Source of the DNA: Minisyncoccota bacterium | Lineage (GTDB): Bacteria > Patescibacteriota > Minisyncoccia > Phycocordibacterales > UBA9973 | Assembly (NCBI GenBank): GCA_041659845.1 | Contig: JBAZXM010000001.1 | Location: 124 to 64,123 of the forward strand | Length of the DNA stretch: 64,000 bases | Reading direction: 5' to 3' | In this document: one piece after another, positions 1-64,000 of the stretch | How positions within the stretch are numbered: the stretch's first letter is position 1 | How the letters are laid out: the number at the start of each line of letters is the position of its first letter | Translations under genes and position numbers: made by a program | The notes under the pieces: model-generated | The model's database searches: none | The model's input: only the letters and a program-made list of their open reading frames with translations | Told to the model about the DNA's origin: nothing

Positions 1-574
1 AAATCTCGCAATTAATAAAGAAGTTTTTACCGACGATGTCCTTTCAGAGCTCGGTATTGAAAGGGAAAAGCTCGTAGAGCGCAAATCTATTGAAGTCGGT
101 AATATTTTCGAATTGAAAACTAAGTACTCAGCGCCGTTTGATTTCGTTTTTAAAGATGAAAACGGCAAAGAGCACACTGTGCTTATGGGTTGTTATGGCA
201 TTGGCATTTCCCGATTACTCGGCACAGTGGTGGAAGTGCTAGGGGACGATAAAGGTATGATTTGGCCGGAAGAAATTGCTCCGTTTAAAGTGCACTTGCT
301 CTCGCTTGGCGCAGATGAGTCTGCGCGCGAGGAAGCGCAAAAGCTTCATGACGAGCTTGAAAAAGCGGGCGTCGAAGTTCTATTTGATGACCGCGATATT
401 TCTGCAGGGGAAAAATTTGCTGATTCGGATTTGATCGGGATTCCATACCGCGTGGTTATTTCTGAACGCAGTTTGAAAGATGGTGGAGTGGAAGTGAAGA
501 AGCGCACAGAAGAAAAGGGTAAGATAATCGGATTAAAGGAGGCTGTTAAAGAATTCAAAAAACATCATGCTTAA
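1..574 (+). CDS. proS: Prolyl-tRNA synthetase, C-terminal part (5' end lies upstream of the window; reading frame open from nt 2)
   Basis: Frame-2 translation from nt 2 gives VGNIFELKTKYS (class II motif-3 region) then MGCYGIGISRLLG...IWP..IAPF...L anticodon-binding domain, typical of bacterial ProRS; track start at 113 is an internal TTG. Confidence 0.8.
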   Translation, partial: NLAINKEVFTDDVLSELGIEREKLVERKSIEVGNIFELKTKYSAPFDFVFKDENGKEHTVLMGCYGIGISRLLGTVVEVLGDDKGMIWPEEIAPFKVHLLSLGADESAREEAQKLHDELEKAGVEVLFDDRDISAGEKFADSDLIGIPYRVVISERSLKDGGVEVKKRTEEKGKIIGLKEAVKEFKKHHA

Positions 575-1613
575 AAAGATTTATGAAATGTTTTCAAATG
601 ATATCGGTATAGACTTGGGTACTGCAAATACTCTGGTTTATTTGAAGGGGCATGGCATCGTTATTAACGAGCCGTCTGTGGTTGCAGTTAATCAGAAGAC
701 AGGTAGAATTGTCGCTGTGGGTGCAGAAGCTAAGCAGATGATAGGCAGGACGCCTGCTCACATCAAAGCGGTTCGCCCGCTCGTCGAAGGAGTGATTTCT
801 GACTTCGAAGTGACAGAAGAAATGCTTTCGTATCTTATAAATAAAGCTGAAAAAATTTCCAAAAAATTCATCCGTCCTCGTGTGGTCATCGGCGTGCCGT
901 CTGGTATTACGAATGTCGAGACTCGCGCAGTTTACGATGCTGCTCGCAGTGCCGGTGCGCGCGATATTCACATCATCGAAGAGCCGATGGCTGCAGCGAT
1001 AGGTATTCGACTTCCAATTAAAGATCCTGTCGGTTCCATGATTATAGACATCGGTGGTGGGACGACTGACATCGCAGTGATTTCTCTCGGCGGTATTGTG
1101 CGCTCAAAGAATTTGAAAATTGCAGGAGATCGTTTGAATAATGACATCATTTCTTACTTGCGCGATGAGTTTAAGCTGTTAATCGGAGAGAAAACCGCTG
1201 AGAATGTAAAAATGGCAATTGGCTCGGTTGTCCCAGGTAAATTTATGGAGGCTGAAGTGCGCGGGCGCGATATGGTTACCGGATTGCCACGCGAAGTCAT
1301 AATCACTGATTCGGATGTTCGTGAAGCAGTTTCTCAGTCAATTTCAAATTTTGTTGAGGGTGTGAAGGAGGTGCTCGAAACTACTCCGCCTGAAATTCTT
1401 TCGGATGTCATGCACCGAGGCATAATTCTTGTTGGCGGTGGGGCACTTATCCAAGGTCTCGATTCACTTTTACAGAATACACTGAAAATACCTATATATG
1501 TGGCAGATGATCCGCTTTCAGCGGTGGCACGCGGTACAGGCGTAGTCTTGGAAGATTTGGAATTTTTTAGAGAAGTATTAGTTCCGCTTCACGATGAATT
1601 ACCTCCTAGATAG
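567..1613 (+). CDS. mreB: Rod shape-determining protein MreB (actin-like ATPase)
   Basis: MLKK..MFSNDIGIDLGTANTLVY N-terminus nearly identical in pattern to E. coli MreB; phosphate-binding DIGGGTTD and VGGGALIQGLD motifs. Confidence 0.92.
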   Translation: MLKKIYEMFSNDIGIDLGTANTLVYLKGHGIVINEPSVVAVNQKTGRIVAVGAEAKQMIGRTPAHIKAVRPLVEGVISDFEVTEEMLSYLINKAEKISKKFIRPRVVIGVPSGITNVETRAVYDAARSAGARDIHIIEEPMAAAIGIRLPIKDPVGSMIIDIGGGTTDIAVISLGGIVRSKNLKIAGDRLNNDIISYLRDEFKLLIGEKTAENVKMAIGSVVPGKFMEAEVRGRDMVTGLPREVIITDSDVREAVSQSISNFVEGVKEVLETTPPEILSDVMHRGIILVGGGALIQGLDSLLQNTLKIPIYVADDPLSAVARGTGVVLEDLEFFREVLVPLHDELPPR

Positions 1614-2388
1614 AAAAATAAAAAGGCAGAAAGTTTGGATTGTCGCATTCGGCGTATTTATTATTGCACTGCTCATAATATTTAGGATGAATGTAATGCA
1701 CGCACTGAGTTATGGCGCATATGGAATTGCTCGTCCATTTATTATTGTTGGAGAAAAAGTGGGAAAGACTATTCGTTCACATACTTTTGTTTTTCAAACT
1801 AAAAACTCTCTAATGAAGGATAATCAAAATCTTACTGAGCAACTGAGAGAAAGTAATTTAAAACTCGCTGATCATCAAATGCTTGCCGATGAAAATACTG
1901 CACTCAAAGCTATTCTTGGCCGTAAGGATGATCGTGTGTTGGTACTCGCCGGTATTTTGGAAAAACCAAACAGATCTTTGTACGATACGTTGATTATTGA
2001 TATTGGTTCAGATAAAGACATTCTCGTTGGCAATAAAGTTTTCGCCTCTGGTGATATTTTGATCGGTGAAATTACAGATGTATATAATCGATCGGCGAAA
2101 GTTTCTCCCTATTCAACTCCTAGTGAAAAACACGATGCAGTTATTTCAGCACTTGGAATAACAGGCGAAGCAATAGGTCGTGGAAATGGTAATTTTGAAA
2201 TAACAGTACCTCACGATGTCATAATTGAGCCTGGTATGGCGGTCGTCATGCCAGGTGTTAATCAAGTTCTCTTGGGTACTGTTGATCAAATTCTTTCTGA
2301 TCCGCGAGATCCGTTTCAAAAGGTTTTGTTTCGTTCTCCAGTCAATATTCAAGAGCTCTCCTATATAGAGGTGGAAGTGTCTATATGA
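1594..2388 (+). CDS. mreC: Rod shape-determining protein MreC (N-terminal TM, coiled coil, beta-barrel domain)
   Basis: Immediately downstream of mreB with 20-nt overlap; N-terminal TM helix, coiled-coil (LTEQLRESNLKL), C-terminal MreC-like beta domain. Confidence 0.65.
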   Translation: MNYLLDRKIKRQKVWIVAFGVFIIALLIIFRMNVMHALSYGAYGIARPFIIVGEKVGKTIRSHTFVFQTKNSLMKDNQNLTEQLRESNLKLADHQMLADENTALKAILGRKDDRVLVLAGILEKPNRSLYDTLIIDIGSDKDILVGNKVFASGDILIGEITDVYNRSAKVSPYSTPSEKHDAVISALGITGEAIGRGNGNFEITVPHDVIIEPGMAVVMPGVNQVLLGTVDQILSDPRDPFQKVLFRSPVNIQELSYIEVEVSI

Positions 2389-3593
2389 TCGGATTTAAAT
2401 TTACTATTCATAAAAAACTGGACGGCACACTTGGAAGAGTAGGCTCTTATGAAACTCCGCACGGTGTCATCCAAACGCCGGCTTTTGTAACAGTAGGTAC
2501 TAAGGCAACAGTGAAATCTCTTAATCCTGATCAAGTAAAAGACGCAGGCGCTGATGTTGTACTTGCAAATACGTATCATTTATATTTACAGCCAGGGGAT
2601 GAAATTATCGCGGGAGCCGGAGGTCTTGGTAAATTTATGAACTGGTCTGGTCCCACAATGACAGACTCCGGCGGATTCCAAGTATTTTCTCTTGGTGCCG
2701 CTTATGGTAAAGAAATTTCAAAAGTTGTTAAAATTACCGATCCGTCGCTGTTAATTCCGGAAAGATTCGATGACAGTGATGCACCACGACTGGCAAAGAT
2801 TGGCCAAGATGGTGTATCTTTTAAATCGCATTTGGACGGATCCATCCACTACATCACACCCGAGAAATCAATTGAAATCCAGCATAATCTTGGTGCGGAT
2901 ATTATTTTTGCATTCGATGAATGTACATCACCAACGGAAGATCTACGTTACCAGGAAGAAGCGCTTGAGCGCACACATCGTTGGGCAGGGCGTTGCCTCG
3001 AATATCACAATTCAAAAGATAATTCAAAATACCAGGCATTATTCGGAATTGTTCAGGGTGGAAGAGATGAAAATTTGAGGAAAAAAAGCGCACAAGTTAT
3101 CAGTGATATGGGTTTCGATGGCTTCGGCATTGGTGGATCTTTCGCTAAAGAAGATATGTCGACGGCTGTGAAGTGGGTGAATGAAATTTTACCGGAAGAA
3201 AAGCCTAGGCACTTGCTCGGCATTGGTGAACCCGAAGATCTTTTTATGGGCATAGAAAACGGTGTTGATTTTTTTGATTGCGTCTTGCCGACTCGCTTGG
3301 GAAGAAATGGAACAATCTATACAAAAAATGGGAAAATCATAATCATGAATGCTAAATTTCGAAATGATTTTACTCCGATCGAAGACGATTGCGAATGTTA
3401 CACTTGCAAGGGCTTCATTAAAGCTTATGTCGCTCATCTTTTTCACAGCAAAGAAATGCTCGCCGGAACATTAGCTTCGATTCACAATCTTCATTTTATA
3501 GTGAACCTCGTTAAAAAAATCCGAGCATCGATTATCGACGGAACATTCTATGAATTTAAGGAAAGTTTTCTGAGGGGATACGGAAAAGAATAG
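2385..3593 (+). CDS. tgt: Queuine tRNA-ribosyltransferase
   Basis: LGRVGSYETPHGVIQTPAFVTVGT, DSGGFQ, and zinc site CECYTCKGF...H near C-terminus. Confidence 0.9.
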   Translation: MIGFKFTIHKKLDGTLGRVGSYETPHGVIQTPAFVTVGTKATVKSLNPDQVKDAGADVVLANTYHLYLQPGDEIIAGAGGLGKFMNWSGPTMTDSGGFQVFSLGAAYGKEISKVVKITDPSLLIPERFDDSDAPRLAKIGQDGVSFKSHLDGSIHYITPEKSIEIQHNLGADIIFAFDECTSPTEDLRYQEEALERTHRWAGRCLEYHNSKDNSKYQALFGIVQGGRDENLRKKSAQVISDMGFDGFGIGGSFAKEDMSTAVKWVNEILPEEKPRHLLGIGEPEDLFMGIENGVDFFDCVLPTRLGRNGTIYTKNGKIIIMNAKFRNDFTPIEDDCECYTCKGFIKAYVAHLFHSKEMLAGTLASIHNLHFIVNLVKKIRASIIDGTFYEFKESFLRGYGKE

Positions 3594-3608
3594 TAGAATA
3601 CAAAGTAT

Positions 3609-5714
3609 ATGATACAAAAGAATGTCTTTATAATAAAAAACCAATTCTCTCCGGCTGGTGACCAGCCTCAAGCGATTGAAAAGCTTGTGAAAGGTTTGCA
3701 AAAGGGCTTTAAAAAGCAGACCCTTTTAGGCGTGACTGGTTCCGGTAAGACATTTACCGGGGCAAATGTCATTGCTCAATTCAATAAACCGACCCTAGTC
3801 ATTGCTCACAATAAAACTCTTGCCGCTCAACTTGCGCAAGAATACAGGGAATTTTTCCCTGATCACGCAGTGCACTATTTCGTCTCTTATTATGATTACT
3901 ATCAGCCCGAAGCATATATGCCGACGACTGATACTTATATTGAAAAGGATGCCCAGATTAACAAAGAGATTGACCGTCTTCGTCACGCTTCCACACAGGC
4001 GTTACTTACACGAAAAGATGTGATTATTGTTGCATCTGTTTCTTGTATTTACGGCCTCGGTAGTCCTGAAGAATATCGCGAGGAACATATGCTGATTGAA
4101 AAAGGGCAAAAAATCTCCCGTAATGATTTTTTGAAAAAGCTTATTGATTTGCATTTTGTCCGTACGAATGCAGATTTATCTTCCGGTGAATTCCGATCGA
4201 TGGGGAGTACGATTGAAATAATGCCAGTGTCTGAAGTATTTACATATCGTATTTCAATCGAGAGTGGATTAATCCATGATATTTTAAAAGTTGATCCAGT
4301 ATCGTCTAAAATCCTGGAAACGCCGGAAAACTTTTTCCTTTTTCCTGCGAAGCACTTTCTCACACAGAAAAGTAAACGAGATAAAGCTATAAAGAATATA
4401 AAGTCAGAATTAACCTCGCAACTCAAAAAATTTGATAAAGAAGGCAAGCTTTTAGAAGCCGAACGCTTGAAGCGCCGTACGAATTACGATATCGCCATGA
4501 TTCGTGAAATGGGATATTGTTCGGGTATTGAAAATTATTCTCGTCATCTCTCCGGTAAAAAAGAGGGAGAAGCGCCGGAAACACTGCTCTCGTATTTTCC
4601 ACATAAACCTGACGGAACGGCTGATTTTTTGACTATTATCGACGAATCGCATGTCACAGTGCCGCAACTTCGGGGGATGTATGCGGGTGACCGATCACGC
4701 AAATCTACGCTTGTTGAGCACGGCTTTCGTTTGCCATCAGCAAAGGACAATCGCCCGCTTCGTTTTGAAGAGTTTGAAGCGCGTATCGGAGAAGTGATTT
4801 ATACATCTGCCACGCCGTCCGATTATGAGCGTGAAGAAAGTGATCAGGTTGTAGAGCAGATTATTCGTCCGACCGGGCTTATTGATCCGGAAATTATTAT
4901 TCGCCCAGTAGTATCGAAAGGAAAGTATGGCGGACAAGTTCAAGATTTTATCGCTGAAACTATTAAAGAGGTTAAGAAAGGTGGGCGAGTAATTGCAACA
5001 ACTCTCACAAAGAAAATGGCTGAGGACTTAAGCGCTTATCTCAAAGAGCAGAACATTAAAGCCGAATATCTGCATAGTGATATAAAGACTATCGACCGAA
5101 TTAAAATTTTGACGAGTTTTCGAAAGGGTGAGTTTAATTGCTTAGTGGGCGTTAATCTTCTTCGTGAAGGCTTGGATTTGCCGGAAGTTACTTTTATTGG
5201 AATTTTAGATGCAGATAAAGAAGGCTTTCTTCGAAGTGAAGTTTCTTTGATTCAGACAATAGGCCGTGCGGCGCGAAATGTCGAAGGTCGAGTTATTCTT
5301 TATGCCGACAATATGACAGGCTCGATAGATAGAGCGGTAGGAGAGACTAATCGCCGTCGCGAAATACAGGTCGCGTACAATAAAAAGCACGACATTACTC
5401 CAAAGACGATTATTAAAAAGATCAGTGACATCACACAAGTTATGGAATCGATGCATGAAAAGGCGGTAGCATATAATGTCGAAATTGATGTCGAGCTTTT
5501 CGGCAAAGGCCTAAGAGCACTGAATAAAAAAGAAGAAAAGAAATTGGAACGTCTTTCCGATGAAGAGAGGGAAAAAGCAGTCTATGAAAAAATTATTAAA
5601 CTCAAAGAGAAAGAAATGAATAAAGCTGTAAAAGAATTGGATTTTGAAACCGCAGCGATATTGCGCGATGAAATAAAAGTGCTCGAAAAAAGACTGGGAA
5701 ATGCGAAAGCATAG
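3609..5714 (+). CDS. uvrB: Excinuclease ABC subunit B
   Basis: GVTGSGKTFT Walker A, helicase motifs, C-terminal UVR domain (ETAAILRDEIKVLEKRL). Confidence 0.92.
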   Translation: MIQKNVFIIKNQFSPAGDQPQAIEKLVKGLQKGFKKQTLLGVTGSGKTFTGANVIAQFNKPTLVIAHNKTLAAQLAQEYREFFPDHAVHYFVSYYDYYQPEAYMPTTDTYIEKDAQINKEIDRLRHASTQALLTRKDVIIVASVSCIYGLGSPEEYREEHMLIEKGQKISRNDFLKKLIDLHFVRTNADLSSGEFRSMGSTIEIMPVSEVFTYRISIESGLIHDILKVDPVSSKILETPENFFLFPAKHFLTQKSKRDKAIKNIKSELTSQLKKFDKEGKLLEAERLKRRTNYDIAMIREMGYCSGIENYSRHLSGKKEGEAPETLLSYFPHKPDGTADFLTIIDESHVTVPQLRGMYAGDRSRKSTLVEHGFRLPSAKDNRPLRFEEFEARIGEVIYTSATPSDYEREESDQVVEQIIRPTGLIDPEIIIRPVVSKGKYGGQVQDFIAETIKEVKKGGRVIATTLTKKMAEDLSAYLKEQNIKAEYLHSDIKTIDRIKILTSFRKGEFNCLVGVNLLREGLDLPEVTFIGILDADKEGFLRSEVSLIQTIGRAARNVEGRVILYADNMTGSIDRAVGETNRRREIQVAYNKKHDITPKTIIKKISDITQVMESMHEKAVAYNVEIDVELFGKGLRALNKKEEKKLERLSDEEREKAVYEKIIKLKEKEMNKAVKELDFETAAILRDEIKVLEKRLGNAKA

Positions 5715-5727
5715 GAAAATAATAAAA

Positions 5728-5755
5728 AAAAGAGACACATTATCGTGTCTCTTTC
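5728..5755. terminator. Bidirectional hairpin terminator between uvrB (+) and 5740..6186 (-); stop codon of the minus gene lies in the loop
   Basis: agagacac attatc gtgtctct stem-loop, A-run upstream/T-run on minus strand. Confidence 0.55.
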
Positions 5756-6186
5756 TGATTATTTGGAAAAGATAATTCCTCTAGTGATGTACCTCTTCTT
5801 TCAAGAGTTAGGTCTTTACCCATTAGATCCGGAATGCATAAATAAAATGCTTTGGGTATGATTTTTTCCACTAGGTTTCCTTTAAAGATGAATTTATCAT
5901 ATTTTTCAACACCAGCTTTCTTTCTTTTACTAAAATCCGGCTTATTCTCTTTGTTGTAGCCTTTAATTAAATATTCATCCTGTGTTCCTTCGATTCTGCA
6001 TATCTCATGAATGTAATAAATCAGGCCACGTTTTATCTTCTTGTATCTGACTTTTTTCTTTTTCGGTTCCCTTGTAGAGGGTGTAAGAAAAAAATTACCT
6101 AAGCAAATAAAAACAAGTACTGCAATTATAATTATCGCAATCATGGTGCCGCCCACAGAAGGGTCTATTTTTAATAGTAGTTTCAT
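5740..6186 (-). CDS. Hypothetical single-pass membrane protein, lysine-rich juxtamembrane segment
   Basis: ORF with N-terminal TM helix (MIAIIIIAVLVFICLGNFFL), no recognisable catalytic motifs. Confidence 0.5.
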   Translation of the reverse strand: MKLLLKIDPSVGGTMIAIIIIAVLVFICLGNFFLTPSTREPKKKKVRYKKIKRGLIYYIHEICRIEGTQDEYLIKGYNKENKPDFSKRKKAGVEKYDKFIFKGNLVEKIIPKAFYLCIPDLMGKDLTLERRGTSLEELSFPNNQKETR

Positions 6187-6276
6187 AGTTTAAGTTTTAA
6201 ATGTACTGTCCTTTCAATATAACAGAATAGGGGATATTGTCAATAGTATCAATAAATGATATACTGTTCTCTTGAT

Positions 6277-8871
6277 ATGAAAGAAAAACCTGAGGACAAA
6301 ATTATCGTTCGCGGAGCTCGAACGCACAATCTGAAAAATATCACTGTTGAAATGCCACGCAATAAAATGGTGGTTATTACCGGTATGTCAGGCTCGGGTA
6401 AAAGCTCACTTGCTTTTGATACGATTTTTGCTGAAGGGCAGAGACGTTATGTGGAATCACTTTCTTCTTATGCGCGGCAATTTTTAAAGCAAATGGCAAA
6501 GCCCGATGTAGATGAAATTCGAGGTCTTTCTCCCGCAATATCTATTGATCAGAAATCCCGCTCCAACAACCCACGCTCAACTGTCGCCACAATTACTGAG
6601 ATTTACGACTACCTCCGTGTGCTTTATGCGCGCATCGGCCGTCCATATTGTCTCGTGTGCGGGGATGAGATTAAAAAATTATCCAACGAAGAAATCATTT
6701 CTTTTATCTTGGAAAAAATTAAAAATGCTGAAGATTCCGGCACAAAGAAAAAAGTTATGGGTGTCGCTTATAACGATGCGCTTATCCAAATCTTTTCTCC
6801 TGTCGTGCGTGGGCGGAAGGGCGAATACTATCAATTGCTTTACGACATGCTCGGCAAAGGATTCATGAAGGCGCGGGTGGATGGTCAATTGAAAAATCTT
6901 CGGGAAAAAATAATTCTGACTAAAACAAAAAAGCATAATATCGATTTCTTAGTCGATGAGCTTGCTGTGCATGAATTTAAAGATGATCCGAAAGCCTCTC
7001 GTCAACGATTGGCAGAGGCTGTAGAGGCGGCACTTTTGCATTCGGATGGATTGGTTAGTATTTGTTTTACGTCAGCTGAAGAATTTCTTATGTCTTCAAA
7101 ATTTTCTTGCCCAAATGACGGTTTTTCCTTTCCGGAAATTGAGCCGCGCCTCTTTTCTTTCAATTCTCCGGCAGGAGCTTGCCCGGAATGTAATGGTCTT
7201 GGTTCCAAGTATTTTTTAGGTGAAGAGCCATGTGATGTTTGCGAAGGAAAACGTTTGCGTCCGGAGGCCTTGAACGTGTTTTTAGGCAATGATAAAAAGA
7301 CGCGTAAAAATATCGTTGAAGTAACTGCGCTTTCTATTGAAAAGGCTATGGAATTTTTCATAGAATTAAAACTGACGCCAAAAGAAAAAGAAATTTCAAA
7401 AGTTATAATCAAAGAGATTGAAGACCGTCTCGAATTTATGATTAATGTTGGACTTGAATATCTCTCGCTTAATCGCCGCGCGAATACTCTATCAGGCGGT
7501 GAGGCTCAGCGTATTCGCCTTGCATCTCAGCTTGGCTCGCGCTTGGTGGGCGCTATGTATGTGCTCGATGAGCCAACGATAGGCCTCCATCAGCGTGATA
7601 ATGATCGTTTAATCAAGACACTCGAACATTTGCGTGACATCGGTAATACGATTATCGTCGTTGAACACGATGAGGATACTATCTACGCTTCTGATTACAT
7701 TATTGATATTGGTCCCAAAGCAGGCGTGCACGGCGGCAAGGTTATCGTTGCGGATTATTTAACCACTCTTCTTGATGCGAAGAAAAATGAATCCGGCTCG
7801 CGAACTATCGGGTACCTACGCGGTGATTTGAAAATTGAAATTCCGGAAAAGCGCCGTGAAGGGGATAAGGGCACGATTAAAATTGTCGGCGGGAAAATTT
7901 TCAATATCGATAACATAAATGCAGAAATACCTCTCGGCAAGCTCGTGTGTATCACAGGTGTTTCCGGCTCCGGTAAGTCATCATTCATGTATGAAATCCT
8001 GCATAAAAATTTACAAGCGCGCTTTGATCGTCGCTACCGAAGCGCCAAAGTTTATAATTGCGCCTCGGTTTCTGGTACAGAGTATCTCTCTCGCGCCGTG
8101 CTTATTGATCAATCTCCGATTGGCCGAACTCCGCGCTCTAATGTCGGCACTTACACAGGAGCATTTACGTTTATCCGCGAATTATTCGCTGAGACGGAAG
8201 AAGCCCGTATTCGAGGATGGAAGTCAAATCGTTTTTCTTTTAATGTAAAAGGAGGGCGATGCGAAGCCTGCGAAGGCAACGGTGAGATTGCCGTTGAAAT
8301 GCATTTCTTGCCGACAGTCTATGTGACTTGCGATATTTGCGGTGGAAAGCGCTTTGATAAAGAGACGCTTCAAATTAAATATAAAAAAAAGAACATCCAT
8401 GAAATACTGGGAATGACGGTGGAAGAGGGTATTAAATTTTTTGAAGATATTCCTGCGCTCTACGATCGATTGAAAACCCTCGATGATGTGGGTTTGGGTT
8501 ATGTTACGATTGGGCAGTCTGCGACGACTCTTTCCGGTGGCGAGGCTCAGCGTGTGAAAATAGCATCCGAACTCTTTCGTCCTTATGCTGAAAAAACAAT
8601 ATATTTGCTCGATGAGCCGACCGTCGGTCTTCACTATGATGATGTGCAAAATCTTTTACAAGTGCTTGATCGCTTGGTGAACAAAGGTCATAGTGTCGTA
8701 GTTATAGAACACAACATGGATATCATAAAAACCGCCGACCATATCATAGACTTCGGTCCGGATGGTGGTGGAGAAGGTGGAAAAATTGTTGCAAAAGGTA
8801 CTCCGGAAGAAGTCGCGAATAATTCGAAATCACACACTGGAAAGTATTTGAAAAAGGTTTTGAAAAAATAA
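6277..8871 (+). CDS. uvrA: Excinuclease ABC subunit A (compact form; probable start at MKEKPEDKIIVRGARTHNLKNI, ORF-track start 6256 is 7 codons upstream)
   Basis: Two ABC cassettes (GMSGSGKSSLAFDT; GVSGSGKSSF), LSGGEAQR signatures twice, zinc-finger cysteines CPECNG/ CEACEGNG. Confidence 0.9.
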   Translation: MKEKPEDKIIVRGARTHNLKNITVEMPRNKMVVITGMSGSGKSSLAFDTIFAEGQRRYVESLSSYARQFLKQMAKPDVDEIRGLSPAISIDQKSRSNNPRSTVATITEIYDYLRVLYARIGRPYCLVCGDEIKKLSNEEIISFILEKIKNAEDSGTKKKVMGVAYNDALIQIFSPVVRGRKGEYYQLLYDMLGKGFMKARVDGQLKNLREKIILTKTKKHNIDFLVDELAVHEFKDDPKASRQRLAEAVEAALLHSDGLVSICFTSAEEFLMSSKFSCPNDGFSFPEIEPRLFSFNSPAGACPECNGLGSKYFLGEEPCDVCEGKRLRPEALNVFLGNDKKTRKNIVEVTALSIEKAMEFFIELKLTPKEKEISKVIIKEIEDRLEFMINVGLEYLSLNRRANTLSGGEAQRIRLASQLGSRLVGAMYVLDEPTIGLHQRDNDRLIKTLEHLRDIGNTIIVVEHDEDTIYASDYIIDIGPKAGVHGGKVIVADYLTTLLDAKKNESGSRTIGYLRGDLKIEIPEKRREGDKGTIKIVGGKIFNIDNINAEIPLGKLVCITGVSGSGKSSFMYEILHKNLQARFDRRYRSAKVYNCASVSGTEYLSRAVLIDQSPIGRTPRSNVGTYTGAFTFIRELFAETEEARIRGWKSNRFSFNVKGGRCEACEGNGEIAVEMHFLPTVYVTCDICGGKRFDKETLQIKYKKKNIHEILGMTVEEGIKFFEDIPALYDRLKTLDDVGLGYVTIGQSATTLSGGEAQRVKIASELFRPYAEKTIYLLDEPTVGLHYDDVQNLLQVLDRLVNKGHSVVVIEHNMDIIKTADHIIDFGPDGGGEGGKIVAKGTPEEVANNSKSHTGKYLKKVLKK

Positions 8872-8880
8872 AAACTTAAA

Positions 8881-10077
8881 ATGAAATTTCAAGATTTACA
8901 AAAATTTAAATTACCGGATGCTCCTGGAGTGTATTTTTTTAAGCGTGGGAAGGATACTTTATATATAGGTAAAGCCACATCCCTGAAGGATAGAGTGAAG
9001 AGTTATTTTTCAAAGGATTTAATTGGAATGCGTGGGCCGCTGATTTTAGACATGGCTTTTAAGGCGGATAAGATTGAGTGGCAGGAGACTGATTCTGTCC
9101 TTGAAGCACTTATTCTCGAAGCAAATCTGATTAAAAAACATCAGCCGATTTATAATACAAAAGAAAAAAGTGATAAGAGTTTTAATTATGTTTGTATTAC
9201 GAAAGAGGAGTTTCCAAGGGTTATAATAAAAAGGGGGAAAGATATTCAATCTACGCCATGGCGTAGATGCAAAATTTACGGACCATTTCCTAATAGTTCG
9301 CAATTAAAAGAAGCATTAAAAATAATTCGCCGGATTTTTCCGTTCATGGATGACAAGAGTAAGAATAATTATGAATTTTATAAACAATTGAAACTTGTTC
9401 CAGAAAATGATTATTATAAAAAAAATATCAGGAATATAAAATTATTTTTTGAAGGCAAGAAAAAATCCATTTTAAAAAATCTGGAAAAAGAAATGAAAGC
9501 TTATGCGAAAAATCATGAATTTGAAAAAGCAGGGCAAATCAAGAAACAAATTTTCGCTCTAAAGCACATTAATGATGTCGCTCTTATAAAAGAGGATTCA
9601 TCAAGGTTGAACATTGATGAAGGTGCGTCTTTCCGCATAGAATCGTATGATATTGCTCATACGTCTGGAAAAGAAATGGTTGGAGTGATGACAGTAATAG
9701 AGGATAGTGAGGTGAATAAAAGCCAGTATCGTAAATTTAACATCAGGCAATTTGACTCTTCAAATGATACAGGGGCGCTCACTGAGCTTTTAACTCGCCG
9801 AATTGGGCATGTGGAATGGCCACTTCCGAATTTGATTGTAATTGACGGAGGTAAAGCTCAGTTGAATGCCGCTAATCGTGTGCTTAAAGAACGTGGGTTT
9901 AATATTGATACGGTTGCGGTTGTGAAAGATGAACACCACAAGCCGAAGGAAATAATTGGCGCCAAAGGTCTTATTTTTTCGCGAGAAAAAGAAATTCTTC
10001 TCGCCAATAGCGAATCTCATCGTTTCGCAATCGGTTTTCACCGCGAGAAGATGCGGAAGAGAATATTTAAAAAATAG
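8881..10077 (+). CDS. uvrC: Excinuclease ABC subunit C, short form (GIY-YIG + UVR + RNaseH-like endonuclease domain; no C-terminal HhH pair)
   Basis: GVYFFKRGKDTLYIGKATSLKDRVKSYF GIY-YIG motif; UVR-like EKAGQIKKQIFALKHI; C-terminal IESYDIAHTSG...LIVIDGGKAQL endonuclease domain. Confidence 0.8.
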   Translation: MKFQDLQKFKLPDAPGVYFFKRGKDTLYIGKATSLKDRVKSYFSKDLIGMRGPLILDMAFKADKIEWQETDSVLEALILEANLIKKHQPIYNTKEKSDKSFNYVCITKEEFPRVIIKRGKDIQSTPWRRCKIYGPFPNSSQLKEALKIIRRIFPFMDDKSKNNYEFYKQLKLVPENDYYKKNIRNIKLFFEGKKKSILKNLEKEMKAYAKNHEFEKAGQIKKQIFALKHINDVALIKEDSSRLNIDEGASFRIESYDIAHTSGKEMVGVMTVIEDSEVNKSQYRKFNIRQFDSSNDTGALTELLTRRIGHVEWPLPNLIVIDGGKAQLNAANRVLKERGFNIDTVAVVKDEHHKPKEIIGAKGLIFSREKEILLANSESHRFAIGFHREKMRKRIFKK

Positions 10078-10121
10078 CATCTACAAATTTCACCATGGTG
10101 AAATTTGTAGATGCTATTTTT
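10077..10121 (+). terminator. Rho-independent terminator of the uvrBAC run (38-nt perfect palindrome + T-tract)
   Basis: gcatctacaaatttcacc atgg tgaaatttgtagatgc followed by tattttt. Confidence 0.8.
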
Positions 10122-10151
10122 AATATATTTGCGCAATGATATAATTACTAT

Positions 10152-11120
10152 ATGGAAATATCTATGCCGAAAATTAGAGTTGGAGTTTTACGCGGAGGAA
10201 TTAGCCCTGAGTATGATGTTTCGCTTCAAACCGGCGGAACAATTTTAGAGCATTTAGTGGGTGAATTATCTGATAAATATAAGCCGGTTGATCTTTTGAT
10301 TACTAAGGACGGGCTCTGGCATATGAATGGCGCGCCTGTATCAATTGAAAAAATTCACCAAAATGTGGATGTTGTTTGGAACGCACTTCATGGAACTTAT
10401 GGTGAAGACGGTCGGGCGGTCGCGATATTGCGAAAGTTTGGCATTCCATACACCGGTTCTGACGGCATGCCGGCTGTATCAGCGCTCCACAAAGGATTGG
10501 CGAAAGAATTTTTTTTAATGCACGGAATAAAAACTCCTCTCCACGAGACGGCGATAGCGCCGATAGGAGAATTTTCAGATTGGGAAATTCATGATATTGC
10601 GCGTGCGAAAGCGCGAGAAATTTTTGCGAAAATTCCTCCGTCATGGGTTATCAAATCTCTTAAAGGTGGCTCTCCACTCGGAATTATCATTGCGAAAACT
10701 TTTACAGAATTAGAAGATACTCTTTTCACTCTTTTCAAAAATAAAAAAGATTTGATTGTGGAAGAATTTATCGAAGGTCGGCAGATAACTTCCGGCGTGA
10801 TCGAGCATTACCGCGGGCAGAGGCATTATGCGCTTTTGCCCCAAGATTTATCTGGTGAAGGTGTTATAAGTAAATTTTCTTCAGGTGAAAGAGAGGAGAT
10901 TGAAAATTTAGCACAAAAGATTCATCAGGCTTTCGGTCTTCGCCACTACTCCCGCTCTAAATTTATAATTCATCCGCGTAAGGGGATTTATACTATAGAA
11001 ACTAAAGCTCTCCCGGAAATTACTGGTAATACTGCGATTTCCCATTCGCTCGAATCTGTTGGGGCGACACTCCACCATTTCATTGATCATGTAATCAAGC
11101 TCGCACTTGATAAAAAATAA
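10152..11120 (+). CDS. ddl: D-alanine--D-alanine ligase (alternative start MPKIRVGVL at 10164)
   Basis: KIRVGVLRGGISPEYDVSLQTG N-terminus, ATP-grasp architecture. Confidence 0.85.
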   Translation: MEISMPKIRVGVLRGGISPEYDVSLQTGGTILEHLVGELSDKYKPVDLLITKDGLWHMNGAPVSIEKIHQNVDVVWNALHGTYGEDGRAVAILRKFGIPYTGSDGMPAVSALHKGLAKEFFLMHGIKTPLHETAIAPIGEFSDWEIHDIARAKAREIFAKIPPSWVIKSLKGGSPLGIIIAKTFTELEDTLFTLFKNKKDLIVEEFIEGRQITSGVIEHYRGQRHYALLPQDLSGEGVISKFSSGEREEIENLAQKIHQAFGLRHYSRSKFIIHPRKGIYTIETKALPEITGNTAISHSLESVGATLHHFIDHVIKLALDKK

Positions 11121-11122
11121 AA

Positions 11123-11150
11123 AAAGCTTGCCGTTTAAAGGCAAGCTTTC
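11123..11150. terminator. Bidirectional terminator between ddl (+) and 11154..11588 (-)
   Basis: aaagcttgcc gtttaaa ggcaagcttt hairpin flanked by A/T runs. Confidence 0.7.
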
Positions 11151-11153
11151 AAA

Positions 11154-11588
11154 TTAACAAGGAATTGAATCAATATATTCTTCATCTGCGTCTATAGAGA
11201 CCAATACCGCTCTGATTTTTACCTGAAATTTTTCTGAAAGTTTCAGGCAGAGTTCCGAAGAAATTAGCTGATATAATTCACCATACATTTCCATTTTCCA
11301 TGAATCTCCGGGATTATATTCTAAACATCCGATACAAAATGTTTTTGGCTTAGTCTCAAACCATTTTTTCCACCATGTGGCGGTTGGTTTTTTAGGAAGA
11401 GTATAAAGGATACCTAATTTACCTTGTTCTCCACTTATGTCGCTTTGATTGATTCTTATTTTGTAGCGACCGGTCGTAGAGAGAGCGAAGTTTGGAATAC
11501 TTGATATGAAACCGAACACTTTTAAAGTGAGAGTTTTATCAACAGTCACAAGTCCTGATTTTTCCATGATATTCTTTTTTATGTTCAA
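11154..11588 (-). CDS. Hypothetical protein (144 aa), no recognisable domain
   Basis: Clean ORF, own terminator; CxxC pair (CIGC) but no other motif. Confidence 0.5.
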   Translation of the reverse strand: MNIKKNIMEKSGLVTVDKTLTLKVFGFISSIPNFALSTTGRYKIRINQSDISGEQGKLGILYTLPKKPTATWWKKWFETKPKTFCIGCLEYNPGDSWKMEMYGELYQLISSELCLKLSEKFQVKIRAVLVSIDADEEYIDSIPC

Positions 11589-11746
11589 GAACTTTTCTCA
11601 GGATATATGGAAATCGTTGATGTGTCAAATTCAATCGGGTGGACTTCAAGTCTCAATTTTTGAAAACCCCTTCTCTGACAAAAGTCCAATTTTTAAAGGC
11701 TTTTTTAAGGGATTCTGTTAAGCTAGGGGAAATCCTGAATCCAGAA

Positions 11747-11762
11747 AAGTTTACGTTTCCGT
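11747..11762. promoter_or_regulatory. Palindromic candidate operator (tttacg-N4-cgtaaa) upstream of the HTH regulator gene
   Basis: tttacgtttccgtaaa at 11747..11762, about 50 nt upstream of the 11810 start. Confidence 0.3.
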
Positions 11763-11809
11763 AAAATCCGCACTCTGTTTAATTTTTACTAACCATATAA
11801 ACTCATTCC

Positions 11810-12313
11810 ATGATTATACAAAACACATTAGCATATTATCGAAAACGTAAGGGCTACTTACAAACAGACACAATTAAAGTTTTAGGATTTTGTAGTACAA
11901 ACAGAATTTCTCGCTGGGAGAAAGGTACAGCGGTTCCAAGTATTCATAATTTAGCAAAGCTTTGTGCACTTTATGATGTTTCGCCTAAAACCCTGTATCC
12001 AGTTTTATTCGATGATTCAGAGAAACAAATAAATAAAAAGAAGTCTGATCTAGGGATTGTTTACCCATTCAGACTTTTATTAAAAGTATCAATCGCTGAA
12101 GTGCTTAAAATCAAGGAAGTATATGATCATATTTTTAAATCTCTGACAAATATTAATGAGTTTGCGTGTTTTAAGGAGAGTTATTTTTGGGAGCTATTTA
12201 TGCGACTGATCGATATTTTAATACTGCGACAAGTAGTGGCAATCAACCAAATTTATTCTCTCAGTCAAGCAGTGGAGGAATGGCAGGTAATGTGGCTAAT
12301 TTTAATTGTATAA
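11810..12313 (+). CDS. XRE-family helix-turn-helix transcriptional regulator (HTH confined to first ~65 aa; 3' part of ORF overlaps the next CDS and may not be translated as drawn)
   Basis: LQTDTIKVLGFCSTNRISRWEKGTAVPSIHNLAKLCALYDVSPKTLY = Cro/C1-type HTH. Confidence 0.55.
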   Translation: MIIQNTLAYYRKRKGYLQTDTIKVLGFCSTNRISRWEKGTAVPSIHNLAKLCALYDVSPKTLYPVLFDDSEKQINKKKSDLGIVYPFRLLLKVSIAEVLKIKEVYDHIFKSLTNINEFACFKESYFWELFMRLIDILILRQVVAINQIYSLSQAVEEWQVMWLILIV

Positions 12314-13818
12314 TCGGAAACAATGGAACAGCAAATGCAGGAAGTTTTACAATTAATTATTATGTCTGTAGTTCTTCATCTTTCATAAGTCCAACTTGGA
12401 TTGGCTCAGATTATGTTTCAGGTTTAGTAGTTAGCTCAACATACAGTTCGCAAATAAGTATTGATTTATGTAATGCAGGCTTAGCAAATGGCACATATTA
12501 TCTTGGTTTTTATATTGACTATTCTAACCAAGTCGGTGAAAGTAATGAAAATGATAACAATACTTTTTACAACTCGAATCCCTATTCAATAAATTGTACG
12601 AGTGGAGGAAAGCCAAATTTATATGATATTTCAGGAAGTGCTGGGCTTACTGGTAATGTTGCTCTTTACAGTTATACTATTAGCAATAATGGTACTGGTA
12701 ATGCAGGAGGTTTTTATGTAAATTGTTATGCGTGCACTTCACCCTCTTTTACAAGTCCAATTTTGGTTGGTTCAGATTATGTTTCAGGTTTAGCTGTCGG
12801 CACCTCTTATACTTCGGAAATTAGTGTTGATCTTTGTAATTCTGGGTTGGCAACAGGTTCATATTATCTTGGTTTTTATATTGATTATTCCAACCAAATT
12901 GCTGAGAGTAATGAAAATGATAATAATACTTTTTATAGTTTCAGCGCAACGACAATAAATTGCTCTGGTAGTGGTGGTGGTTGCACTTATTCTATTTCAC
13001 CTCCAACTGGTCATGCTACTTTTCTTTTTGGTGGCGGCTCAGACTGGACTTATGTTACAACTAACAATAGCACATGTGCATGGACAGCTAGTACTCCAAA
13101 TAATTGGATAACTGTTTTAAACATTAGTGGAATTGGGAATAGCTATATTAATTATCAAGTTTCTACAAACACATCTCCTTATCCAAGAACAGGAACTATT
13201 GATGTAATGGGATTGATTTGTACAATATATCAAGATGGTCAAAATTGCCCGGTAACTGTTAATCCAATAACTGATAATATTTCAAACTCAAGTGGTAATT
13301 ATTCTTTTCATATGACTACTGGTCTTGGTTGTGGTCATTCAGTATTAACCAGCGATCCATCTTGGCTTACAATATTAAGCGTAGTTGGAGATACACTCGT
13401 TAGTGATCCCTCATGGCTTACAATAATAAATGTAGTTAGTAATACAGTTGTGAACTATCATGTTAATTCTAACCTTAGTTCACCTCGAATTGGTATAATA
13501 ACTGTTGATACTGTTTTACACTATGTTAATCAAAGCGGTATAACTAGATTAAACGAAATTAGTGCTAGTAAAGAATTTTTTATTTATCCAAACCCAACTG
13601 ATGGGGTTATTAATATTGTTGGTAAGAATTTTAAAAATGATGATTATAAAATAAAAATTGCAAATTTATTAGGAGAAATAATGAATGAAATAGATTTTCA
13701 TGTAAGCAATAATATCATTGTCAAACAAATTGATTTAAAACAACTACCAAGCGGCATTTATTTTCTAAATGTTTTTACGAAGGAAACTATGCAAATATTC
13801 AAAATAAATAAATTATAA
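12187..13818 (+). CDS. Repeat protein: 2x CARDB-like ~110-aa repeats + short SDPSWLT(I/L) duplicated segment + C-terminal T9SS-type (Por_Secre_tail-like) sorting domain; TTG start after AAGGAGAG RBS, no signal peptide
   Basis: Two near-identical repeats ending ...YYLGFYIDYSNQ(V/I)(G/A)ESNENDNNTFY (E.NE.NN CARDB signature); C-terminal FFIYPNPTDGVINIVGKNF...GIYFLNVFTKETMQIFKINKL. Confidence 0.65.
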   Translation: MGAIYATDRYFNTATSSGNQPNLFSQSSSGGMAGNVANFNCIIGNNGTANAGSFTINYYVCSSSSFISPTWIGSDYVSGLVVSSTYSSQISIDLCNAGLANGTYYLGFYIDYSNQVGESNENDNNTFYNSNPYSINCTSGGKPNLYDISGSAGLTGNVALYSYTISNNGTGNAGGFYVNCYACTSPSFTSPILVGSDYVSGLAVGTSYTSEISVDLCNSGLATGSYYLGFYIDYSNQIAESNENDNNTFYSFSATTINCSGSGGGCTYSISPPTGHATFLFGGGSDWTYVTTNNSTCAWTASTPNNWITVLNISGIGNSYINYQVSTNTSPYPRTGTIDVMGLICTIYQDGQNCPVTVNPITDNISNSSGNYSFHMTTGLGCGHSVLTSDPSWLTILSVVGDTLVSDPSWLTIINVVSNTVVNYHVNSNLSSPRIGIITVDTVLHYVNQSGITRLNEISASKEFFIYPNPTDGVINIVGKNFKNDDYKIKIANLLGEIMNEIDFHVSNNIIVKQIDLKQLPSGIYFLNVFTKETMQIFKINKL

Positions 13819-13944
13819 TAATCGTCTTTTGAATACCTAAGAGATAATCGATATATAATTAAAGGTAAAACATTCATTGGGATAAATAATTTTTGAAAGA
13901 GGGAATGTTTACAATATATATTTTGATATGCTATAATTATCCCT

Positions 13945-14379
13945 GTGAAAATGAAAAATATTATTCTTTCACTTTTTTTCTTTGCAACTGCAGTGCTTGT
14001 CGGGGAATATTACTTTCATTCCTCTATATTTGATAAAAACAGGAATATTCCTCCAGTGCAAAGAAAAAAAGTGCCTATTAGTTCAAATTCTTCCAATATA
14101 TCCGTGCTTAATAAAATTTACCGTCAATATAAAAATGGAATAATTTCTGAATGTCCAACACAAGGAGAAATGTTTTATACTGCTGGATTAAATGTATATG
14201 ATGGAACAACTGATATATTTGATTCAAATGGAATACGTATTGTCAGATTTGGGGGGCTTTTTCCTAACACAGAAGGAAATGCTAATATTGATTTAGAAAA
14301 TTGTAAAAATATTTATGTAGTGCAAAAAAATATCTGGGGACTTCCTCCAGTTGATAAATACTATTTACAAGATCAATAG
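13945..14379 (+). CDS. Hypothetical secreted protein (144 aa)
   Basis: N-terminal signal-like segment MKMKNIILSLFFFATAVLVG. Confidence 0.5.
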   Translation: MKMKNIILSLFFFATAVLVGEYYFHSSIFDKNRNIPPVQRKKVPISSNSSNISVLNKIYRQYKNGIISECPTQGEMFYTAGLNVYDGTTDIFDSNGIRIVRFGGLFPNTEGNANIDLENCKNIYVVQKNIWGLPPVDKYYLQDQ

Positions 14380-14443
14380 AAGAATAGAAATAAGATTAGA
14401 GTGATTATATATTATAAGCCCTTTATACTTCTTGTCGGGGGTA

Positions 14444-14504
14444 CGGGGGAAAGTCCCCCGCAAGATAGCGTGTACCCTGTGCTGTTTACAGGGTACACGC
14501 TATC
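14444..14504. repeat. Two adjacent strong hairpins: 6-bp GC stem (cggggg aaagt cccccg) and a perfect 17-bp-stem/7-nt-loop palindrome (gatagcgtgtaccctgt gctgttt acagggtacacgctatc), no T-tract
   Basis: Read directly from sequence. Confidence 0.7.
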
Positions 14505-14738
14505 AATAGACCAAACAAAAGAAGAAATCCTTGATCCTGAAGATAGTATAGAAATAATTGAGGAATTCCTAAAACATCCAGGAAAAATCTGGAAAGAAGC
14601 TTCTGCTGATCAAAAAATTAAGCTACAATGTTTCAGTTTTCCCCAAGGATTAGAGTTTGACGGAAAGGAGTTGTTGAACCACGAAATAGCTAGGTTTTTT
14701 AAGGTTAAAACTGTGATTTTGGAGAAAAAGTCTCCTAA

Positions 14739-14813
14739 GGTGGACCCAAGCGGATTCGAACCGCTGACCTTTGCTTTGCAAAAGCACTGCTCTACCAGCT
14801 GAGCTATGGGCCC
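14739..14813 (-). tRNA. tRNA-Ala (anticodon TGC), G3:U70 identity pair present, CC encoded, terminal A not
   Basis: GGGCCCATAGCTCAGCTGGTAGAGCAGTGCTTTTGCAAAGCAAAGGTCAGCGGTTCGAATCCGCTTGGGTCCACC on minus strand; cloverleaf folds with loop TTTGCAA. Confidence 0.9.
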
Positions 14814-14815
14814 AT

Positions 14816-14891
14816 ATTTAATTTAAAATCAAGACCAATCTAACCTTTATTGGGTTTTTGCTGTTATCTACCAAAACAGCTATGGGCCCAT
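14816..14891 (-). pseudogene. Decayed tandem copy of tRNA-Ala (pseudo-tRNA) immediately upstream of the intact gene
   Basis: Minus strand GGGCCCATAGCTgttttGGTAGAtaacagcaaaaacccaatAAAGGTtAG... keeps the first 12 nt, TGGTAGA and AAAGGT blocks of tRNA-Ala but cannot form acceptor/anticodon stems. Confidence 0.6.
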
Positions 14892-15046
14892 CAAAATAAC
14901 GAAAGCAGTATAACCCATTTTTCAAAAAAAGAAAAGCATTCAATTCCAATGCCGAATGCTTCTCAATTCTTCATAGAATTTCTATTGAAGTTTTAATCAC
15001 AAGAGCAGGTAAATCCTGCTCTTTTTATTTATGTTATACTCGCATC

Positions 15047-15817
15047 ATGAATAAGAATAACGAGAACGACGCTAATAATTCGGAGGATATAGTATATGGC
15101 AGGCATCCTGTAGAGGAGCTTTTGGTACATAGTCCGGAGCGGATTGAGAAAATATTTTTAAAAGATTCAATAGGAAGGAAGGGGATTGAAGATATTTTAA
15201 ATCAAGCTTCAAAGCGGAAAATTCCAGTCTCCTTCGTGCCGGATAGAAAAATCAGCGACCTTGCAGGCAAAGACAGTGTGTCACAGGGAATAGTAGCGCT
15301 AATTTCTCCGACGAAATATTTTACATTGAAAGAATGGCTGCCGAGTGTTGACATGGATTCGAACCCGATTGTAATCGTTCTAGATGAATTGGAAGACCCG
15401 CATAATGTCGGTGCTATCTTGCGTTCGGCTGCGGCAGCGGGTGCTTCGGGTGTTATTTTAGGCAAACACAACCAAGCGCAAGTGAATGCGACGGTTTATA
15501 AAACCTCCGCCGGTACTGCTGGTCGCGTGCCGATAGTGCGAGTGAGCAATATAAATGATGCATTGAAAAATTTGAAAGATGCAGGATTTTGGATTATCGG
15601 ACTTGATGGGAATTCAAAGAAAACACTTTGGCAAGAAGACTTCAATTCTTCCACCGCTCTTGTAGTAGGCAGTGAAGGATCTGGTATTCGCACAAAAACG
15701 CTTGAAGCCTGTGACTTCACTGTTTCAATTCCGATGCAAAACAATGTGGAGTCATTGAATGCATCTGTTTCCACGGCGCTTGTGCTTTACGAGTGGGCGC
15801 GCCGAAAAGCAAATTAA
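15047..15817 (+). CDS. rlmB: SpoU/TrmH-family RNA 2'-O-methyltransferase, RlmB-like (N-terminal L30e-like domain)
   Basis: GRHPVEELL substrate-binding domain; LDELEDPHNVGAILRSAAAAGASGVIL; SLNASVSTALVLYE SPOUT knot motifs. Confidence 0.7.
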   Translation: MNKNNENDANNSEDIVYGRHPVEELLVHSPERIEKIFLKDSIGRKGIEDILNQASKRKIPVSFVPDRKISDLAGKDSVSQGIVALISPTKYFTLKEWLPSVDMDSNPIVIVLDELEDPHNVGAILRSAAAAGASGVILGKHNQAQVNATVYKTSAGTAGRVPIVRVSNINDALKNLKDAGFWIIGLDGNSKKTLWQEDFNSSTALVVGSEGSGIRTKTLEACDFTVSIPMQNNVESLNASVSTALVLYEWARRKAN

Positions 15818-15853
15818 AAATCGGTAAGGAGCTAAACTCCTTACCGATTTTTA
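15816..15853. terminator. Bidirectional terminator between rlmB-like (+) and 15851..16225 (-)
   Basis: tcggtaaggag ctaaa ctccttaccga flanked by A5/T5. Confidence 0.75.
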
Positions 15854-16225
15854 ATTTGCTATATTTTTTTTTGATTGGCTTCGAATAACTTCAAATTCTT
15901 TTTGAAGCTGATCCAATTCAGTATCATTCATATCTTCCAAGTCGACGAGTTCATTGCGAGCTGATTTTATTGATCTGATAACTTCATCAAGTTTCAGATG
16001 GATAGCTTTAGTATCCCTGTTTTGTATATTTTGAATTAAAAAGACCATAAGGAATGTGAGTATTGTTGTCCCGGTATTTATGACCAACTGCCAACCGCTG
16101 GAGTAGCCAAAATATGGACCTGTTAGTACCCATCCTAAGACAAAAACAACAGCCCAAACAAAAGCCCACGGCGAACCCATGGCTTCTCCAGTACTGTGTG
16201 CGATTTTTCTAAAAATTTCTTTCAT
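15851..16225 (-). CDS. Low-affinity iron permease-family small membrane protein
   Basis: WQLVINTGTTILTFLMVFLIQNIQNRD core resembles the Iron_permease (Fet4-like small) family consensus WQLVINTGTTIxTFLMVFLIQNxQNRD. Confidence 0.5.
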   Translation of the reverse strand: MKEIFRKIAHSTGEAMGSPWAFVWAVVFVLGWVLTGPYFGYSSGWQLVINTGTTILTFLMVFLIQNIQNRDTKAIHLKLDEVIRSIKSARNELVDLEDMNDTELDQLQKEFEVIRSQSKKNIAN

Positions 16226-16261
16226 TGAATTATTGTATCACGTCTATGATACAATCAAAAT

Positions 16262-16879
16262 ATGACTGAAATCACTCTTCTACACACATTCGGATATATA
16301 GGGCTTGCTCTGATTATTTTTTCTGAATCAGGGCTTTTATTCGGGCTTCTTTTGCCGGGCGACAGTCTTTTATTTTCGGCTGGGTTTTTGGTTTCGGTCG
16401 GATATTTTCAGCTTGTACCGTTACTGATACTGACATTCATCGCTTCCGTTACTGGTTACACTCTCGCATACTACTTGGGTAAAAAATACGGAATTCGTAT
16501 TTTTAAAAAAGATGATTCATTTTTTTTCGACAAATCGTACATTGAGCGTTCTGAAAATTTCTTTGACAGTCATGGCGGGAAGACTATTTTACTCGCTCGT
16601 TTTGTGCCTGTCGTGCGAACAATAGCTCCAATTCTTGCCGGTGTTGGTGGGATGAGACGAGATTCGTTTTTGTTCTATAACCTTGTTGGCGGTTTGTTGT
16701 GGGCGGACGGACTCATAATACTCGGTTATTTTTTAGGTAAAAAGATTCCTGATATTGATACATACATTCTCCCTATCGTGCTTTCAGTTTTCGTAGTGTC
16801 ATCCATGGTTCCGAGCTTCTTCTATCTTTACAAGCGTCATGTCCGCCGCAGGCTTGCTCGGTTTCATATTAAATCTTAA
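16262..16879 (+). CDS. DedA/VTT-family membrane protein
   Basis: LLPGDSLLFSAGFL and LLARFVPVVRTIAPILAGVGGM DedA signatures, 4-5 TM helices. Confidence 0.75.
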   Translation: MTEITLLHTFGYIGLALIIFSESGLLFGLLLPGDSLLFSAGFLVSVGYFQLVPLLILTFIASVTGYTLAYYLGKKYGIRIFKKDDSFFFDKSYIERSENFFDSHGGKTILLARFVPVVRTIAPILAGVGGMRRDSFLFYNLVGGLLWADGLIILGYFLGKKIPDIDTYILPIVLSVFVVSSMVPSFFYLYKRHVRRRLARFHIKS

Positions 16880-16897
16880 TCCAAATAAAAACTGATT

Positions 16898-18379
16898 ATG
16901 GATATACATAAACTAGCTCAGAGAATAGAGAATCTTATAAATCAAAAAACTATTTTTAATTCAAAGAGAAATGGAAAAATCAAGTTATCTAATTTTTTAG
17001 GTGAAAAACAAATCATTGTCGATGGGATTGAGCAGTCGGGTCCTTATATGTCTGGGCTTATCAAAAAAGCTATTCATAAGGTTCCCAAAAAACATCCGGT
17101 TAAACATGTTTTAATGCTCGGGCTTGGTTTTGGTTGTGGTTTGAAGTATATAAATCGCAGATTTCCAAAAGCGCACGTTACAATTTTTGAGTGGGATGAG
17201 ACGATGGCTGAAATTGCAAAAAATCATGGGAATCTAAATAAAAAAAATCCACCTGAAATTATTTTGGGCGATGCAATTCAATCTTTAGAAAAAATCAATC
17301 AAAAATTCGACATTATTATCATAGATATTTTTAGCGGTGGAAATCCCGAACCAAGACTTGTCGAAGAACAAACTCTTCAAAATTTAAAAAGAATTTTAGA
17401 AAATGATGGCTACATCCTTTTTAATGCTTTTAAAGAAATACGAATGTTTGAGCCTTTTAAAAAAGAATTCTCACTATGGCAACAATTCAAATTTAGACTC
17501 AACAACATAGCTTTATTCAGAAATTTTGGCATGGGGCGAAAGGGTGATCTGCTTCCGGATAATTTTGTCCATCCTTCACAATCTAAAAAATATTTATTAG
17601 GAGGATCACCGTCAAAGAAATCAGAGATAATTGGAGTTAATGGATGTTTAGGTATTAGATGGAATATTGGACCCATATATATTGATTCTTATGTTTCTGA
17701 TATTGAACCGAAAATTGACGATTTTTCATCCTTCAGAATTATTGTCTGGAATAGAATTTCCAATATCTCAAAACCTAAACACTGGTTTAGTTTCCCGCTT
17801 GATTTGTCGCCGTCAGCTTTTTGTATTTCAGATTTGAAAAACATGAAAGATAAATATTTTATAAATTGGACAGATCGAGCAAAGAGATATCGTAAAAAAT
17901 GGCTTTCAAATACGGAATTTGAAATTGTCGAAACAGACTTCCAAACTTTTTCTGACGCTTACAAAAAATTTGGCAAAATACCCCGCCATATGATTTCGAT
18001 GTTTCTGACTGTCTTAAAAAAACAAATTGCAATTCAGCCAGAAAATAGTCATTTAATTATTGCTCGCAGTTTAAAAAGCAAACAAATTATTTCTGGTATG
18101 GCCTTCATTCATCTTCCAGATATTTCCGAATCGATGCACGTAATATCTTTTTATGATCACAGATTTGCAAAAACCGGAGTGGGGACGGGGATCATAGATT
18201 TTTGGTTTAAAAATTCCGCGGAAAATAATATTCGATTTTTGAATTGGGGAGCGGTTTTTATGCCCGGCAATCCTAATAAATGGAAAGGATTTACTGAGTT
18301 TAAATATTATTTTAATCCATTTATAATTAGAAATTCTGAGCCGTTATTTAAATTTGTTTTTGGAAAAAAGAAAAAGTAA
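16898..18379 (+). CDS. Fusion protein: N-terminal spermidine-synthase-like class I SAM methyltransferase fold + C-terminal FemAB/Acetyltransf_6-like domain
   Basis: VLMLGLGFGCG (motif I) ... FDIIIIDIFSG; C-terminal ...GTGIIDFWFKNSAENNIRFLNWGAVFMPGNPNKWKGFTEFKYYFNPF resembles FemX/FemAB C-lobe. Confidence 0.5.
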   Translation: MDIHKLAQRIENLINQKTIFNSKRNGKIKLSNFLGEKQIIVDGIEQSGPYMSGLIKKAIHKVPKKHPVKHVLMLGLGFGCGLKYINRRFPKAHVTIFEWDETMAEIAKNHGNLNKKNPPEIILGDAIQSLEKINQKFDIIIIDIFSGGNPEPRLVEEQTLQNLKRILENDGYILFNAFKEIRMFEPFKKEFSLWQQFKFRLNNIALFRNFGMGRKGDLLPDNFVHPSQSKKYLLGGSPSKKSEIIGVNGCLGIRWNIGPIYIDSYVSDIEPKIDDFSSFRIIVWNRISNISKPKHWFSFPLDLSPSAFCISDLKNMKDKYFINWTDRAKRYRKKWLSNTEFEIVETDFQTFSDAYKKFGKIPRHMISMFLTVLKKQIAIQPENSHLIIARSLKSKQIISGMAFIHLPDISESMHVISFYDHRFAKTGVGTGIIDFWFKNSAENNIRFLNWGAVFMPGNPNKWKGFTEFKYYFNPFIIRNSEPLFKFVFGKKKK

Positions 18380-18517
18380 AAATTAAACTAGTAAATCCTA
18401 TGAATTCTAAAAATATTCGGATATTTTTTCCTTTTATTTATCCCCAAAATCCTTGTTTGATACGTTAAAAACGGATATACTATACAGTGCGTAGTAAGTG
18501 CGAAATTTTTTTACTAT

Positions 18518-21500
18518 ATGTCAACTATTTTTAAACATACCAAACTCTTTTTCAAACGAAACTCCATTCTTATCGTTTCGCTTGCTTCATTTGCGATCTT
18601 CTCCTCAGGATTACAACTCCTAGCATCATTCTCTCCTGGTCAAACACTAGATCCGAACTGTACCCCGGGATCAGTAGACTGCACCGTAGATGTCAGTAAT
18701 ACTCTTTCTAAAGGAACTTCATGGACTTCACGCACCAGCGCAGCGGATAATGATTGGAATGGCGTCGCATATGGCAATGGCCTCTTCGTGGCTGTTGCTA
18801 ATTCCGGTATTGGTAATCGTGTCATGACTTCACCCGATGGCATCAATTGGACAATCCGCACAAGTGCTTCTAACAATGCTTGGCGTGACATTACTTACGG
18901 CAACGGACTATTTGTGGCGGTTTCTCAGGATGGTGTAGGCAACCGCGTCATGACTTCACCTGACGGTATCACATGGACTTCACGTACCAGTGCGGCGGAT
19001 AATCAATGGCTTGGCGTCACTTACGGCAATGGCCTGTTCGTAGCCGTGTCTTTTGATGGCACCGGCAATCGTGTCATGACATCACCTGACGGTATTACAT
19101 GGACATCAAGAACAAGCGCAGCGGATAATAACTGGAGTAATATCACCTACGGCAACGGACTATTTGTGGCGGTAGCGCAAACCGGTACCGGCGACCGCGT
19201 CATGACTTCACCTGACGGTATCACCTGGACATCCCGCACCAGTGCGGCAGATAATGATTGGCTTGGCGTCACCTACGGCAATGGTCTTTTTGTAGCGGTA
19301 GCGCAAACCGGCACCGGCAACCGCGTTATGACCTCTCCAGACGGTATCACATGGACTTCACGCACTAGTGCGGCGGATAATACTTGGCGTTCAGTAGTAT
19401 ATGGAAATGGGCTTTTTGTAGGAGTTAGCTCTACCGGCACCGGCAACCGCGTTATGACCTCGCCAGACGGCATTACGTGGACAATTCGTACTAGCGCCGC
19501 GGATAACGGCTGGGATACAATTACCTATGGCAATGGCATGTTTGTTGCCGTAGGCTTTTCCGGCACCTCCAACCGTGTCATGACCTCCGGTAAAACCGAC
19601 TACATTCCATTTTCTCCGAATAATATTTTCCAAGGGGGAATGAATATTAACGGACTTGTCGGTATTGGAGGATCACCATCAGAAAATCTTACTATTACTA
19701 CATCTGACCTGGCTACAAATTTAACTTTTGGTATCAGAGCATTAACAGCTGGAGGTGCTTCATCAAGATCTATTTTTACTCAAAATGCTACAACAGGAGC
19801 ATTAACTCTTGGTGTGGATGTGGGATTAAATGGAACAGCAAGAGAATTTATTATTAATACCGGTTCGACAGAAAGAATGCGAATTGAATCTACGGGATTT
19901 GTAGGTATTAATGTAAACGCAACGTCACAGCCAGCATATCCTAATGCTAAATATATATTAGATGTTGCCGGCCCGACTATATTGGTTAGAAATTCAGCAG
20001 GAGGTAGATTCCTTGCAGAAGATACTGATGTTGCAGATGCAAGCAGTCCTTTTGCTTATTTTCAAAGTGACGGGGGAGTTATTAAAATAGGGAATGCAAA
20101 TAGAAATGCGGGGACAGGACTAACTACTGGAAGTGTAGATAGAATGACAATATTGGCTAATGGCAACCTCGGCATCGGGACGACTTCCCCCACCCAAAAA
20201 CTAGATGTTACGGGTTCTGGTAGATTCATAGGAACAGGCACTTCTGTTTTGACAGGAAGTATAGATCCAACAGCTTCCACCTCTGTCGTCGGAGTAGGAA
20301 CATTATTTACTACAGAATTAGCTGTGGGGGATAGTATTACTGTTAACGCAGAAACAAGAAGGGTAACAGTTATAACTGACGCTCTTAATCTTACTGTAGA
20401 TACCGCTTTTACTGATACCGCCAACGACACTTCGCCAGATAAACTAGTTCCTGTTTTGGATATTCAAAGCAGTATGGCTCAAATTTCAACAACGTTAAAG
20501 GTTTCAAACACTAGTGCAAGTGGTGGAAACATTTTACAGATGGATAGAGTTAATAATTCAAGAGCAAATGCTATAAATTTCACTACATTAGGAGCTTCAG
20601 ACTGGTATATGGGAGTATTGCGAAACGCAGGCAATCCTACCCAAACATTCGGTTTGAGTTTTGGTGATGCCAATTTGACCACGAATGGTTTTGTGGTGAA
20701 TAGTACTGGTAAATTTGGAATTGGAACGACTACTCCAACTACTCTTCTCTATGTCGGCAATTCATCAGTTTCAGGTATTGTTGCGACTTTTGAAAATTCA
20801 ACAGGAGTTTGCACAATCAATCCGACCACTTCTTCTGTCGGCTGTTCGTCCGACCAAAGTTTGAAACATGATATTACTACGCTCTCAAATTCAATGGATA
20901 AAATCCGCGCTCTTCGTGGAGTTAATTTCAAATGGAACGTTGATCAAGATTCTGACCCAATGCGAATCGGCTTCATCGCTCAAGAAGTGCAGTCTATTGT
21001 GCCAGAGCTCGTTTCCGATATGCCCAATGGAAAACTCGGAGTCAATTATGCAGGATTCACTCCACTCCTCATTGAAGGTATGAAAGATCTTGACCTCCGC
21101 TTGAAATCTCTGGAAACCCTTGATGACGGAACAGGTTCTTCACCTCTGAAGAAACTCATTATGGATTATCTTTTGAATACAGAGGAGAAGATTATGAATG
21201 GCATTGTCCGCGTGCAGGAACTCATCACTAACAAACTCACTGTTGGAAGTTCTTCACAGCCTGCAGGGGTGACATTGTTTGATCAAGTCACATCGAGTCC
21301 ATACTGTATCTCGGTTGCAAATGGAACACTCACGACGCTTTCAGGTGTGTGTGGTACTGCGGCAACACCATCCTCTCCTTCGATAGGCTCAGGATCTCCG
21401 ACAACCCCACCACCGAGCGATCCACTACCATCCGACCCTGATCCGTCGCCAGGAGGCGAGGAAGTACCTCCAACACCTTCTGATGAGAGCGTTACTCCAC

Positions 21501-21538
21501 CGGCTGATATTCCACCATCCGAACCTGTGGTTGAATAA
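18518..21538 (+). CDS. Large surface fibre-like protein: signal/TM anchor, 8x 40-aa BNR(Asp-box)-type repeats, beta-rich central region, C-terminal Peptidase-S74 intramolecular chaperone (auto-proteolytic) domain, Pro/Ser/Thr-rich tail
   Basis: Repeats RVMTSPDGITWTSRTSAADNxWxxVTYGNGLFVAV (S-x-D-G-x-T-W Asp-box); C-terminus SSDQSLKHDITTL...NFKWNVD....IGFIAQEVQSIVPELV...L.V.Y..LIEGMKDL matches endosialidase/tail-spike chaperone domain. Confidence 0.7.
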   Translation: MSTIFKHTKLFFKRNSILIVSLASFAIFSSGLQLLASFSPGQTLDPNCTPGSVDCTVDVSNTLSKGTSWTSRTSAADNDWNGVAYGNGLFVAVANSGIGNRVMTSPDGINWTIRTSASNNAWRDITYGNGLFVAVSQDGVGNRVMTSPDGITWTSRTSAADNQWLGVTYGNGLFVAVSFDGTGNRVMTSPDGITWTSRTSAADNNWSNITYGNGLFVAVAQTGTGDRVMTSPDGITWTSRTSAADNDWLGVTYGNGLFVAVAQTGTGNRVMTSPDGITWTSRTSAADNTWRSVVYGNGLFVGVSSTGTGNRVMTSPDGITWTIRTSAADNGWDTITYGNGMFVAVGFSGTSNRVMTSGKTDYIPFSPNNIFQGGMNINGLVGIGGSPSENLTITTSDLATNLTFGIRALTAGGASSRSIFTQNATTGALTLGVDVGLNGTAREFIINTGSTERMRIESTGFVGINVNATSQPAYPNAKYILDVAGPTILVRNSAGGRFLAEDTDVADASSPFAYFQSDGGVIKIGNANRNAGTGLTTGSVDRMTILANGNLGIGTTSPTQKLDVTGSGRFIGTGTSVLTGSIDPTASTSVVGVGTLFTTELAVGDSITVNAETRRVTVITDALNLTVDTAFTDTANDTSPDKLVPVLDIQSSMAQISTTLKVSNTSASGGNILQMDRVNNSRANAINFTTLGASDWYMGVLRNAGNPTQTFGLSFGDANLTTNGFVVNSTGKFGIGTTTPTTLLYVGNSSVSGIVATFENSTGVCTINPTTSSVGCSSDQSLKHDITTLSNSMDKIRALRGVNFKWNVDQDSDPMRIGFIAQEVQSIVPELVSDMPNGKLGVNYAGFTPLLIEGMKDLDLRLKSLETLDDGTGSSPLKKLIMDYLLNTEEKIMNGIVRVQELITNKLTVGSSSQPAGVTLFDQVTSSPYCISVANGTLTTLSGVCGTAATPSSPSIGSGSPTTPPPSDPLPSDPDPSPGGEEVPPTPSDESVTPPADIPPSEPVVE
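18720..19600 (+). repeat. Coding tandem repeat, 120-bp period x ~8 (near-identical at DNA level)
   Basis: ggtatcacatggacttcacg... blocks recur every 120 nt; explains spurious antisense ORFs 19273..19633. Confidence 0.8.
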
Positions 21539-21556
21539 TGGTGTATACTAAAAGAA

Positions 21557-23452
21557 GTGATAGACCATAATGAAAAAATTACATATTTCGCCGAGACTGA
21601 TTTTAGGAATAAACAAGCACGCTTTGGTATAAAGGCAAAAGACCGCACTCGCCACATGTATGTCATCGGTAAGACAGGCATGGGTAAATCAACCATACTT
21701 GAAAATATGGCGATTCAAGATATTCAGAACGGCGAAGGTCTTGCATTCATCGATCCCCACGGCGGAACTGCTGAAAAATTACTTGATTATGTTCCCGAAC
21801 ACCGTATTAAGGATGTCGTCTATTTTGCGCCGTTTGATGCTGAATATCCGATGTCATTCAATGTTCTTGAGGATATCGGCGCAGACAAACGCCACCTGGT
21901 TGTTTCCGGCTTAATGAGTGTCTTTAAGAAAATCTGGCAGGATGCATGGAGCGCTCGCATGGAGTACATTCTAAACAACACATTACTCGCATTACTCGAA
22001 TATCCGGGCTCAACTTTGATGGGAGTGAACAAAATGCTTTCGGATAAAGATTTCCGAAAAAAGATTGTCGATAACGTACAAGACCCGGCAGTGAAATCAT
22101 TCTGGGTTGATGAATATGCAAAGTATACGGAAAAGTTCGCTGCTGAGGCGACGCCGGCTATTCAGAACAAAGTCGGTCAGTACACATTAAACCCACTCAT
22201 TCGAAACATCATCGGTCAGCCGAAATCATCATTTGATATTCGCGAGTTGATGGATACGAAGAAAATTTTCATTATCAATCTCTCTAAGGGTCGTATCGGC
22301 GAGCAGAATATGAATTTGCTCGGCGGCATGTTCGTTACGAAAATCTACCTAGCCGCGATGTCGCGTGCCGACCTTTCCGAAGCGGAAATCGCCAAGCTTC
22401 CACCATTTTATCTTTATGTAGACGAGTTCCAAAATTTCGCCAACGAATCTTTTTCTCAAATTCTTTCCGAAGCTCGAAAGTACAAATTCGCTCTTACAGT
22501 CGCCAACCAATATGTCACTCAAATGGTCGAGGAAGTCCGCGATGCTATTTTCGGCAACGTCGGATCGATAATTTGCTATCGCGTCGGTCCCGCCGATGCT
22601 GACCTTTTTGAAAAAGAATTTGCTCCGCAGTTCACAGCTGAGGATATAGTAAACCTAGGCCAGTTCCAAATGTATTTACGCTTGATGATTGACGGTGTCG
22701 GCTCGAAGCCATTTTCTGCTCGTGGTATGGCGCCTATTCCGCGGCCGGAAATTTTCTATCGAGAGCAAATAATCGAGAGTTCTCGAAAAGTTTTCGCCCA
22801 CACTCGTGCTGAAGTCGAAGAGGGAATAAAAGCCTGGCACGATACAATTTCTCAAAAGCCGGAAAGGCCGAAACGTGAAGAAATGCCTGCTGGCGGAAAT
22901 GAGTACCAGAGGCCTAGAGAATTTTCCGACCGGCAATTCGAAAGGCCGAGGCAGAATTTCCCGCCGAGAAATGATGCTCCGCGCAGGTTTGAAGGCGAAA
23001 ATAACAGGAGAAGTTTTCCACCTACCCCACCTCGCCAGGAAGCGCCAATTCACAAGCCTTTTGTTAAAGTTTTTGAAAAACCTCAAAAATTCGAACAGCC
23101 TCGCGCTTCTTCTCCGAAATTAAAATCACTTTTGAATGAGCTCGAAAAAAGCGAACCTTCTACGAAGTCTACTATGCCCGCATCTATGCCAGTACTTCGT
23201 CCAGAACCTGAGAAAAAAACTCTTTCCCTTCATAATCTAAATAAAGCTTCAACAGGGAAATCACTCAACCTTTCCGGGCTCAAGGATGTACTTGCAAGCG
23301 CATTGAAGGATATGCCGGAAAAGCCACGCCCAGCACCAGCGCCAGCACCTAAAAAAGAAAGCGAGCCGGAGGAAAAAATCACAACAAACGAAACACAAAA
23401 AAAACAAACAAAAGAAGTCCCTGAAGATGTTCTTAGAAAAATTTTGGAATGA
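21557..23452 (+). CDS. TraD/VirD4/TrwB-like type-IV coupling-protein ATPase without N-terminal TM segment, with ~200-aa Arg/Pro/Glu-rich low-complexity C-terminal tail
   Basis: RHMYVIGKTGMGKSTILENM...LAFIDPHGG (H..V.G.TG.GKS / DPkGe pattern), later LYVDEFQNFA and KYKFALTVANQYVTQM (QS..QL-like) ; tail ERPKREEMPAGGNEYQRPREFSDRQFERPRQNFPPRNDAPRRFE... Confidence 0.6.
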   Translation: MIDHNEKITYFAETDFRNKQARFGIKAKDRTRHMYVIGKTGMGKSTILENMAIQDIQNGEGLAFIDPHGGTAEKLLDYVPEHRIKDVVYFAPFDAEYPMSFNVLEDIGADKRHLVVSGLMSVFKKIWQDAWSARMEYILNNTLLALLEYPGSTLMGVNKMLSDKDFRKKIVDNVQDPAVKSFWVDEYAKYTEKFAAEATPAIQNKVGQYTLNPLIRNIIGQPKSSFDIRELMDTKKIFIINLSKGRIGEQNMNLLGGMFVTKIYLAAMSRADLSEAEIAKLPPFYLYVDEFQNFANESFSQILSEARKYKFALTVANQYVTQMVEEVRDAIFGNVGSIICYRVGPADADLFEKEFAPQFTAEDIVNLGQFQMYLRLMIDGVGSKPFSARGMAPIPRPEIFYREQIIESSRKVFAHTRAEVEEGIKAWHDTISQKPERPKREEMPAGGNEYQRPREFSDRQFERPRQNFPPRNDAPRRFEGENNRRSFPPTPPRQEAPIHKPFVKVFEKPQKFEQPRASSPKLKSLLNELEKSEPSTKSTMPASMPVLRPEPEKKTLSLHNLNKASTGKSLNLSGLKDVLASALKDMPEKPRPAPAPAPKKESEPEEKITTNETQKKQTKEVPEDVLRKILE

Positions 23453-23504
23453 TTAACAATTTATTTTTAAGATATTAGTGCCCAGCATAATTTTGCTAAA
23501 CCAT

Positions 23505-24971
23505 ATGAAAAAATATTTTCTGTTTGCTGTGATTCTGTTCTCTTGTTCCGCTTTTCAAGTACATGCGCAATTTGTATTTACTGAAATAATGTACGATTTG
23601 CCCGGGACTGACACTGACCATGAATGGGTTGAAATACAGAATACAGGAGCCACTGATGCGGATGTAACTGATTGGAAATTTAATGATGGCTCTAATCATA
23701 ATTTAAATACTCCGCCGACAAACGGGTCTCAAGGTTCTTTTACAATTCCTGTCGGTGAGTATGCTATTTTAACTGCTGACGCGGTGAAATTTTTGTCTGA
23801 TTATTCCGGCTACGCTGGTACTGTTATCGATACAGTAATGAGTTTGAACAATACAACAGATACTCTTAAATTGATTGATAAAAACGGGATAGAAATCGAT
23901 TCCGTAACATACGATTCATCAATCGGTGCATCGGGTGATGGAAATACGATTCAAAAATCCAGCTCTTCTTGGATAGCGAGCTCTCCTACTGTGGGAATTT
24001 CTTATTCGGTATCTTCGCAAGGCGGAGGAACTGGCACTCAAGGGGTGACTAGCGGAACCACATCTGTAACTTCCCCCTCTATCCCAATGACCGCGAAAGA
24101 CGACGGCACTCCTAAAATAACTGCGGATATTATTTTGAAAAACACTCCGATTACGGGAGTAGATGCTATTTTTGATGCGGCTGTGATCGGCTACAGTAAA
24201 GAAAAGATTACTCGCGGGAAGTTCGTTTGGAATTTTGGCGACGGAGTGACGGAAGAAACTTCCGAAATAAAAAAGATGGAGCATATTTACGATTATCCGG
24301 GAGATTATGTCGTGATGCTTGAATATTACCCCAATTCTTATAGCACTGATCCTGATGCCACAGACCGACTTGTTATAAGTGTGCTTAAACAACAAGTTAT
24401 TATTTCATCTATAGGTTTCGATGCAAATCCGTATGTTGAAATTTCAAATACCGGAACTCACGAAATTGATCTCTCAAGATTCATTTTACGAGCATCTTCG
24501 GGTGCACAATTTGTGTTTCCCAAAAATACTATTGTACTAGGAAATAAAAAAATAATCCTTTCTCCCAAGATGACACATTTCACCGCAGATGATGTGAAAA
24601 CTGCAACACTTTTATATCCGAGCGGGGAAGTCGCATTTGCATATGAGTCTGCTTTAGAGAAAATAGAAAAGCAGCCAAGAGAACAAGTACAAGATGAGAA
24701 AATCATTCAGGTGGAAGATGCAACGAAATCAATTATCGCAACTAATAATGAGGAAGTTAAAAGTTCGTCTATCTTAAATTCAAGTATTTCTCCAGAAAAT
24801 CTTCAAGCGAATGCATTTAACGCACTACCCGAATCAACTTCAAGTTCTTTTGGATTGTGGGCTTTCGGACTTATCGTTTTGATGGCACTTGCCGGGGGAG
24901 CTGTTGTATTTTTGAGATTTAATTACAGTAAAGTCCAGTCAAAGGCAGATGATTTCGAAATTCTTGAATAA
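23505..24971 (+). CDS. Extracellular membrane-anchored protein: signal peptide, Lamin-tail domain (LTD), PKD-like domain, second LTD, C-terminal TM anchor (ORF-track start 23478; ATG at 23505 precedes signal peptide)
   Basis: FVFTEIMYDLPGTDTDHEWVEIQNTGATDADVTDWKF (LTD), GKFVWNFGDGVTEETSE...YPGDYVVML (PKD), NPYVEISNTGTHEIDLSRFIL (LTD), LWAFGLIVLMALAGGAVVFL anchor. Confidence 0.65.
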   Translation: MKKYFLFAVILFSCSAFQVHAQFVFTEIMYDLPGTDTDHEWVEIQNTGATDADVTDWKFNDGSNHNLNTPPTNGSQGSFTIPVGEYAILTADAVKFLSDYSGYAGTVIDTVMSLNNTTDTLKLIDKNGIEIDSVTYDSSIGASGDGNTIQKSSSSWIASSPTVGISYSVSSQGGGTGTQGVTSGTTSVTSPSIPMTAKDDGTPKITADIILKNTPITGVDAIFDAAVIGYSKEKITRGKFVWNFGDGVTEETSEIKKMEHIYDYPGDYVVMLEYYPNSYSTDPDATDRLVISVLKQQVIISSIGFDANPYVEISNTGTHEIDLSRFILRASSGAQFVFPKNTIVLGNKKIILSPKMTHFTADDVKTATLLYPSGEVAFAYESALEKIEKQPREQVQDEKIIQVEDATKSIIATNNEEVKSSSILNSSISPENLQANAFNALPESTSSSFGLWAFGLIVLMALAGGAVVFLRFNYSKVQSKADDFEILE

Positions 24972-24996
24972 TAATAATAATACACTTATTCCCATA

Positions 24997-26232
24997 ATGA
25001 CAACAATTACAGAAAATAAAAAAATCTTGATTGCCGGTGGCGGATTTGCCGGTATTCGCTCTGCGCTTGATCTTATAAAAAAGCATCCTTCTGCTTCAAT
25101 CACTCTCATCAACAACAAGCCGAATTTCGAATACTATCCCGGACTCTACCGCGTGGTCATGGATCATTCACCGATCAATGTCTGTATTCCTTATGAGCTT
25201 ATCTTTAAAGATCTACCAATAAAAGTGGTAGTCGATACGATTACTGGTGTTGATCTGATGGGGAAAAAAGTGGCAGGAGAGAAAGGTGCGTACTCCTACG
25301 ACACACTCGTGCTTGGCCTCGGCAGTGAGACGACTTACTTTAATCTGCCAGGGCTCGATACTCTTTCGTTCGGTTTCAAATCAGTCAAAGAAGCAATTAC
25401 GCTTAAAAACCATCTTCATGATTTATTTTTGGAACACACTCACCCTTCAAAAGAAGAAATGGTTTCTCATTTTCATGTGGTGCTTGTGGGAGGAGGAGCT
25501 TCGGGTGTTGAGCTTGCAGGCGATCTGATGCATCATTTGGAAACTATTGCCGAAATGCACAAAATTGATCCTTCACTCATAACCATCGATATAATCGAAG
25601 CGTCTTCCAGACTTGTGATGGCATTGCCAGAATCTGCATCGCAGAAAATTTTAAACCGCCTGCATAAACTCGGAGTCAATGTATTTTTGAATCGCGCTAT
25701 AGTCAAAGAAGAAATCGAGCAAGTGTATTTGAAAGACATGTCGATGAAATCAAAGACAGTCATCTGGACTGCAGGTACGAAAACGAATCATATCTATGGA
25801 GAAATATCTGGCCTTGAGCTTGATAAAAAGGGAAAAGTTGTAGTTGATGAATATTTACAAGCGAAGGGATTCGAAAATGTTTTTATTGTTGGTGATGCCG
25901 CCGCCACGTCATATGCCGGGTTAGCGCAAACGGCTCTTTATGATGGAAAATATGTTGCACGAACTATTGCTCACAAACTTTCAAATAAAAAACTAACACC
26001 ATATGTACCAAAGAAAAATGCTTATGTTATCCCTGTGGGCTATGGCTGGGGGATTGCCATAATAGGCAAATTCCAAATTACCGGATGGATTGCATGGATG
26101 CTTCGCCGATTTATCGATTTTAAATTCTTCTCAAGCATCTTGCCACTTAGTCACATCATTAAGATGTTCAAGGACGAAAAGCCTGATACTGTCTATTGCA
26201 ATGTTTGCGCAGGGTGTGAGGATGAGAAATAA
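24997..26232 (+). CDS. ndh: Type II NADH dehydrogenase-like FAD/NAD(P)-binding oxidoreductase (start at MTTITENKKILIAGGG)
   Basis: KKILIAGGGFAGI and VVLVGGGASGVELAGDL dinucleotide-binding motifs, GDAAAT. Confidence 0.7.
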   Translation: MTTITENKKILIAGGGFAGIRSALDLIKKHPSASITLINNKPNFEYYPGLYRVVMDHSPINVCIPYELIFKDLPIKVVVDTITGVDLMGKKVAGEKGAYSYDTLVLGLGSETTYFNLPGLDTLSFGFKSVKEAITLKNHLHDLFLEHTHPSKEEMVSHFHVVLVGGGASGVELAGDLMHHLETIAEMHKIDPSLITIDIIEASSRLVMALPESASQKILNRLHKLGVNVFLNRAIVKEEIEQVYLKDMSMKSKTVIWTAGTKTNHIYGEISGLELDKKGKVVVDEYLQAKGFENVFIVGDAAATSYAGLAQTALYDGKYVARTIAHKLSNKKLTPYVPKKNAYVIPVGYGWGIAIIGKFQITGWIAWMLRRFIDFKFFSSILPLSHIIKMFKDEKPDTVYCNVCAGCEDEK

Positions 26233-26235
26233 AAA

Positions 26236-26859
26236 TTATTTTTCCTTACTAATCTTTTTTAAAATCAGAGGAATCTTTTTGAAATCTGCGATAAGAACTT
26301 TCCGCATACTTCCGTTATAAAGAGCGGCCGCAGGGTGATATAGTGGGAAGAAATGTTTAGTAGAAATGTTCGGAAATTTTTTAATCAAAAGTTTGCCATG
26401 AATGTTCGAAATTTTTTCTGTCGGGAAAAAGTCATTCATAGAATGGCGTCCAAGGAAGATGATTAGTTTTGGCTTAATGATATTTAATTCTTCCACGAGC
26501 CAATCGTGGCACTCCGCTTTTTCTTTGGGTTCCGGATCACGATTATTCGGTGGGCGGTATTTCACAATATTGGTAATGTAAATATCTGATTTAGCGAAAT
26601 CATGCCGCGCACCGTCCGTTGAAGCGTGGCGGCTCATTTTTATCGTTTCAAGCATTTCCGATAAAAATTTCCCCGCCGTTCCAACGAACGGTTTTCCGAT
26701 TTCATCTTCTTTTTTTCCTGGCGCTTCACCGATGAAAACGATTTTAGCATTTGGATTACCGTCGCCAAATACAGGCTGTGTCGCCGTCTTTTTCAAACCA
26801 CACTTGCATTCATCTCTCCATCTTTCATTTAGTGCATCGAGGGCTACTTTCTTTGTCAT
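26236..26859 (-). CDS. Uracil-DNA glycosylase, family 4 (Fe-S type)
   Basis: PVFGDGNPNAKIVFIGEAPGKKEDEIGKPFVGTAGKFL; N-terminal CKCGL cysteines. Confidence 0.8.
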   Translation of the reverse strand: MTKKVALDALNERWRDECKCGLKKTATQPVFGDGNPNAKIVFIGEAPGKKEDEIGKPFVGTAGKFLSEMLETIKMSRHASTDGARHDFAKSDIYITNIVKYRPPNNRDPEPKEKAECHDWLVEELNIIKPKLIIFLGRHSMNDFFPTEKISNIHGKLLIKKFPNISTKHFFPLYHPAAALYNGSMRKVLIADFKKIPLILKKISKEK

Positions 26860-26907
26860 GCTTTTGATTATATAATAGAAATGTTACAAAGCTAATTTTT
26901 ATTTTTT

Positions 26908-27129
26908 ATGGAACATTATGTATGTACTGGAGGTTGTGGGGGAGTAAGTAATGAGGCGGGTGTATGCCAGACGGAAGGCTGTGTTCGTTTTGGTCAACCG
27001 CTTCATGAGTGTGGATGTGAGGATAATATGCACGAAGGTTTAACTAATGCCTGCAAAGATTGCGGAGAACTCTGCAAACAAAAAGGCGGATGCCAAGTAG
27101 AAGAATTTAAAACGGAAATTGAAGCGTAA
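26908..27129 (+). CDS. Small cysteine-rich protein (12 Cys in 73 aa), putative metal-binding
   Basis: MEHYVCTGGCGGVSNEAGVCQTEGCVRFGQPLHECGCEDNMHEGLTNACKDCGELCKQKGGCQ. Confidence 0.45.
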   Translation: MEHYVCTGGCGGVSNEAGVCQTEGCVRFGQPLHECGCEDNMHEGLTNACKDCGELCKQKGGCQVEEFKTEIEA

Positions 27130-27155
27130 GATAATATCTGTTATAGTCTCTCTAT

Positions 27156-27380
27156 ATGATAAAAGAATTTTTAATGAAACAAATGATGAAGCGCCAATTG
27201 AAGGGTATGCCTCAATCACAGCAGGATTTGATCATGAAAGTGGTAATGGAAAATCCCGAACTCTTCAAGAAAATCGGCGAAGAGATTAAAGCAAAGACCA
27301 AGGCCGGAATGGACGAAACAGCAGCGAGTATGACAGTCATGCGCAAATACCAAGGCGAGCTTGCTAAGGTAATGAAATAG
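27156..27380 (+). CDS. Small methionine-rich protein (11 Met in 74 aa)
   Basis: MIKEFLMKQMMKRQLKGMPQSQQDLIMKVVMENPELFKK...; followed by hairpin terminator. Confidence 0.45.
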   Translation: MIKEFLMKQMMKRQLKGMPQSQQDLIMKVVMENPELFKKIGEEIKAKTKAGMDETAASMTVMRKYQGELAKVMK

Positions 27381-27398
27381 GTTTTATTAATAAAATAA

Positions 27399-27431
27399 AA
27401 AGCCTGCAAGTTTTTACTTACAGGCTTTTTT
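27399..27431 (+). terminator. Rho-independent terminator
   Basis: agcctgcaagt tttt acttacaggct + T5. Confidence 0.7.
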
Positions 27432-27502
27432 AGCACCTAAATTATTGACTTATCGATAAATATATGATATATTTTCAGTAAATTATTTTAAAACTTTAAA
27501 CT

Positions 27503-27970
27503 ATGAAAAAAGATTTTCCCCGAAGCAGTTATTCTGTAACCTTAAGGAAATTATCCAGAAAGTCTAAAATTGGCTTTGGAAAGTATAAAGACAGTACTGT
27601 GGGCAGTTTGATTGACAACAAGTACTACGGAGAACTTCTGTCATATTATTACAGATTCGACAAGATTGATTTTCATGATGAAATCAAAAACGAGCTTATG
27701 ATCACCAAAGAACGGAGGATAGAAAAGCCTGGCAAAGAGAGAGATATTAAGCAAGTCAAAAAATTCATGATTCTCTGCTTGCGTGACATTTATGAAAAGA
27801 ATGGCAAGTTGGAAGACGGAAAAGATTTAGACCAAACACCAACCCCATTTTTCCCTAATAGTATGGTTGTAAAACTTCCTAAAAAAGACAAAAAGAAAAA
27901 AGTGCACGGGCTGGATGAATTTTTTCATTCTAAATCTAGAAACCAAGCTAAGAACCACGGACGTCGTTGA
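27503..27970 (+). CDS. Hypothetical lysine-rich protein (155 aa)
   Basis: Isolated ORF with own terminator; no motif recognised. Confidence 0.45.
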   Translation: MKKDFPRSSYSVTLRKLSRKSKIGFGKYKDSTVGSLIDNKYYGELLSYYYRFDKIDFHDEIKNELMITKERRIEKPGKERDIKQVKKFMILCLRDIYEKNGKLEDGKDLDQTPTPFFPNSMVVKLPKKDKKKKVHGLDEFFHSKSRNQAKNHGRR

Positions 27971-28000
27971 AAATTTTTGACGAGGCAAGTTAGGGCTACT

Positions 28001-28027
28001 AAAGGCGATCGAACTGATCGCCTTTTT
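28001..28027 (+). terminator. Rho-independent terminator
   Basis: aaaggcgatc gaact gatcgccttt + T-run. Confidence 0.7.
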
Positions 28028-28058
28028 ATATTCCTTAAAAATCTGCTATAGTCTTTAA

Positions 28059-29168
28059 ATGTCACTATCTATCGGAATTGTAGGTCTTCCAAACGTCGGT
28101 AAGTCGACACTCTTTAATGCTCTGACGAAAAAATGCGTTCCAGCGGAAAATTATCCTTTTTGCACTATCGACCCGTCTGTGGGTATTGTTGCTGTTCCTG
28201 ATGAACGCCTCTATAAGCTTGCCGAATTTTCTAAAACAAATAGGACTATTCCTGCTGTTGTAGAATTTGTGGATATTGCAGGGCTCGTCGCTGGAGCAAG
28301 TAAGGGTGAAGGTTTGGGAAATAAATTTCTCGCGAATATTCGTGAGACAGACGCCATTTTACACATGGTCCGTCTTTTCCCTTTGTCTGGTGGCGATAAT
28401 GAAATCGCTCATGTGTACGGCAACGTGGACCCACTTCGAGATATCGGAGTTATTAACCTAGAGCTTATACTCGCAGACTTTGAAACAGTAACCAAGAGAC
28501 TTTCTAATTTACAAAAAGACACAAAGAAGGGTGACAAAGAGGCTCTTTTTGAAGAAGCTGTTTTGCGAAGAGTTGAAAAAGTTTTAGAAGACGGTCTTCT
28601 TGCTAATAGTTTGGAATTTACCGAAGAAGAAAGTAAAAAAGTAAAACAATTAAATTTACTCACGTGGAAGCCAATGATTTACGGATTAAACAAAAAGGCC
28701 GGAGTCAAAAACTTGGATGAAGAAAACCCACAGTATTTTAAAGAGCTTACAGAAGAAATAATAAAAAATAAATCAAACTTTATTTTGATCGACGCGAAGA
28801 TTGAAGATGAGTTAAAAGACTTCGAGGGTGAAGAAAAAGATATGTTCAGAAAAGAACTGGGTGGAGAATATGATGGCATTAGCGATTTGATTGCTGGCTG
28901 TTATAAACTACTCGGACTTGAAACATATTTCACAACAGGAGTAGAAGAAACTCGCGCGTGGACAATACAAAAAGGAAGTACTGCTCCTGTTGCCGGTATG
29001 GCTATCCACACCGACTTTAAAGAAAAATTCATCCGCGCGGAAGTCGTATTTTGGAAAGATTTAATCGATTCCGGATCGTACGCCGAAGCTCGTTCAAAAG
29101 GAAAAGTCCGAACAGAGGGGAAGGAATATGTTGTGAAGGATGGGGATGTGATTGAATTTAAAATTTAA
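28059..29168 (+). CDS. ychF: Ribosome-binding ATPase YchF (Obg-family GTPase fold with TGS domain)
   Basis: IGIVGLPNVGKSTLFNALT, DIAGLV, C-terminal TGS-like (RAWTIQKGSTAPVAGMAIHTDFKEKFIRAEV). Confidence 0.88.
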   Translation: MSLSIGIVGLPNVGKSTLFNALTKKCVPAENYPFCTIDPSVGIVAVPDERLYKLAEFSKTNRTIPAVVEFVDIAGLVAGASKGEGLGNKFLANIRETDAILHMVRLFPLSGGDNEIAHVYGNVDPLRDIGVINLELILADFETVTKRLSNLQKDTKKGDKEALFEEAVLRRVEKVLEDGLLANSLEFTEEESKKVKQLNLLTWKPMIYGLNKKAGVKNLDEENPQYFKELTEEIIKNKSNFILIDAKIEDELKDFEGEEKDMFRKELGGEYDGISDLIAGCYKLLGLETYFTTGVEETRAWTIQKGSTAPVAGMAIHTDFKEKFIRAEVVFWKDLIDSGSYAEARSKGKVRTEGKEYVVKDGDVIEFKI

Positions 29169-29263
29169 AGACGTAAGGCTTTAAATTTTAAATTCAATCA
29201 TCCAGCGACAGCCCTATCAAGGCTGGAGTCGGATATAAATTGAATTTAAAATCTAATATCTAT

Positions 29264-29291
29264 TTGACTTTTACATTTTTTGATTTATAAT
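29264..29291 (+). promoter_or_regulatory. Near-consensus sigma70-type promoter (TTGACT-N16-TATAAT) for the HD-domain gene
   Basis: ttgact at 29264..29269, tataat at 29286..29291, ~28 nt upstream of ATG 29320. Confidence 0.45.
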
Positions 29292-29319
29292 GAAATAAAA
29301 CACATTAAAAATTAAAAAA

Positions 29320-30246
29320 ATGATAGAAACTGCTATTACTACCGAAACTCGCGCAAGCTTCCTTGCTCGACTTGAAAACCGATTTTCAAAAGTCGATATT
29401 CAGAGAATTATGTTTGCTTATGATATAGCTAAGGAAGCTCATCGTCCCGCCAAGCGCGATAGTGGTGAGCGATATTTTGATCACCCCAGAGCCCTTGCGA
29501 TTATTGCTATGGACGAATTGGGATGGTATGACGCAAATATGCTTTGCGGACTTTTACTCCATGATACAGGTGAAGATACTCCTATCTGGGGAAATATCAC
29601 TAAATCTTATGACGCATGGCTTGAGTCTGCAACATACCGCTTACAAAAATCATTCAGCCCGACTGTTGCAAATTACGTAATACGCCTGACAAAGCCATTT
29701 CCTGATGGTATACGTTTCAAAAATAAAGATGAAGCTTTTGATTTTTACATCAAATATAATCTTTTCGGAAACGGCTCCCATATCTCATCTGTTCTTTTTA
29801 ATGCCTCAGTTATTTTCTTAAAGATGATTGACCGCTTGCACAACCTCAGATCCTTACAAGCAGGGATGGAGCCAAAAATAAGGAAAACCATCAAAGAAAC
29901 TGAAGAGGTGTACATGAAAGATTTTGAGATTACTGCGAAATGCGAATTACTGAGTGATGTCCAGAAAGCAGATGCGCAAAAACTTCTCACATTGATCAAG
30001 CAGGAACTAAAGAATTTGAAGGATACATATCTTGAAGATGCTATCGCATGGAAAATTGATTGGGAATTAAGTGAGGCTGATTGGTCTTACAGAAAGACTT
30101 GCTACTATACCGATCTTGGTATAGCAGAGTGGCATCTCGGAGCATTTAAATCAATGAAGCCTCTTACTAAGCCTCAAGAAGTTCCAGTCAGTACTGTCTT
30201 TTTTAGACGGGTTTACATACAGCCGCACTGCTATCTTTGGATGTAG
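29320..30246 (+). CDS. HD-domain protein of the RelA/SpoT (p)ppGpp-hydrolase type with C-terminal extension
   Basis: RDSGERYFDHPRALAIIAMDELGWYDANMLCGLLLHDTGEDT matches SpoT HD-domain consensus (R.SGEPY..HP..VA...LHD..EDT). Confidence 0.65.
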   Translation: MIETAITTETRASFLARLENRFSKVDIQRIMFAYDIAKEAHRPAKRDSGERYFDHPRALAIIAMDELGWYDANMLCGLLLHDTGEDTPIWGNITKSYDAWLESATYRLQKSFSPTVANYVIRLTKPFPDGIRFKNKDEAFDFYIKYNLFGNGSHISSVLFNASVIFLKMIDRLHNLRSLQAGMEPKIRKTIKETEEVYMKDFEITAKCELLSDVQKADAQKLLTLIKQELKNLKDTYLEDAIAWKIDWELSEADWSYRKTCYYTDLGIAEWHLGAFKSMKPLTKPQEVPVSTVFFRRVYIQPHCYLWM

Positions 30247-30367
30247 TTTGCTATCTTGCTTTTAAAGCCGAATTGTAATGGTTCGGCTTTTTTAATTGCT
30301 AAAAAATTCTTGCTATAGTACAGTTATCTCAATAAATTCTTTTTAAAAACTTCAAAAACTTAAGGAC

Positions 30368-30865
30368 ATGACGAAACTTATACGATACCCTTATTTGCCA
30401 TTTGATAGAAAAATAAAGTATGTTTCTCAGAACGATTATTATATGCAACAAGCTAAAAATGTTGCTAATGCTCAATCTCTCGATAGAGATATGCCCACTG
30501 GCTGTGTTATTGTAAGTGATACTCGAATTATTGGCGTCGGCGCCAATGGCAGTGAATATCATGAAAAGCATGGTTGCGAAAGAAAACAGCTTGGCATCCC
30601 TACTGGTCAAGGTTATGGAATATGCGAAGGCTGTCATCCTAAAAATCATGCCGAGCAAAAGGCGATTGCGGATGCCTTTCGTAATTACAAGAAAAAGGTC
30701 CATGATGCCGATCTTTATTTGTGGGGGCATTGGTGGTGTTGTGAATCATGCTGGCATGCAATGATTAAAGCGGGCATTAAAAATGTATACCTAATGCATA
30801 ATAGCGAAGTGCTTTTCAATATCACAAATCCAGAAAATATAATCGGAAAAGAATTCAGTCGTTAA
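30368..30865 (+). CDS. CMP/dCMP deaminase-family zinc enzyme
   Basis: HAEQKAI (H-A-E zinc ligand) and CCESCWHAMIKAGIKNVYL (PC..C). Confidence 0.75.
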   Translation: MTKLIRYPYLPFDRKIKYVSQNDYYMQQAKNVANAQSLDRDMPTGCVIVSDTRIIGVGANGSEYHEKHGCERKQLGIPTGQGYGICEGCHPKNHAEQKAIADAFRNYKKKVHDADLYLWGHWWCCESCWHAMIKAGIKNVYLMHNSEVLFNITNPENIIGKEFSR

Positions 30866-30874
30866 TATCAAAAT

Positions 30875-30902
30875 AGCTCACTTGTCAGTGAGCTATTTTT
30901 TA
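30875..30902. terminator. Bidirectional terminator (dCMP deaminase + / 30900..31298 -)
   Basis: agctcac ttgtca gtgagct + T6. Confidence 0.7.
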
Positions 30903-31298
30903 TTTCTTTGCGATTTCTTCCTCGATTTCATCCACATCCTCTTGAATCTCATCAACATCTTTCTGAATTTCATCGATGTCCTCGGAAATCTCATCAACAT
31001 CTTTCTGAATCTCATCCACATCTTCCTGAATTTCGCCGATGTCTTCCGTCACTTCTGCAAGGTCCTCAGTATTCCTGTTCACAGTCATTTGAATAAGGAT
31101 AGAAAGGTAAATAGCTTCGAGCGAAACTATTGTTGTTAAAACGAGTAGCACTTTTTCAAAAGCTATTCCAAAGAAAGGAAGCGTGAAGGCTACTGCAAAA
31201 AGTATCGTATGTACGATAAGTGATTGTGTCGAGCCGACCCATTTTGTGATATTGACTGGCAGTTGTTCTATTCTTTCTTTGTGTGTGCGCTTTGTCAT
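30900..31298 (-). CDS. DUF1003-like membrane protein with C-terminal acidic heptad tandem repeats (EDVDEIQ/KDVDEIS x ~6)
   Basis: Two TM helices then MTVNRNTEDL...; repeat block read directly. Confidence 0.55.
   Translation of the reverse strand: MTKRTHKERIEQLPVNITKWVGSTQSLIVHTILFAVAFTLPFFGIAFEKVLLVLTTIVSLEAIYLSILIQMTVNRNTEDLAEVTEDIGEIQEDVDEIQKDVDEISEDIDEIQKDVDEIQEDVDEIEEEIAKK
30925..31050 (-). repeat. 21-bp (7-codon) coding tandem repeat, ~6 units, 42-bp super-period
   Basis: atctcatcaacatctttctgaat recurs at 30946 and 30988. Confidence 0.7.
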
Positions 31299-31321
31299 AA
31301 AAGTATTTCTATTGTATCATA

Positions 31322-31891
31322 ATGAGTATGAATACACATAACAAATTTTTCAAATGGGCGCTTATTATCGGCATCATGATTGTGCTTAATCTGTTTTTCA
31401 ATTACACACTTTCTCTAGTCTACTCGGAGCCGGATTACAATGCGTACTTCCCACGCGAGCAAGTTGTTAATCCTCCAACAAATCAGCAAGATTGTATAGC
31501 TCAAGGTGGTGGGTGGACAGTAAATACATATCCTGTGTATACTGACGCTCCACAAATGAAAGCTATTCCTACTCAGCCGGCACCGGAAGGCTGGTGTGAT
31601 ACGAATTTTACTAATCAGAAGAATTTTGAAGCCGCACAAAAAATCTACGACCGCAACGTATTCATCTCGCTTGTTGTCCTTGGTGTACTCACTATTGTTG
31701 CCGGGGCATTCCTCGGAGCATATGAAATTATCGCAACATCATTTTCTTGGGGTGGAGTACTTTCATTTCTTATCGCTTCAATCCGCTATTGGTCTTCAGC
31801 TGACAAGCTGGTGAAAGTCCTCATCCTCGCAGCCGCCCTCGGCGCTCTCATTTGGATCGGTATCAAAAAGTTTGGGAAGAACCTCCAGTAA
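31322..31891 (+). CDS. Hypothetical membrane protein (1 N-terminal + 2 C-terminal TM helices)
   Basis: Hydrophobic segments LIIGIMIVLNLFF, LVVLGVLTIVAGAFLGA, ILAAALGALIWIGI. Confidence 0.5.
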   Translation: MSMNTHNKFFKWALIIGIMIVLNLFFNYTLSLVYSEPDYNAYFPREQVVNPPTNQQDCIAQGGGWTVNTYPVYTDAPQMKAIPTQPAPEGWCDTNFTNQKNFEAAQKIYDRNVFISLVVLGVLTIVAGAFLGAYEIIATSFSWGGVLSFLIASIRYWSSADKLVKVLILAAALGALIWIGIKKFGKNLQ

Positions 31892-31920
31892 TTACAAATT
31901 ACAAATTACGGATTACGAAT

Positions 31921-31953
31921 AAAAAAGCTTCTGGAAACAGAAGCTTTTTTTTG
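31921..31953 (+). terminator. Rho-independent terminator
   Basis: aaaaaagcttctg gaaa cagaagcttttttt. Confidence 0.75.
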
Positions 31954-31992
31954 TTATACTCTTGGGGGTACGAATCCCGTTAGAGATCTTTT

Positions 31993-32247
31993 ATGTTTTA
32001 TTACACATATATATTAAAAAGTAAAAAAGACGGAAAAAAGTACACAGGTTTTACAAAAGACCTACGGAAGCGCCTTGAGCAACACAACGCGGGTAAATCT
32101 ACTTACACGAAAGGACGAGGCCCATTCCAACTTATTTATTACGAAGCATGTTTAATGGAAAAAGAAGCAAGGTCGAGAGAATTATATTTAAAATCGGGAA
32201 TGGGCAAGCGCTATCTGAAAAATAGATTAGGCGCTTCCTATCTCTAA
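31993..32247 (+). CDS. Minimal GIY-YIG nuclease-family protein (84 aa)
   Basis: YYTYILKSKKDGKKYTGFTKDLRKRLEQHN (GIY-(10)-YIG, R, E core). Confidence 0.65.
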   Translation: MFYYTYILKSKKDGKKYTGFTKDLRKRLEQHNAGKSTYTKGRGPFQLIYYEACLMEKEARSRELYLKSGMGKRYLKNRLGASYL

Positions 32248-32251
32248 CGGG

Positions 32252-35200
32252 ATGAAGCAATACGATCACCTAAAAATCGAAAAGAAATGGCAGAAGGAAT
32301 GGGAGGCGAAGAAGGTTTACAAGACTGCTAATCCCGGCAAAATGAAAAAGCATTATGTGCTTGATATGTTTCCATACCCGTCCGGTGCGGGCCTTCATGT
32401 CGGCCATCCACGCGGATATATTGCAAGTGATGTATATGCGCGCATGAAGCGCATGCAAGGCTTCAATGTTCTTCACCCTATGGGCTTTGACTCATTCGGA
32501 TTGCCGGCAGAGCAATATGCAATACAAACAAAGAAGCACCCAGGGCCTTTCACTGAAAAGCTTGTGGAGCTCTACAAGAAGCAGCTTGAGATTATAGGCT
32601 TCTCATATGATTGGAGCAGGGAAGTCGCGACGCACAGGCCTGAATATTACAAATGGACGCAGTGGATATTTTTAAAACTCTATGATGCCTGGTATGACCA
32701 AACAAAAGATAAAGCGCGCGATATCAGTGAGCTGGTAAAAATTTTTAATAAAAATGGCAATGAAAATGTGAATGCTGTGTGTGATCAAAACACACCAACT
32801 TTTTCCGCGAAAGAATGGAAGCAGATGAGCGAGATGGAAAAGCAGAATATGCTCATGAAATATCGCTTGGCATACGAAGGCTATAGCGAAGTGAATTGGT
32901 GCTCGAAGTTAGGAACGGTGCTTGCGAATGATGAAATTGTAGATGGGCCTGACGGCAAGCCAGTCTCCGAGCGCGGCGGATTCGGAGTAGAAAAGAAATC
33001 CATGCGACAGTGGTTTATGAGAATAACTGCATATGCAGATAGATTACTTTCAGGCCTCGAAGGTCTTGATTGGTCATCACATATAAAAGAAATACAGAAG
33101 AATTGGATAGGGAAGAGTGAGGGGTCGGAGATCAGTTTTAAAATTGTTTCTGGAGATAAAAAAGATCTAGATAATCCCTTAGGTAGGAGAACCGACCTAG
33201 GATCTATTACAGTTTTCACTACAAGGGCTGATACGCTTTTCGGCGTCACCTATGTTGTTCTTGCGCCGGGGCATTTATTTCTTGAAAATATTAAAACTAG
33301 AATTTCAAATTGGAAAGAAGTTGAAAAATATCTTGATGTAATAAAAAACAAATCTGAAGAAGACAGAATAAAGGAAGGTGAAAAAACAGGTATTGAATTA
33401 AAGGGTATCATGGCAATCAATCCTGCAAATGGAGAAGTGGTACCTGTCTGGATAGCTGATTATGTCTTGGCAAATTACGGTACTGGTGCAGTAATGGCTG
33501 TGCCTGCACACGATGAGCGTGATTTCGAATTTGCGAAGAAATATAAATTACCGATTCGTGATGTTGTAGCAAAAATGATTGGCGAACATCATCATGAAAA
33601 TAATATTCGTGACGTTGCAGAGGGTGTCATTATTAAAGACGACCAGGTTCTTGTAATGGAATATAAAAATCAATATGGTTTGCCGGGTGGAGGAATTGAA
33701 GAAGGTGAAACTCCTGAGCAAGCATTATTAAGAGAAATCAGAGAAGAAATCGGGTATACAGATGTTGAAATTGTCGAATATCTAGGACAAGCAAATCGTT
33801 ATTATTTCTCGGATCGAGATCAAAAGAAAAAAGTAAGACATGCATATGGATATGTAGTAAAAATACTAAGTAACAAAAAAAACCCTACTGCTCCTCATGA
33901 AATTGATAAGCCTGTATGGCTCCCTATATCGGAAGCAATTCAAAAAGTTCAACAGAGTCCAATCTATTACCAAAGTAATTTTATTGACCGGGCGTTTAGT
34001 GGTATGGGGCAATGTTTTGTTGATAATGGCGTTTTGATTCAATCAGGGCAATTTGACAGCTTAACTTCTGAAGAAGCTCGTAAGAAAATTACCGAATTTG
34101 TCGGAGGTAAATTGATCACTAAATACAAAATGCGCGACGCGATTTTTGCTCGGCAGAGATATTGGGGCGAGCCGATTCCGCTTTCGACTGACAAGGATGG
34201 GATTATTCATGAAGTCAAAAAACTTCCACTTAAACTCCCAAATGTGAAATCATACGAGCCGGCAGGCACGGGTGAGAGTCCGCTTGCGGGAGTGAAGGAT
34301 TGGGTCAAGCATGGCTACGAGACAAATACCATGCCTGGTTGGGCGGGAAGCTCATGGTATTTCTTGCGTTACATGGACCCAAAAAATAAAAGTGCAATAG
34401 CAAGCAAACAAGCGATCAAATACTGGAAAGATGTGGACATGTATGTCGGCGGTGCAGAGCACGCAACAGGGCACTTGTTGTACTCGCGTTTCTGGCACAA
34501 ATTCTTGAAAGATATCGGCATTGCACAGACAGAAGAACCATTTAAAGCGCTTCGCAACCAAGGCTTGATAGGCGGTGCTGATGGGCGCAAGATGAGTAAG
34601 CGCTGGGGGAATGTCATAAACCCTGATGAGATTGTAAAAACTTATGGCGCTGATACACTCCGTGTCTACGAAGCATTCATGGGACCTTTTGATCAATCAC
34701 TTCCGTGGTCCACAGAGAGCATTATCGGCTCACGCAGATTTATTGAAAAAGTTTGGAGGATGGGGGAGAAAACAATTCTCGCTTCGCATAATTCTTTTCA
34801 AAAAGGTCCTCGGGTCGCCCGTGCAGGTTTATCAGGGAAGAGCGGGCTCGACCAGACCGTTTTTGAAAAGAACTCTGCTGCGCTTAAGAAAGTGCTTCAC
34901 AAAACTATTAAAAAAGTTACGGAAGACATTGCGAATTTTAATTTCAATACCGCAGTCTCAGCGATGATGATTTGCGCGAATGAAATGGAAAAAGCTGAAT
35001 ATGTTTCCGTGGAAGATTTCAAAAAATTCTTACAAATTTTAGCACCATTTGCCCCACATGCGTCTGAAGATCTTTGGCGTGAGCTCGGTGAGAAAAAATC
35101 AATCCATCTTTCAGAATGGCCTCTGTATGATAAGAAAAAGATTATTGATGACACTATCACTATTGCCATTCAGGTTAATAGCAAAGTCCGCGCAGAAATT

Positions 35201-35341
35201 TCTATTCCTATTGATATGAGCGAAAATGATCTAAAAAAACTTGTTTTGGAAAATCCTGCGACCAAGCAATGGACAGAAGGCAAGGAAATAAAGCGAATTA
35301 TCCATGTCAAAGGCAAGCTCGTCAATATAGTTATTGCTTGA
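32252..35341 (+). CDS. leuS: Leucyl-tRNA synthetase carrying an in-frame ~140-aa Nudix-hydrolase domain insertion (nt ~33565..34015) between the editing domain and the leucyl-specific/KMSKS region
   Basis: HVGHPRGY (HIGH), KMSKRWGN (KMSKS), GTGAVMAVPAHDERDFEFA editing-domain end; insertion contains perfect Nudix box GGGIEEGETPEQALLREIREEIGY. Confidence 0.9.
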   Translation: MKQYDHLKIEKKWQKEWEAKKVYKTANPGKMKKHYVLDMFPYPSGAGLHVGHPRGYIASDVYARMKRMQGFNVLHPMGFDSFGLPAEQYAIQTKKHPGPFTEKLVELYKKQLEIIGFSYDWSREVATHRPEYYKWTQWIFLKLYDAWYDQTKDKARDISELVKIFNKNGNENVNAVCDQNTPTFSAKEWKQMSEMEKQNMLMKYRLAYEGYSEVNWCSKLGTVLANDEIVDGPDGKPVSERGGFGVEKKSMRQWFMRITAYADRLLSGLEGLDWSSHIKEIQKNWIGKSEGSEISFKIVSGDKKDLDNPLGRRTDLGSITVFTTRADTLFGVTYVVLAPGHLFLENIKTRISNWKEVEKYLDVIKNKSEEDRIKEGEKTGIELKGIMAINPANGEVVPVWIADYVLANYGTGAVMAVPAHDERDFEFAKKYKLPIRDVVAKMIGEHHHENNIRDVAEGVIIKDDQVLVMEYKNQYGLPGGGIEEGETPEQALLREIREEIGYTDVEIVEYLGQANRYYFSDRDQKKKVRHAYGYVVKILSNKKNPTAPHEIDKPVWLPISEAIQKVQQSPIYYQSNFIDRAFSGMGQCFVDNGVLIQSGQFDSLTSEEARKKITEFVGGKLITKYKMRDAIFARQRYWGEPIPLSTDKDGIIHEVKKLPLKLPNVKSYEPAGTGESPLAGVKDWVKHGYETNTMPGWAGSSWYFLRYMDPKNKSAIASKQAIKYWKDVDMYVGGAEHATGHLLYSRFWHKFLKDIGIAQTEEPFKALRNQGLIGGADGRKMSKRWGNVINPDEIVKTYGADTLRVYEAFMGPFDQSLPWSTESIIGSRRFIEKVWRMGEKTILASHNSFQKGPRVARAGLSGKSGLDQTVFEKNSAALKKVLHKTIKKVTEDIANFNFNTAVSAMMICANEMEKAEYVSVEDFKKFLQILAPFAPHASEDLWRELGEKKSIHLSEWPLYDKKKIIDDTITIAIQVNSKVRAEISIPIDMSENDLKKLVLENPATKQWTEGKEIKRIIHVKGKLVNIVIA

Positions 35342-35405
35342 TTACGAGCATTCCTTTGCTATAATTAAGCTATTATTATTTATACAACTAAGTATTATCA
35401 GCGCT

Positions 35406-37790
35406 ATGAATGAATCAAAAAATGTTGCATTTTTGAGTAAGGCCTCGTTTTACACCTTACTCGCCACAATACTGCTCATACCGGTATTTTTCCTACCATT
35501 TATTAATGTGTCATTTGATACCAGTAAAGGTGCTCTGCTTTTTGTCGGCACGCTCGTATCTCTTTCATTTTGGATAATTGCCCGCCTAATTGATGGAAAG
35601 TTTGAAATTCCGAAAGACAATATCTTACTCGCAGCTCTTTCTATCCCTGTAGTTTTTTTGCTTTCATCAATTTTTTCACCGGCACCGATGGCTTCTCTCT
35701 TCGGACATGGCTTTGAAATGGGAACATTCATATCAATGCTCATTCTCTTCGTGCTGATGTTTTTATCTTCAATGTTTTTCCGGAGCAAGGAAAGAGTTTC
35801 TTATTTGTATTTTGGTATTTTGCTTGGTGCATTTTTGATAGCTGTATTTCAAATGATACGATTATTTGTTGATCCTAGTACTCTCTCTCTCGGGTTTTTC
35901 TCCAATACCATTTCAAATACGATTGGCTCATGGAATGACCTTGCGATTTTCTTCGGTCTTTCCGGAATTCTTGCACTGGTTACTCTCGAATTCCTGACGC
36001 TTAAAAAAAATCTTAAGATTTTCCTTTATGTCATTTTGGGGTTCTCTCTATTCTTCCTTGCGCTTATTAACTTGATGACAGCGTGGATTATTCTCGGTTC
36101 ACTTTCATTAATCCTATTTATCTACGGTCTCTCAGTGATCCGTGGTGCTGTGGTCGCAAATATGCGTGATGAAAATGGCATAACACGCCCGCAAGGAGAA
36201 CGCCCATTTCCTCTTGCCGCTTTTATTGTCACTTTCATCTGCCTACTCTTCATATTCGGCAATAATTTTGTCGGTGACGCACTCTCCTCGTACTTTAAAG
36301 TTTCAACCACCGATGTCCGCCCATCGCTAACAGCGACAATACAAGTTGCCGGGAACACTCTTTCACATAATCCGGTCTTTGGCGCGGGGCCGGGCAGGTT
36401 TGTAAATGAATGGCTTGCTAATAAACCAGATGCAGTCAACAATACTATATTCTGGGACACGAATTTTATTGCTGGTTTTGGTCTGATTCCATCATTCTTA
36501 GTTACAACTGGTATTTTAGGCATACTCGCATTCTTGATTTTACTCGGAATCTTTTTTTATCGAGGATTCAAGGCGATTTTCGTATCCGGCATAGATCAAT
36601 TTTCTCTCTACTTGATTATTAGTTCGTTTATTTGCTCACTATATCTTTGGATTTTCTCTTTTGTTTATATTCCATCAAGCACATTATTTATTCTGGCATT
36701 TGCTATGACTGGAGTCTTTATTGGAGTGCTTGTTCATAAGCAAATTATTCCACTCTACGATTTTTCTTTCCTTTCCGATCCGCGCAACAGCTTTTTTTCA
36801 ATTTTAGCCTTAGTACTCCTAATGATTGTTTCTATTGCTGGATTATATAAGACAGCAGAGCGTTTCGCGGGAGAAGTTTACTTCGGTCAAGGTATTATTA
36901 ATCTCAATATACATCGTGATTTAGACAAGACAGAATCGAATATTCTTCATGCAATCCAGCTTAATGATATAGATACATATTATCGAGGTCTTTCAGAGCT
37001 TTATTTGACTCGTCTGGCGGTTGTGATAAGTGACAACAATAAAGATTTCAAAGATGATACTGTTAGGGCAAATGTCCAGCAAATTCTTGGTAAGGCTGAA
37101 GCGAGTGCACAGCTTGCAACTACCACGGACAAGACAAATTATTTGAACTGGGTATCGCTCGGAAAAGTGTATGAATCAGTTGTACCGCTTAAAGTAAGTG
37201 GAGCGTATGAAAATGCTAAGGCATCATACGAGAAAGCTATTACTTTTAATACGAAAAGCCCCGCACTGCTTTTGATGCTCGCGAATTTGGAAATCGAGAA
37301 CAAGAATAATTCCGAAGCGCGCAAATATATAGACCAAGCGCTTCAAATGAAGCAAAATTATACTGAAGCGATTTTCCTTTTGTCACAAATTGAAGCGAGC
37401 GAAGGTAACCTCGATGCAGCAATCATTCGTGCAGCACAAGCACTCTTTATCTCACCGAATGATGTAGGTATTGCGCTCCAGCTCGGCCTCTTGAAATATA
37501 ATAACAAAGATTATACAGGCGCTGCATCAGCACTTGAACGTGCGGTAGCCCTGTATCCCGATTATTTGAACGCTCGATATTTCCTCGGACTTTCGTATGA
37601 CAAGCTCGGTCGAACAGGCGACGCTCTTTATCAGTTTAATTACATCAATATAAAGAGCCCAGATAATCAGAGTATAAAAGATATTATTGCCAACTTACAG
37701 GTAGGCAATAGTGCATTTAACAGTCTTCCAGCTCCGGAAACTAAGCCTGAAAAAGGCAAGACACTCCCTGTGAAAGAAAAGACAAACTAA
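35406..37790 (+). CDS. Polytopic membrane protein (O-antigen-ligase/Wzy-like multi-TM N-terminal region) with C-terminal TPR repeats (start at MNESKNVAFL; track start 35334 is TTG overlapping leuS stop)
   Basis: ~12 predicted TM helices; C-terminal TPR motifs (ARKYIDQALQMKQNYTEAIFLLSQI..., YTGAASALERAVALYPDYLNARYFLGLSY). Confidence 0.6.
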   Translation: MNESKNVAFLSKASFYTLLATILLIPVFFLPFINVSFDTSKGALLFVGTLVSLSFWIIARLIDGKFEIPKDNILLAALSIPVVFLLSSIFSPAPMASLFGHGFEMGTFISMLILFVLMFLSSMFFRSKERVSYLYFGILLGAFLIAVFQMIRLFVDPSTLSLGFFSNTISNTIGSWNDLAIFFGLSGILALVTLEFLTLKKNLKIFLYVILGFSLFFLALINLMTAWIILGSLSLILFIYGLSVIRGAVVANMRDENGITRPQGERPFPLAAFIVTFICLLFIFGNNFVGDALSSYFKVSTTDVRPSLTATIQVAGNTLSHNPVFGAGPGRFVNEWLANKPDAVNNTIFWDTNFIAGFGLIPSFLVTTGILGILAFLILLGIFFYRGFKAIFVSGIDQFSLYLIISSFICSLYLWIFSFVYIPSSTLFILAFAMTGVFIGVLVHKQIIPLYDFSFLSDPRNSFFSILALVLLMIVSIAGLYKTAERFAGEVYFGQGIINLNIHRDLDKTESNILHAIQLNDIDTYYRGLSELYLTRLAVVISDNNKDFKDDTVRANVQQILGKAEASAQLATTTDKTNYLNWVSLGKVYESVVPLKVSGAYENAKASYEKAITFNTKSPALLLMLANLEIENKNNSEARKYIDQALQMKQNYTEAIFLLSQIEASEGNLDAAIIRAAQALFISPNDVGIALQLGLLKYNNKDYTGAASALERAVALYPDYLNARYFLGLSYDKLGRTGDALYQFNYINIKSPDNQSIKDIIANLQVGNSAFNSLPAPETKPEKGKTLPVKEKTN

Positions 37791-37810
37791 TAAAAAGTAG
37801 TTTCTGATTT

Positions 37811-37848
37811 TAAAAAATACAGTGCTAGGCACTGTATTTTTTTTGTTT
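37811..37848 (+). terminator. Rho-independent terminator
   Basis: aaaaaatacagtgc tag gcactgtatttttttt. Confidence 0.75.
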
Positions 37849-37881
37849 TTATAATTCAATAATTTCTGCTACTATGATTGG

Positions 37882-39573
37882 ATGAAAAGATTTTTCTCCA
37901 TTATTCACAAGGAATTTAACGGTATCAATGAAGCGGCATTTTTATTGGCTTTGTTTGCTTTTTTTTCGCAAATCTTGGCTCTGGTGCGCGATAAATCATT
38001 GGCGCATTTCATCGGACCATCCCCAACGCTCGATGTATACTATGCGGCTTTTCGAGTACCCGATTTTATCTATACAGGAATTGTTTCCTTGATCTCAATC
38101 ACCGTACTTATTCCGTTTCTCTTGGAAAAGACAAAAGGAGAAGATGGTAATCATGAAAAGTTGTATCGTTTTCTTAATGAATTTTTGACGGTTTTTTCAG
38201 TTGCGATTATTGTGATTGACTCTGCTGTTTTTTTTGCCATACCGAAACTTTCATCACTCATCGCTCCAGGATTCTCTGGTGCGGAACGTTTGCAACTGAT
38301 TAATGTGAGCCGAATCATGTTGCTATCTCCGATATTGCTCGGTATCTCCAATCTTTTCGGGATTTTGACGCAGATCTTCAGGAAATTTTTCATTTTTGCT
38401 CTTTCTCCTGTCTTTTACAATATCGGTATCATTTTTGGCATCTATGTTCTTTGGCCATCCCTTGGTATTTACGGGCTTGCTTGGGGTGTAGTGATCGGCG
38501 CATTTTTACACATGCTTGTTCAAGTGCCTGTATTGGTTAAAAACCGCTTTACCCCAAGGCTTGTTCGTAAGCTTGATTTTCGATACATTAAGCAGGTCAT
38601 AATATTTTCATTACCGCGAGCGCTTGCTATGGGAGCGAACAGTCTTTCAGTTATAGTCTTAACCGCGCTTGCGACGAATATAGCCGTTGGATCCGTTTCA
38701 ATTTTTAATTTTTCGTTCAGCCTGCAAACTATTCCACTAGGCATTATCGGTATGAGCTATGCAGTCGCGGCGTTTCCGATTCTCACACAGCTACATACTC
38801 TCGGAAACCTTGAAGACTTTAAAATTAAATTCGTCTCTGCCGCGCGACAGATAATTTTTTGGGCGTTCCCGCTGACATTTCTTTTTATTGTTTTGCGTGC
38901 TCATATAGTGCGTGTCATCCTTGGTTCCGGTTCATTTTCATGGTCACATACTCGATTGACTGCCGCAGCCTTTGCTATATTTGCAATCTCCATCATCGCA
39001 CAGTCACTCTTGCTTTTGCTGGCCAGGGGATATTATGCGGCGAAAAATACTTCTCGTCCGCTCGTTGTAAATGTATTCTTCTCGTTCTTGATTATAGTCT
39101 TGGCATATTTCTTCTCGTGGATTTTTGATTCATATGCCGGCGTTCGCTATTTTTTAGAATCACTATTCCGAGTAGATTCGATTGCTGGTACGAAGATTTT
39201 AGCTATTGCTTTTGCATATTCGGTCGGAACGATTTTAAATTGCTTGGCGCTCTGGTATTTATTTGAAAAAGATTTTTTGAAAGGCTACATTGCTCCGTTT
39301 CGAAAGACATTTTTCCAGAGCTTTGTCGCTTCATTTTTCATTGGATTTTTTGCTTATGGAGCACTCAGTTTCTTTGGGAATTTCTTCAGCCTCGATACTT
39401 TCTGGGGGGTATTTTTACAGGCATTTTTTGCAGGTATTTTTGGGATTACTATTGGTGTATGGTTGCTTCATGTAATGAAAAGCGAAGAGCTCTCGCAAGT
39501 CTCTTCAACACTTAAACATAAATTCTGGAAGACCCAAGTCGTAGCTGAACAACAGCAAGAATTGTTAAAATAA
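37882..39573 (+). CDS. murJ: Lipid II flippase MurJ (MviN family)
   Basis: 14-TM architecture, N-terminal LALVRDKSLAHFIGPSPTLDVYYAAFRVPDFI pattern typical of MurJ. Confidence 0.75.
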   Translation: MKRFFSIIHKEFNGINEAAFLLALFAFFSQILALVRDKSLAHFIGPSPTLDVYYAAFRVPDFIYTGIVSLISITVLIPFLLEKTKGEDGNHEKLYRFLNEFLTVFSVAIIVIDSAVFFAIPKLSSLIAPGFSGAERLQLINVSRIMLLSPILLGISNLFGILTQIFRKFFIFALSPVFYNIGIIFGIYVLWPSLGIYGLAWGVVIGAFLHMLVQVPVLVKNRFTPRLVRKLDFRYIKQVIIFSLPRALAMGANSLSVIVLTALATNIAVGSVSIFNFSFSLQTIPLGIIGMSYAVAAFPILTQLHTLGNLEDFKIKFVSAARQIIFWAFPLTFLFIVLRAHIVRVILGSGSFSWSHTRLTAAAFAIFAISIIAQSLLLLLARGYYAAKNTSRPLVVNVFFSFLIIVLAYFFSWIFDSYAGVRYFLESLFRVDSIAGTKILAIAFAYSVGTILNCLALWYLFEKDFLKGYIAPFRKTFFQSFVASFFIGFFAYGALSFFGNFFSLDTFWGVFLQAFFAGIFGITIGVWLLHVMKSEELSQVSSTLKHKFWKTQVVAEQQQELLK

Positions 39574-39599
39574 GCCTTTTCGGCTAATATACACTTTAT

Positions 39600-41402
39600 A
39601 TGGATTTAAAACACATCCGCAATTTTTCGATTATAGCTCATATTGACCACGGGAAGTCCACATTGGCTGACCGTATGCTTGAGATTACTCACACTATTGA
39701 GGCTCGCAAGATGAAGGACCAAGTACTTGATAGTATGGAGCTTGAGCGCGAAAGAGGGATTACAATTAAAATGCAGCCAGTTCGTATGGAATACGCCTAC
39801 GAAGGGCAAAATTACATTTTAAACCTCATTGACACCCCTGGGCATATAGATTTCTCTTATGAAGTTTCGCGAGCTCTAAAGGCCGTAGAAGGCTCTATTT
39901 TGCTTGTTGATTCGACTCAAGGTGTGCAGGCGCAGACTCTCACTACCCTTAATATGGCACGTGAATCAGGGCTAAAGATTATTCCAGTGCTTTCAAAAAT
40001 AGATTCGCCTTTGGCGAGAGTATCTGAAGTGAAAGAAGAATTGGCAATTTTACTCGGTTGCGAGCTTGGTGAGATTTTAGAAGTTTCAGGTAGGACGGGA
40101 GAGGGTGTGGAAGAGCTCTTGCAAACAGTTATTAAACGCATACCGCCACCCGAAGAGGAGTATCACGGGCCGAATGATTTGCGCGCACTCGTTTTTGATT
40201 TTAAATATTCTAATCACAAAGGTGTGATTGTTTTCGTGCGATTACTGGATGGAAAAGTCTCGCGCAACGACAATCTTCTTTTTGGAGTTTCAAAAGAAAA
40301 ATTTATTGCGCTTGAAGTCGGTTTTTTCTCTCCCGAAGAAAGAGCTGTTGATACTCTGGTAGCGGGTGAGATTGGATATATTGTCACAGGGATTAAAAAG
40401 CCCGGTATAGCATCCGTGGGTGACACGATTACATTTCTGAAATATCCTTTACCCCCACTTCCGGGTTATATGAAGCCTCGCCCTGTTGTATGGGCATCAA
40501 TCTATCCCGAAGGGCAAGACGATTTCAACGAACTCAAAGCTTCACTTGGAAAATTGCGTTTGTCAGATTCTTCTTTTACTTATGAAGAAGAAACTTCTGG
40601 ATCTTTAGGGCGCGGATTCCGTTGCGGATTTCTGGGTATGCTTCACTTGGAAATTATATCCGAGCGATTGCGCAGGGAATTCAATCTCGAGCTTGTGGTG
40701 ACAATGCCATCTATTACTTACAAAGTCCTTCTAAGAAACGGTAAGGAAGAGATTATTTATTCCCCACATCTTTTTCCTGATGACGGCTCTATAATTAAAG
40801 TTTTTGAGCCGATGGTTTCTGTTAAAATTATCACCCCAATGGAATATCTCAGTCCTCTCATGCAGCTGCTCTATGAACATGAGGGTGAAGTAGGGAATAT
40901 TGAGAATTTCGGTGATAATCGCCAAGCAGTGAATGTACTGATGCCACTTCGTGAATTAATGCGGAACTTTTTTGATGATCTGAAAAGCGCATCATCCGGC
41001 TTTGCTTCGATTTCATATGAGATTGGCGAATTCCGAGAAGCGGATGTAGTGCGATTGGATATTCTGATTGCCGATGAGGTTGTTCCGGCTTTTACCCGTG
41101 TGGTCTCTCGCCGGCGAGCAGAGGAAGAGGCTGAAAATGCAGTTGAAAAATTGCACACCATTTTACCTCGGCAGATGTTTGAAATGAAAATTCAAGGCCG
41201 AGCGCTCGGAAGAATTATATCTTCGGCTACCATTAAAGCTTTTCGCAAAGATGTTACCCAGCACATGTACGGTGGAGATATTACTCGAAAAATGAAGCTT
41301 CGCGAGAAGCAGAAAAAAGGCAAGAAGAAAATGGCTGACCGCGGGAAAGTAAACATTCCGCATGATGTTTTCCTAAAAATGATGCGGAGCGAAAATAAGT
41401 AA
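39600..41402 (+). CDS. lepA: Translation elongation factor 4 (LepA)
   Basis: IRNFSIIAHIDHGKSTLADR, DTPGHIDF, LepA-specific C-terminal domain. Confidence 0.92.
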   Translation: MDLKHIRNFSIIAHIDHGKSTLADRMLEITHTIEARKMKDQVLDSMELERERGITIKMQPVRMEYAYEGQNYILNLIDTPGHIDFSYEVSRALKAVEGSILLVDSTQGVQAQTLTTLNMARESGLKIIPVLSKIDSPLARVSEVKEELAILLGCELGEILEVSGRTGEGVEELLQTVIKRIPPPEEEYHGPNDLRALVFDFKYSNHKGVIVFVRLLDGKVSRNDNLLFGVSKEKFIALEVGFFSPEERAVDTLVAGEIGYIVTGIKKPGIASVGDTITFLKYPLPPLPGYMKPRPVVWASIYPEGQDDFNELKASLGKLRLSDSSFTYEEETSGSLGRGFRCGFLGMLHLEIISERLRREFNLELVVTMPSITYKVLLRNGKEEIIYSPHLFPDDGSIIKVFEPMVSVKIITPMEYLSPLMQLLYEHEGEVGNIENFGDNRQAVNVLMPLRELMRNFFDDLKSASSGFASISYEIGEFREADVVRLDILIADEVVPAFTRVVSRRRAEEEAENAVEKLHTILPRQMFEMKIQGRALGRIISSATIKAFRKDVTQHMYGGDITRKMKLREKQKKGKKKMADRGKVNIPHDVFLKMMRSENK

Positions 41403-41558
41403 TTATCCTAAAAGAGATGGGATGTAAAGCAATATCATGCTTACAATCACGAGTACGCAGACCACTGTCCAGATAGTTTGTACTTTCTTTTTATTTTTTG
41501 GGTGTAATAACATAAGAGCTATATTACTATACTCTTATCGGAAGCGCAATAATGTGTT

Positions 41559-41957
41559 ATGCTCTCGATAATGCAGAGCGATATACATAAAAAACAAGCG
41601 ATTCGAAGATTTCTTTATTCACCATTAGTGCTAGTTCTTTTTGCTTTCCTCACACTATTCTTTCTTTACGGCATTATCGGCTTAATCGCAAAAAATAATG
41701 ATACGGCAAAAAACAAAAATCTTGCTGTTAAACAACGAGCTGAATTGGAGGCCAAGCAAGTTCTCCTGGAAGCTGAAATTAAAAAACTCTCAAGCAACCA
41801 AGGTATTGAAGCTACAATCCGTGATAAATTCCCGGTTGTCAAAGAAGGCGAGGGGGTTGTAATGATTGTAGATGATGTAAATAACTCAGATGGCACTAAT
41901 ACAGATAGTGAATCAAAAAAATCATTTTGGCAGATAATAAAGGGGTGGTTTAAATAA
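41559..41957 (+). CDS. ftsB: FtsB/DivIC-like septum formation initiator (TM + coiled coil)
   Basis: TM helix LVLVLFAFLTLFFLYGIIGL followed by coiled coil KNKNLAVKQRAELEAKQVLLEAEIKKLSS and ...DKFPVVKEGE. Confidence 0.55.
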   Translation: MLSIMQSDIHKKQAIRRFLYSPLVLVLFAFLTLFFLYGIIGLIAKNNDTAKNKNLAVKQRAELEAKQVLLEAEIKKLSSNQGIEATIRDKFPVVKEGEGVVMIVDDVNNSDGTNTDSESKKSFWQIIKGWFK

Positions 41958-41959
41958 TT

Positions 41960-41965
41960 ATAATA
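41960..41965 (+). promoter_or_regulatory. TATAAT -10 element 7 nt upstream of tRNA-Gly
   Basis: tataat at 41960..41965. Confidence 0.3.
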
Positions 41966-41972
41966 AAATATT

Positions 41973-42043
41973 GCGGAATTAGTTTAGTGGTAAAATGATT
42001 GCTTCCCAAGCAATAGACAAGAGTTCGATTCTCTTATTCCGCA
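41973..42043 (+). tRNA. tRNA-Gly (anticodon CCC), CCA not encoded
   Basis: GCGGAATTAGTTTAGTGGTAAAATGATTGCTTCCCAAGCAATAGACAAGAGTTCGATTCTCTTATTCCGCA; acceptor GCGGAAT/ATTCCGC, loop TTCCCAA. Confidence 0.88.
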
Positions 42044-42141
42044 CACTTTGCTCCTGTGCATATCTTTCTTGCACATCTACATTAGAGGCGTACACTTATA
42101 TAAATAACTGATTTCTAACATTTCTTTAAAAAACAAAAAAG

Positions 42142-42480
42142 ATGAAAAAGATAGCCGTATGCATAGTGATGGTCGCTATTTGTGTGTTCTCGGAAGTGCA
42201 TTCCGCAAGTGCTCAAGGAGGAGAAAATTCAAATCAAACAGCTTGGACTGACAAGCGAGATTCGATTGTTTATGATTTATTAATACAAACAGATATTTTC
42301 GTGAGTGCAGTACAAGACACTCAAGCCAGATATCTGGTTGAATTTTTATACAATGCCGTAGTGATTAGTCCGAGTGTTGAGTCTGCCATTACACCTCTTC
42401 CATTATTTGACCCGGTACACCCGTCGTATACGATAATTTTTCTTTTACCGAAAGACACGCTTCATGGGAAGGGTAAATAA
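42142..42480 (+). CDS. Hypothetical secreted protein (112 aa)
   Basis: Signal peptide MKKIAVCIVMVAICVFSEVHSASAQ. Confidence 0.5.
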   Translation: MKKIAVCIVMVAICVFSEVHSASAQGGENSNQTAWTDKRDSIVYDLLIQTDIFVSAVQDTQARYLVEFLYNAVVISPSVESAITPLPLFDPVHPSYTIIFLLPKDTLHGKGK

Positions 42481-42495
42481 TTGAACGGATATGCG

Positions 42496-42993
42496 ATGGA
42501 TCCTATTTATTTTTATCCGAAAGCCGGAGCGATTGTGATTAAAGCGTATGGAGAAAAAAATAAAATATGGAGATCACTTTTATTTTTACGAGCTGGATAC
42601 AGTGCCTTTGTAAATCGTTACGGATACACTGCATGGACCGATCCTGATACATTTATTCGCCACCAATTGGAGTCGAATATCTTTCAATTTCGTTTGGAAA
42701 GCAAGATGGGCGGCCAGCTATACAGTAATATTGTTTCAAATAGTGTCAGGAGGCTTTTTTCCACCACTTCATTTGAGGGTGATTTTAAAAGTTTCTCATC
42801 TTTGGTAGAGAGTGTGCCGAAAGACTCTCTTGATTATATGTTTGGGGAAATTACTTGCCAATATACTCGTAATCGGATATTGAGTAACATGCACATAAAT
42901 GCAGTATTTTTGTTTTTTGATAACTTTTTTAATAAAGAGGAGGCAAAAAAACAAAAGATTGATTTTCTGATTACCCTTTATTTTAAGGAGTAG
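42496..42993 (+). CDS. Hypothetical protein (ATG at MDPIYF; track start 42481 is TTG abutting previous stop)
   Basis: ORF followed by terminator; no motif recognised. Confidence 0.45.
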   Translation: MDPIYFYPKAGAIVIKAYGEKNKIWRSLLFLRAGYSAFVNRYGYTAWTDPDTFIRHQLESNIFQFRLESKMGGQLYSNIVSNSVRRLFSTTSFEGDFKSFSSLVESVPKDSLDYMFGEITCQYTRNRILSNMHINAVFLFFDNFFNKEEAKKQKIDFLITLYFKE

Positions 42994-43005
42994 TTTTTAA
43001 TAAAT

Positions 43006-43031
43006 AAAAACCCGTTCTAGTAGCGGGTTTT
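43006..43031 (+). terminator. Rho-independent terminator
   Basis: aaaacccg ttctagtag cgggtttt. Confidence 0.7.
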
Positions 43032-43099
43032 ACTTTGCATTTCCACCGACTATCTTTTTTGTGCTATAATTTCAATATCTTATAAATTATTTTTTTATT

Positions 43100-43333
43100 A
43101 TGAAACAAGTTACAATCTACAGCACCCCGACCTGCCACTTTTGCCACATGGCGAAAGATTTTTTTAAGGAGAATAATATCCAGTATACGGAATATAATGT
43201 CGCATCCGACATGGAGAAGCGTACGGAAATGATAGAGAAAAGCGGTCAAATGGGGGTACCGGTGATCATTATAGACGGCGAGATTACAGTTGGCTTCAAC
43301 GAAGGTCAAATTCGCCAAACGCTTGGCATATAG
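43100..43333 (+). CDS. Glutaredoxin-like (NrdH/YruB-type) small thioredoxin-fold protein
   Basis: TIYSTPTCHFCHMAKDFF (CxxC), GVPVIIIDGE..VGF. Confidence 0.8.
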   Translation: MKQVTIYSTPTCHFCHMAKDFFKENNIQYTEYNVASDMEKRTEMIEKSGQMGVPVIIIDGEITVGFNEGQIRQTLGI

Positions 43334-43350
43334 CTTCTAAGTGATATGAT

Positions 43351-43380
43351 AACAAAAGCGCCATTAACGGCGCTTTTGTT
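43351..43380 (+). terminator. 12-bp-stem hairpin terminator abutting tRNA-Arg 5' end
   Basis: aacaaaagcgcc attaac ggcgcttttgtt. Confidence 0.65.
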
Positions 43381-43381
43381 T

Positions 43382-43453
43382 GCCCTCATAGTTCAATGGA
43401 TAGAACAGTTCCGTCCTAAGGAATAGATGTAGGTCCGATTCCTGCTGAGGGCA
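43382..43453 (+). tRNA. tRNA-Arg (anticodon CCT); atypical G32 and TCCGATT T-loop
   Basis: GCCCTCATAGTTCAATGGATAGAACAGTTCCGTCCTAAGGAATAGATGTAGGTCCGATTCCTGCTGAGGGCA; acceptor GCCCTCA/TGAGGGC perfect. Confidence 0.7.
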
Positions 43454-43493
43454 CTCTTTTGTTTCTGTGTTTTTTATGCTAGATTATTGATGT

Positions 43494-43742
43494 ATGGATC
43501 CTGAATTAAAATCAATGATTAAAGAGAATCTTGAGCTTACTCAAGAGAATAATAAAATTCTCAAAAAGGTGCGTAAAGCTCAAGTTTGGGCTCAAATTTC
43601 CCGCGTGCTTTATTGGCTCGTGATTATAGGTGCCAGTGTGGGTGCGTATTATTATATTCAGCCATATCTTTCAAAATTGATAGGGATTTATACAAATGGA
43701 GCTGATAGCTTCGACAGTCTTTTTCTTCAACTAAAAAAATAA
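43494..43742 (+). CDS. Hypothetical small membrane protein (82 aa)
   Basis: One TM helix VLYWLVIIGASVGAYYYI. Confidence 0.45.
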   Translation: MDPELKSMIKENLELTQENNKILKKVRKAQVWAQISRVLYWLVIIGASVGAYYYIQPYLSKLIGIYTNGADSFDSLFLQLKK

Positions 43743-43751
43743 AAGATTTTT

Positions 43752-43824
43752 GCTTGGGTAGCTCAGTTGGTAGAGCGCTCCCCTGAAGAGGGAGATGTCA
43801 CCAGTTCAAATCTGGTCCCAAGCA
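43752..43824 (+). tRNA. tRNA-Phe (anticodon GAA), CCA not encoded
   Basis: GCTTGGGTAGCTCAGTTGGTAGAGCGCTCCCCTGAAGAGGGAGATGTCACCAGTTCAAATCTGGTCCCAAGCA. Confidence 0.9.
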
Positions 43825-43868
43825 CAAAAGAAAAATCCCCGTTTGGGGATTTTTCTTTTGTGCTTGGG
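43817..43868. repeat. Perfect 24-bp-arm inverted repeat (4-nt loop gttt) whose left arm is the 3' acceptor end of tRNA-Phe; doubles as terminator hairpin
   Basis: cccaagcacaaaagaaaaatcccc gttt ggggatttttcttttgtgcttggg. Confidence 0.8.
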
Positions 43869-44029
43869 AAGCATGCCATCAATATGGCTTGCGTCCAGAT
43901 TTGAACGCCGGAGCGTTATTTGCTTAGAAGAGCAAATCGCGAGGCGTGATTGAGTACAATCACCTACTGGGGTGCCCAGACAAACTTTTTTGACGAAAAA
44001 AGTTTAGTCGCGGGCAAATCTGCTTTTAC

Positions 44030-44539
44030 TTATATCGACTTCACTTTCAAATTTGATTGTCTGCTCTTATCAATCTTTGGGATTCTAATAATTAGTAAAC
44101 CATGTTTTTCTACAGCCTCAGCCTGATCAGGCTCAACTTCCTGTGGAAGCATGATAGTTCGAGAAAATGCACCCCAATAGAGTTCCTTGCTGAAATAATT
44201 CTCATCGGTAATAGTACGGTTTGCCTCGCGCTTTCCACGGATGGTCACTATGTCACGCGTAATTTGTATTTGAATATCTTCCGGGCGGACACCGGCGACC
44301 ATGGACTGAACAACTATCTCCGTTGGCGTCTGGTATATATCAACTGTAAGCTGGGCTTCTTCCGGTTCTTCTATCCATGTATTCTGCGCGTTTATGCTTC
44401 TTGCCTGAGGATTTTGTGAAGGAACAGTTGCTCCATTTATAGACGATTTTTGAGATGTATTGATTTCAATACTATCTTCATCATCCATACTCATACTGCC
44501 GGTTAACCGTTCGAAAAAAGATCTTTTATTATTACTCAT
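44030..44539 (-). CDS. Hsp20/alpha-crystallin small heat-shock protein
   Basis: alpha-crystallin domain ...VDIYQTPTEIVVQSMVAGVRPEDIQIQITRDIVTIRG...GLLIIRIPK. Confidence 0.8.
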   Translation of the reverse strand: MSNNKRSFFERLTGSMSMDDEDSIEINTSQKSSINGATVPSQNPQARSINAQNTWIEEPEEAQLTVDIYQTPTEIVVQSMVAGVRPEDIQIQITRDIVTIRGKREANRTITDENYFSKELYWGAFSRTIMLPQEVEPDQAEAVEKHGLLIIRIPKIDKSRQSNLKVKSI

Positions 44540-44578
44540 ATATTTATTCTAGATTAAAATTTTTAATAAAAAACATTA

Positions 44579-45295
44579 TTATTGTCGACTCATTCGTTTT
44601 AGTTTTTCAAACAAGAGCATAATCATAATTGTTACCACCCATAGGAATCCAAAGACGTTCAGGAAATTTTCTCCATTATCTTTCATTATAAAAAAGTTAA
44701 ATACACTATGCAAGGTGATTGCTGCCGCAAGTCCGAAGACAAGATGGATTTTCTTGGAAAACCAACCGTTAAAGTAAGAAAGCCCTAGGGAAATACCGAC
44801 CAATGCGCTCGATGTGGCATGCAGGAGTGTTGCGCCCAGAAAGCGCAAATTACCCGTAATCAAACTCGTAGTGGTATCTGCGGCGGCTAGTGGATGCATC
44901 AGGAATAGAGTATTCTCCAGAGCGGCAAAACCAAGCGCAGTTGCGATAAAGTAGATAGGGTAGTCGATAGGCTCATTGAGTTCTTTACTGCGCAATGCGA
45001 TCAGGCCAACAGCTAGATATTTTGCCACTTCTTCAATGGATGCCCAGATTACAATTAGCATATTTTTGTCGTCGAGCAAACTATTCGCAAATTTTTCAAG
45101 TGGGAGGACGAGCATCACTGAAAGCGCTCCTAATATAAAGGTGATTACGATAAGCCCGAGAGGCTCCGGATGTTCACGATCTTCTCGCAGCCAAAACCAT
45201 AACCAGAGCAGCGCCGGAACGAGGCCAAGTAAAAAAGCAGTAGCGAGGTTTTTCAAAAAAACAGGATCCGAAAATTGGTTTATTGCGTCGGCCAT
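44579..45295 (-). CDS. prsW: PrsW-family intramembrane metalloprotease
   Basis: IEEVAKY (EExxK), FAALENTLF, HATSSALVG, HSVFN motifs in multi-TM protein. Confidence 0.65.
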   Translation of the reverse strand: MADAINQFSDPVFLKNLATAFLLGLVPALLWLWFWLREDREHPEPLGLIVITFILGALSVMLVLPLEKFANSLLDDKNMLIVIWASIEEVAKYLAVGLIALRSKELNEPIDYPIYFIATALGFAALENTLFLMHPLAAADTTTSLITGNLRFLGATLLHATSSALVGISLGLSYFNGWFSKKIHLVFGLAAAITLHSVFNFFIMKDNGENFLNVFGFLWVVTIMIMLLFEKLKRMSRQ

Positions 45296-47517
45296 TTGGT
45301 TGCGATCAATAGGTTATCATTTTCATTTTTAATCATCGACCATATTTCTTCGGTAACGAATGGCATAAAAGGGTGGAGCATGATGATATTCGTTTTTAAA
45401 ATTTTTTTAAGCGTCCATGCTCGGGAAGTTTTTTCTTCTTCGGTGCCTGTTTTGAAAACTTCTTTGCTTTCCTCTAAAATAATATCGGCGAATTCACTCC
45501 AGCTATAATGATAGAGTTTTTCTCCTGCGAGATGGAATCGGAATTCTTCTATGTCTCCCGTAATTTCTTTGGTGAGCTCTTCTAATCTGTCTATAAGTTT
45601 TTGATCTTTATCGGTGATTTTTGGTTTTTGTGACCCGTCTGCGCTGGCAGGAATTTCAATTCCATCAATACTTGAAAGTACGAAGCGCGTGATATTCCAA
45701 AGTTTGTTTGCAAAATGTTTGTAGCCTTTGATTTTATCTTCCGAAATTCGCATATCAGTGCCTGGAGTATTTCCGATAATCAACGCAATACGACCGGCAT
45801 CTGCACCGTATTTTTGCGCTATTTCTACAGGGTCAAGAGCATTACCGAGAGACTTTGACATTTTTTGTCCCTTCGCATCTCGGACAAGTCCACTTAAATA
45901 AACAGTATGAAATGGAACAGTCCCAAGTGCGTAGCCAGTCATGAGTACCATGCGCGCAACCCAAAAGAATAAAATATCGTAGCCGGTTTGGAGTACGTTT
46001 GTCGGGTGATAGATTTCCAAATCCTTAGTCTTTTCGGGCCAGCCGAGGGTTGAGAAAGTCCAAAGCCCAGAGGAAAACCAAGTATCAAGAGTATCTTCAT
46101 CTTGGATCCAACCTTCACCTTCCGGTGTCTCAACTCCGACATGAATTTCCTTATCTTTATACCAAACGGGAATACGATGGCCATACCAAATCTGGCGCGA
46201 AATGCACCAATCTCGCAGATTTTCAATCCAGTGAAAATATGTTTTATTGAAATGCTCTGGGATAATTGCTGTCTGTCCATTCTCTACAACTTTTTTCATA
46301 ATCTCTTTGAGAGTCGTCTGTGATCCGCTTTCAATACCTTTGATTTCAGAATGTGGAAGTGTGAAAGATTTATTCACATCGATGAACCACTGCAGTTTAG
46401 GCAAAGGTTCGATAATTCCGCCAGTGCGCTCGGCAGTAGAAATATTTTGATTAGCTTCTTCCTCTTTTTCAAGCAAACCTTCGCTACGGAGCCATTCAAC
46501 GATTATTTCTCGAGCATCAGTTGTTTTTTTACCCAAGATTCGTTCATCACCAATCATCATTTTTGCGTATTCATTTATGACTTGCGGGCGAGGCAGATCA
46601 TGACGGTCGGCAATTTCCCAGTCGATCATTGAGTGTGAGGGTGTGACACCGAGTGCTCCAGTGCCGAAATCTTTTTCCACAGATTCATCGGCAATAATCT
46701 TAATTTCAAGCGGAACTCCACAGAAATCCCTTACCCCATAGGTCTTGCCTATGTATTCTTTATAGCGCGGATCATCAGGATGCACTGCCACAGCCGTATC
46801 GCCGATTTTAGTTTCGGGGCGAGTGGTGGAAATAGAGATAGGGAAGTCGTGTGAATATTTGAAAGTATAAAGTTTCGATTTGCGTTCCTCATAGACAATT
46901 TCATCATCAGCGATTGTCGTTTGACCTTTCGGGTCCCAATTTACAATGCGATGCCCGCGGTAGATAAGCCCATCTTCGTGCATTTTTTTAAACATCGTAT
47001 ATACGGCTTTTGTGCGAGTTTCGTCAAGTGTGAATGCTTCTCGAGACCAGTCACAAGAAGAGCCTATGGCGCGAACCTGCGACGTGATGGTGTCGTGCGA
47101 TTCTTGGGCAAATTCTCTAACTCTTCTGAGTAATTCTTCACGGCCTAGATCATGACGTGATTTTCCTTCTTTCTTTTGAATTTCTTTTTCAACTTTCGAC
47201 TGCGTAGCGATTGCCGCATGGTCGGTTCCAGGGATCCAAAGTGTGCGGTCGCCCTTCATGCGGTGGTAGCGGATCATAATGTCCTCAAGTGTGAGCATGA
47301 GAGCGTGCCCCATATGAAGAACTCCTGTGACATTAGGTGGAGGCATGATTATCGTGAAAGGCTTTGCATCCTCTTTCGTCACGCCCTTTTCAATACATAT
47401 ATCAGGATTGAAAAATCCAATTTCCTCCCATATCGCATAAATTCGCCCTTCCGTTTCGGCGGGATTGTAGGGTTTCAATAATCTTTCATCAATTTGGGGA
47501 AATTCCTTCTCATTCAT
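45280..47517 (-). CDS. valS: Valyl-tRNA synthetase, compact (745 aa; no C-terminal coiled-coil)
   Basis: PPPNVTGVLHMGHA (HIGH), KMSKSLGN, editing domain present. Confidence 0.9.
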   Translation of the reverse strand: MNEKEFPQIDERLLKPYNPAETEGRIYAIWEEIGFFNPDICIEKGVTKEDAKPFTIIMPPPNVTGVLHMGHALMLTLEDIMIRYHRMKGDRTLWIPGTDHAAIATQSKVEKEIQKKEGKSRHDLGREELLRRVREFAQESHDTITSQVRAIGSSCDWSREAFTLDETRTKAVYTMFKKMHEDGLIYRGHRIVNWDPKGQTTIADDEIVYEERKSKLYTFKYSHDFPISISTTRPETKIGDTAVAVHPDDPRYKEYIGKTYGVRDFCGVPLEIKIIADESVEKDFGTGALGVTPSHSMIDWEIADRHDLPRPQVINEYAKMMIGDERILGKKTTDAREIIVEWLRSEGLLEKEEEANQNISTAERTGGIIEPLPKLQWFIDVNKSFTLPHSEIKGIESGSQTTLKEIMKKVVENGQTAIIPEHFNKTYFHWIENLRDWCISRQIWYGHRIPVWYKDKEIHVGVETPEGEGWIQDEDTLDTWFSSGLWTFSTLGWPEKTKDLEIYHPTNVLQTGYDILFFWVARMVLMTGYALGTVPFHTVYLSGLVRDAKGQKMSKSLGNALDPVEIAQKYGADAGRIALIIGNTPGTDMRISEDKIKGYKHFANKLWNITRFVLSSIDGIEIPASADGSQKPKITDKDQKLIDRLEELTKEITGDIEEFRFHLAGEKLYHYSWSEFADIILEESKEVFKTGTEEEKTSRAWTLKKILKTNIIMLHPFMPFVTEEIWSMIKNENDNLLIATKWPTQ

Positions 47518-47548
47518 GCTTTAAAATATAGCATTATTTCAAAGCTTT

Positions 47549-48814
47549 TTAAAGTGATAAATTTCCCTTAGCTTTGATTCCAGAAATTGAATGTTTTTTC
47601 TTTTTTAGATAGGTGAAATATCCTGCCATGGCTATCATAAGAGAATTGTCGGTGGAAAGGCCTTTATCAGGGAAGTAAATCTTCAACTTGGGAGCTGAGC
47701 TCCCGAGTGATTTTGCGAGAGATTCTCGGATGTGGGTGTTGGCAGAGACGCCTCCACCGACGATGAGCATTTTCGCCCCATATTTTTCAATCGCGAGCAT
47801 TGTCTTTTTCATTAACACTTCTGTCACAGAATCTTCGAATTCGCGTGCTATTTCTTTTTTTATTTCTTCCGTTAATCCCTTTGGTGTCTCGTTGATTTTT
47901 TGTATCAAATAAAGAACCGCAGTTTTTAATCCGGAAAATGAAAAATCAAAATCTTTCGTATGGATCATCGGTCGGGGGAGGATATTAGGAAAGAGTAGGT
48001 TCTGAGGGTACGCAATTTTCTTGCTAGAAAATTGCTCAGTCCTCGCGTCAGTCGCGCTGTGGGGTCCCTCAGAACCCACTCTTTCCTTTCTAGATTCCGC
48101 GGCAAGGCGGGAAATTTGCGGTCCGCCGGGGTATGGGAGCCCAAGCATGCGTGCGACTTTATCAAACGCTTCACCGACAGCATCATCACGCGTCTCGCCG
48201 ATTTTTTTATATTTCATCCAGTCTTTTATCAGAATAAGCTCAGTGTGCCCGCCTGAAATAAGTAGTGCGATTGCGGGTAGGGGGAAATCTTTCGTATTTA
48301 CATTTTTGCCATCAGTCGGTAGAACAGAAAGAATGTGACCCTCCATATGATTAACCGGAATAACAGGAATATCCCATGCAGAGGATAGCGATTTGGCGAA
48401 ATTAACCCCGACCCACAGTGCTGGTTCGAGTCCAGGGCCATATGTGACTGCAATGGCATCAATCTTTGGTTTTTTGATTAAAGGAATATATTCCAGTAAA
48501 TCTTTCAATAATTCGGGCTCACGGTCTAAAATTTTCGATAATTTTCTCTCTTGTTTTTTATCTGATACTTTTTTCTTGAGAGGTTTTTCCATCTTTGCTT
48601 CTGTAAGAACTCTTTTCAAGATTGGAATGCAAGCCTTCGTGTGCTCGCGCTTAGCGACAGCAGGGAAGACGCCTCCGTATTGCGCATGGAGGCTAGCCTG
48701 TGAAGCGATTTCATTCGCCAATACTTTGAATTTGGGTGTTTTGACGGTACCACTCGCTTCTATGATTGAAAGCGCGGTTTCGTCGCAACTAGTTTCAATA
48801 GAGAGAATTTTCAT
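47549..48814 (-). CDS. tsaD: tRNA N6-adenosine threonylcarbamoyltransferase TsaD (Kae1/YgjD), with ~50-80 aa lysine-rich insertion
   Basis: MKILSIETSCDETALSIIE, metal-binding HMEGH, GGGVSAN. Confidence 0.82.
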   Translation of the reverse strand: MKILSIETSCDETALSIIEASGTVKTPKFKVLANEIASQASLHAQYGGVFPAVAKREHTKACIPILKRVLTEAKMEKPLKKKVSDKKQERKLSKILDREPELLKDLLEYIPLIKKPKIDAIAVTYGPGLEPALWVGVNFAKSLSSAWDIPVIPVNHMEGHILSVLPTDGKNVNTKDFPLPAIALLISGGHTELILIKDWMKYKKIGETRDDAVGEAFDKVARMLGLPYPGGPQISRLAAESRKERVGSEGPHSATDARTEQFSSKKIAYPQNLLFPNILPRPMIHTKDFDFSFSGLKTAVLYLIQKINETPKGLTEEIKKEIAREFEDSVTEVLMKKTMLAIEKYGAKMLIVGGGVSANTHIRESLAKSLGSSAPKLKIYFPDKGLSTDNSLMIAMAGYFTYLKKKKHSISGIKAKGNLSL

Positions 48815-48886
48815 GGCTCTGATTGTAGCAGAAAATTTAAGTTTTTGCTTGTTTTGACTTTCTTCTTTATCGTGTTAGTATGAAAT

Positions 48887-49504
48887 ATGGAGCTTAAAAA
48901 ATTTAAAATAATGAAAAATGAAAAACTCATAATTTTTGCCGGGCCATCTGGCGTTGGTAAATCAACTATTAGTAAGCATATTCTAGAAAAGAGAAATAAT
49001 GAATGTGCCTTCTCAATATCAGCGACAACTAGAAAGCCTCGCCCTGGGGAGATTAATGGACAACACTACCACTTTCTTTCTGTTGAGGAATTCAAGCAAA
49101 AGATAAAAGAGAATGCCTTTGCTGAATATGAGGAGGTTTATGAGGGAATTTTCTATGGTACTTTCGTTTCAGAAATTGAAAGTATTTTTGCGATTGGAAA
49201 GGCTGTCATCTTTGATATCGATGTCTATGGAGCTCTTAATCTCAAAAATAATTATGGAGATAATGCATTAACAATAATTGTTACTCCTCCTACACTGGAT
49301 GACCTCAAGAAACGCCTAACTGCTCGTGATTCAGAAACTGAAGAAAGCCTTAAAAAGCGTCTTGATAAAGCAGAAGAAGAGCTTTCTCATCATGGTGAAT
49401 TTGATCAAGTAATTGTCAATGCCGACGGTTCTGTTGAGCTTGAGAAAACTCTTGCAAAATCATTGAAAATCGTCGACGAATTTCTTGCCTTAAAATTGGC
49501 ATAA
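48887..49504 (+). CDS. gmk: Guanylate kinase
   Basis: IIFAGPSGVGKSTI P-loop, SATTRKPRPGEINGQHYHF. Confidence 0.88.
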   Translation: MELKKFKIMKNEKLIIFAGPSGVGKSTISKHILEKRNNECAFSISATTRKPRPGEINGQHYHFLSVEEFKQKIKENAFAEYEEVYEGIFYGTFVSEIESIFAIGKAVIFDIDVYGALNLKNNYGDNALTIIVTPPTLDDLKKRLTARDSETEESLKKRLDKAEEELSHHGEFDQVIVNADGSVELEKTLAKSLKIVDEFLALKLA

Positions 49505-49508
49505 ATCA

Positions 49509-49545
49509 AAAAGCCAGAACGCGTACGCGTTCTGGCTTTTATTTT
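49509..49545. terminator. Bidirectional terminator shared by gmk (+) and tRNA-Val (-)
   Basis: aagccagaacgcg ta cgcgttctggctt flanked by A/T runs. Confidence 0.75.
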
Positions 49546-49622
49546 TGGTGCGCGGTGAGGAATTCGAATCCCCGGCCTACCCCACGTCAAGGGGTCGCTC
49601 TAACCAGCTGAGCTAACCGCGC
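49546..49622 (-). tRNA. tRNA-Val (anticodon GAC), CCA encoded
   Basis: GCGCGGTTAGCTCAGCTGGTTAGAGCGACCCCTTGACGTGGGGTAGGCCGGGGATTCGAATTCCTCACCGCGCACCA on minus strand. Confidence 0.9.
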
Positions 49623-49733
49623 ATATATACTCAAAAATCTTACACAAAAATTGTCTTTTTCGCAATGTTTTGACTTATTTTAGATAAAGGAACATACTTT
49701 TTGCAGACACATTTAAAAGAAAGGAGGTGTTCA

Positions 49734-50156
49734 ATGAAACATGTATATATAACAACCTATGATGATGAAGAATTTGAGAAAACAGCGCATTTAGCTAGCT
49801 TCAGGCCACTACTACACATTGCTTTCTTGTCTTCGACCATTGAAAAAGTTTGGGATATTAAAAAGCTCTACTGTCTTCCGATGAGGGAAAAAATATTTAA
49901 GGAAGATCTTAAAAATCCGATGTTTGAACAAGCCTTGAGAATAATTTGTAAAGAAATTATCGCTGAGATTTCAGATGATTCTTATATTATTTTCATAGTG
50001 CCGAACATTTTAAAAGAAATCATTATTGATTTATTCACGAAAGAGAATATTGAGACACATGATGAATCTTTTAATAAGGAATATCATGATCTAATGAAAG
50101 GATTTAAGGCATGGAGATGGCCTGTCGAAAATCCTAACGGATATCTAAACAATTAA
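49734..50156 (+). CDS. Small hypothetical protein, member 1 of a tandem array of 4 (starts MKHVYITTYDDEEF; AAGGAGG RBS 49721..49727)
   Basis: ORF + RBS + own terminator (50154..50180 aaaaaagccc ttttg gggcttttt). Confidence 0.55.
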   Translation: MKHVYITTYDDEEFEKTAHLASFRPLLHIAFLSSTIEKVWDIKKLYCLPMREKIFKEDLKNPMFEQALRIICKEIIAEISDDSYIIFIVPNILKEIIIDLFTKENIETHDESFNKEYHDLMKGFKAWRWPVENPNGYLNN

Positions 50157-50240
50157 AAAAGCCCTTTTGGGGCTTTTTATTATTTTGACTTTTTATATTG
50201 GAAGTGCATAATGTGTTTAACTGTTCTAAAAAAATAAATC

Positions 50241-50765
50241 ATGAAAAGAGATATCATCATTGTAACATATGGCGATAAATTTTTCGCCAATGTTTATACC
50301 AAGAATGCCAATATTCAGCCAGCTCTCGTATTAATTAGTAAGGAAGCTTTCAGTTATATGGAAAAATTTCATAATAGAGATGAAGCAATAGGTTTGATAA
50401 CTGATCAGCAGATAGAATACGAAAAAGCAGCTGGTGATGAAGATACGCAGGATATTGATGTGATCAATAATTTGATACAGCAAGCCTTTGACGACCTAGG
50501 TCGTTCATGCGTAATACTTGCGGTAGATGCTGATGTTGCTGAGGATTTTTTGAAAGTATTTGATCCTGAGATATTTGGAGCAACCCTTTATAAGGAATTT
50601 ATTATTTTTAAAAAACGCAAAGCAAAATCAGGAGAAATTTTCGTTCTCACTTCCAATGAAGGTTCAGCCAGTAATGGTTCTGAATTTTATTATGATCTTG
50701 TTCCTATGAAGGATTATATTAACGAAGACCCTACTGGTGAACAAAATAATCCTTCTCAGAATTAA
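50241..50765 (+). CDS. Small hypothetical protein, array member 2 (MKRDIIIVTYGDKFF...)
   Basis: ORF with own terminator (50764..50789 aaaagccgca tatt tgcggctttt). Confidence 0.5.
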   Translation: MKRDIIIVTYGDKFFANVYTKNANIQPALVLISKEAFSYMEKFHNRDEAIGLITDQQIEYEKAAGDEDTQDIDVINNLIQQAFDDLGRSCVILAVDADVAEDFLKVFDPEIFGATLYKEFIIFKKRKAKSGEIFVLTSNEGSASNGSEFYYDLVPMKDYINEDPTGEQNNPSQN

Positions 50766-50860
50766 AAGCCGCATATTTGCGGCTTTTTAGTTCCCAATAT
50801 TGCTTTTTTCCTGGCAGGTGTATACTTGACGTAAGTATCGTTTATTTACATTTTAAAAAT

Positions 50861-51325
50861 ATGGTCATGGAAAGTTTGATTTTAGTTGTTGTAACCTATG
50901 CTAATAAAGAGGTTGTGAAGAGATATAAGATGGATTTAGTTTATTTTAGCAAAGAAGTCCGGAGTCTGCTGAGGGGAAAACATTCATGGTTTTTTGCCTC
51001 TGAGAATTTATGGATACAATCTAAAACTGGCAATACGGATCAAGAAGTTGCGGAAAAAGTTGTGATGGGAATAAAATCATCAAGAATAGCATGTCTTATT
51101 TGTCCGCATCATCGCAAGGAAGAGCTTGTTGCTAAAATCCAAGAGCTTGCATCAATTGAGATTTATGATAGCGAGTTTCCTTTGAATGAATCTGTTTCCG
51201 AAAATGAATTATATATAGTCAAATTTTTTTACAACAAAGGAAAGTTAAAAAAATCAATCGCTTTCCGACTATTATCATTTCGCCTCGGCTTGCCGCTTCT
51301 CGGAGCTGATCCAGGAGAAAATTAA
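50861..51325 (+). CDS. Small hypothetical protein, array member 3 (probable start MVMESLILVVVTYANKE; track start 50777 lies inside previous terminator)
   Basis: ORF with own terminator (51325..51350 aaccctgc tttttg gcagggtttttt). Confidence 0.45.
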   Translation: MVMESLILVVVTYANKEVVKRYKMDLVYFSKEVRSLLRGKHSWFFASENLWIQSKTGNTDQEVAEKVVMGIKSSRIACLICPHHRKEELVAKIQELASIEIYDSEFPLNESVSENELYIVKFFYNKGKLKKSIAFRLLSFRLGLPLLGADPGEN

Positions 51326-51480
51326 CCCTGCTTTTTGGCAGGGTTTTTTATGTTACCTTTTTTTATCTGGGTATATACTATATTGATCCGAAAACCAATT
51401 AAAAACCCTCAATTTTTTTTGGTTTGTTTTTTCCTGAAATGAGTGCATACTAGGCAAAATGTTTCTTAAAACAAATTCTG

Positions 51481-51963
51481 ATGAAAAAGAAAACCATCTA
51501 TATAATCCCTTTCGGAGACCCTGAGCTTCCAGTGCTTTCAGGCTGTCAGACAAAGAAGCCGATGGCATATCTTAGGATTGGTGTTGGGATAGTACTTATG
51601 AGCGCTATCGACAGTTTTCATGCAGGCAATGAAGAGCAATATGATTTTTTATTTATTCCGGACGAACATTGGGGAAATAAAAATCATTTTGAGGTATGTA
51701 AATATTACAAATATCTAATTGCTGAAAAATTTGGAGATAGGGTTGATTGTTTATTTCTTTTTGTAAATCATGCACATCTTCTTGAACTAAACGTGTTTAT
51801 TGAAGAATTGAACTGCACATTACATCAGTCAATTTTCGACAAAACAAAAAAGTTGAATAATGGAAAGTTCTATATTGTGGACATTCGCCATAATTTACAA
51901 ACAGGAAAGATATCATCTAAATTACACGAATACATACCCAAGCGCAAAAAACCGGCACCATAG
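51481..51963 (+). CDS. Small hypothetical protein, array member 4 (MKKKTIYIIPFGDPEL...)
   Basis: ORF; stop codon inside hairpin terminator 51945..51976 (accggcac cata gtgccggt + T5) shared with tRNA-Ser on the other strand. Confidence 0.5.
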   Translation: MKKKTIYIIPFGDPELPVLSGCQTKKPMAYLRIGVGIVLMSAIDSFHAGNEEQYDFLFIPDEHWGNKNHFEVCKYYKYLIAEKFGDRVDCLFLFVNHAHLLELNVFIEELNCTLHQSIFDKTKKLNNGKFYIVDIRHNLQTGKISSKLHEYIPKRKKPAP

Positions 51964-51980
51964 TGCCGGTTTTTATATTG

Positions 51981-52067
51981 CGGAGGCGGTGAGATTTGAA
52001 CTCACGATACGGTTTCCCGTATGCTGGTTTTCGAAACCAGTGCCTTCAACCACTCAGCCACACCTCC
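51981..52067 (-). tRNA. tRNA-Ser (anticodon CGA), long variable arm, CCA not encoded
   Basis: GGAGGTGTGGCTGAGTGGTTGAAGGCACTGGTTTCGAAAACCAGCATACGGGAAACCGTATCGTGAGTTCAAATCTCACCGCCTCCG on minus strand. Confidence 0.88.
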
Positions 52068-52140
52068 TTATATTTACTCGGACACTCTATCATTTTTTTG
52101 CATTTTTTACAAAAAATGTTATATTTGATTCGTGTTTTAT

Positions 52141-52212
52141 GGCCCTATCGTCTAACGGTTAGGACATTGCCTTTTCAAGGCAGTAATCAGAGTTCGATTC
52201 TCTGTAGGGTCA
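52141..52212 (+). tRNA. tRNA-Glu (anticodon TTC), CCA not encoded
   Basis: GGCCCTATCGTCTAACGGTTAGGACATTGCCTTTTCAAGGCAGTAATCAGAGTTCGATTCTCTGTAGGGTCA. Confidence 0.88.
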
Positions 52213-52216
52213 CAAA

Positions 52217-52996
52217 GTGATACTTGGTGTTCAGAACATACTAAATTTATATAAAAAAGTAGGGGAGACACCACTTGAGTGTTTAGATAGATTTCGGCAT
52301 GAATATCCGGAATACGAGGGGATTCCTATGACATATGCCGGTAGGCTCGACCCAATGGCAGAAGGGGTGCTGATTGCTCTTGTGGGAGAAGAAGCGAAAA
52401 ATCGTGACCAATATACGAATCTTGATAAGGAATATGAATTTGAAGTTCTTTTTGGGTTCGAGACTGATACGTATGACATTTTAGGCTTGGTTAAAAATGT
52501 TCTGAATGACGAACCCACCCATCCTACACCAAGGCTTCGGAGGGCAAGCAAAGATAAAATAATTTCTTTGCTTGCGAAATTCAAGGGGACTATTTCTCAA
52601 CCATATCCGCCATATTCTTCAAAAACAGTTTCTGGAATTCCGCTTTTCGAGTGGGCGCGAAAAGGGAAGCTTGATGAGATTGAAATTCCAAAACGAGATG
52701 TGGAAGTTTATAATCTTGAACTGACAGATTCGAAAACTATTTCAAAAGATGAATTAGAGAAGAATATAATTGAACGAATTGGTTTAGTCAAAGGTGATTT
52801 CAGGCAAGTAGAAATTTTGGCGAAATGGGAAGAAGCTTTAAAAGATGCGCCAGATAACTTTGAAATTTTTAAATTTAAAATCTCATGCGGGAGCGGCACT
52901 TATGTGCGCGTGATTGCTCATGAATTGGGTAATGTGGTTGGGTGTGGCGCAATCGCATGGTCAATCAAAAGGACGAAGGTGGGGGATTTCAGCTAG
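52217..52996 (+). CDS. truB: tRNA pseudouridine(55) synthase TruB
   Basis: YAGRLDPMAEGVLIALVGEEAK (catalytic Asp in RLD), PUA-less short form. Confidence 0.85.
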   Translation: MILGVQNILNLYKKVGETPLECLDRFRHEYPEYEGIPMTYAGRLDPMAEGVLIALVGEEAKNRDQYTNLDKEYEFEVLFGFETDTYDILGLVKNVLNDEPTHPTPRLRRASKDKIISLLAKFKGTISQPYPPYSSKTVSGIPLFEWARKGKLDEIEIPKRDVEVYNLELTDSKTISKDELEKNIIERIGLVKGDFRQVEILAKWEEALKDAPDNFEIFKFKISCGSGTYVRVIAHELGNVVGCGAIAWSIKRTKVGDFS

Positions 52997-53089
52997 GTCT
53001 TGCCTAGCTAGGGATACTTGTTGGATGAGAGCTAATTTGATACTGTTACTCTTAGTTAAATATTGTTTTTTAACGTAAAATATAAATAT

Positions 53090-53962
53090 ATGAGTATGAA
53101 AATCGTTATTTCTGGAGCAACAGGAGAGCTAGGAGGTAGTATTGTCCTTGATCTATGCAAGCGCTTTCCGCAAGCATATATTCTTGCATTTGGGCGAGAC
53201 GAGGAGAAGCTCGCTCTGCTTAGAGAAAAAATTAAAAAATCTTTTCCGGATAGGCAATGGCCGGTATTTGTCACACAGGGACAAAAAATATCTAAAAATG
53301 ATACAGATCCCAATGGTGATATAAGCACAGAACAAGATCGTAATAAAATTTTTAATGCGATTGAAAAGCGTCTCGGCGGAGTTGATATGTATATCAATAC
53401 TATTGGATTATATAAATCTGACTCTAAACTTGATGTAAAAAGCGCTCAAGAATTACGCGAAACAAACTTCACTTCCAATGCTTCATTTACCGAAGAATTG
53501 ATCTCCAGATTTTCGGATGGCAAAACTCCGCTTGTGATTGCCGATATAGGCACGATCGGTGCTGTTGCCGAGCTTGTAAAAAAGCCGCTAGAAGGTACTA
53601 CCATCTATGGAGAATCCAAGGCGCGTCTTGTAGAGCACACAATGAATCTTGCGAAAAATCATGAGAATGTCTTTGCGCGAATCGTGCACCCTGGGCCATT
53701 CGGCGCATCTGCACAGAAAATCGCTGATGAATTCGGTGATTGCTGGGCGATGAAAACTGAAGATGTTGCAAACTTTTCTCTCGATTTATTTTTTGCTCCG
53801 AGCAAAGAAAAAATTGTGCAAGGTATAATCTGTGCCGAGCCGCACTTCTTCTGGGGTCACATCGGAGATATTGATATGCTTGGTATCGAAGGATTAACTA
53901 TGACTCATTCATTTAAAGTCCGGAAGAAGAAAAGCATGTTTCTCGTTCGAAAAGATAAGTAG
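53090..53962 (+). CDS. SDR-family (short-chain dehydrogenase/reductase-like) NAD(P)-binding protein (ATG 53090 or 53096; track start 53063)
   Basis: KIVISGATGELGGSIVLDL Rossmann motif, YGESKARL (YxxxK). Confidence 0.7.
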   Translation: MSMKIVISGATGELGGSIVLDLCKRFPQAYILAFGRDEEKLALLREKIKKSFPDRQWPVFVTQGQKISKNDTDPNGDISTEQDRNKIFNAIEKRLGGVDMYINTIGLYKSDSKLDVKSAQELRETNFTSNASFTEELISRFSDGKTPLVIADIGTIGAVAELVKKPLEGTTIYGESKARLVEHTMNLAKNHENVFARIVHPGPFGASAQKIADEFGDCWAMKTEDVANFSLDLFFAPSKEKIVQGIICAEPHFFWGHIGDIDMLGIEGLTMTHSFKVRKKKSMFLVRKDK

Positions 53963-53971
53963 ATTATTTGT

Positions 53972-54002
53972 AAAACTGCCTGAAATTTTCAGGCAGTTTT
54001 TT
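53972..54002 (+). terminator. Rho-independent terminator
   Basis: aaaactgcctgaaa ttttcaggcagtttttt. Confidence 0.75.
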
Positions 54003-54078
54003 ATTTGCATAAGTTGTAAATATGTGTTATTGTAAACTGGAATTTAAATAAATCACTTCATTTAAAACAAAATAAGTC

Positions 54079-54966
54079 ATGCTTAAAAAAGACAAAACCA
54101 AGAGTGTTTTGTCCAAACGGCAAAACATCACAGAAAAATTACCAAATATTTGGGAACTTGAATTTAAAAAACCATTCGAAATAGTTAATGGAAAACGCAG
54201 ATGGAATTTTCCCCCTAGGGAATATAATACATCTGGTATCTACATACTCAAAGAAAGATCAAAAATAATTGATCTTCGTATGGCCTTATCCCTGTATAAT
54301 ATGGTGTTAAAATTGAATAAAGTTAAGGGGTATAATACTGAAATTTACACAGTCGCACTTTGTTGTGTACCTAAGGAATCCTTAAAAAAATCTCTTGTAC
54401 ATTTTACTAAGCAGATAGCTAAATATCCTCTTGGTTGTACCATTAATCAACTTTATGATTTTTGGGAAAAAGATAGCATGAGAGATCCGAGTATGTTTTT
54501 GCAATTTCAAACTCCATATGAAATGAAAGAAAATATAAAGCGAGCTTGCACCTATCGGAGATTTGATTATCGATATCGTTCTGGTGTGTATCTTATCCGA
54601 GAGAATGGGGTTGTTGTGTATGTGGGTATGAGTACTAGTAACTTGTACCAAGTTCTCTATAATCATTTTACCCCATATCCATCTGATCGTGCTGGATTGC
54701 ATTATCGTGTAGAATACTCGCAAACATTAAATATTCATTCTTATGATGTTGCGATTATTGATATCCCCGGAATTAATAAAAGTGATGGAAAAATTACAGA
54801 GCTTAGCACTGGAGAAATTCGTGCAAAAGTATCTGACCTAGAAAAGAGGTTAATCGCCATCTATAAACCGAGAGATAATCGCAGAGATGTTCCATTAGAT
54901 GTTTCCGTTGAGTCGAACAAGGAAGATAAATCATGGCTGCAAGGAGAAGAAGAGGCTCCATTTTAA
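54079..54966 (+). CDS. Hypothetical protein with GIY-YIG-like nuclease motifs (295 aa)
   Basis: SGIYILKERSKIIDL... and YRSGVYLIRENGVVVYVGMSTSNLYQVLYNHF. Confidence 0.5.
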   Translation: MLKKDKTKSVLSKRQNITEKLPNIWELEFKKPFEIVNGKRRWNFPPREYNTSGIYILKERSKIIDLRMALSLYNMVLKLNKVKGYNTEIYTVALCCVPKESLKKSLVHFTKQIAKYPLGCTINQLYDFWEKDSMRDPSMFLQFQTPYEMKENIKRACTYRRFDYRYRSGVYLIRENGVVVYVGMSTSNLYQVLYNHFTPYPSDRAGLHYRVEYSQTLNIHSYDVAIIDIPGINKSDGKITELSTGEIRAKVSDLEKRLIAIYKPRDNRRDVPLDVSVESNKEDKSWLQGEEEAPF

Positions 54967-55075
54967 AATCCCCAAGCTTTAAAAGCAGGGGATTTTTGTT
55001 TGACTTTTTGTGAAAAATATATTATTGTTTGAACAAGTTATATATGTAAATTCAAAAACTAAAAATAATAAAACA

Positions 55076-55693
55076 ATGAAAAAATTAGCAATATTTGATT
55101 TCGATGGAGTGTTTGTTCATACACTAGATATGTGTTACGCGATTAACTCAAAGGTTAACCCACATCTTTCTTTTGAGGAGTATAAAAAAATGTCTTATGG
55201 TAACTTTTTCCAATCATTTCAAGGAGATGCTCCTTCAGTTGTATTCACCCCGAGTCCGACATTTTATGAAGAATACGCAGATCAACTTTTAAACAATTTC
55301 AGCGTTTCAAAAGAACTCAATAAAATGTTTTTTAGGTTAAAAAGAGAATACACTCTTTGTATTGTAACATCTGCATTAGAAGAAATTATAAAGCCCTTTT
55401 TAAAAAAAGAAGGGTTGCTGGAATTATTTTCTGATGTGCTTGGAAAGGAAGTCCACAAAAGTAAAGTGGTTAAGCTGAAACATTTACTTGAAAAATATGC
55501 AGTTGCATCTGAAAATGCACTGTATGTGACAGATACACTCGGTGATATCAGAGAGGCTCGCGAAGCTGGTATTGGAAGCATTGGTGTGACCTGGGGACTT
55601 CATGAATACGAAGTACTCATAATAGGGAATCCATTGTCGATTTCAGAGAGCGTCAAAGACCTGGAGCAAAAAATTAATTTTTTTCTATGTTAA
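55076..55693 (+). CDS. HAD-superfamily hydrolase (start MKKLAIFDFDGV; track start 55010)
   Basis: DFDGV motif I, C-terminal GD..D motif (TDTLGDIREAREAG). Confidence 0.8.
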   Translation: MKKLAIFDFDGVFVHTLDMCYAINSKVNPHLSFEEYKKMSYGNFFQSFQGDAPSVVFTPSPTFYEEYADQLLNNFSVSKELNKMFFRLKREYTLCIVTSALEEIIKPFLKKEGLLELFSDVLGKEVHKSKVVKLKHLLEKYAVASENALYVTDTLGDIREAREAGIGSIGVTWGLHEYEVLIIGNPLSISESVKDLEQKINFFLC

Positions 55694-55717
55694 AAACCCC
55701 GAATCTCGGGGTTTTTA
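55692..55717 (+). terminator. Rho-independent terminator
   Basis: aaaaaccccga atc tcggggttttt. Confidence 0.75.
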
Positions 55718-55792
55718 TTTCGACAAGCGAGTAGCACGTGAATGAGTATTCTCATACACGATGTACGAGTCGAAGTCGAATTAAAGTACTCT

Positions 55793-56716
55793 TTATTTTG
55801 TATGCAGATGCATGTAGATGTTTTCGAGGGCTTTGACGGCGTCGCCGGCGGCTATGTTGTTCTGGTGGTAGAGGCCGTCGGTGCAGTCGCCAGCGGCCCA
55901 TATGCCTTCTATTGATGTCATCTGGGTGCGAGGGTCGACTTTGATTTTTTTGTTTTCATCAAGCATGACGAGTGAGGAAGCGAAGCCGGTATTCGGGATT
56001 TGCCCAATTTCCACGAAGATTCCAGTGACAGGCAGGGTATGTATTTCGTTTGTGATTTTATCTTTATAAACGATTCCGTTTACGAATTTATCACCTGTGA
56101 TTTCCAGAATTTCCAAATTCTTTATCGCTTTCATTTTCGGATTTTTCAATACAGCGTTCACCGTAATTTCATCAGCGCGAAATTCAGCGCTGCGGTGGAG
56201 GAGTGTTACGCTTTTACAGTATGCCAGCAACTGTGCTGCGGATTCGAATCCGGCATTCCCACCGCCGATGACTACAACATCCTGCCCAGAAAAAAGTGGA
56301 CCATCGCAAGTAGCGCAATAAGTGAGGCCTTTATTTTCATAAATATCCGCATTCTTGGCTTCAATTTTTCTTCGGCTTGAACCTGTGACAATAAGTGCAG
56401 TTTTCGCTTCATATGAGCCTTTGTCAGTTGATACGGAAAAATGATCATTAAGTTTAGTTATACCATTAGCTATTTCGCTTTCTTTAATAGTCAAAAACTC
56501 GCCTTCATAGGCTTTTATATGCTTTTTTAAATTACCTGCAAGGTCACTGCCGGAAATTGTTTCCGTGCCTATCCAATTATATATTTCAGTGGATACGCTT
56601 GATTGCCCGCCGAATTCGGCAGTTACGAGTAATGTCCTTAATTGTTTACGTGCCGCATACACTGCACCAGCAGCACCGGCAGGTCCGCCACCTAAAATTA
56701 TAAGATCGTAAATCAT
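55793..56716 (-). CDS. trxB: Thioredoxin reductase
   Basis: IILGGGPAGAAGAVYAAR, redox-active CATCDG. Confidence 0.88.
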   Translation of the reverse strand: MIYDLIILGGGPAGAAGAVYAARKQLRTLLVTAEFGGQSSVSTEIYNWIGTETISGSDLAGNLKKHIKAYEGEFLTIKESEIANGITKLNDHFSVSTDKGSYEAKTALIVTGSSRRKIEAKNADIYENKGLTYCATCDGPLFSGQDVVVIGGGNAGFESAAQLLAYCKSVTLLHRSAEFRADEITVNAVLKNPKMKAIKNLEILEITGDKFVNGIVYKDKITNEIHTLPVTGIFVEIGQIPNTGFASSLVMLDENKKIKVDPRTQMTSIEGIWAAGDCTDGLYHQNNIAAGDAVKALENIYMHLHTK

Positions 56717-56752
56717 TTATTTTAAAAATTATTTATAGTGAGAAATCTCGAA

Positions 56753-57919
56753 CTATTTCTTGCCACGGCGTAAAAATGCCGGGACCGCGCTCCAATCTTC
56801 CATTTCTTCATCGTCGATAATTATTTCTTCAACTTGTTTCTTCTCAGTTTTTTGCACAGGAATTTCAGATTGAATAGGTAGAGAATTGTTAATTTCTCTC
56901 CTCTCTTCTTTTTCAGTCTTTTGTGATGATACGAATGGAGAGAACAAAGTCTTTCTTGGAGCATCAGTAGGAAAACCAGTTGCAATTACTGTGACTCTTA
57001 TTTCACCCTTCTTTAAGCGTTCGTCTTTGATTGTGCCGAATATCACTTTAGCTTCCTTATCAATTGATTCAGTGATAACCTTCGCTGCTTCTTGGATTTC
57101 GAGGATCCCAAGATCATCTCCGCCTGAAATAGCGAATAGCACACCCTTTGCACCATTAATTGATACATCAAGAAGAGGTGAATTAATAGCATCTGTAGCG
57201 GCCTTTGTAGCTCTGCCTTCACCTGAAGCGGAGCCGATGCCCATGAGTGCTGTACCGGCATCGGACATGATCGCTTTAATATCGGCAAAGTCGACATTAA
57301 TGATACCAGGAGTAGTGATGAGGTCGGAAATGCCTTCTACGGCTTGGCGAAGGATTTCATCACACATTGCGAATGCTTGTTTGAATCCAGTATCCTTGCC
57401 AGCGATTGAAAGGAGGCGATCATTCGGGATTATTAGAATCGCATCGACTTCTTTTTCAAGTTCTTCGAGTCCGCGATCGGCAAGCTTGCCGCGCTGATTG
57501 CCTTCAAATGAAAAAGGTTTCGTAACGACAGCGACAGTAAGTATACCTTGCTCTTTTGCTGCCTGTGCAACTATAGGCGCGGCTCCCGTGCCTGTACCGC
57601 CTCCCATTCCAGATGCGATGAAAATCATATCTGCGCCCTTGATGACATCTTGGATTTCCGCCTTGGTTTCTTCCGCTGCACGCTTGCCGATTTCCGGGTT
57701 CATGCCGGCGCCTAAGCCTTTGGTTAGATTTTTACCCAAGTGGATTTTTCTGTCTGCAAGAGAATTATGCAGATCTTGAGTATCGGTATTCATAACGATG
57801 AATTCAACACCGCGGACTTTTGAACTGATCATGTGGTTGAGAGCGTTCTTCCCGGAGCCACCGACACCGATAACTTTAATTCGAGCAAATGTTTCTATTT
57901 CAGGATTGATTTTTGGCAT
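56753..57919 (-). CDS. ftsZ: Cell division GTPase FtsZ
   Basis: IKVIGVGGSGKNALNHM, GGGTGTGAAP tubulin signature. Confidence 0.93.
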   Translation of the reverse strand: MPKINPEIETFARIKVIGVGGSGKNALNHMISSKVRGVEFIVMNTDTQDLHNSLADRKIHLGKNLTKGLGAGMNPEIGKRAAEETKAEIQDVIKGADMIFIASGMGGGTGTGAAPIVAQAAKEQGILTVAVVTKPFSFEGNQRGKLADRGLEELEKEVDAILIIPNDRLLSIAGKDTGFKQAFAMCDEILRQAVEGISDLITTPGIINVDFADIKAIMSDAGTALMGIGSASGEGRATKAATDAINSPLLDVSINGAKGVLFAISGGDDLGILEIQEAAKVITESIDKEAKVIFGTIKDERLKKGEIRVTVIATGFPTDAPRKTLFSPFVSSQKTEKEERREINNSLPIQSEIPVQKTEKKQVEEIIIDDEEMEDWSAVPAFLRRGKK

Positions 57920-58022
57920 ACAGATTTAATAAAATAATAAAAGTATATCACCCATAATAGCAACAAAGGGAGTATGGTGCAAATATGGAAGTTTTGAAGA
58001 TTTCTATATTAAATATTAGTTT

Positions 58023-59189
58023 TTATGGTAGAAGTTGTTTTACAACATTACCAATAAAACGTTTAAAAGACTTGAATGATTCATTTATTGAGCCGGGCTC
58101 TGAACCGTTTTGAGGGTCTATACCTGAAATACAGAGGCCGAGAGCTACGAACCAAGATGAGTCGCGAGGCTTGATCTTTGATTGGGCGAAATATTCCGCT
58201 GTGCCGATTTTCGCTGGTAGTTTGAGAGAGTGTTTCGCGAGGTCTTCAATGAGTGGGAGATTTGACCCACCACCTGTAATTATTATACCGGCAGGCAAGA
58301 GCGCACTTCTGCCGATTTTCTTCAAATGCTTTTCAATGAGTTCAAAGATATCGCTGAGCCGAGCTTCTATGATTTCATCAAGTTTCTTTTTCGGATAATT
58401 CGAAATCATACTGCCGATTTTAATACCCTCTGCTTCCTCAAGTGGAATTTTCAGGCCGAGTGCTATGTCTTTAGTGATTTCCGTTCCGCCGATTGAGAAT
58501 ACTTGAAGTGAAATGATATTTCCGTTTTCGAAAGTTGCAATTGAAACGGTTTCCGCACCGATATTAGCAAGTATGCATCCGGCAATTTTTTGTTTATCAG
58601 TGAGAGTTACTAGGCTTGCGGCCATAGGGGATGCGATTACATTAATGACATCAACTCCAGCCTCGCTGACAGCAACTATCAAATCTTCTAAATGTTGAGC
58701 TAAGCAAGTGACGAAAAGAGTCTTTACCTCAAGCTTAGTACCCTGCATGCCATCCGGCCGGCCATGGATGTCTTTACCATCGAGACGATAGGAGATCGGG
58801 ACGGTTTGGATTATTTTTTTATTTGAAAGCTCTAAAGTCTCTTCAGCACCATCTATGGCTTTTGATATATCAAGCTTTGTGACTTCGTGATCTCCGCGGG
58901 AGACGATAGCGACGCCAGCGGCTGTTTCTGAACTCAAAGAAATTCCTCCGATAGATACGAATGCTCTCTTTATTTTAATCTGTGAATTTTTTTCGGCTTC
59001 TGCTACTGCCTTTTGAATACTTTTAACAGCTTCAGACATATTAGTAATATAGCCGTGTCGGAGCCCTCGAGATTCAGCAGAGCCTATACCTATGATGCGG
59101 GGGAATTGTTCGTCCTTCACGCGTTCAGCCACGACGACACGAACAGTCGAGGTACCTACATCTATGCCGATGGTGATGTTGCGGATCAT
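58023..59189 (-). CDS. ftsA: Cell division protein FtsA
   Basis: IGIDVGTSTVRVVVAE actin-fold N-terminus, GGGS phosphate 2 motif, position upstream of ftsZ. Confidence 0.9.
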   Translation of the reverse strand: MIRNITIGIDVGTSTVRVVVAERVKDEQFPRIIGIGSAESRGLRHGYITNMSEAVKSIQKAVAEAEKNSQIKIKRAFVSIGGISLSSETAAGVAIVSRGDHEVTKLDISKAIDGAEETLELSNKKIIQTVPISYRLDGKDIHGRPDGMQGTKLEVKTLFVTCLAQHLEDLIVAVSEAGVDVINVIASPMAASLVTLTDKQKIAGCILANIGAETVSIATFENGNIISLQVFSIGGTEITKDIALGLKIPLEEAEGIKIGSMISNYPKKKLDEIIEARLSDIFELIEKHLKKIGRSALLPAGIIITGGGSNLPLIEDLAKHSLKLPAKIGTAEYFAQSKIKPRDSSWFVALGLCISGIDPQNGSEPGSINESFKSFKRFIGNVVKQLLP

Positions 59190-59249
59190 TGAAAGTAATT
59201 ACGAATTACAAATTATTAATTAAGAACGAAAACCCAACTTTTACATATT

Positions 59250-59642
59250 TTAAAAGTTGAACTTTTTCGAGAGTCGCACTTCTTGCTTTTCCATTATACT
59301 CCCATGAGCCATTCCTTTCAAATGAAGCAATCCGTGGATAAAGATAAAGCCTAAAAACTTCTCATAAGATTTTCCAAATTGAGGCGCCTCGCGCTTTACT
59401 GTTTCTAGATTAATCACCATTTCACCGGAAGTTTTAGAAAGCGGAAAGCTGAGCACGTTTGGCACATAATCTTTGCCACGGTAACGAATATTGAGTTCCT
59501 GTGCCAGCTTTTTTGAAGCGAAGACAATAGAGAGTTCATATTTTTTCCCAAGCACTTTTTCTTTGATGTCCAAAAAAGGCAAGCGTGGGAGCTTGCCTTT
59601 TTTCGGTTTCCGGATTGTTATTGTTTCCGAAACATTTTTCAT
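59250..59642 (-). CDS. ybeY: Endoribonuclease YbeY (rRNA maturation factor)
   Basis: IFIHGLLHLKGMAHG (H..LHL.G.DH zinc motif). Confidence 0.8.
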   Translation of the reverse strand: MKNVSETITIRKPKKGKLPRLPFLDIKEKVLGKKYELSIVFASKKLAQELNIRYRGKDYVPNVLSFPLSKTSGEMVINLETVKREAPQFGKSYEKFLGFIFIHGLLHLKGMAHGSIMEKQEVRLSKKFNF

Positions 59643-59645
59643 TTT

Positions 59646-59870
59646 TTACATTTTGCCGAGCTTTTTCAATTTCTCAACTTCTTTTCGGCGAGCCATTTTT
59701 TTAAGAGCTACTGTTTTCAGTGAAAGTTTTGACTTCGGGCGCTGGTTGTAACGGTTGGCCTTTACATGCCTGACAGTGCCGGACTCTATCATCTTTCGCG
59801 AAAATCTGCGGAGCAGACTTGCGTTGTTTTCATTTGCGTTTTTCTTGACTTCGATAATCGTTGTTGACAT
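59646..59870 (-). CDS. rpsU: 30S ribosomal protein S21
   Basis: ...ASLLRRFSRKMIESGTVRHVKANRYNQRPKSKLSLKTVALKKMARR pattern (ALRRFkR...G.....r...yekPs.krk.k). Confidence 0.65.
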   Translation of the reverse strand: MSTTIIEVKKNANENNASLLRRFSRKMIESGTVRHVKANRYNQRPKSKLSLKTVALKKMARRKEVEKLKKLGKM

Positions 59871-60003
59871 GGCGTGATAATAGCATAGGAAAATAAAACC
59901 CGCAACTGGAATGTGAGCCGGATACTCGGGATTGTTTAAGGGAGAGGAGAAATAAAAAAAGTATCACGGTTTAAGTGATACTTTCTGTAAAAAATTCATT
60001 TTA

Positions 60004-60237
60004 CTACTCCCTAGGAAATTCAACTTTTATTCCTTTTGGTAAACGAAATTCTACTTTGGTTGTAATACTAATTGGATCATCTTCTTGGATTGTGTTGTCA
60101 ACAATGCCACCATTAGCACGTATGAGCGTAAAAACCTTAGTTCTGAGAATTCGGTGGGGTCTTATTTCACGACCATCTGTACAGATAAATTTAATGTGTT
60201 TTACGTATTCAACACCAGGCACTTCATAGGTTTTCAT
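60004..60237 (-). CDS. Hypothetical small protein (77 aa)
   Basis: ORF in operon-like run with rpsU/ybeY; no motif recognised. Confidence 0.4.
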   Translation of the reverse strand: MKTYEVPGVEYVKHIKFICTDGREIRPHRILRTKVFTLIRANGGIVDNTIQEDDPISITTKVEFRLPKGIKVEFPRE

Positions 60238-60352
60238 TTCATTTTATTTTTAAGGTTTGTTTGCCCACACGATAGCATGGAGTATTTGACTTGTCAATGG
60301 TATATGCTATACTCCTCAATATTGTTTAACTAGTTATTTAAAAATAGTAAAT

Positions 60353-60709
60353 ATGATATCGAAAAGCTCAAAAAGCCTACTAGGCTATTACTTTGATTTT
60401 TGTGAAAAATCTTTGTTTTTAAAAGATTTTTTTGAAAAAATTTATGATAAGAAAAAACTCTCAGACGATGATTTATGCATGCTTTTAGGAATAATTGAGA
60501 AAGGAGAAAAAGATCTGGAAAGTGTTTGTTTTTGGCGAGAACAAATACTAGAAGATTTTAAAAAAGAAAAAGTGGAATTGAAAAGAAAACAAATACTCAT
60601 TTTCATTCAAAGAAATAATGCAATGAAAAAAGAAATTCAAGTTTGTAGGCAGATTCTAAAAAAGCTTAATGAAAAATGGAATTCTATTGAAGGATTCGCT
60701 AACGAATAA
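60353..60709 (+). CDS. Hypothetical protein (118 aa)
   Basis: ORF followed by bidirectional terminator. Confidence 0.4.
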   Translation: MISKSSKSLLGYYFDFCEKSLFLKDFFEKIYDKKKLSDDDLCMLLGIIEKGEKDLESVCFWREQILEDFKKEKVELKRKQILIFIQRNNAMKKEIQVCRQILKKLNEKWNSIEGFANE

Positions 60710-60721
60710 AATATTTCTTTA

Positions 60722-60755
60722 TTCGCAATCTTAAACCCATCTTTTTAAAGAAGAT
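60722..60755. terminator. Bidirectional terminator (60353..60709 + / priA-like -)
   Basis: aacccatctt tttaaag aagatgggtt + T4. Confidence 0.7.
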
Positions 60756-60785
60756 GGGTTTTTTAATATTCTGTTAGTTAAATTA

Positions 60786-62741
60786 CTAAAACAAATTCTC
60801 CGGGTTTACTTCGATTTGAAACGATGGAGGGAGGGAAGTGAGAAGGTCGGAAAGAGTGGTATCGAATGTGCCTGTACCTGCGAGGATAGGCTTTTGCCAT
60901 GTTTCAGGCTTGATTTTGAGAATCATGAGTGTGGTGTCGAAACCTTTTATTTTTGGAATGCCAGCGGGGATGATGTCAGGTGCGTAATTGGCAAAAATCT
61001 TTGCAAGGTTATCCTTCACCGCAATTGTGTCGAATGGTTTTGTCTTTACTGTAACTTTTATAAGTGTCGAGAATGGCGGATAGTTGAGCATTTTGCGATC
61101 GTGTAGTTCTCCACGATAAAAATCAGTGAGATTACCGGAATGCAGATATCCAAGAATTTGCTCTTCAGGGTTTTTCGTCTGGATTAGGAGCGGCATATCT
61201 GAGAGCGCCTGTAAGATGGCGACCAGCTGGACTATTTTTTCTCCTATGCGGAATGACGGCAAGGAAAAGAGCGAGTCAAAAGAAATAATCGCAACAGCCC
61301 CAACCTTCTCATTAAGGTGCGAGAGCGCAAGCTCTGTGCCGACTAATATTGCGCCTTTGGTTTTGTAAAATTGCTCGGCAATTTTTTTGCCTTGGGCCCT
61401 CGTCTTTACCTTTTCCGCATCGATGATAAAGATTGAAATATCTGGGAAAAGCTTTTTCACCGCTTCCGCTGTATTTTCGGTACCGATGCCGAGTGTGGTC
61501 AAGTTCCAGCTTCCGCAGTTTTTACAGCGAGTTTTCGGATTATATATTTTTTTGCACATCGGACATCTATAAGTAGATCCATTATCTTTTTTAAAAAGTA
61601 TAAGTGGTGCTGTGCAAGTATCACAAAGGACAGTAGTTGAACAGTCATTACAAACAGTTGAAGGCGCGAGACCTTTGCGAAGTGTGAAGAGAAAAATATT
61701 TTGTCCATTTTTTACAACGTCTTCAACTAATCTTTTCGATTCGTCGCTTATTATTCTGAATTCTTTTTTCTCGCCGTCTGTTTTAATATTTGTAGGTACT
61801 ATTATCGGTCTCGCACCATGCAGGCGGAATGATGGCAACGCAAGCTCGGAGAGTTCATGTTCATTGTAGCGTTCGATAGTCTCAGCTCTGACGAGCGTGT
61901 CAGCGAGAATAAGCCGACTTTCGATTTCACTCGCGAAAAGTTCGGCAAATAAACGGAGATCTATGAATGGCCGAGAGATTGTCTTATAAGAGCTTGAGCT
62001 CTCACGTTCTACAATGATGGTGCCCAGGTCTCCACGCGGTATTGAAAGAAAGGGCGCGGTCCCGACGATAATGACAGGATGCAGATTTTTCATGATTGCT
62101 TCATATGATTCAAGTAATTTCTTTTTTGAAAATTCACCGTGGACCAAATATGCATTATCTTCGACCCCTTTCTTTAGGATTTCATGGAAGCGCGTCGCTT
62201 CATGGATGGTCGGCAGGACGAAGAAAATAGATTTCTTACGGGCGAATGATTGGCGTATTTCCATTCGATATGATTCCAATCGCTCTTCATATGCCGCTTG
62301 AAAGATGAGCTTTTCTTTTGAAATGTTTTTCTTCTCATTTTCAAGAAGCATAGATGCGGATAATTTTTCACATGCTTCAAGAAAGATTGTCGGGATTAAT
62401 GCGGTTAAAGCAGATGAAAGAGATGCAGCGTGGATCTTTGCGATACTTTTCACTGCGCAGATAAATGTGGGGGAGAATGGCGGATGTTCGAGTATTTTCT
62501 CTATTTTCTTTAAATGGAATGCGGATGATTTTATTCGTGATTTAGCATCAGCAAGTGGCTCGGAACCTGTGGAAAGGCCTATGATTTTTTTTGTGCGGAC
62601 GCTTGTTATCACAAGCCTGCCAGGCTCTATAGGCTCTGACGAAAAATAAGTAAGCTCTTCTTTAAAGATACCTCGTGCTATCGGGATGATGGTTACTATA
62701 TGCATTACATAAAGGGTAGCATATCGACACTTTGTGTTCAC
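60786..62741 (-). CDS. priA: PriA-like primosomal protein N' with intact Cys4-Cys4 zinc-binding region but no Walker A (GxGKT) and DExH replaced by ERES: predicted ATPase-dead
   Basis: [13 protein letters not shown]...[21 protein letters not shown] zinc-binding motif diagnostic of PriA; segments aligning to helicase motifs Ia-III present ([46 protein letters not shown]) but no GKT/GKS anywhere in 651 aa. Confidence 0.65.
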   Translation of the reverse strand: [651 protein letters not shown]

Positions 62742-62795
62742 CTTTACTTTTCTTTTACTTAGTTCATACTTTAACTAAATCAAAAATGTTCCCTA

Positions 62796-63209
62796 ATGAA
62801 AAAAGTCAAAAAGTGGCTGATTTTGGGAATATTCCTAAAACTCATCCAGGTGATAGGCATATCATTTGTTTATCATCCACTGTTTGTTTTCCTTGAGAAT
62901 TTTAATTTCGGAGGAATATGGCAGCGCTTAGCTCTTCTTGTTGTCATTAATGTAATCTTTATATTTCTCTGGTATCCGCGAGATTCGAAATTAAATGTTT
63001 TACAAATGTTCGCGCTTTCGCTTGCAATTGCATGTGTGCCTACAATTTCGATTGTATTTTCTTTTTCACTGGGATCGGAATTTACTATTGTGATGAAATT
63101 ATGCGGATGGCTGATTGCAATTTTCGTAATAGTGTTCGGTATGGTTCTCCCATTTAAATGGTATAGAAAAGGGGATGGCGAAGATGAGTCCGATAGTTCT
63201 AAAACATAA
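62796..63209 (+). CDS. Hypothetical membrane protein (4 TM helices)
   Basis: Hydrophobic segments; no motif. Confidence 0.45.
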   Translation: MKKVKKWLILGIFLKLIQVIGISFVYHPLFVFLENFNFGGIWQRLALLVVINVIFIFLWYPRDSKLNVLQMFALSLAIACVPTISIVFSFSLGSEFTIVMKLCGWLIAIFVIVFGMVLPFKWYRKGDGEDESDSSKT

Positions 63210-63244
63210 AACCCTCATCACTATTCACGTGCATGAGGGTTTTT
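63208..63244 (+). terminator. Rho-independent terminator
   Basis: aaaaccctcat (14-nt loop) atgagggttttt. Confidence 0.65.
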
Positions 63245-63321
63245 AAATTGCATTTTTATTTCATTTACAAAAAACTTCTATTATTGTAGTATAGAACAAA
63301 AGATTTTTAAAAATATAAAAT

Positions 63322-64000
63322 ATGACACTACAGAAATTACGATTTGTCCCATCTCTCGAACAGATAGAGAGGGATGCGATTGAGCTTTCCACGAAAGCTA
63401 TTAAAGACAAACTTTTCCCGGGATGCGTGATTGGAATTATGACACCTGATGGGAAATTTATTTCTTCTGCTGGATCTCATACTTATGACGCTAACGCAGT
63501 TAATGTTACCGAAGATTCGATGTTTGATATTTCTTCACTCACGAAGGCGGTTGTTTCATCTACTTGCTTGCACTTAATAGACCGAGGAATGCTTTCGCTT
63601 GAAACAAAAGTACAAGATATCCTCCCGGAGTTTGAAGGACAATATGCAGATGAAGTGGATATCAAGCATTTATTGACGTTTACCGTTGAGCTCGCAATTG
63701 ACGAGCCATTATGGCATCTTCAAAGCGGGGAAGCTATACTTGATAGAATCATGACTGCAGGGCTCAAACATCCGCCGGGCCAAGGCCACTTCTATCACAA
63801 TTCCACGAGTATTATTCTTGGAAAAATTTTGGAAGAAGTTACAGGTTTCAGGCTTGATTTCTTGCTTAAGAAGTTTATTTTTTCTAGGCTCGGGATGCAC
63901 GATACGACATTTTGTCCTCGTAAAAATTATTCGATGGACAAGATTGTTCCCACAGAAAATGATACAACTTGGAGAATGAGGCTTTTGCACGGAGAAGTTC
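63322..64000 (+). CDS. Beta-lactamase/serine-hydrolase family protein (PBP4*/AmpC-like fold), 5' part; continues beyond window end. Not in supplied ORF track (no stop)
   Basis: Hand-translated from ATG 63322: MTLQKLRFVPSLEQIERDAIELSTKAIKDKLFPGCVIGIMTPDGKFISSAGSHTYDA...FDISSLTKAVVSSTCLHLIDRG (S-x-x-K active site) ...; antisense track ORFs 63483..63665 and 63709..63990 are artefacts. Confidence 0.7.
   Translation, partial: MTLQKLRFVPSLEQIERDAIELSTKAIKDKLFPGCVIGIMTPDGKFISSAGSHTYDANAVNVTEDSMFDISSLTKAVVSSTCLHLIDRGMLSLETKVQDILPEFEGQYADEVDIKHLLTFTVELAIDEPLWHLQSGEAILDRIMTAGLKHPPGQGHFYHNSTSIILGKILEEVTGFRLDFLLKKFIFSRLGMHDTTFCPRKNYSMDKIVPTENDTTWRMRLLHGEV

Follow-up and report, generated by a model that had tools for sequence, protein, structure and literature searches.

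PriA proteins without a working helicase are, as an idea, already known, both from Deinococcus and from the K230R variant of Escherichia coli PriA. Biochemical work has proven the Deinococcus radiodurans protein to be a pseudohelicase that binds both forks and DnaB and is devoid of ATPase and helicase activity (Lopper et al. 2015, PMC4504706), and a standard review treats Deinococcus as the lone exception to helicase conservation in PriA. In E. coli, the K230R protein remains proficient in restart by the PriA-PriB pathway (PMC5778457), and DnaB loading in vitro and restart in vivo have been reported for the K230R/K230A proteins (PMC5778457; PMC10175261; PMC13594977). Additional studies have established that W333 and Y335 of the E. 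coli protein are required for helicase coupling (PMC5175346), have defined the pocket residues of its 3' DNA-binding domain (3'BD) (PMC5778457), and have placed motif IV as an ssDNA contact in the PriA pore, including a role for R427/R428 (PMC13594977). A literature search on PriA combined with Patescibacteria, CPR, Parcubacteria, Saccharibacteria and related names returned no relevant prior description.

The window analyzed here, a 64,000-nucleotide stretch of contig JBAZXM010000001.1 from a Minisyncoccota bacterium, carries on its minus strand the 651-codon open reading frame (60786..62741) that the original prediction had described as a PriA-like protein without ATPase motifs. This mechanically derived frame runs 12 codons beyond ATG 62705, up to a GTG at 62741. 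Because homologs begin with MKIVTVIPL, translation most likely begins at ATG 62705 (M13 of the frame; MHIVTIIPI...), which would give 639 rather than 651 amino acids. The features of the gene, with coordinates in the window, are as follows.

60786..62705, minus strand: priA coding sequence, probably 639 aa, TAG stop at 60786-60788 (coordinates checked)
62376..62705, minus strand: 3'BD, residues 1-110 (weak PF17764 match; homologs above cutoff)
62316..62375, minus strand: variable linker, residues 111-130, where E. coli PriA has its winged-helix domain of ~70 residues
61806..62315, minus strand: RecA-like lobe 1 (HD1), residues 131-300, folded and conserved, without ATPase motifs
62268..62312, minus strand: former motif I (Walker A), which replaces AWLLAGVTGSGKTEVY (alignments)
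61983..62027, minus strand: former motif II (Walker B), DEEH changed to ERES (alignments)
61953..61988, minus strand: former aromatic-rich loop, which replaces YKQQEGWRYHAR (alignment, conservation)
61887..61913, minus strand: former motif III, which replaces IILGSATPA (alignments)
61662..61688, minus strand: motif IV, kept, FTLRKGLAP versus FLNRRGFAP in E. coli (alignment, conservation)
61509..61652, minus strand: cysteine-rich region (CRR), residues 352-399, eight Cys, two predicted zinc ions
61071..61508, minus strand: RecA-like lobe 2 (HD2), residues 400-545, including the motif V region ILVGTELAL
61176..61229, minus strand: former motif VI, followed by a kept Gln-Thr (alignments)
60789..61070, minus strand: C-terminal domain (CTD), residues 546-639, inside the full-length Foldseek alignment to PriA

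The protein is a PriA homolog and not a member of a different Cys-rich family, since three lines of evidence converge. In the profile comparison that had been suggested as a check, it matches TIGR00595 with 216.1 bits (E=7.4e-64, narrowly missing the trusted cutoff of 230.35), the match beginning at profile position 13, just past Walker A. Its strong PDB sequence matches are E. coli and Klebsiella PriA only. Finally, its AlphaFold 2 (AF2) model (pLDDT 85, pTM 0.82) finds PriA 8fak_H as the best Foldseek match, with TM 0.75 over 673 columns along the full length, and E. coli winged-helix-deletion PriA (6dcr) at TM 0.72, and a wide gap separates these from the next fold, Mfd, at TM <=0.39. The Pfam models for the PriA CRR, PriA_C and helicase all leave the protein undetected. 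Weak Pfam matches to RING, zinc-ribbon and CHY models (E >=0.1) are explained by the PriA CRR, and an assignment to another Cys-rich family was therefore rejected.

Four SF2 motifs (I, II, III and VI), which every one of seven canonical PriAs examined carries (six phyla, motif I of Bacteroides being TASGKT), are replaced or deleted in the window protein. At the former Walker A, Gln136 stands at the position of Gly224 and Arg142 at that of Lys230 (E. coli numbering), and the AF2 model at this site consists of a strand (132-136), a two-residue turn and a helix (139-155). Motif II carries Glu-x-Glu in place of Asp-Glu-Glu, and within the aromatic-rich loop Trp333 is replaced by an invariant Pro246 and Tyr335 by Ile, with the Arg338 equivalent retained. 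Motif VI has given way to AILQALS with a five-residue deletion that leaves neither arginine, and the Gln-Thr behind it persists, its T510 being invariant. The sequence statements of the original prediction were all accurate: GK[ST], G.GK and DExH/D have zero occurrences in the protein, and alignment bears out both the change of DEEH to ERES and the degeneration of the motif VI arginine region. The losses extend beyond its list to motif III, the aromatics of the aromatic-rich loop and the entire winged-helix domain. It had also named a P-loop in a frameshifted or alternative reading as the result that would overturn it, and a six-frame scan of 60401..63000 found no P-loop at the homologous place; the sole [AG]x4GK[ST] match, GSEKVGKS, sits at about 60.8 kb in the other strand, where it is antisense to the 3' end of priA. 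The other P-loop proteins of the window keep their motifs, among them a VirD4-like ATPase, LepA, UvrA and UvrB (GVTGSGKT, DESH), which makes the loss a feature of PriA alone.

The expected domain order, a pair of RecA-like lobes, the second interrupted by the CRR, and then the C-terminal domain, is recovered by AF2 and Foldseek. For the 3'BD, the PF17764 match is sub-threshold in the window protein (16.3 bits, E=0.009) and above the cutoff in homologs (30.7 bits for P0010), and the domain lies within the full-length structural alignment to PriA. Its Y20 and K67 are conserved at >=97% in the family; in a region where the alignment is ambiguous, Tyr20 and Lys66/Lys67 probably correspond to Tyr18 and Lys61 of the E. 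coli protein, and Thr19 probably to its pocket residue Asp17. The winged-helix domain is absent, with E. coli residues ~110-190 gapped in all family members and a 20-residue linker of low pLDDT (53) and high entropy in their stead. HD1 is modeled with pLDDT 90-96 and is no less conserved than the other domains (mean entropy 1.56 versus 1.74 overall), and its segment matches only 786 clusters among 1.84 billion representatives; HD2 mostly reaches pLDDT 81-93. In motif IV, R343 is conserved at >=97% and G345 is invariant, as are W603 and P635 of the C-terminal domain. The double Cys4 region was rightly called intact, comprising eight Cys in four CxxC pairs with the spacing CxxC-x5-CxxC-x16-CxxC-x9-CxxC. 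It aligns to the CRR of E. coli PriA, all eight Cys are invariant, and the pattern recurs in 106 of the 109 further homologs; the flanking helicase segments quoted in the original prediction likewise align to E. coli PriA as claimed. In the public JGI annotation, the call for the window priA does not include the 3'BD.

These features are shared by a large family. The homologs were collected as 120 database homologs, 80 GTDB loci, 147 representatives at 50% clustering and the 109 further homologs. GxGK[ST] is missing from all of approximately 450 homologs, which represent at least 358 GTDB species genomes and belong to Nomurabacteria, Paceibacteria and other Parcubacteria; it occurs in none of 375 database proteins and none of the 80 locus-encoded proteins. 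The family amounts to about 560-790 protein clusters at 50% identity, and a search outward from its most divergent representative returned further matches exclusively in Parcubacteria-labelled genomes. Full-length homologs with 38-47% identity exist in hundreds of independent assemblies, and 68 positions are conserved at >=97%. Among 186 sequences, R142 and Y146 are conserved at 100% and Q136 at 98%, E233 and E235 reach 99% and D269 of the former motif III 98%, so that the five replacement residues of the former ATP site (Gln136, Arg142, Glu233, Glu235 and Asp269) hardly vary over hundreds of species, whereas the former Walker A Gly/Ser positions vary across the family. The family is under strong purifying selection, and the motif loss is neither decay nor artefact.

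Compared with PriA of Deinococcus-Thermus, the Parcubacteria protein exhibits the same change of the Walker A Lys to Arg, with motifs I and II off consensus in both (PMC4504706): Arg is found at the Lys230 position in 100% of the family, and motif II reads E-x-E-S. In both systems, fork binding and helicase recruitment are thought to be kept without ATPase activity, and PriB and DnaT are apparently absent. The two differ in phylum and in extent, since poor motifs I and II are what has been described in Deinococcus-Thermus (PMC4504706), whereas Parcubacteria have additionally lost motifs III and VI, the aromatics of the aromatic-rich loop and the complete winged-helix domain. Moreover, activity was measured for the D. 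radiodurans protein, while its loss in Parcubacteria is only predicted from sequence. With the E. coli and Klebsiella proteins (PDB 8fak, 6dcr, 6dgd, 4nl4), the Parcubacteria PriA shares the same fold (TM 0.70-0.75), the order of 3'BD, lobe 1, CRR within lobe 2 and CTD, and the conserved motif IV and eight Cys; however, identity is only about 18-25%, and the ATPase motifs and winged-helix domain are missing. It resembles two E. coli laboratory variants combined, K230R and the winged-helix deletion. The PriB-docking residues and the partners PriB and DnaT are specific to proteobacteria and would not be expected in Parcubacteria.

Actinobacterial PriA (the Rv1402 family; UniRef 'Probable replication restart protein PriA'; PRK14873) is also degenerate, having no GxGK[ST], DEEH or SAT and a replaced canonical motif VI Arg-x-x-Arg. 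It is similar in length (~650-670 aa), possesses a 3'BD and an eight-Cys CRR, and is detected by Pfam through the 3'BD only, but has Trp at the Lys230 position where Parcubacteria have Arg. A shared ancestry of the two groups was considered in view of WQALPGEDW versus FQAPLEDR and apparent common indels. It was rejected because the Nonomuraea sequence is SALPGARGW and Actinobacteria differ among themselves in the motif VI indel, the apparent common QA..ED motif being confined to Mycobacteriales, and because each group is nearer to canonical PriA by profile scores and identities. The Parcubacteria family reaches 210-232 bits and 21% identity against canonical PriA; against actinobacterial PriA, reciprocal profile searches give only 37-48 bits and identity is 15%, a distance that may be exaggerated by opposite GC bias. 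With the window protein, the NCBIfam models of PRK14873 (NF011451-NF011455) stay below their cutoffs, the best being NF011453 with 107.6 bits versus 812. On these sequence comparisons, the two cases look like separate losses, and the Parcubacteria PriA is probably a new, independently evolved helicase-dead PriA.

The gene lies in a conserved housekeeping order, priA-S21-YbeY-FtsA-FtsZ-TrxB, and neighbor clustering over the 80 loci yielded housekeeping genes only, with no conserved replication gene. Among the ~50 annotated open reading frames of the window, there is no DnaB, loader, SSB, PriB, DnaT or DnaD. From the clustering over the 80 loci, a conserved operon partner substituting for PriB, DnaT or DnaD was rejected.

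Taken together, the gene quite likely encodes the PriA (primosomal protein N') ortholog on the chromosome of a Parcubacteria/Paceibacteria bacterium, in a lineage whose PriA is a pseudohelicase. Since all nucleotide-binding and hydrolysis motifs are gone family-wide and the protein nonetheless remains under strong constraint, the scaffold without translocase activity proposed in the original prediction is the best reading; however, calling it unusual was an overstatement given the Deinococcus pseudohelicase, the restart-proficient E. coli K230R and the degenerate actinobacterial PriA. The protein appears incapable of ATP hydrolysis or translocation and is most likely an ATP-independent fork sensor and helicase-loading scaffold. 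It would recognize abandoned forks and D-loops through the 3'BD, the lobe surfaces, the CRR and the CTD, may enclose the lagging-strand ssDNA, and could serve as a platform for returning the replicative helicase DnaB, either directly, as reported for Deinococcus PriA, or via a partner. The conserved charged cluster is a putative structural brace between the lobes, probably in the nucleotide's place. Because a duplex lagging arm could not be unwound, restart in Parcubacteria is predicted to proceed only on forks with existing lagging-strand ssDNA, or with the help of another helicase. A more specific version, which we regard as tentative and somewhat doubtful, is that this is a third independent 'minimal PriA', whose ATP pocket has been rebuilt as a charge cluster (the five replacement residues) acting as a nucleotide stand-in that holds the lobes and CRR in an ssDNA-encircling, partner-ready state. 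If so, the protein would be a constitutively armed fork sensor for which ATP and the winged-helix domain are dispensable, in contrast to E. coli PriA, which attains its partner-ready conformation only upon fork binding or unwinding.

Several other explanations deserve consideration. The window gene might be a specialized paralog with a different DNA-binding role, with a canonical ATP-dependent PriA encoded elsewhere in the genome. This would suit its 21% identity to canonical PriA, compared with 38% among canonical PriAs of seven phyla. Each of the 80 loci, like the window, has a single PriA-like ORF, a count that covers only 64 kb here and up to ~22 kb around each of the 80 relatives. Nevertheless, a paralog is improbable considering the reduced genomes of roughly 1 Mb (the gene resides on contigs of 0.7-1.0 Mb), the conserved housekeeping synteny and occurrence in at least 358 species genomes; moreover, the degenerate PriAs of Deinococcus and Actinobacteria are both taken in the literature as the organism's PriA. 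It is very unlikely that the protein has been repurposed outside replication restart, for instance as a DNA-binding scaffold for cell division or chromosome handling. Its neighbors mreB (adjoining divergently in 71 of the 80 loci), ftsA, ftsZ and translation genes include no replication genes, but they are generic housekeeping genes, priA adjoins the unrelated rpmE in E. coli and coaBC/def/fmt in Firmicutes, and every fork-recognition module of PriA is retained.

A non-canonical nucleotide site, making the protein an unusual but active motor or a nucleotide-gated switch, is highly improbable. Although few positions of the protein are as conserved as those of the old ATP site, so that a ligand could still bind there, and E. 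coli PriA has been proposed to possess a second, weaker nucleotide site (PMC5778457), the glycine-rich loop is lost, its positions vary, and the modeled turn between strand 1 and helix 1 comprises only two residues. In E. coli, the Lys230-to-Arg exchange by itself abolishes ATPase activity (PMC5778457); here, both motif VI arginines are additionally deleted, and other residues occupy the positions of the Trp and Tyr through which ATPase is coupled to unwinding. As for a pseudogene in decay, a chance ORF or a mistake in sequencing or assembly, the public JGI call of the exact gene is shortened to 521 aa and relatives are often named 'hypothetical protein' by NCBI. The probability of such an origin is negligible, since it is refuted by the conservation data, together with the intact reading frame, the confident structure prediction and the lack of a frameshifted P-loop. 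The helicase-dead PriA ortholog therefore remains the preferred interpretation.

The Parcubacteria family adds a large uncultured radiation to the exceptions from helicase conservation, and together with the actinobacterial case it indicates that helicase-dead PriA is recurrent. If the minimal-PriA proposal holds, repeated helicase loss in Deinococcus-Thermus, Actinobacteria and Parcubacteria would represent a general path of evolution and not one isolated curiosity. A natural minimal PriA, composed of 3'BD, two inert lobes with motif IV, CRR and CTD, also helps delimit the parts essential to fork recognition and helicase reloading. Because curated models miss the family and its names and gene calls are poor, Parcubacteria could be wrongly scored as PriA-less in comparative studies.

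The gene at issue lies at the following position:

60786..62741, minus strand: priA ORF of 651 codons, as called in the window

Its true start is most likely the ATG at 62705 (MHIVTIIPI..., 639 aa) on sequence comparison, because homologs open with MKIVTVIPL... and span 98% of the ORF; residues are numbered from this ATG. The public JGI call for the gene (P0001) comprises 521 aa and begins at an internal Met (MLLENEKK...), so that the entire 3' DNA-binding domain (3'BD) is left out.

The encoded protein is PriA. The original assignment was borne out by the NCBIfam profile TIGR00595 (replication restart helicase PriA; E=7.4e-64), with a score of 216.1 bits, slightly below the curated cutoff of 230.35, and a match that opens at profile position 13, directly past Walker A. 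Significant sequence matches to solved structures were restricted to E. coli and Klebsiella PriA (E about 2e-27). An AlphaFold2 model built from 56 family sequences was confident (pLDDT 85, pTM 0.82), and Foldseek matched it to E. coli PriA 8fak_H (TM 0.75) and the E. coli winged-helix-deletion construct 6dcr (TM 0.72), with every non-PriA fold at TM 0.39 or below. The alternative of another Cys-rich family was rejected, since profile, PDB sequence and fold matches all point to PriA. In Pfam, the window PriA yields the 3'BD alone, below threshold, and homologs yield it above threshold. By TM score, the model is slightly nearer to E. coli PriA in its fork-bound state (8fak, 0.75) than to the apo structures (0.70-0.72), a difference that carries little weight.

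The window PriA was aligned with E. coli PriA and six further canonical (motif-intact) PriAs, from Monoglobus and Listeria (Bacillota), Bacteroides, Fusobacterium, Sinorhizobium and Acaryochloris, taken from mislabelled chromosomes within a plasmid collection. It retains the 3'BD, both RecA-like lobes, motif IV (LRKGL vs NRRGF in E. coli), the cysteine-rich region (CRR) and the C-terminal domain (CTD). The eight cysteines are intact (CxxC-x5-CxxC-x16-CxxC-x9-CxxC), and Tyr20 and Lys66/67 probably correspond to E. coli Tyr18 and Lys61, in a region of ambiguous alignment. Tyr18 and Lys61 are listed as 3'-end pocket residues (PMC5778457), and motif IV has been linked to ssDNA binding in the pore (PMC13594977).

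Elements altered in the window PriA relative to E. coli PriA
Motif I: E. coli AGVTGSGKTEVY; window, a differing 12-residue stretch
Motif II: E. coli DEEH; window ERES
Aromatic-rich loop: E. coli YKQQEGWRYHAR; window, a differing 12-residue stretch
Motif III: E. coli GSATP; window ADTLV
Motif VI: E. coli, a 13-residue stretch; window AILQALS, with a 5-residue deletion and no arginine
Winged-helix domain: E. coli, about 70 residues; window, a 20-residue linker

The reported replacement of DEEH by ERES and degeneration of the motif VI arginine region were thus recovered in the alignment. GK[ST], G.GK and DExH/D are all missing from the translation, as had been claimed, and other reading frames of 60401..63000 hold no P-loop at the homologous position. 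The motifs of control P-loop proteins in the window, namely UvrB (GVTGSGKT, DESH), UvrA, LepA and a VirD4-like ATPase, are normal. In the model, strand 1 spans residues 132-136 and helix 1 starts at 139 (pLDDT above 90), so that the phosphate-binding loop is shrunk to a two-residue turn. In the aromatic-rich loop, alanine variants of E. coli W333 and Y335 show background helicase activity without PriB (PMC5175346); the equivalents in the window PriA are Pro and Ile.

These losses extend across the family. Of 462 homologs retrieved from a protein database, the 120 best are about 630-680 aa long, share 38-47% identity and carry names including Nomurabacteria, Wolfebacteria, Paceibacterota and Minisyncoccia. 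Scanning GTDB with a single peptide pattern and one genome per species located family priA in at least 358 species genomes, the best 80 loci being labelled Nomurabacteria, Paceibacteria or Parcubacteria. On its own, the degenerate segment of lobe 1 gave 786 cluster matches (563 at E <= 1e-10) among 1.84 billion representatives, and is therefore a specific signature not common to canonical PriAs. GxGK[ST] is missing from every one of 375 database homologs and from all 80 locus-encoded proteins. Among 186 non-identical sequences, Arg142 (for Lys230) and Tyr146 are 100% conserved, Gln136 (for Gly224) 98%, Glu233 and Glu235 (for Asp320 and Glu322) 99%, and Asp269 (for Ser356) 98%; the sites that held Gly or Ser in the former P-loop rank with the most variable. 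Lobe 1 overall is conserved at least as strongly as the remaining domains. This pattern of conservation argues for a lineage trait under selection and against decay. Many family members carry the NCBI name 'hypothetical protein' because they fall below curated PriA cutoffs.

Comparable losses are seen in Actinobacteria. GxGK[ST] is absent and DEEH essentially absent in Tsukamurella (L082, 1391..3382), Nonomuraea (L083, 1034..3262) and 119 Mycobacteriales homologs; motif VI in these proteins reads WM.A.ALV... in place of canonical QVAGRAGR, and the 119 sequences (set P0121-P0240) and Nonomuraea also lack SAT. This family, named 'Probable replication restart protein PriA' in UniRef, includes the essential M. 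tuberculosis Rv1402, which the TB literature, with no remark on this, still describes as a helicase or a helicase loader. An apparent likeness of the replaced P-loops (QALPGEDW vs QAPLEDR) was rejected as a sign of kinship, being confined to Mycobacteriales.

Reciprocal profile scores and identity over 574 shared columns
Parcubacteria family vs canonical: 210-232 bits; 21%
Actinobacterial vs canonical: 119-160 bits; 21%
Parcubacteria family vs actinobacterial: 37-48 bits; 15%
Canonical vs canonical: 1078 bits (panel profile vs own members); 38%

We read the Parcubacteria and actinobacterial motif losses as separate events on long branches, with opposite base composition possibly inflating the distance.

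The original view of an ATPase-dead PriA scaffold thus appears essentially right, given the modelled fold, the kept and lost modules and the constrained replacement residues, but its description as unusual is overstated, as D. radiodurans PriA provides a direct experimental precedent. That protein, with Walker A Lys replaced by Arg and poor motifs I and II, lacks ATPase and helicase activity and was named a pseudohelicase (Lopper et al. 2015, PMC4504706); its affinity for ssDNA and forks is near normal, and it also binds DnaB (PMC4504706). The same Lys-to-Arg replacement occurs in the Parcubacteria family (Arg142). A 2018 NAR review describes PriA helicase activity as conserved 'except in Deinococcus' and reports that in E. 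coli, priA300 (K230R) supports restart via PriA-PriB and not via PriA-PriC (PMC5778457), and K230A PriA supports DnaB loading in vitro (PMC10175261). A literature search returned no paper tying PriA to Patescibacteria, CPR, Parcubacteria or Saccharibacteria. By its sequence, the window PriA represents a predicted new and more extreme PriA pseudohelicase, spread across a large uncultured and poorly annotated lineage and probably independent of the known cases.

Mechanistically, the window PriA would neither hydrolyze ATP nor translocate, and would bind abandoned forks and D-loops structure-specifically, using its 3'BD, CRR and CTD together with the lobe surfaces that include motif IV. DnaB might be recruited directly, as in Deinococcus, or via an adaptor. 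The conserved Arg/Glu/Asp cluster may play a structural role replacing nucleotide, and we suggest that the winged-helix domain could be dispensable once no helicase needs orienting. According to a 2026 study, E. coli PriA must unwind the duplex lagging arm before CRR movement and preprimosome formation, and stable PriB docking requires lagging-strand ssDNA of 11 nt or more (PMC13594977); a dead PriA should therefore be confined to forks already exposing ssDNA.

Exactly one PriA-like ORF is present in each of the 80 related loci, and one in the window. DnaB-loading partners, proposed as a check, were absent from the annotated genes of the 64-kb window, and no conserved replication partner adjoins priA among the related loci. 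In content, the window is an unremarkable stretch of chromosome with housekeeping genes, encoding MreB, MreC, Tgt, UvrB, UvrA, UvrC, Ddl, LeuRS, MurJ, LepA, TsaD, Gmk, TruB, TrxB, FtsZ, FtsA, YbeY and S21, with priA after them. About one in three related loci share the order priA-S21-YbeY-FtsA-FtsZ-TrxB. Divergent mreB lies immediately upstream of priA in 71 of the 80, frequently with frr and an RseP-like protease after it, an arrangement broken in the window:

62796..63209, plus strand: 137-aa hydrophobic ORF without a family match, in the usual place of mreB
567..1613, plus strand: mreB, about 60 kb from priA and adjoining mreC

Three further features of the window were recorded:

32252..35341, plus strand: leucyl-tRNA synthetase, 1029 aa
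18518..24971, plus strand: three clustered genes, GC 0.42-0.43 vs 0.31-0.38 in the flanks
12187..13818, plus strand: 543-aa protein with CARDB, BACON and Por_Secre_tail domains

Within the synthetase, a NUDIX hydrolase domain (Pfam residues 456-564, E=1e-19) is inserted between the editing domain and the latter half of the catalytic domain, and its NUDIX box is intact (GGIEEGETPEQALLREIREEIG at residue 480); such an insertion is unusual for a LeuRS. The products of the cluster are a Peptidase_S74 (endosialidase chaperone) domain protein of 1006 aa, a VirD4/TraG-like coupling ATPase of 631 aa and a 497-aa protein with lamin-tail and PKD domains; the cluster may represent a surface-appendage or mobile-element island. 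Por_Secre_tail is a type IX secretion C-terminal sorting domain usually associated with Bacteroidota, and the gene encoding it lies where GC is lowest in the window (0.31).
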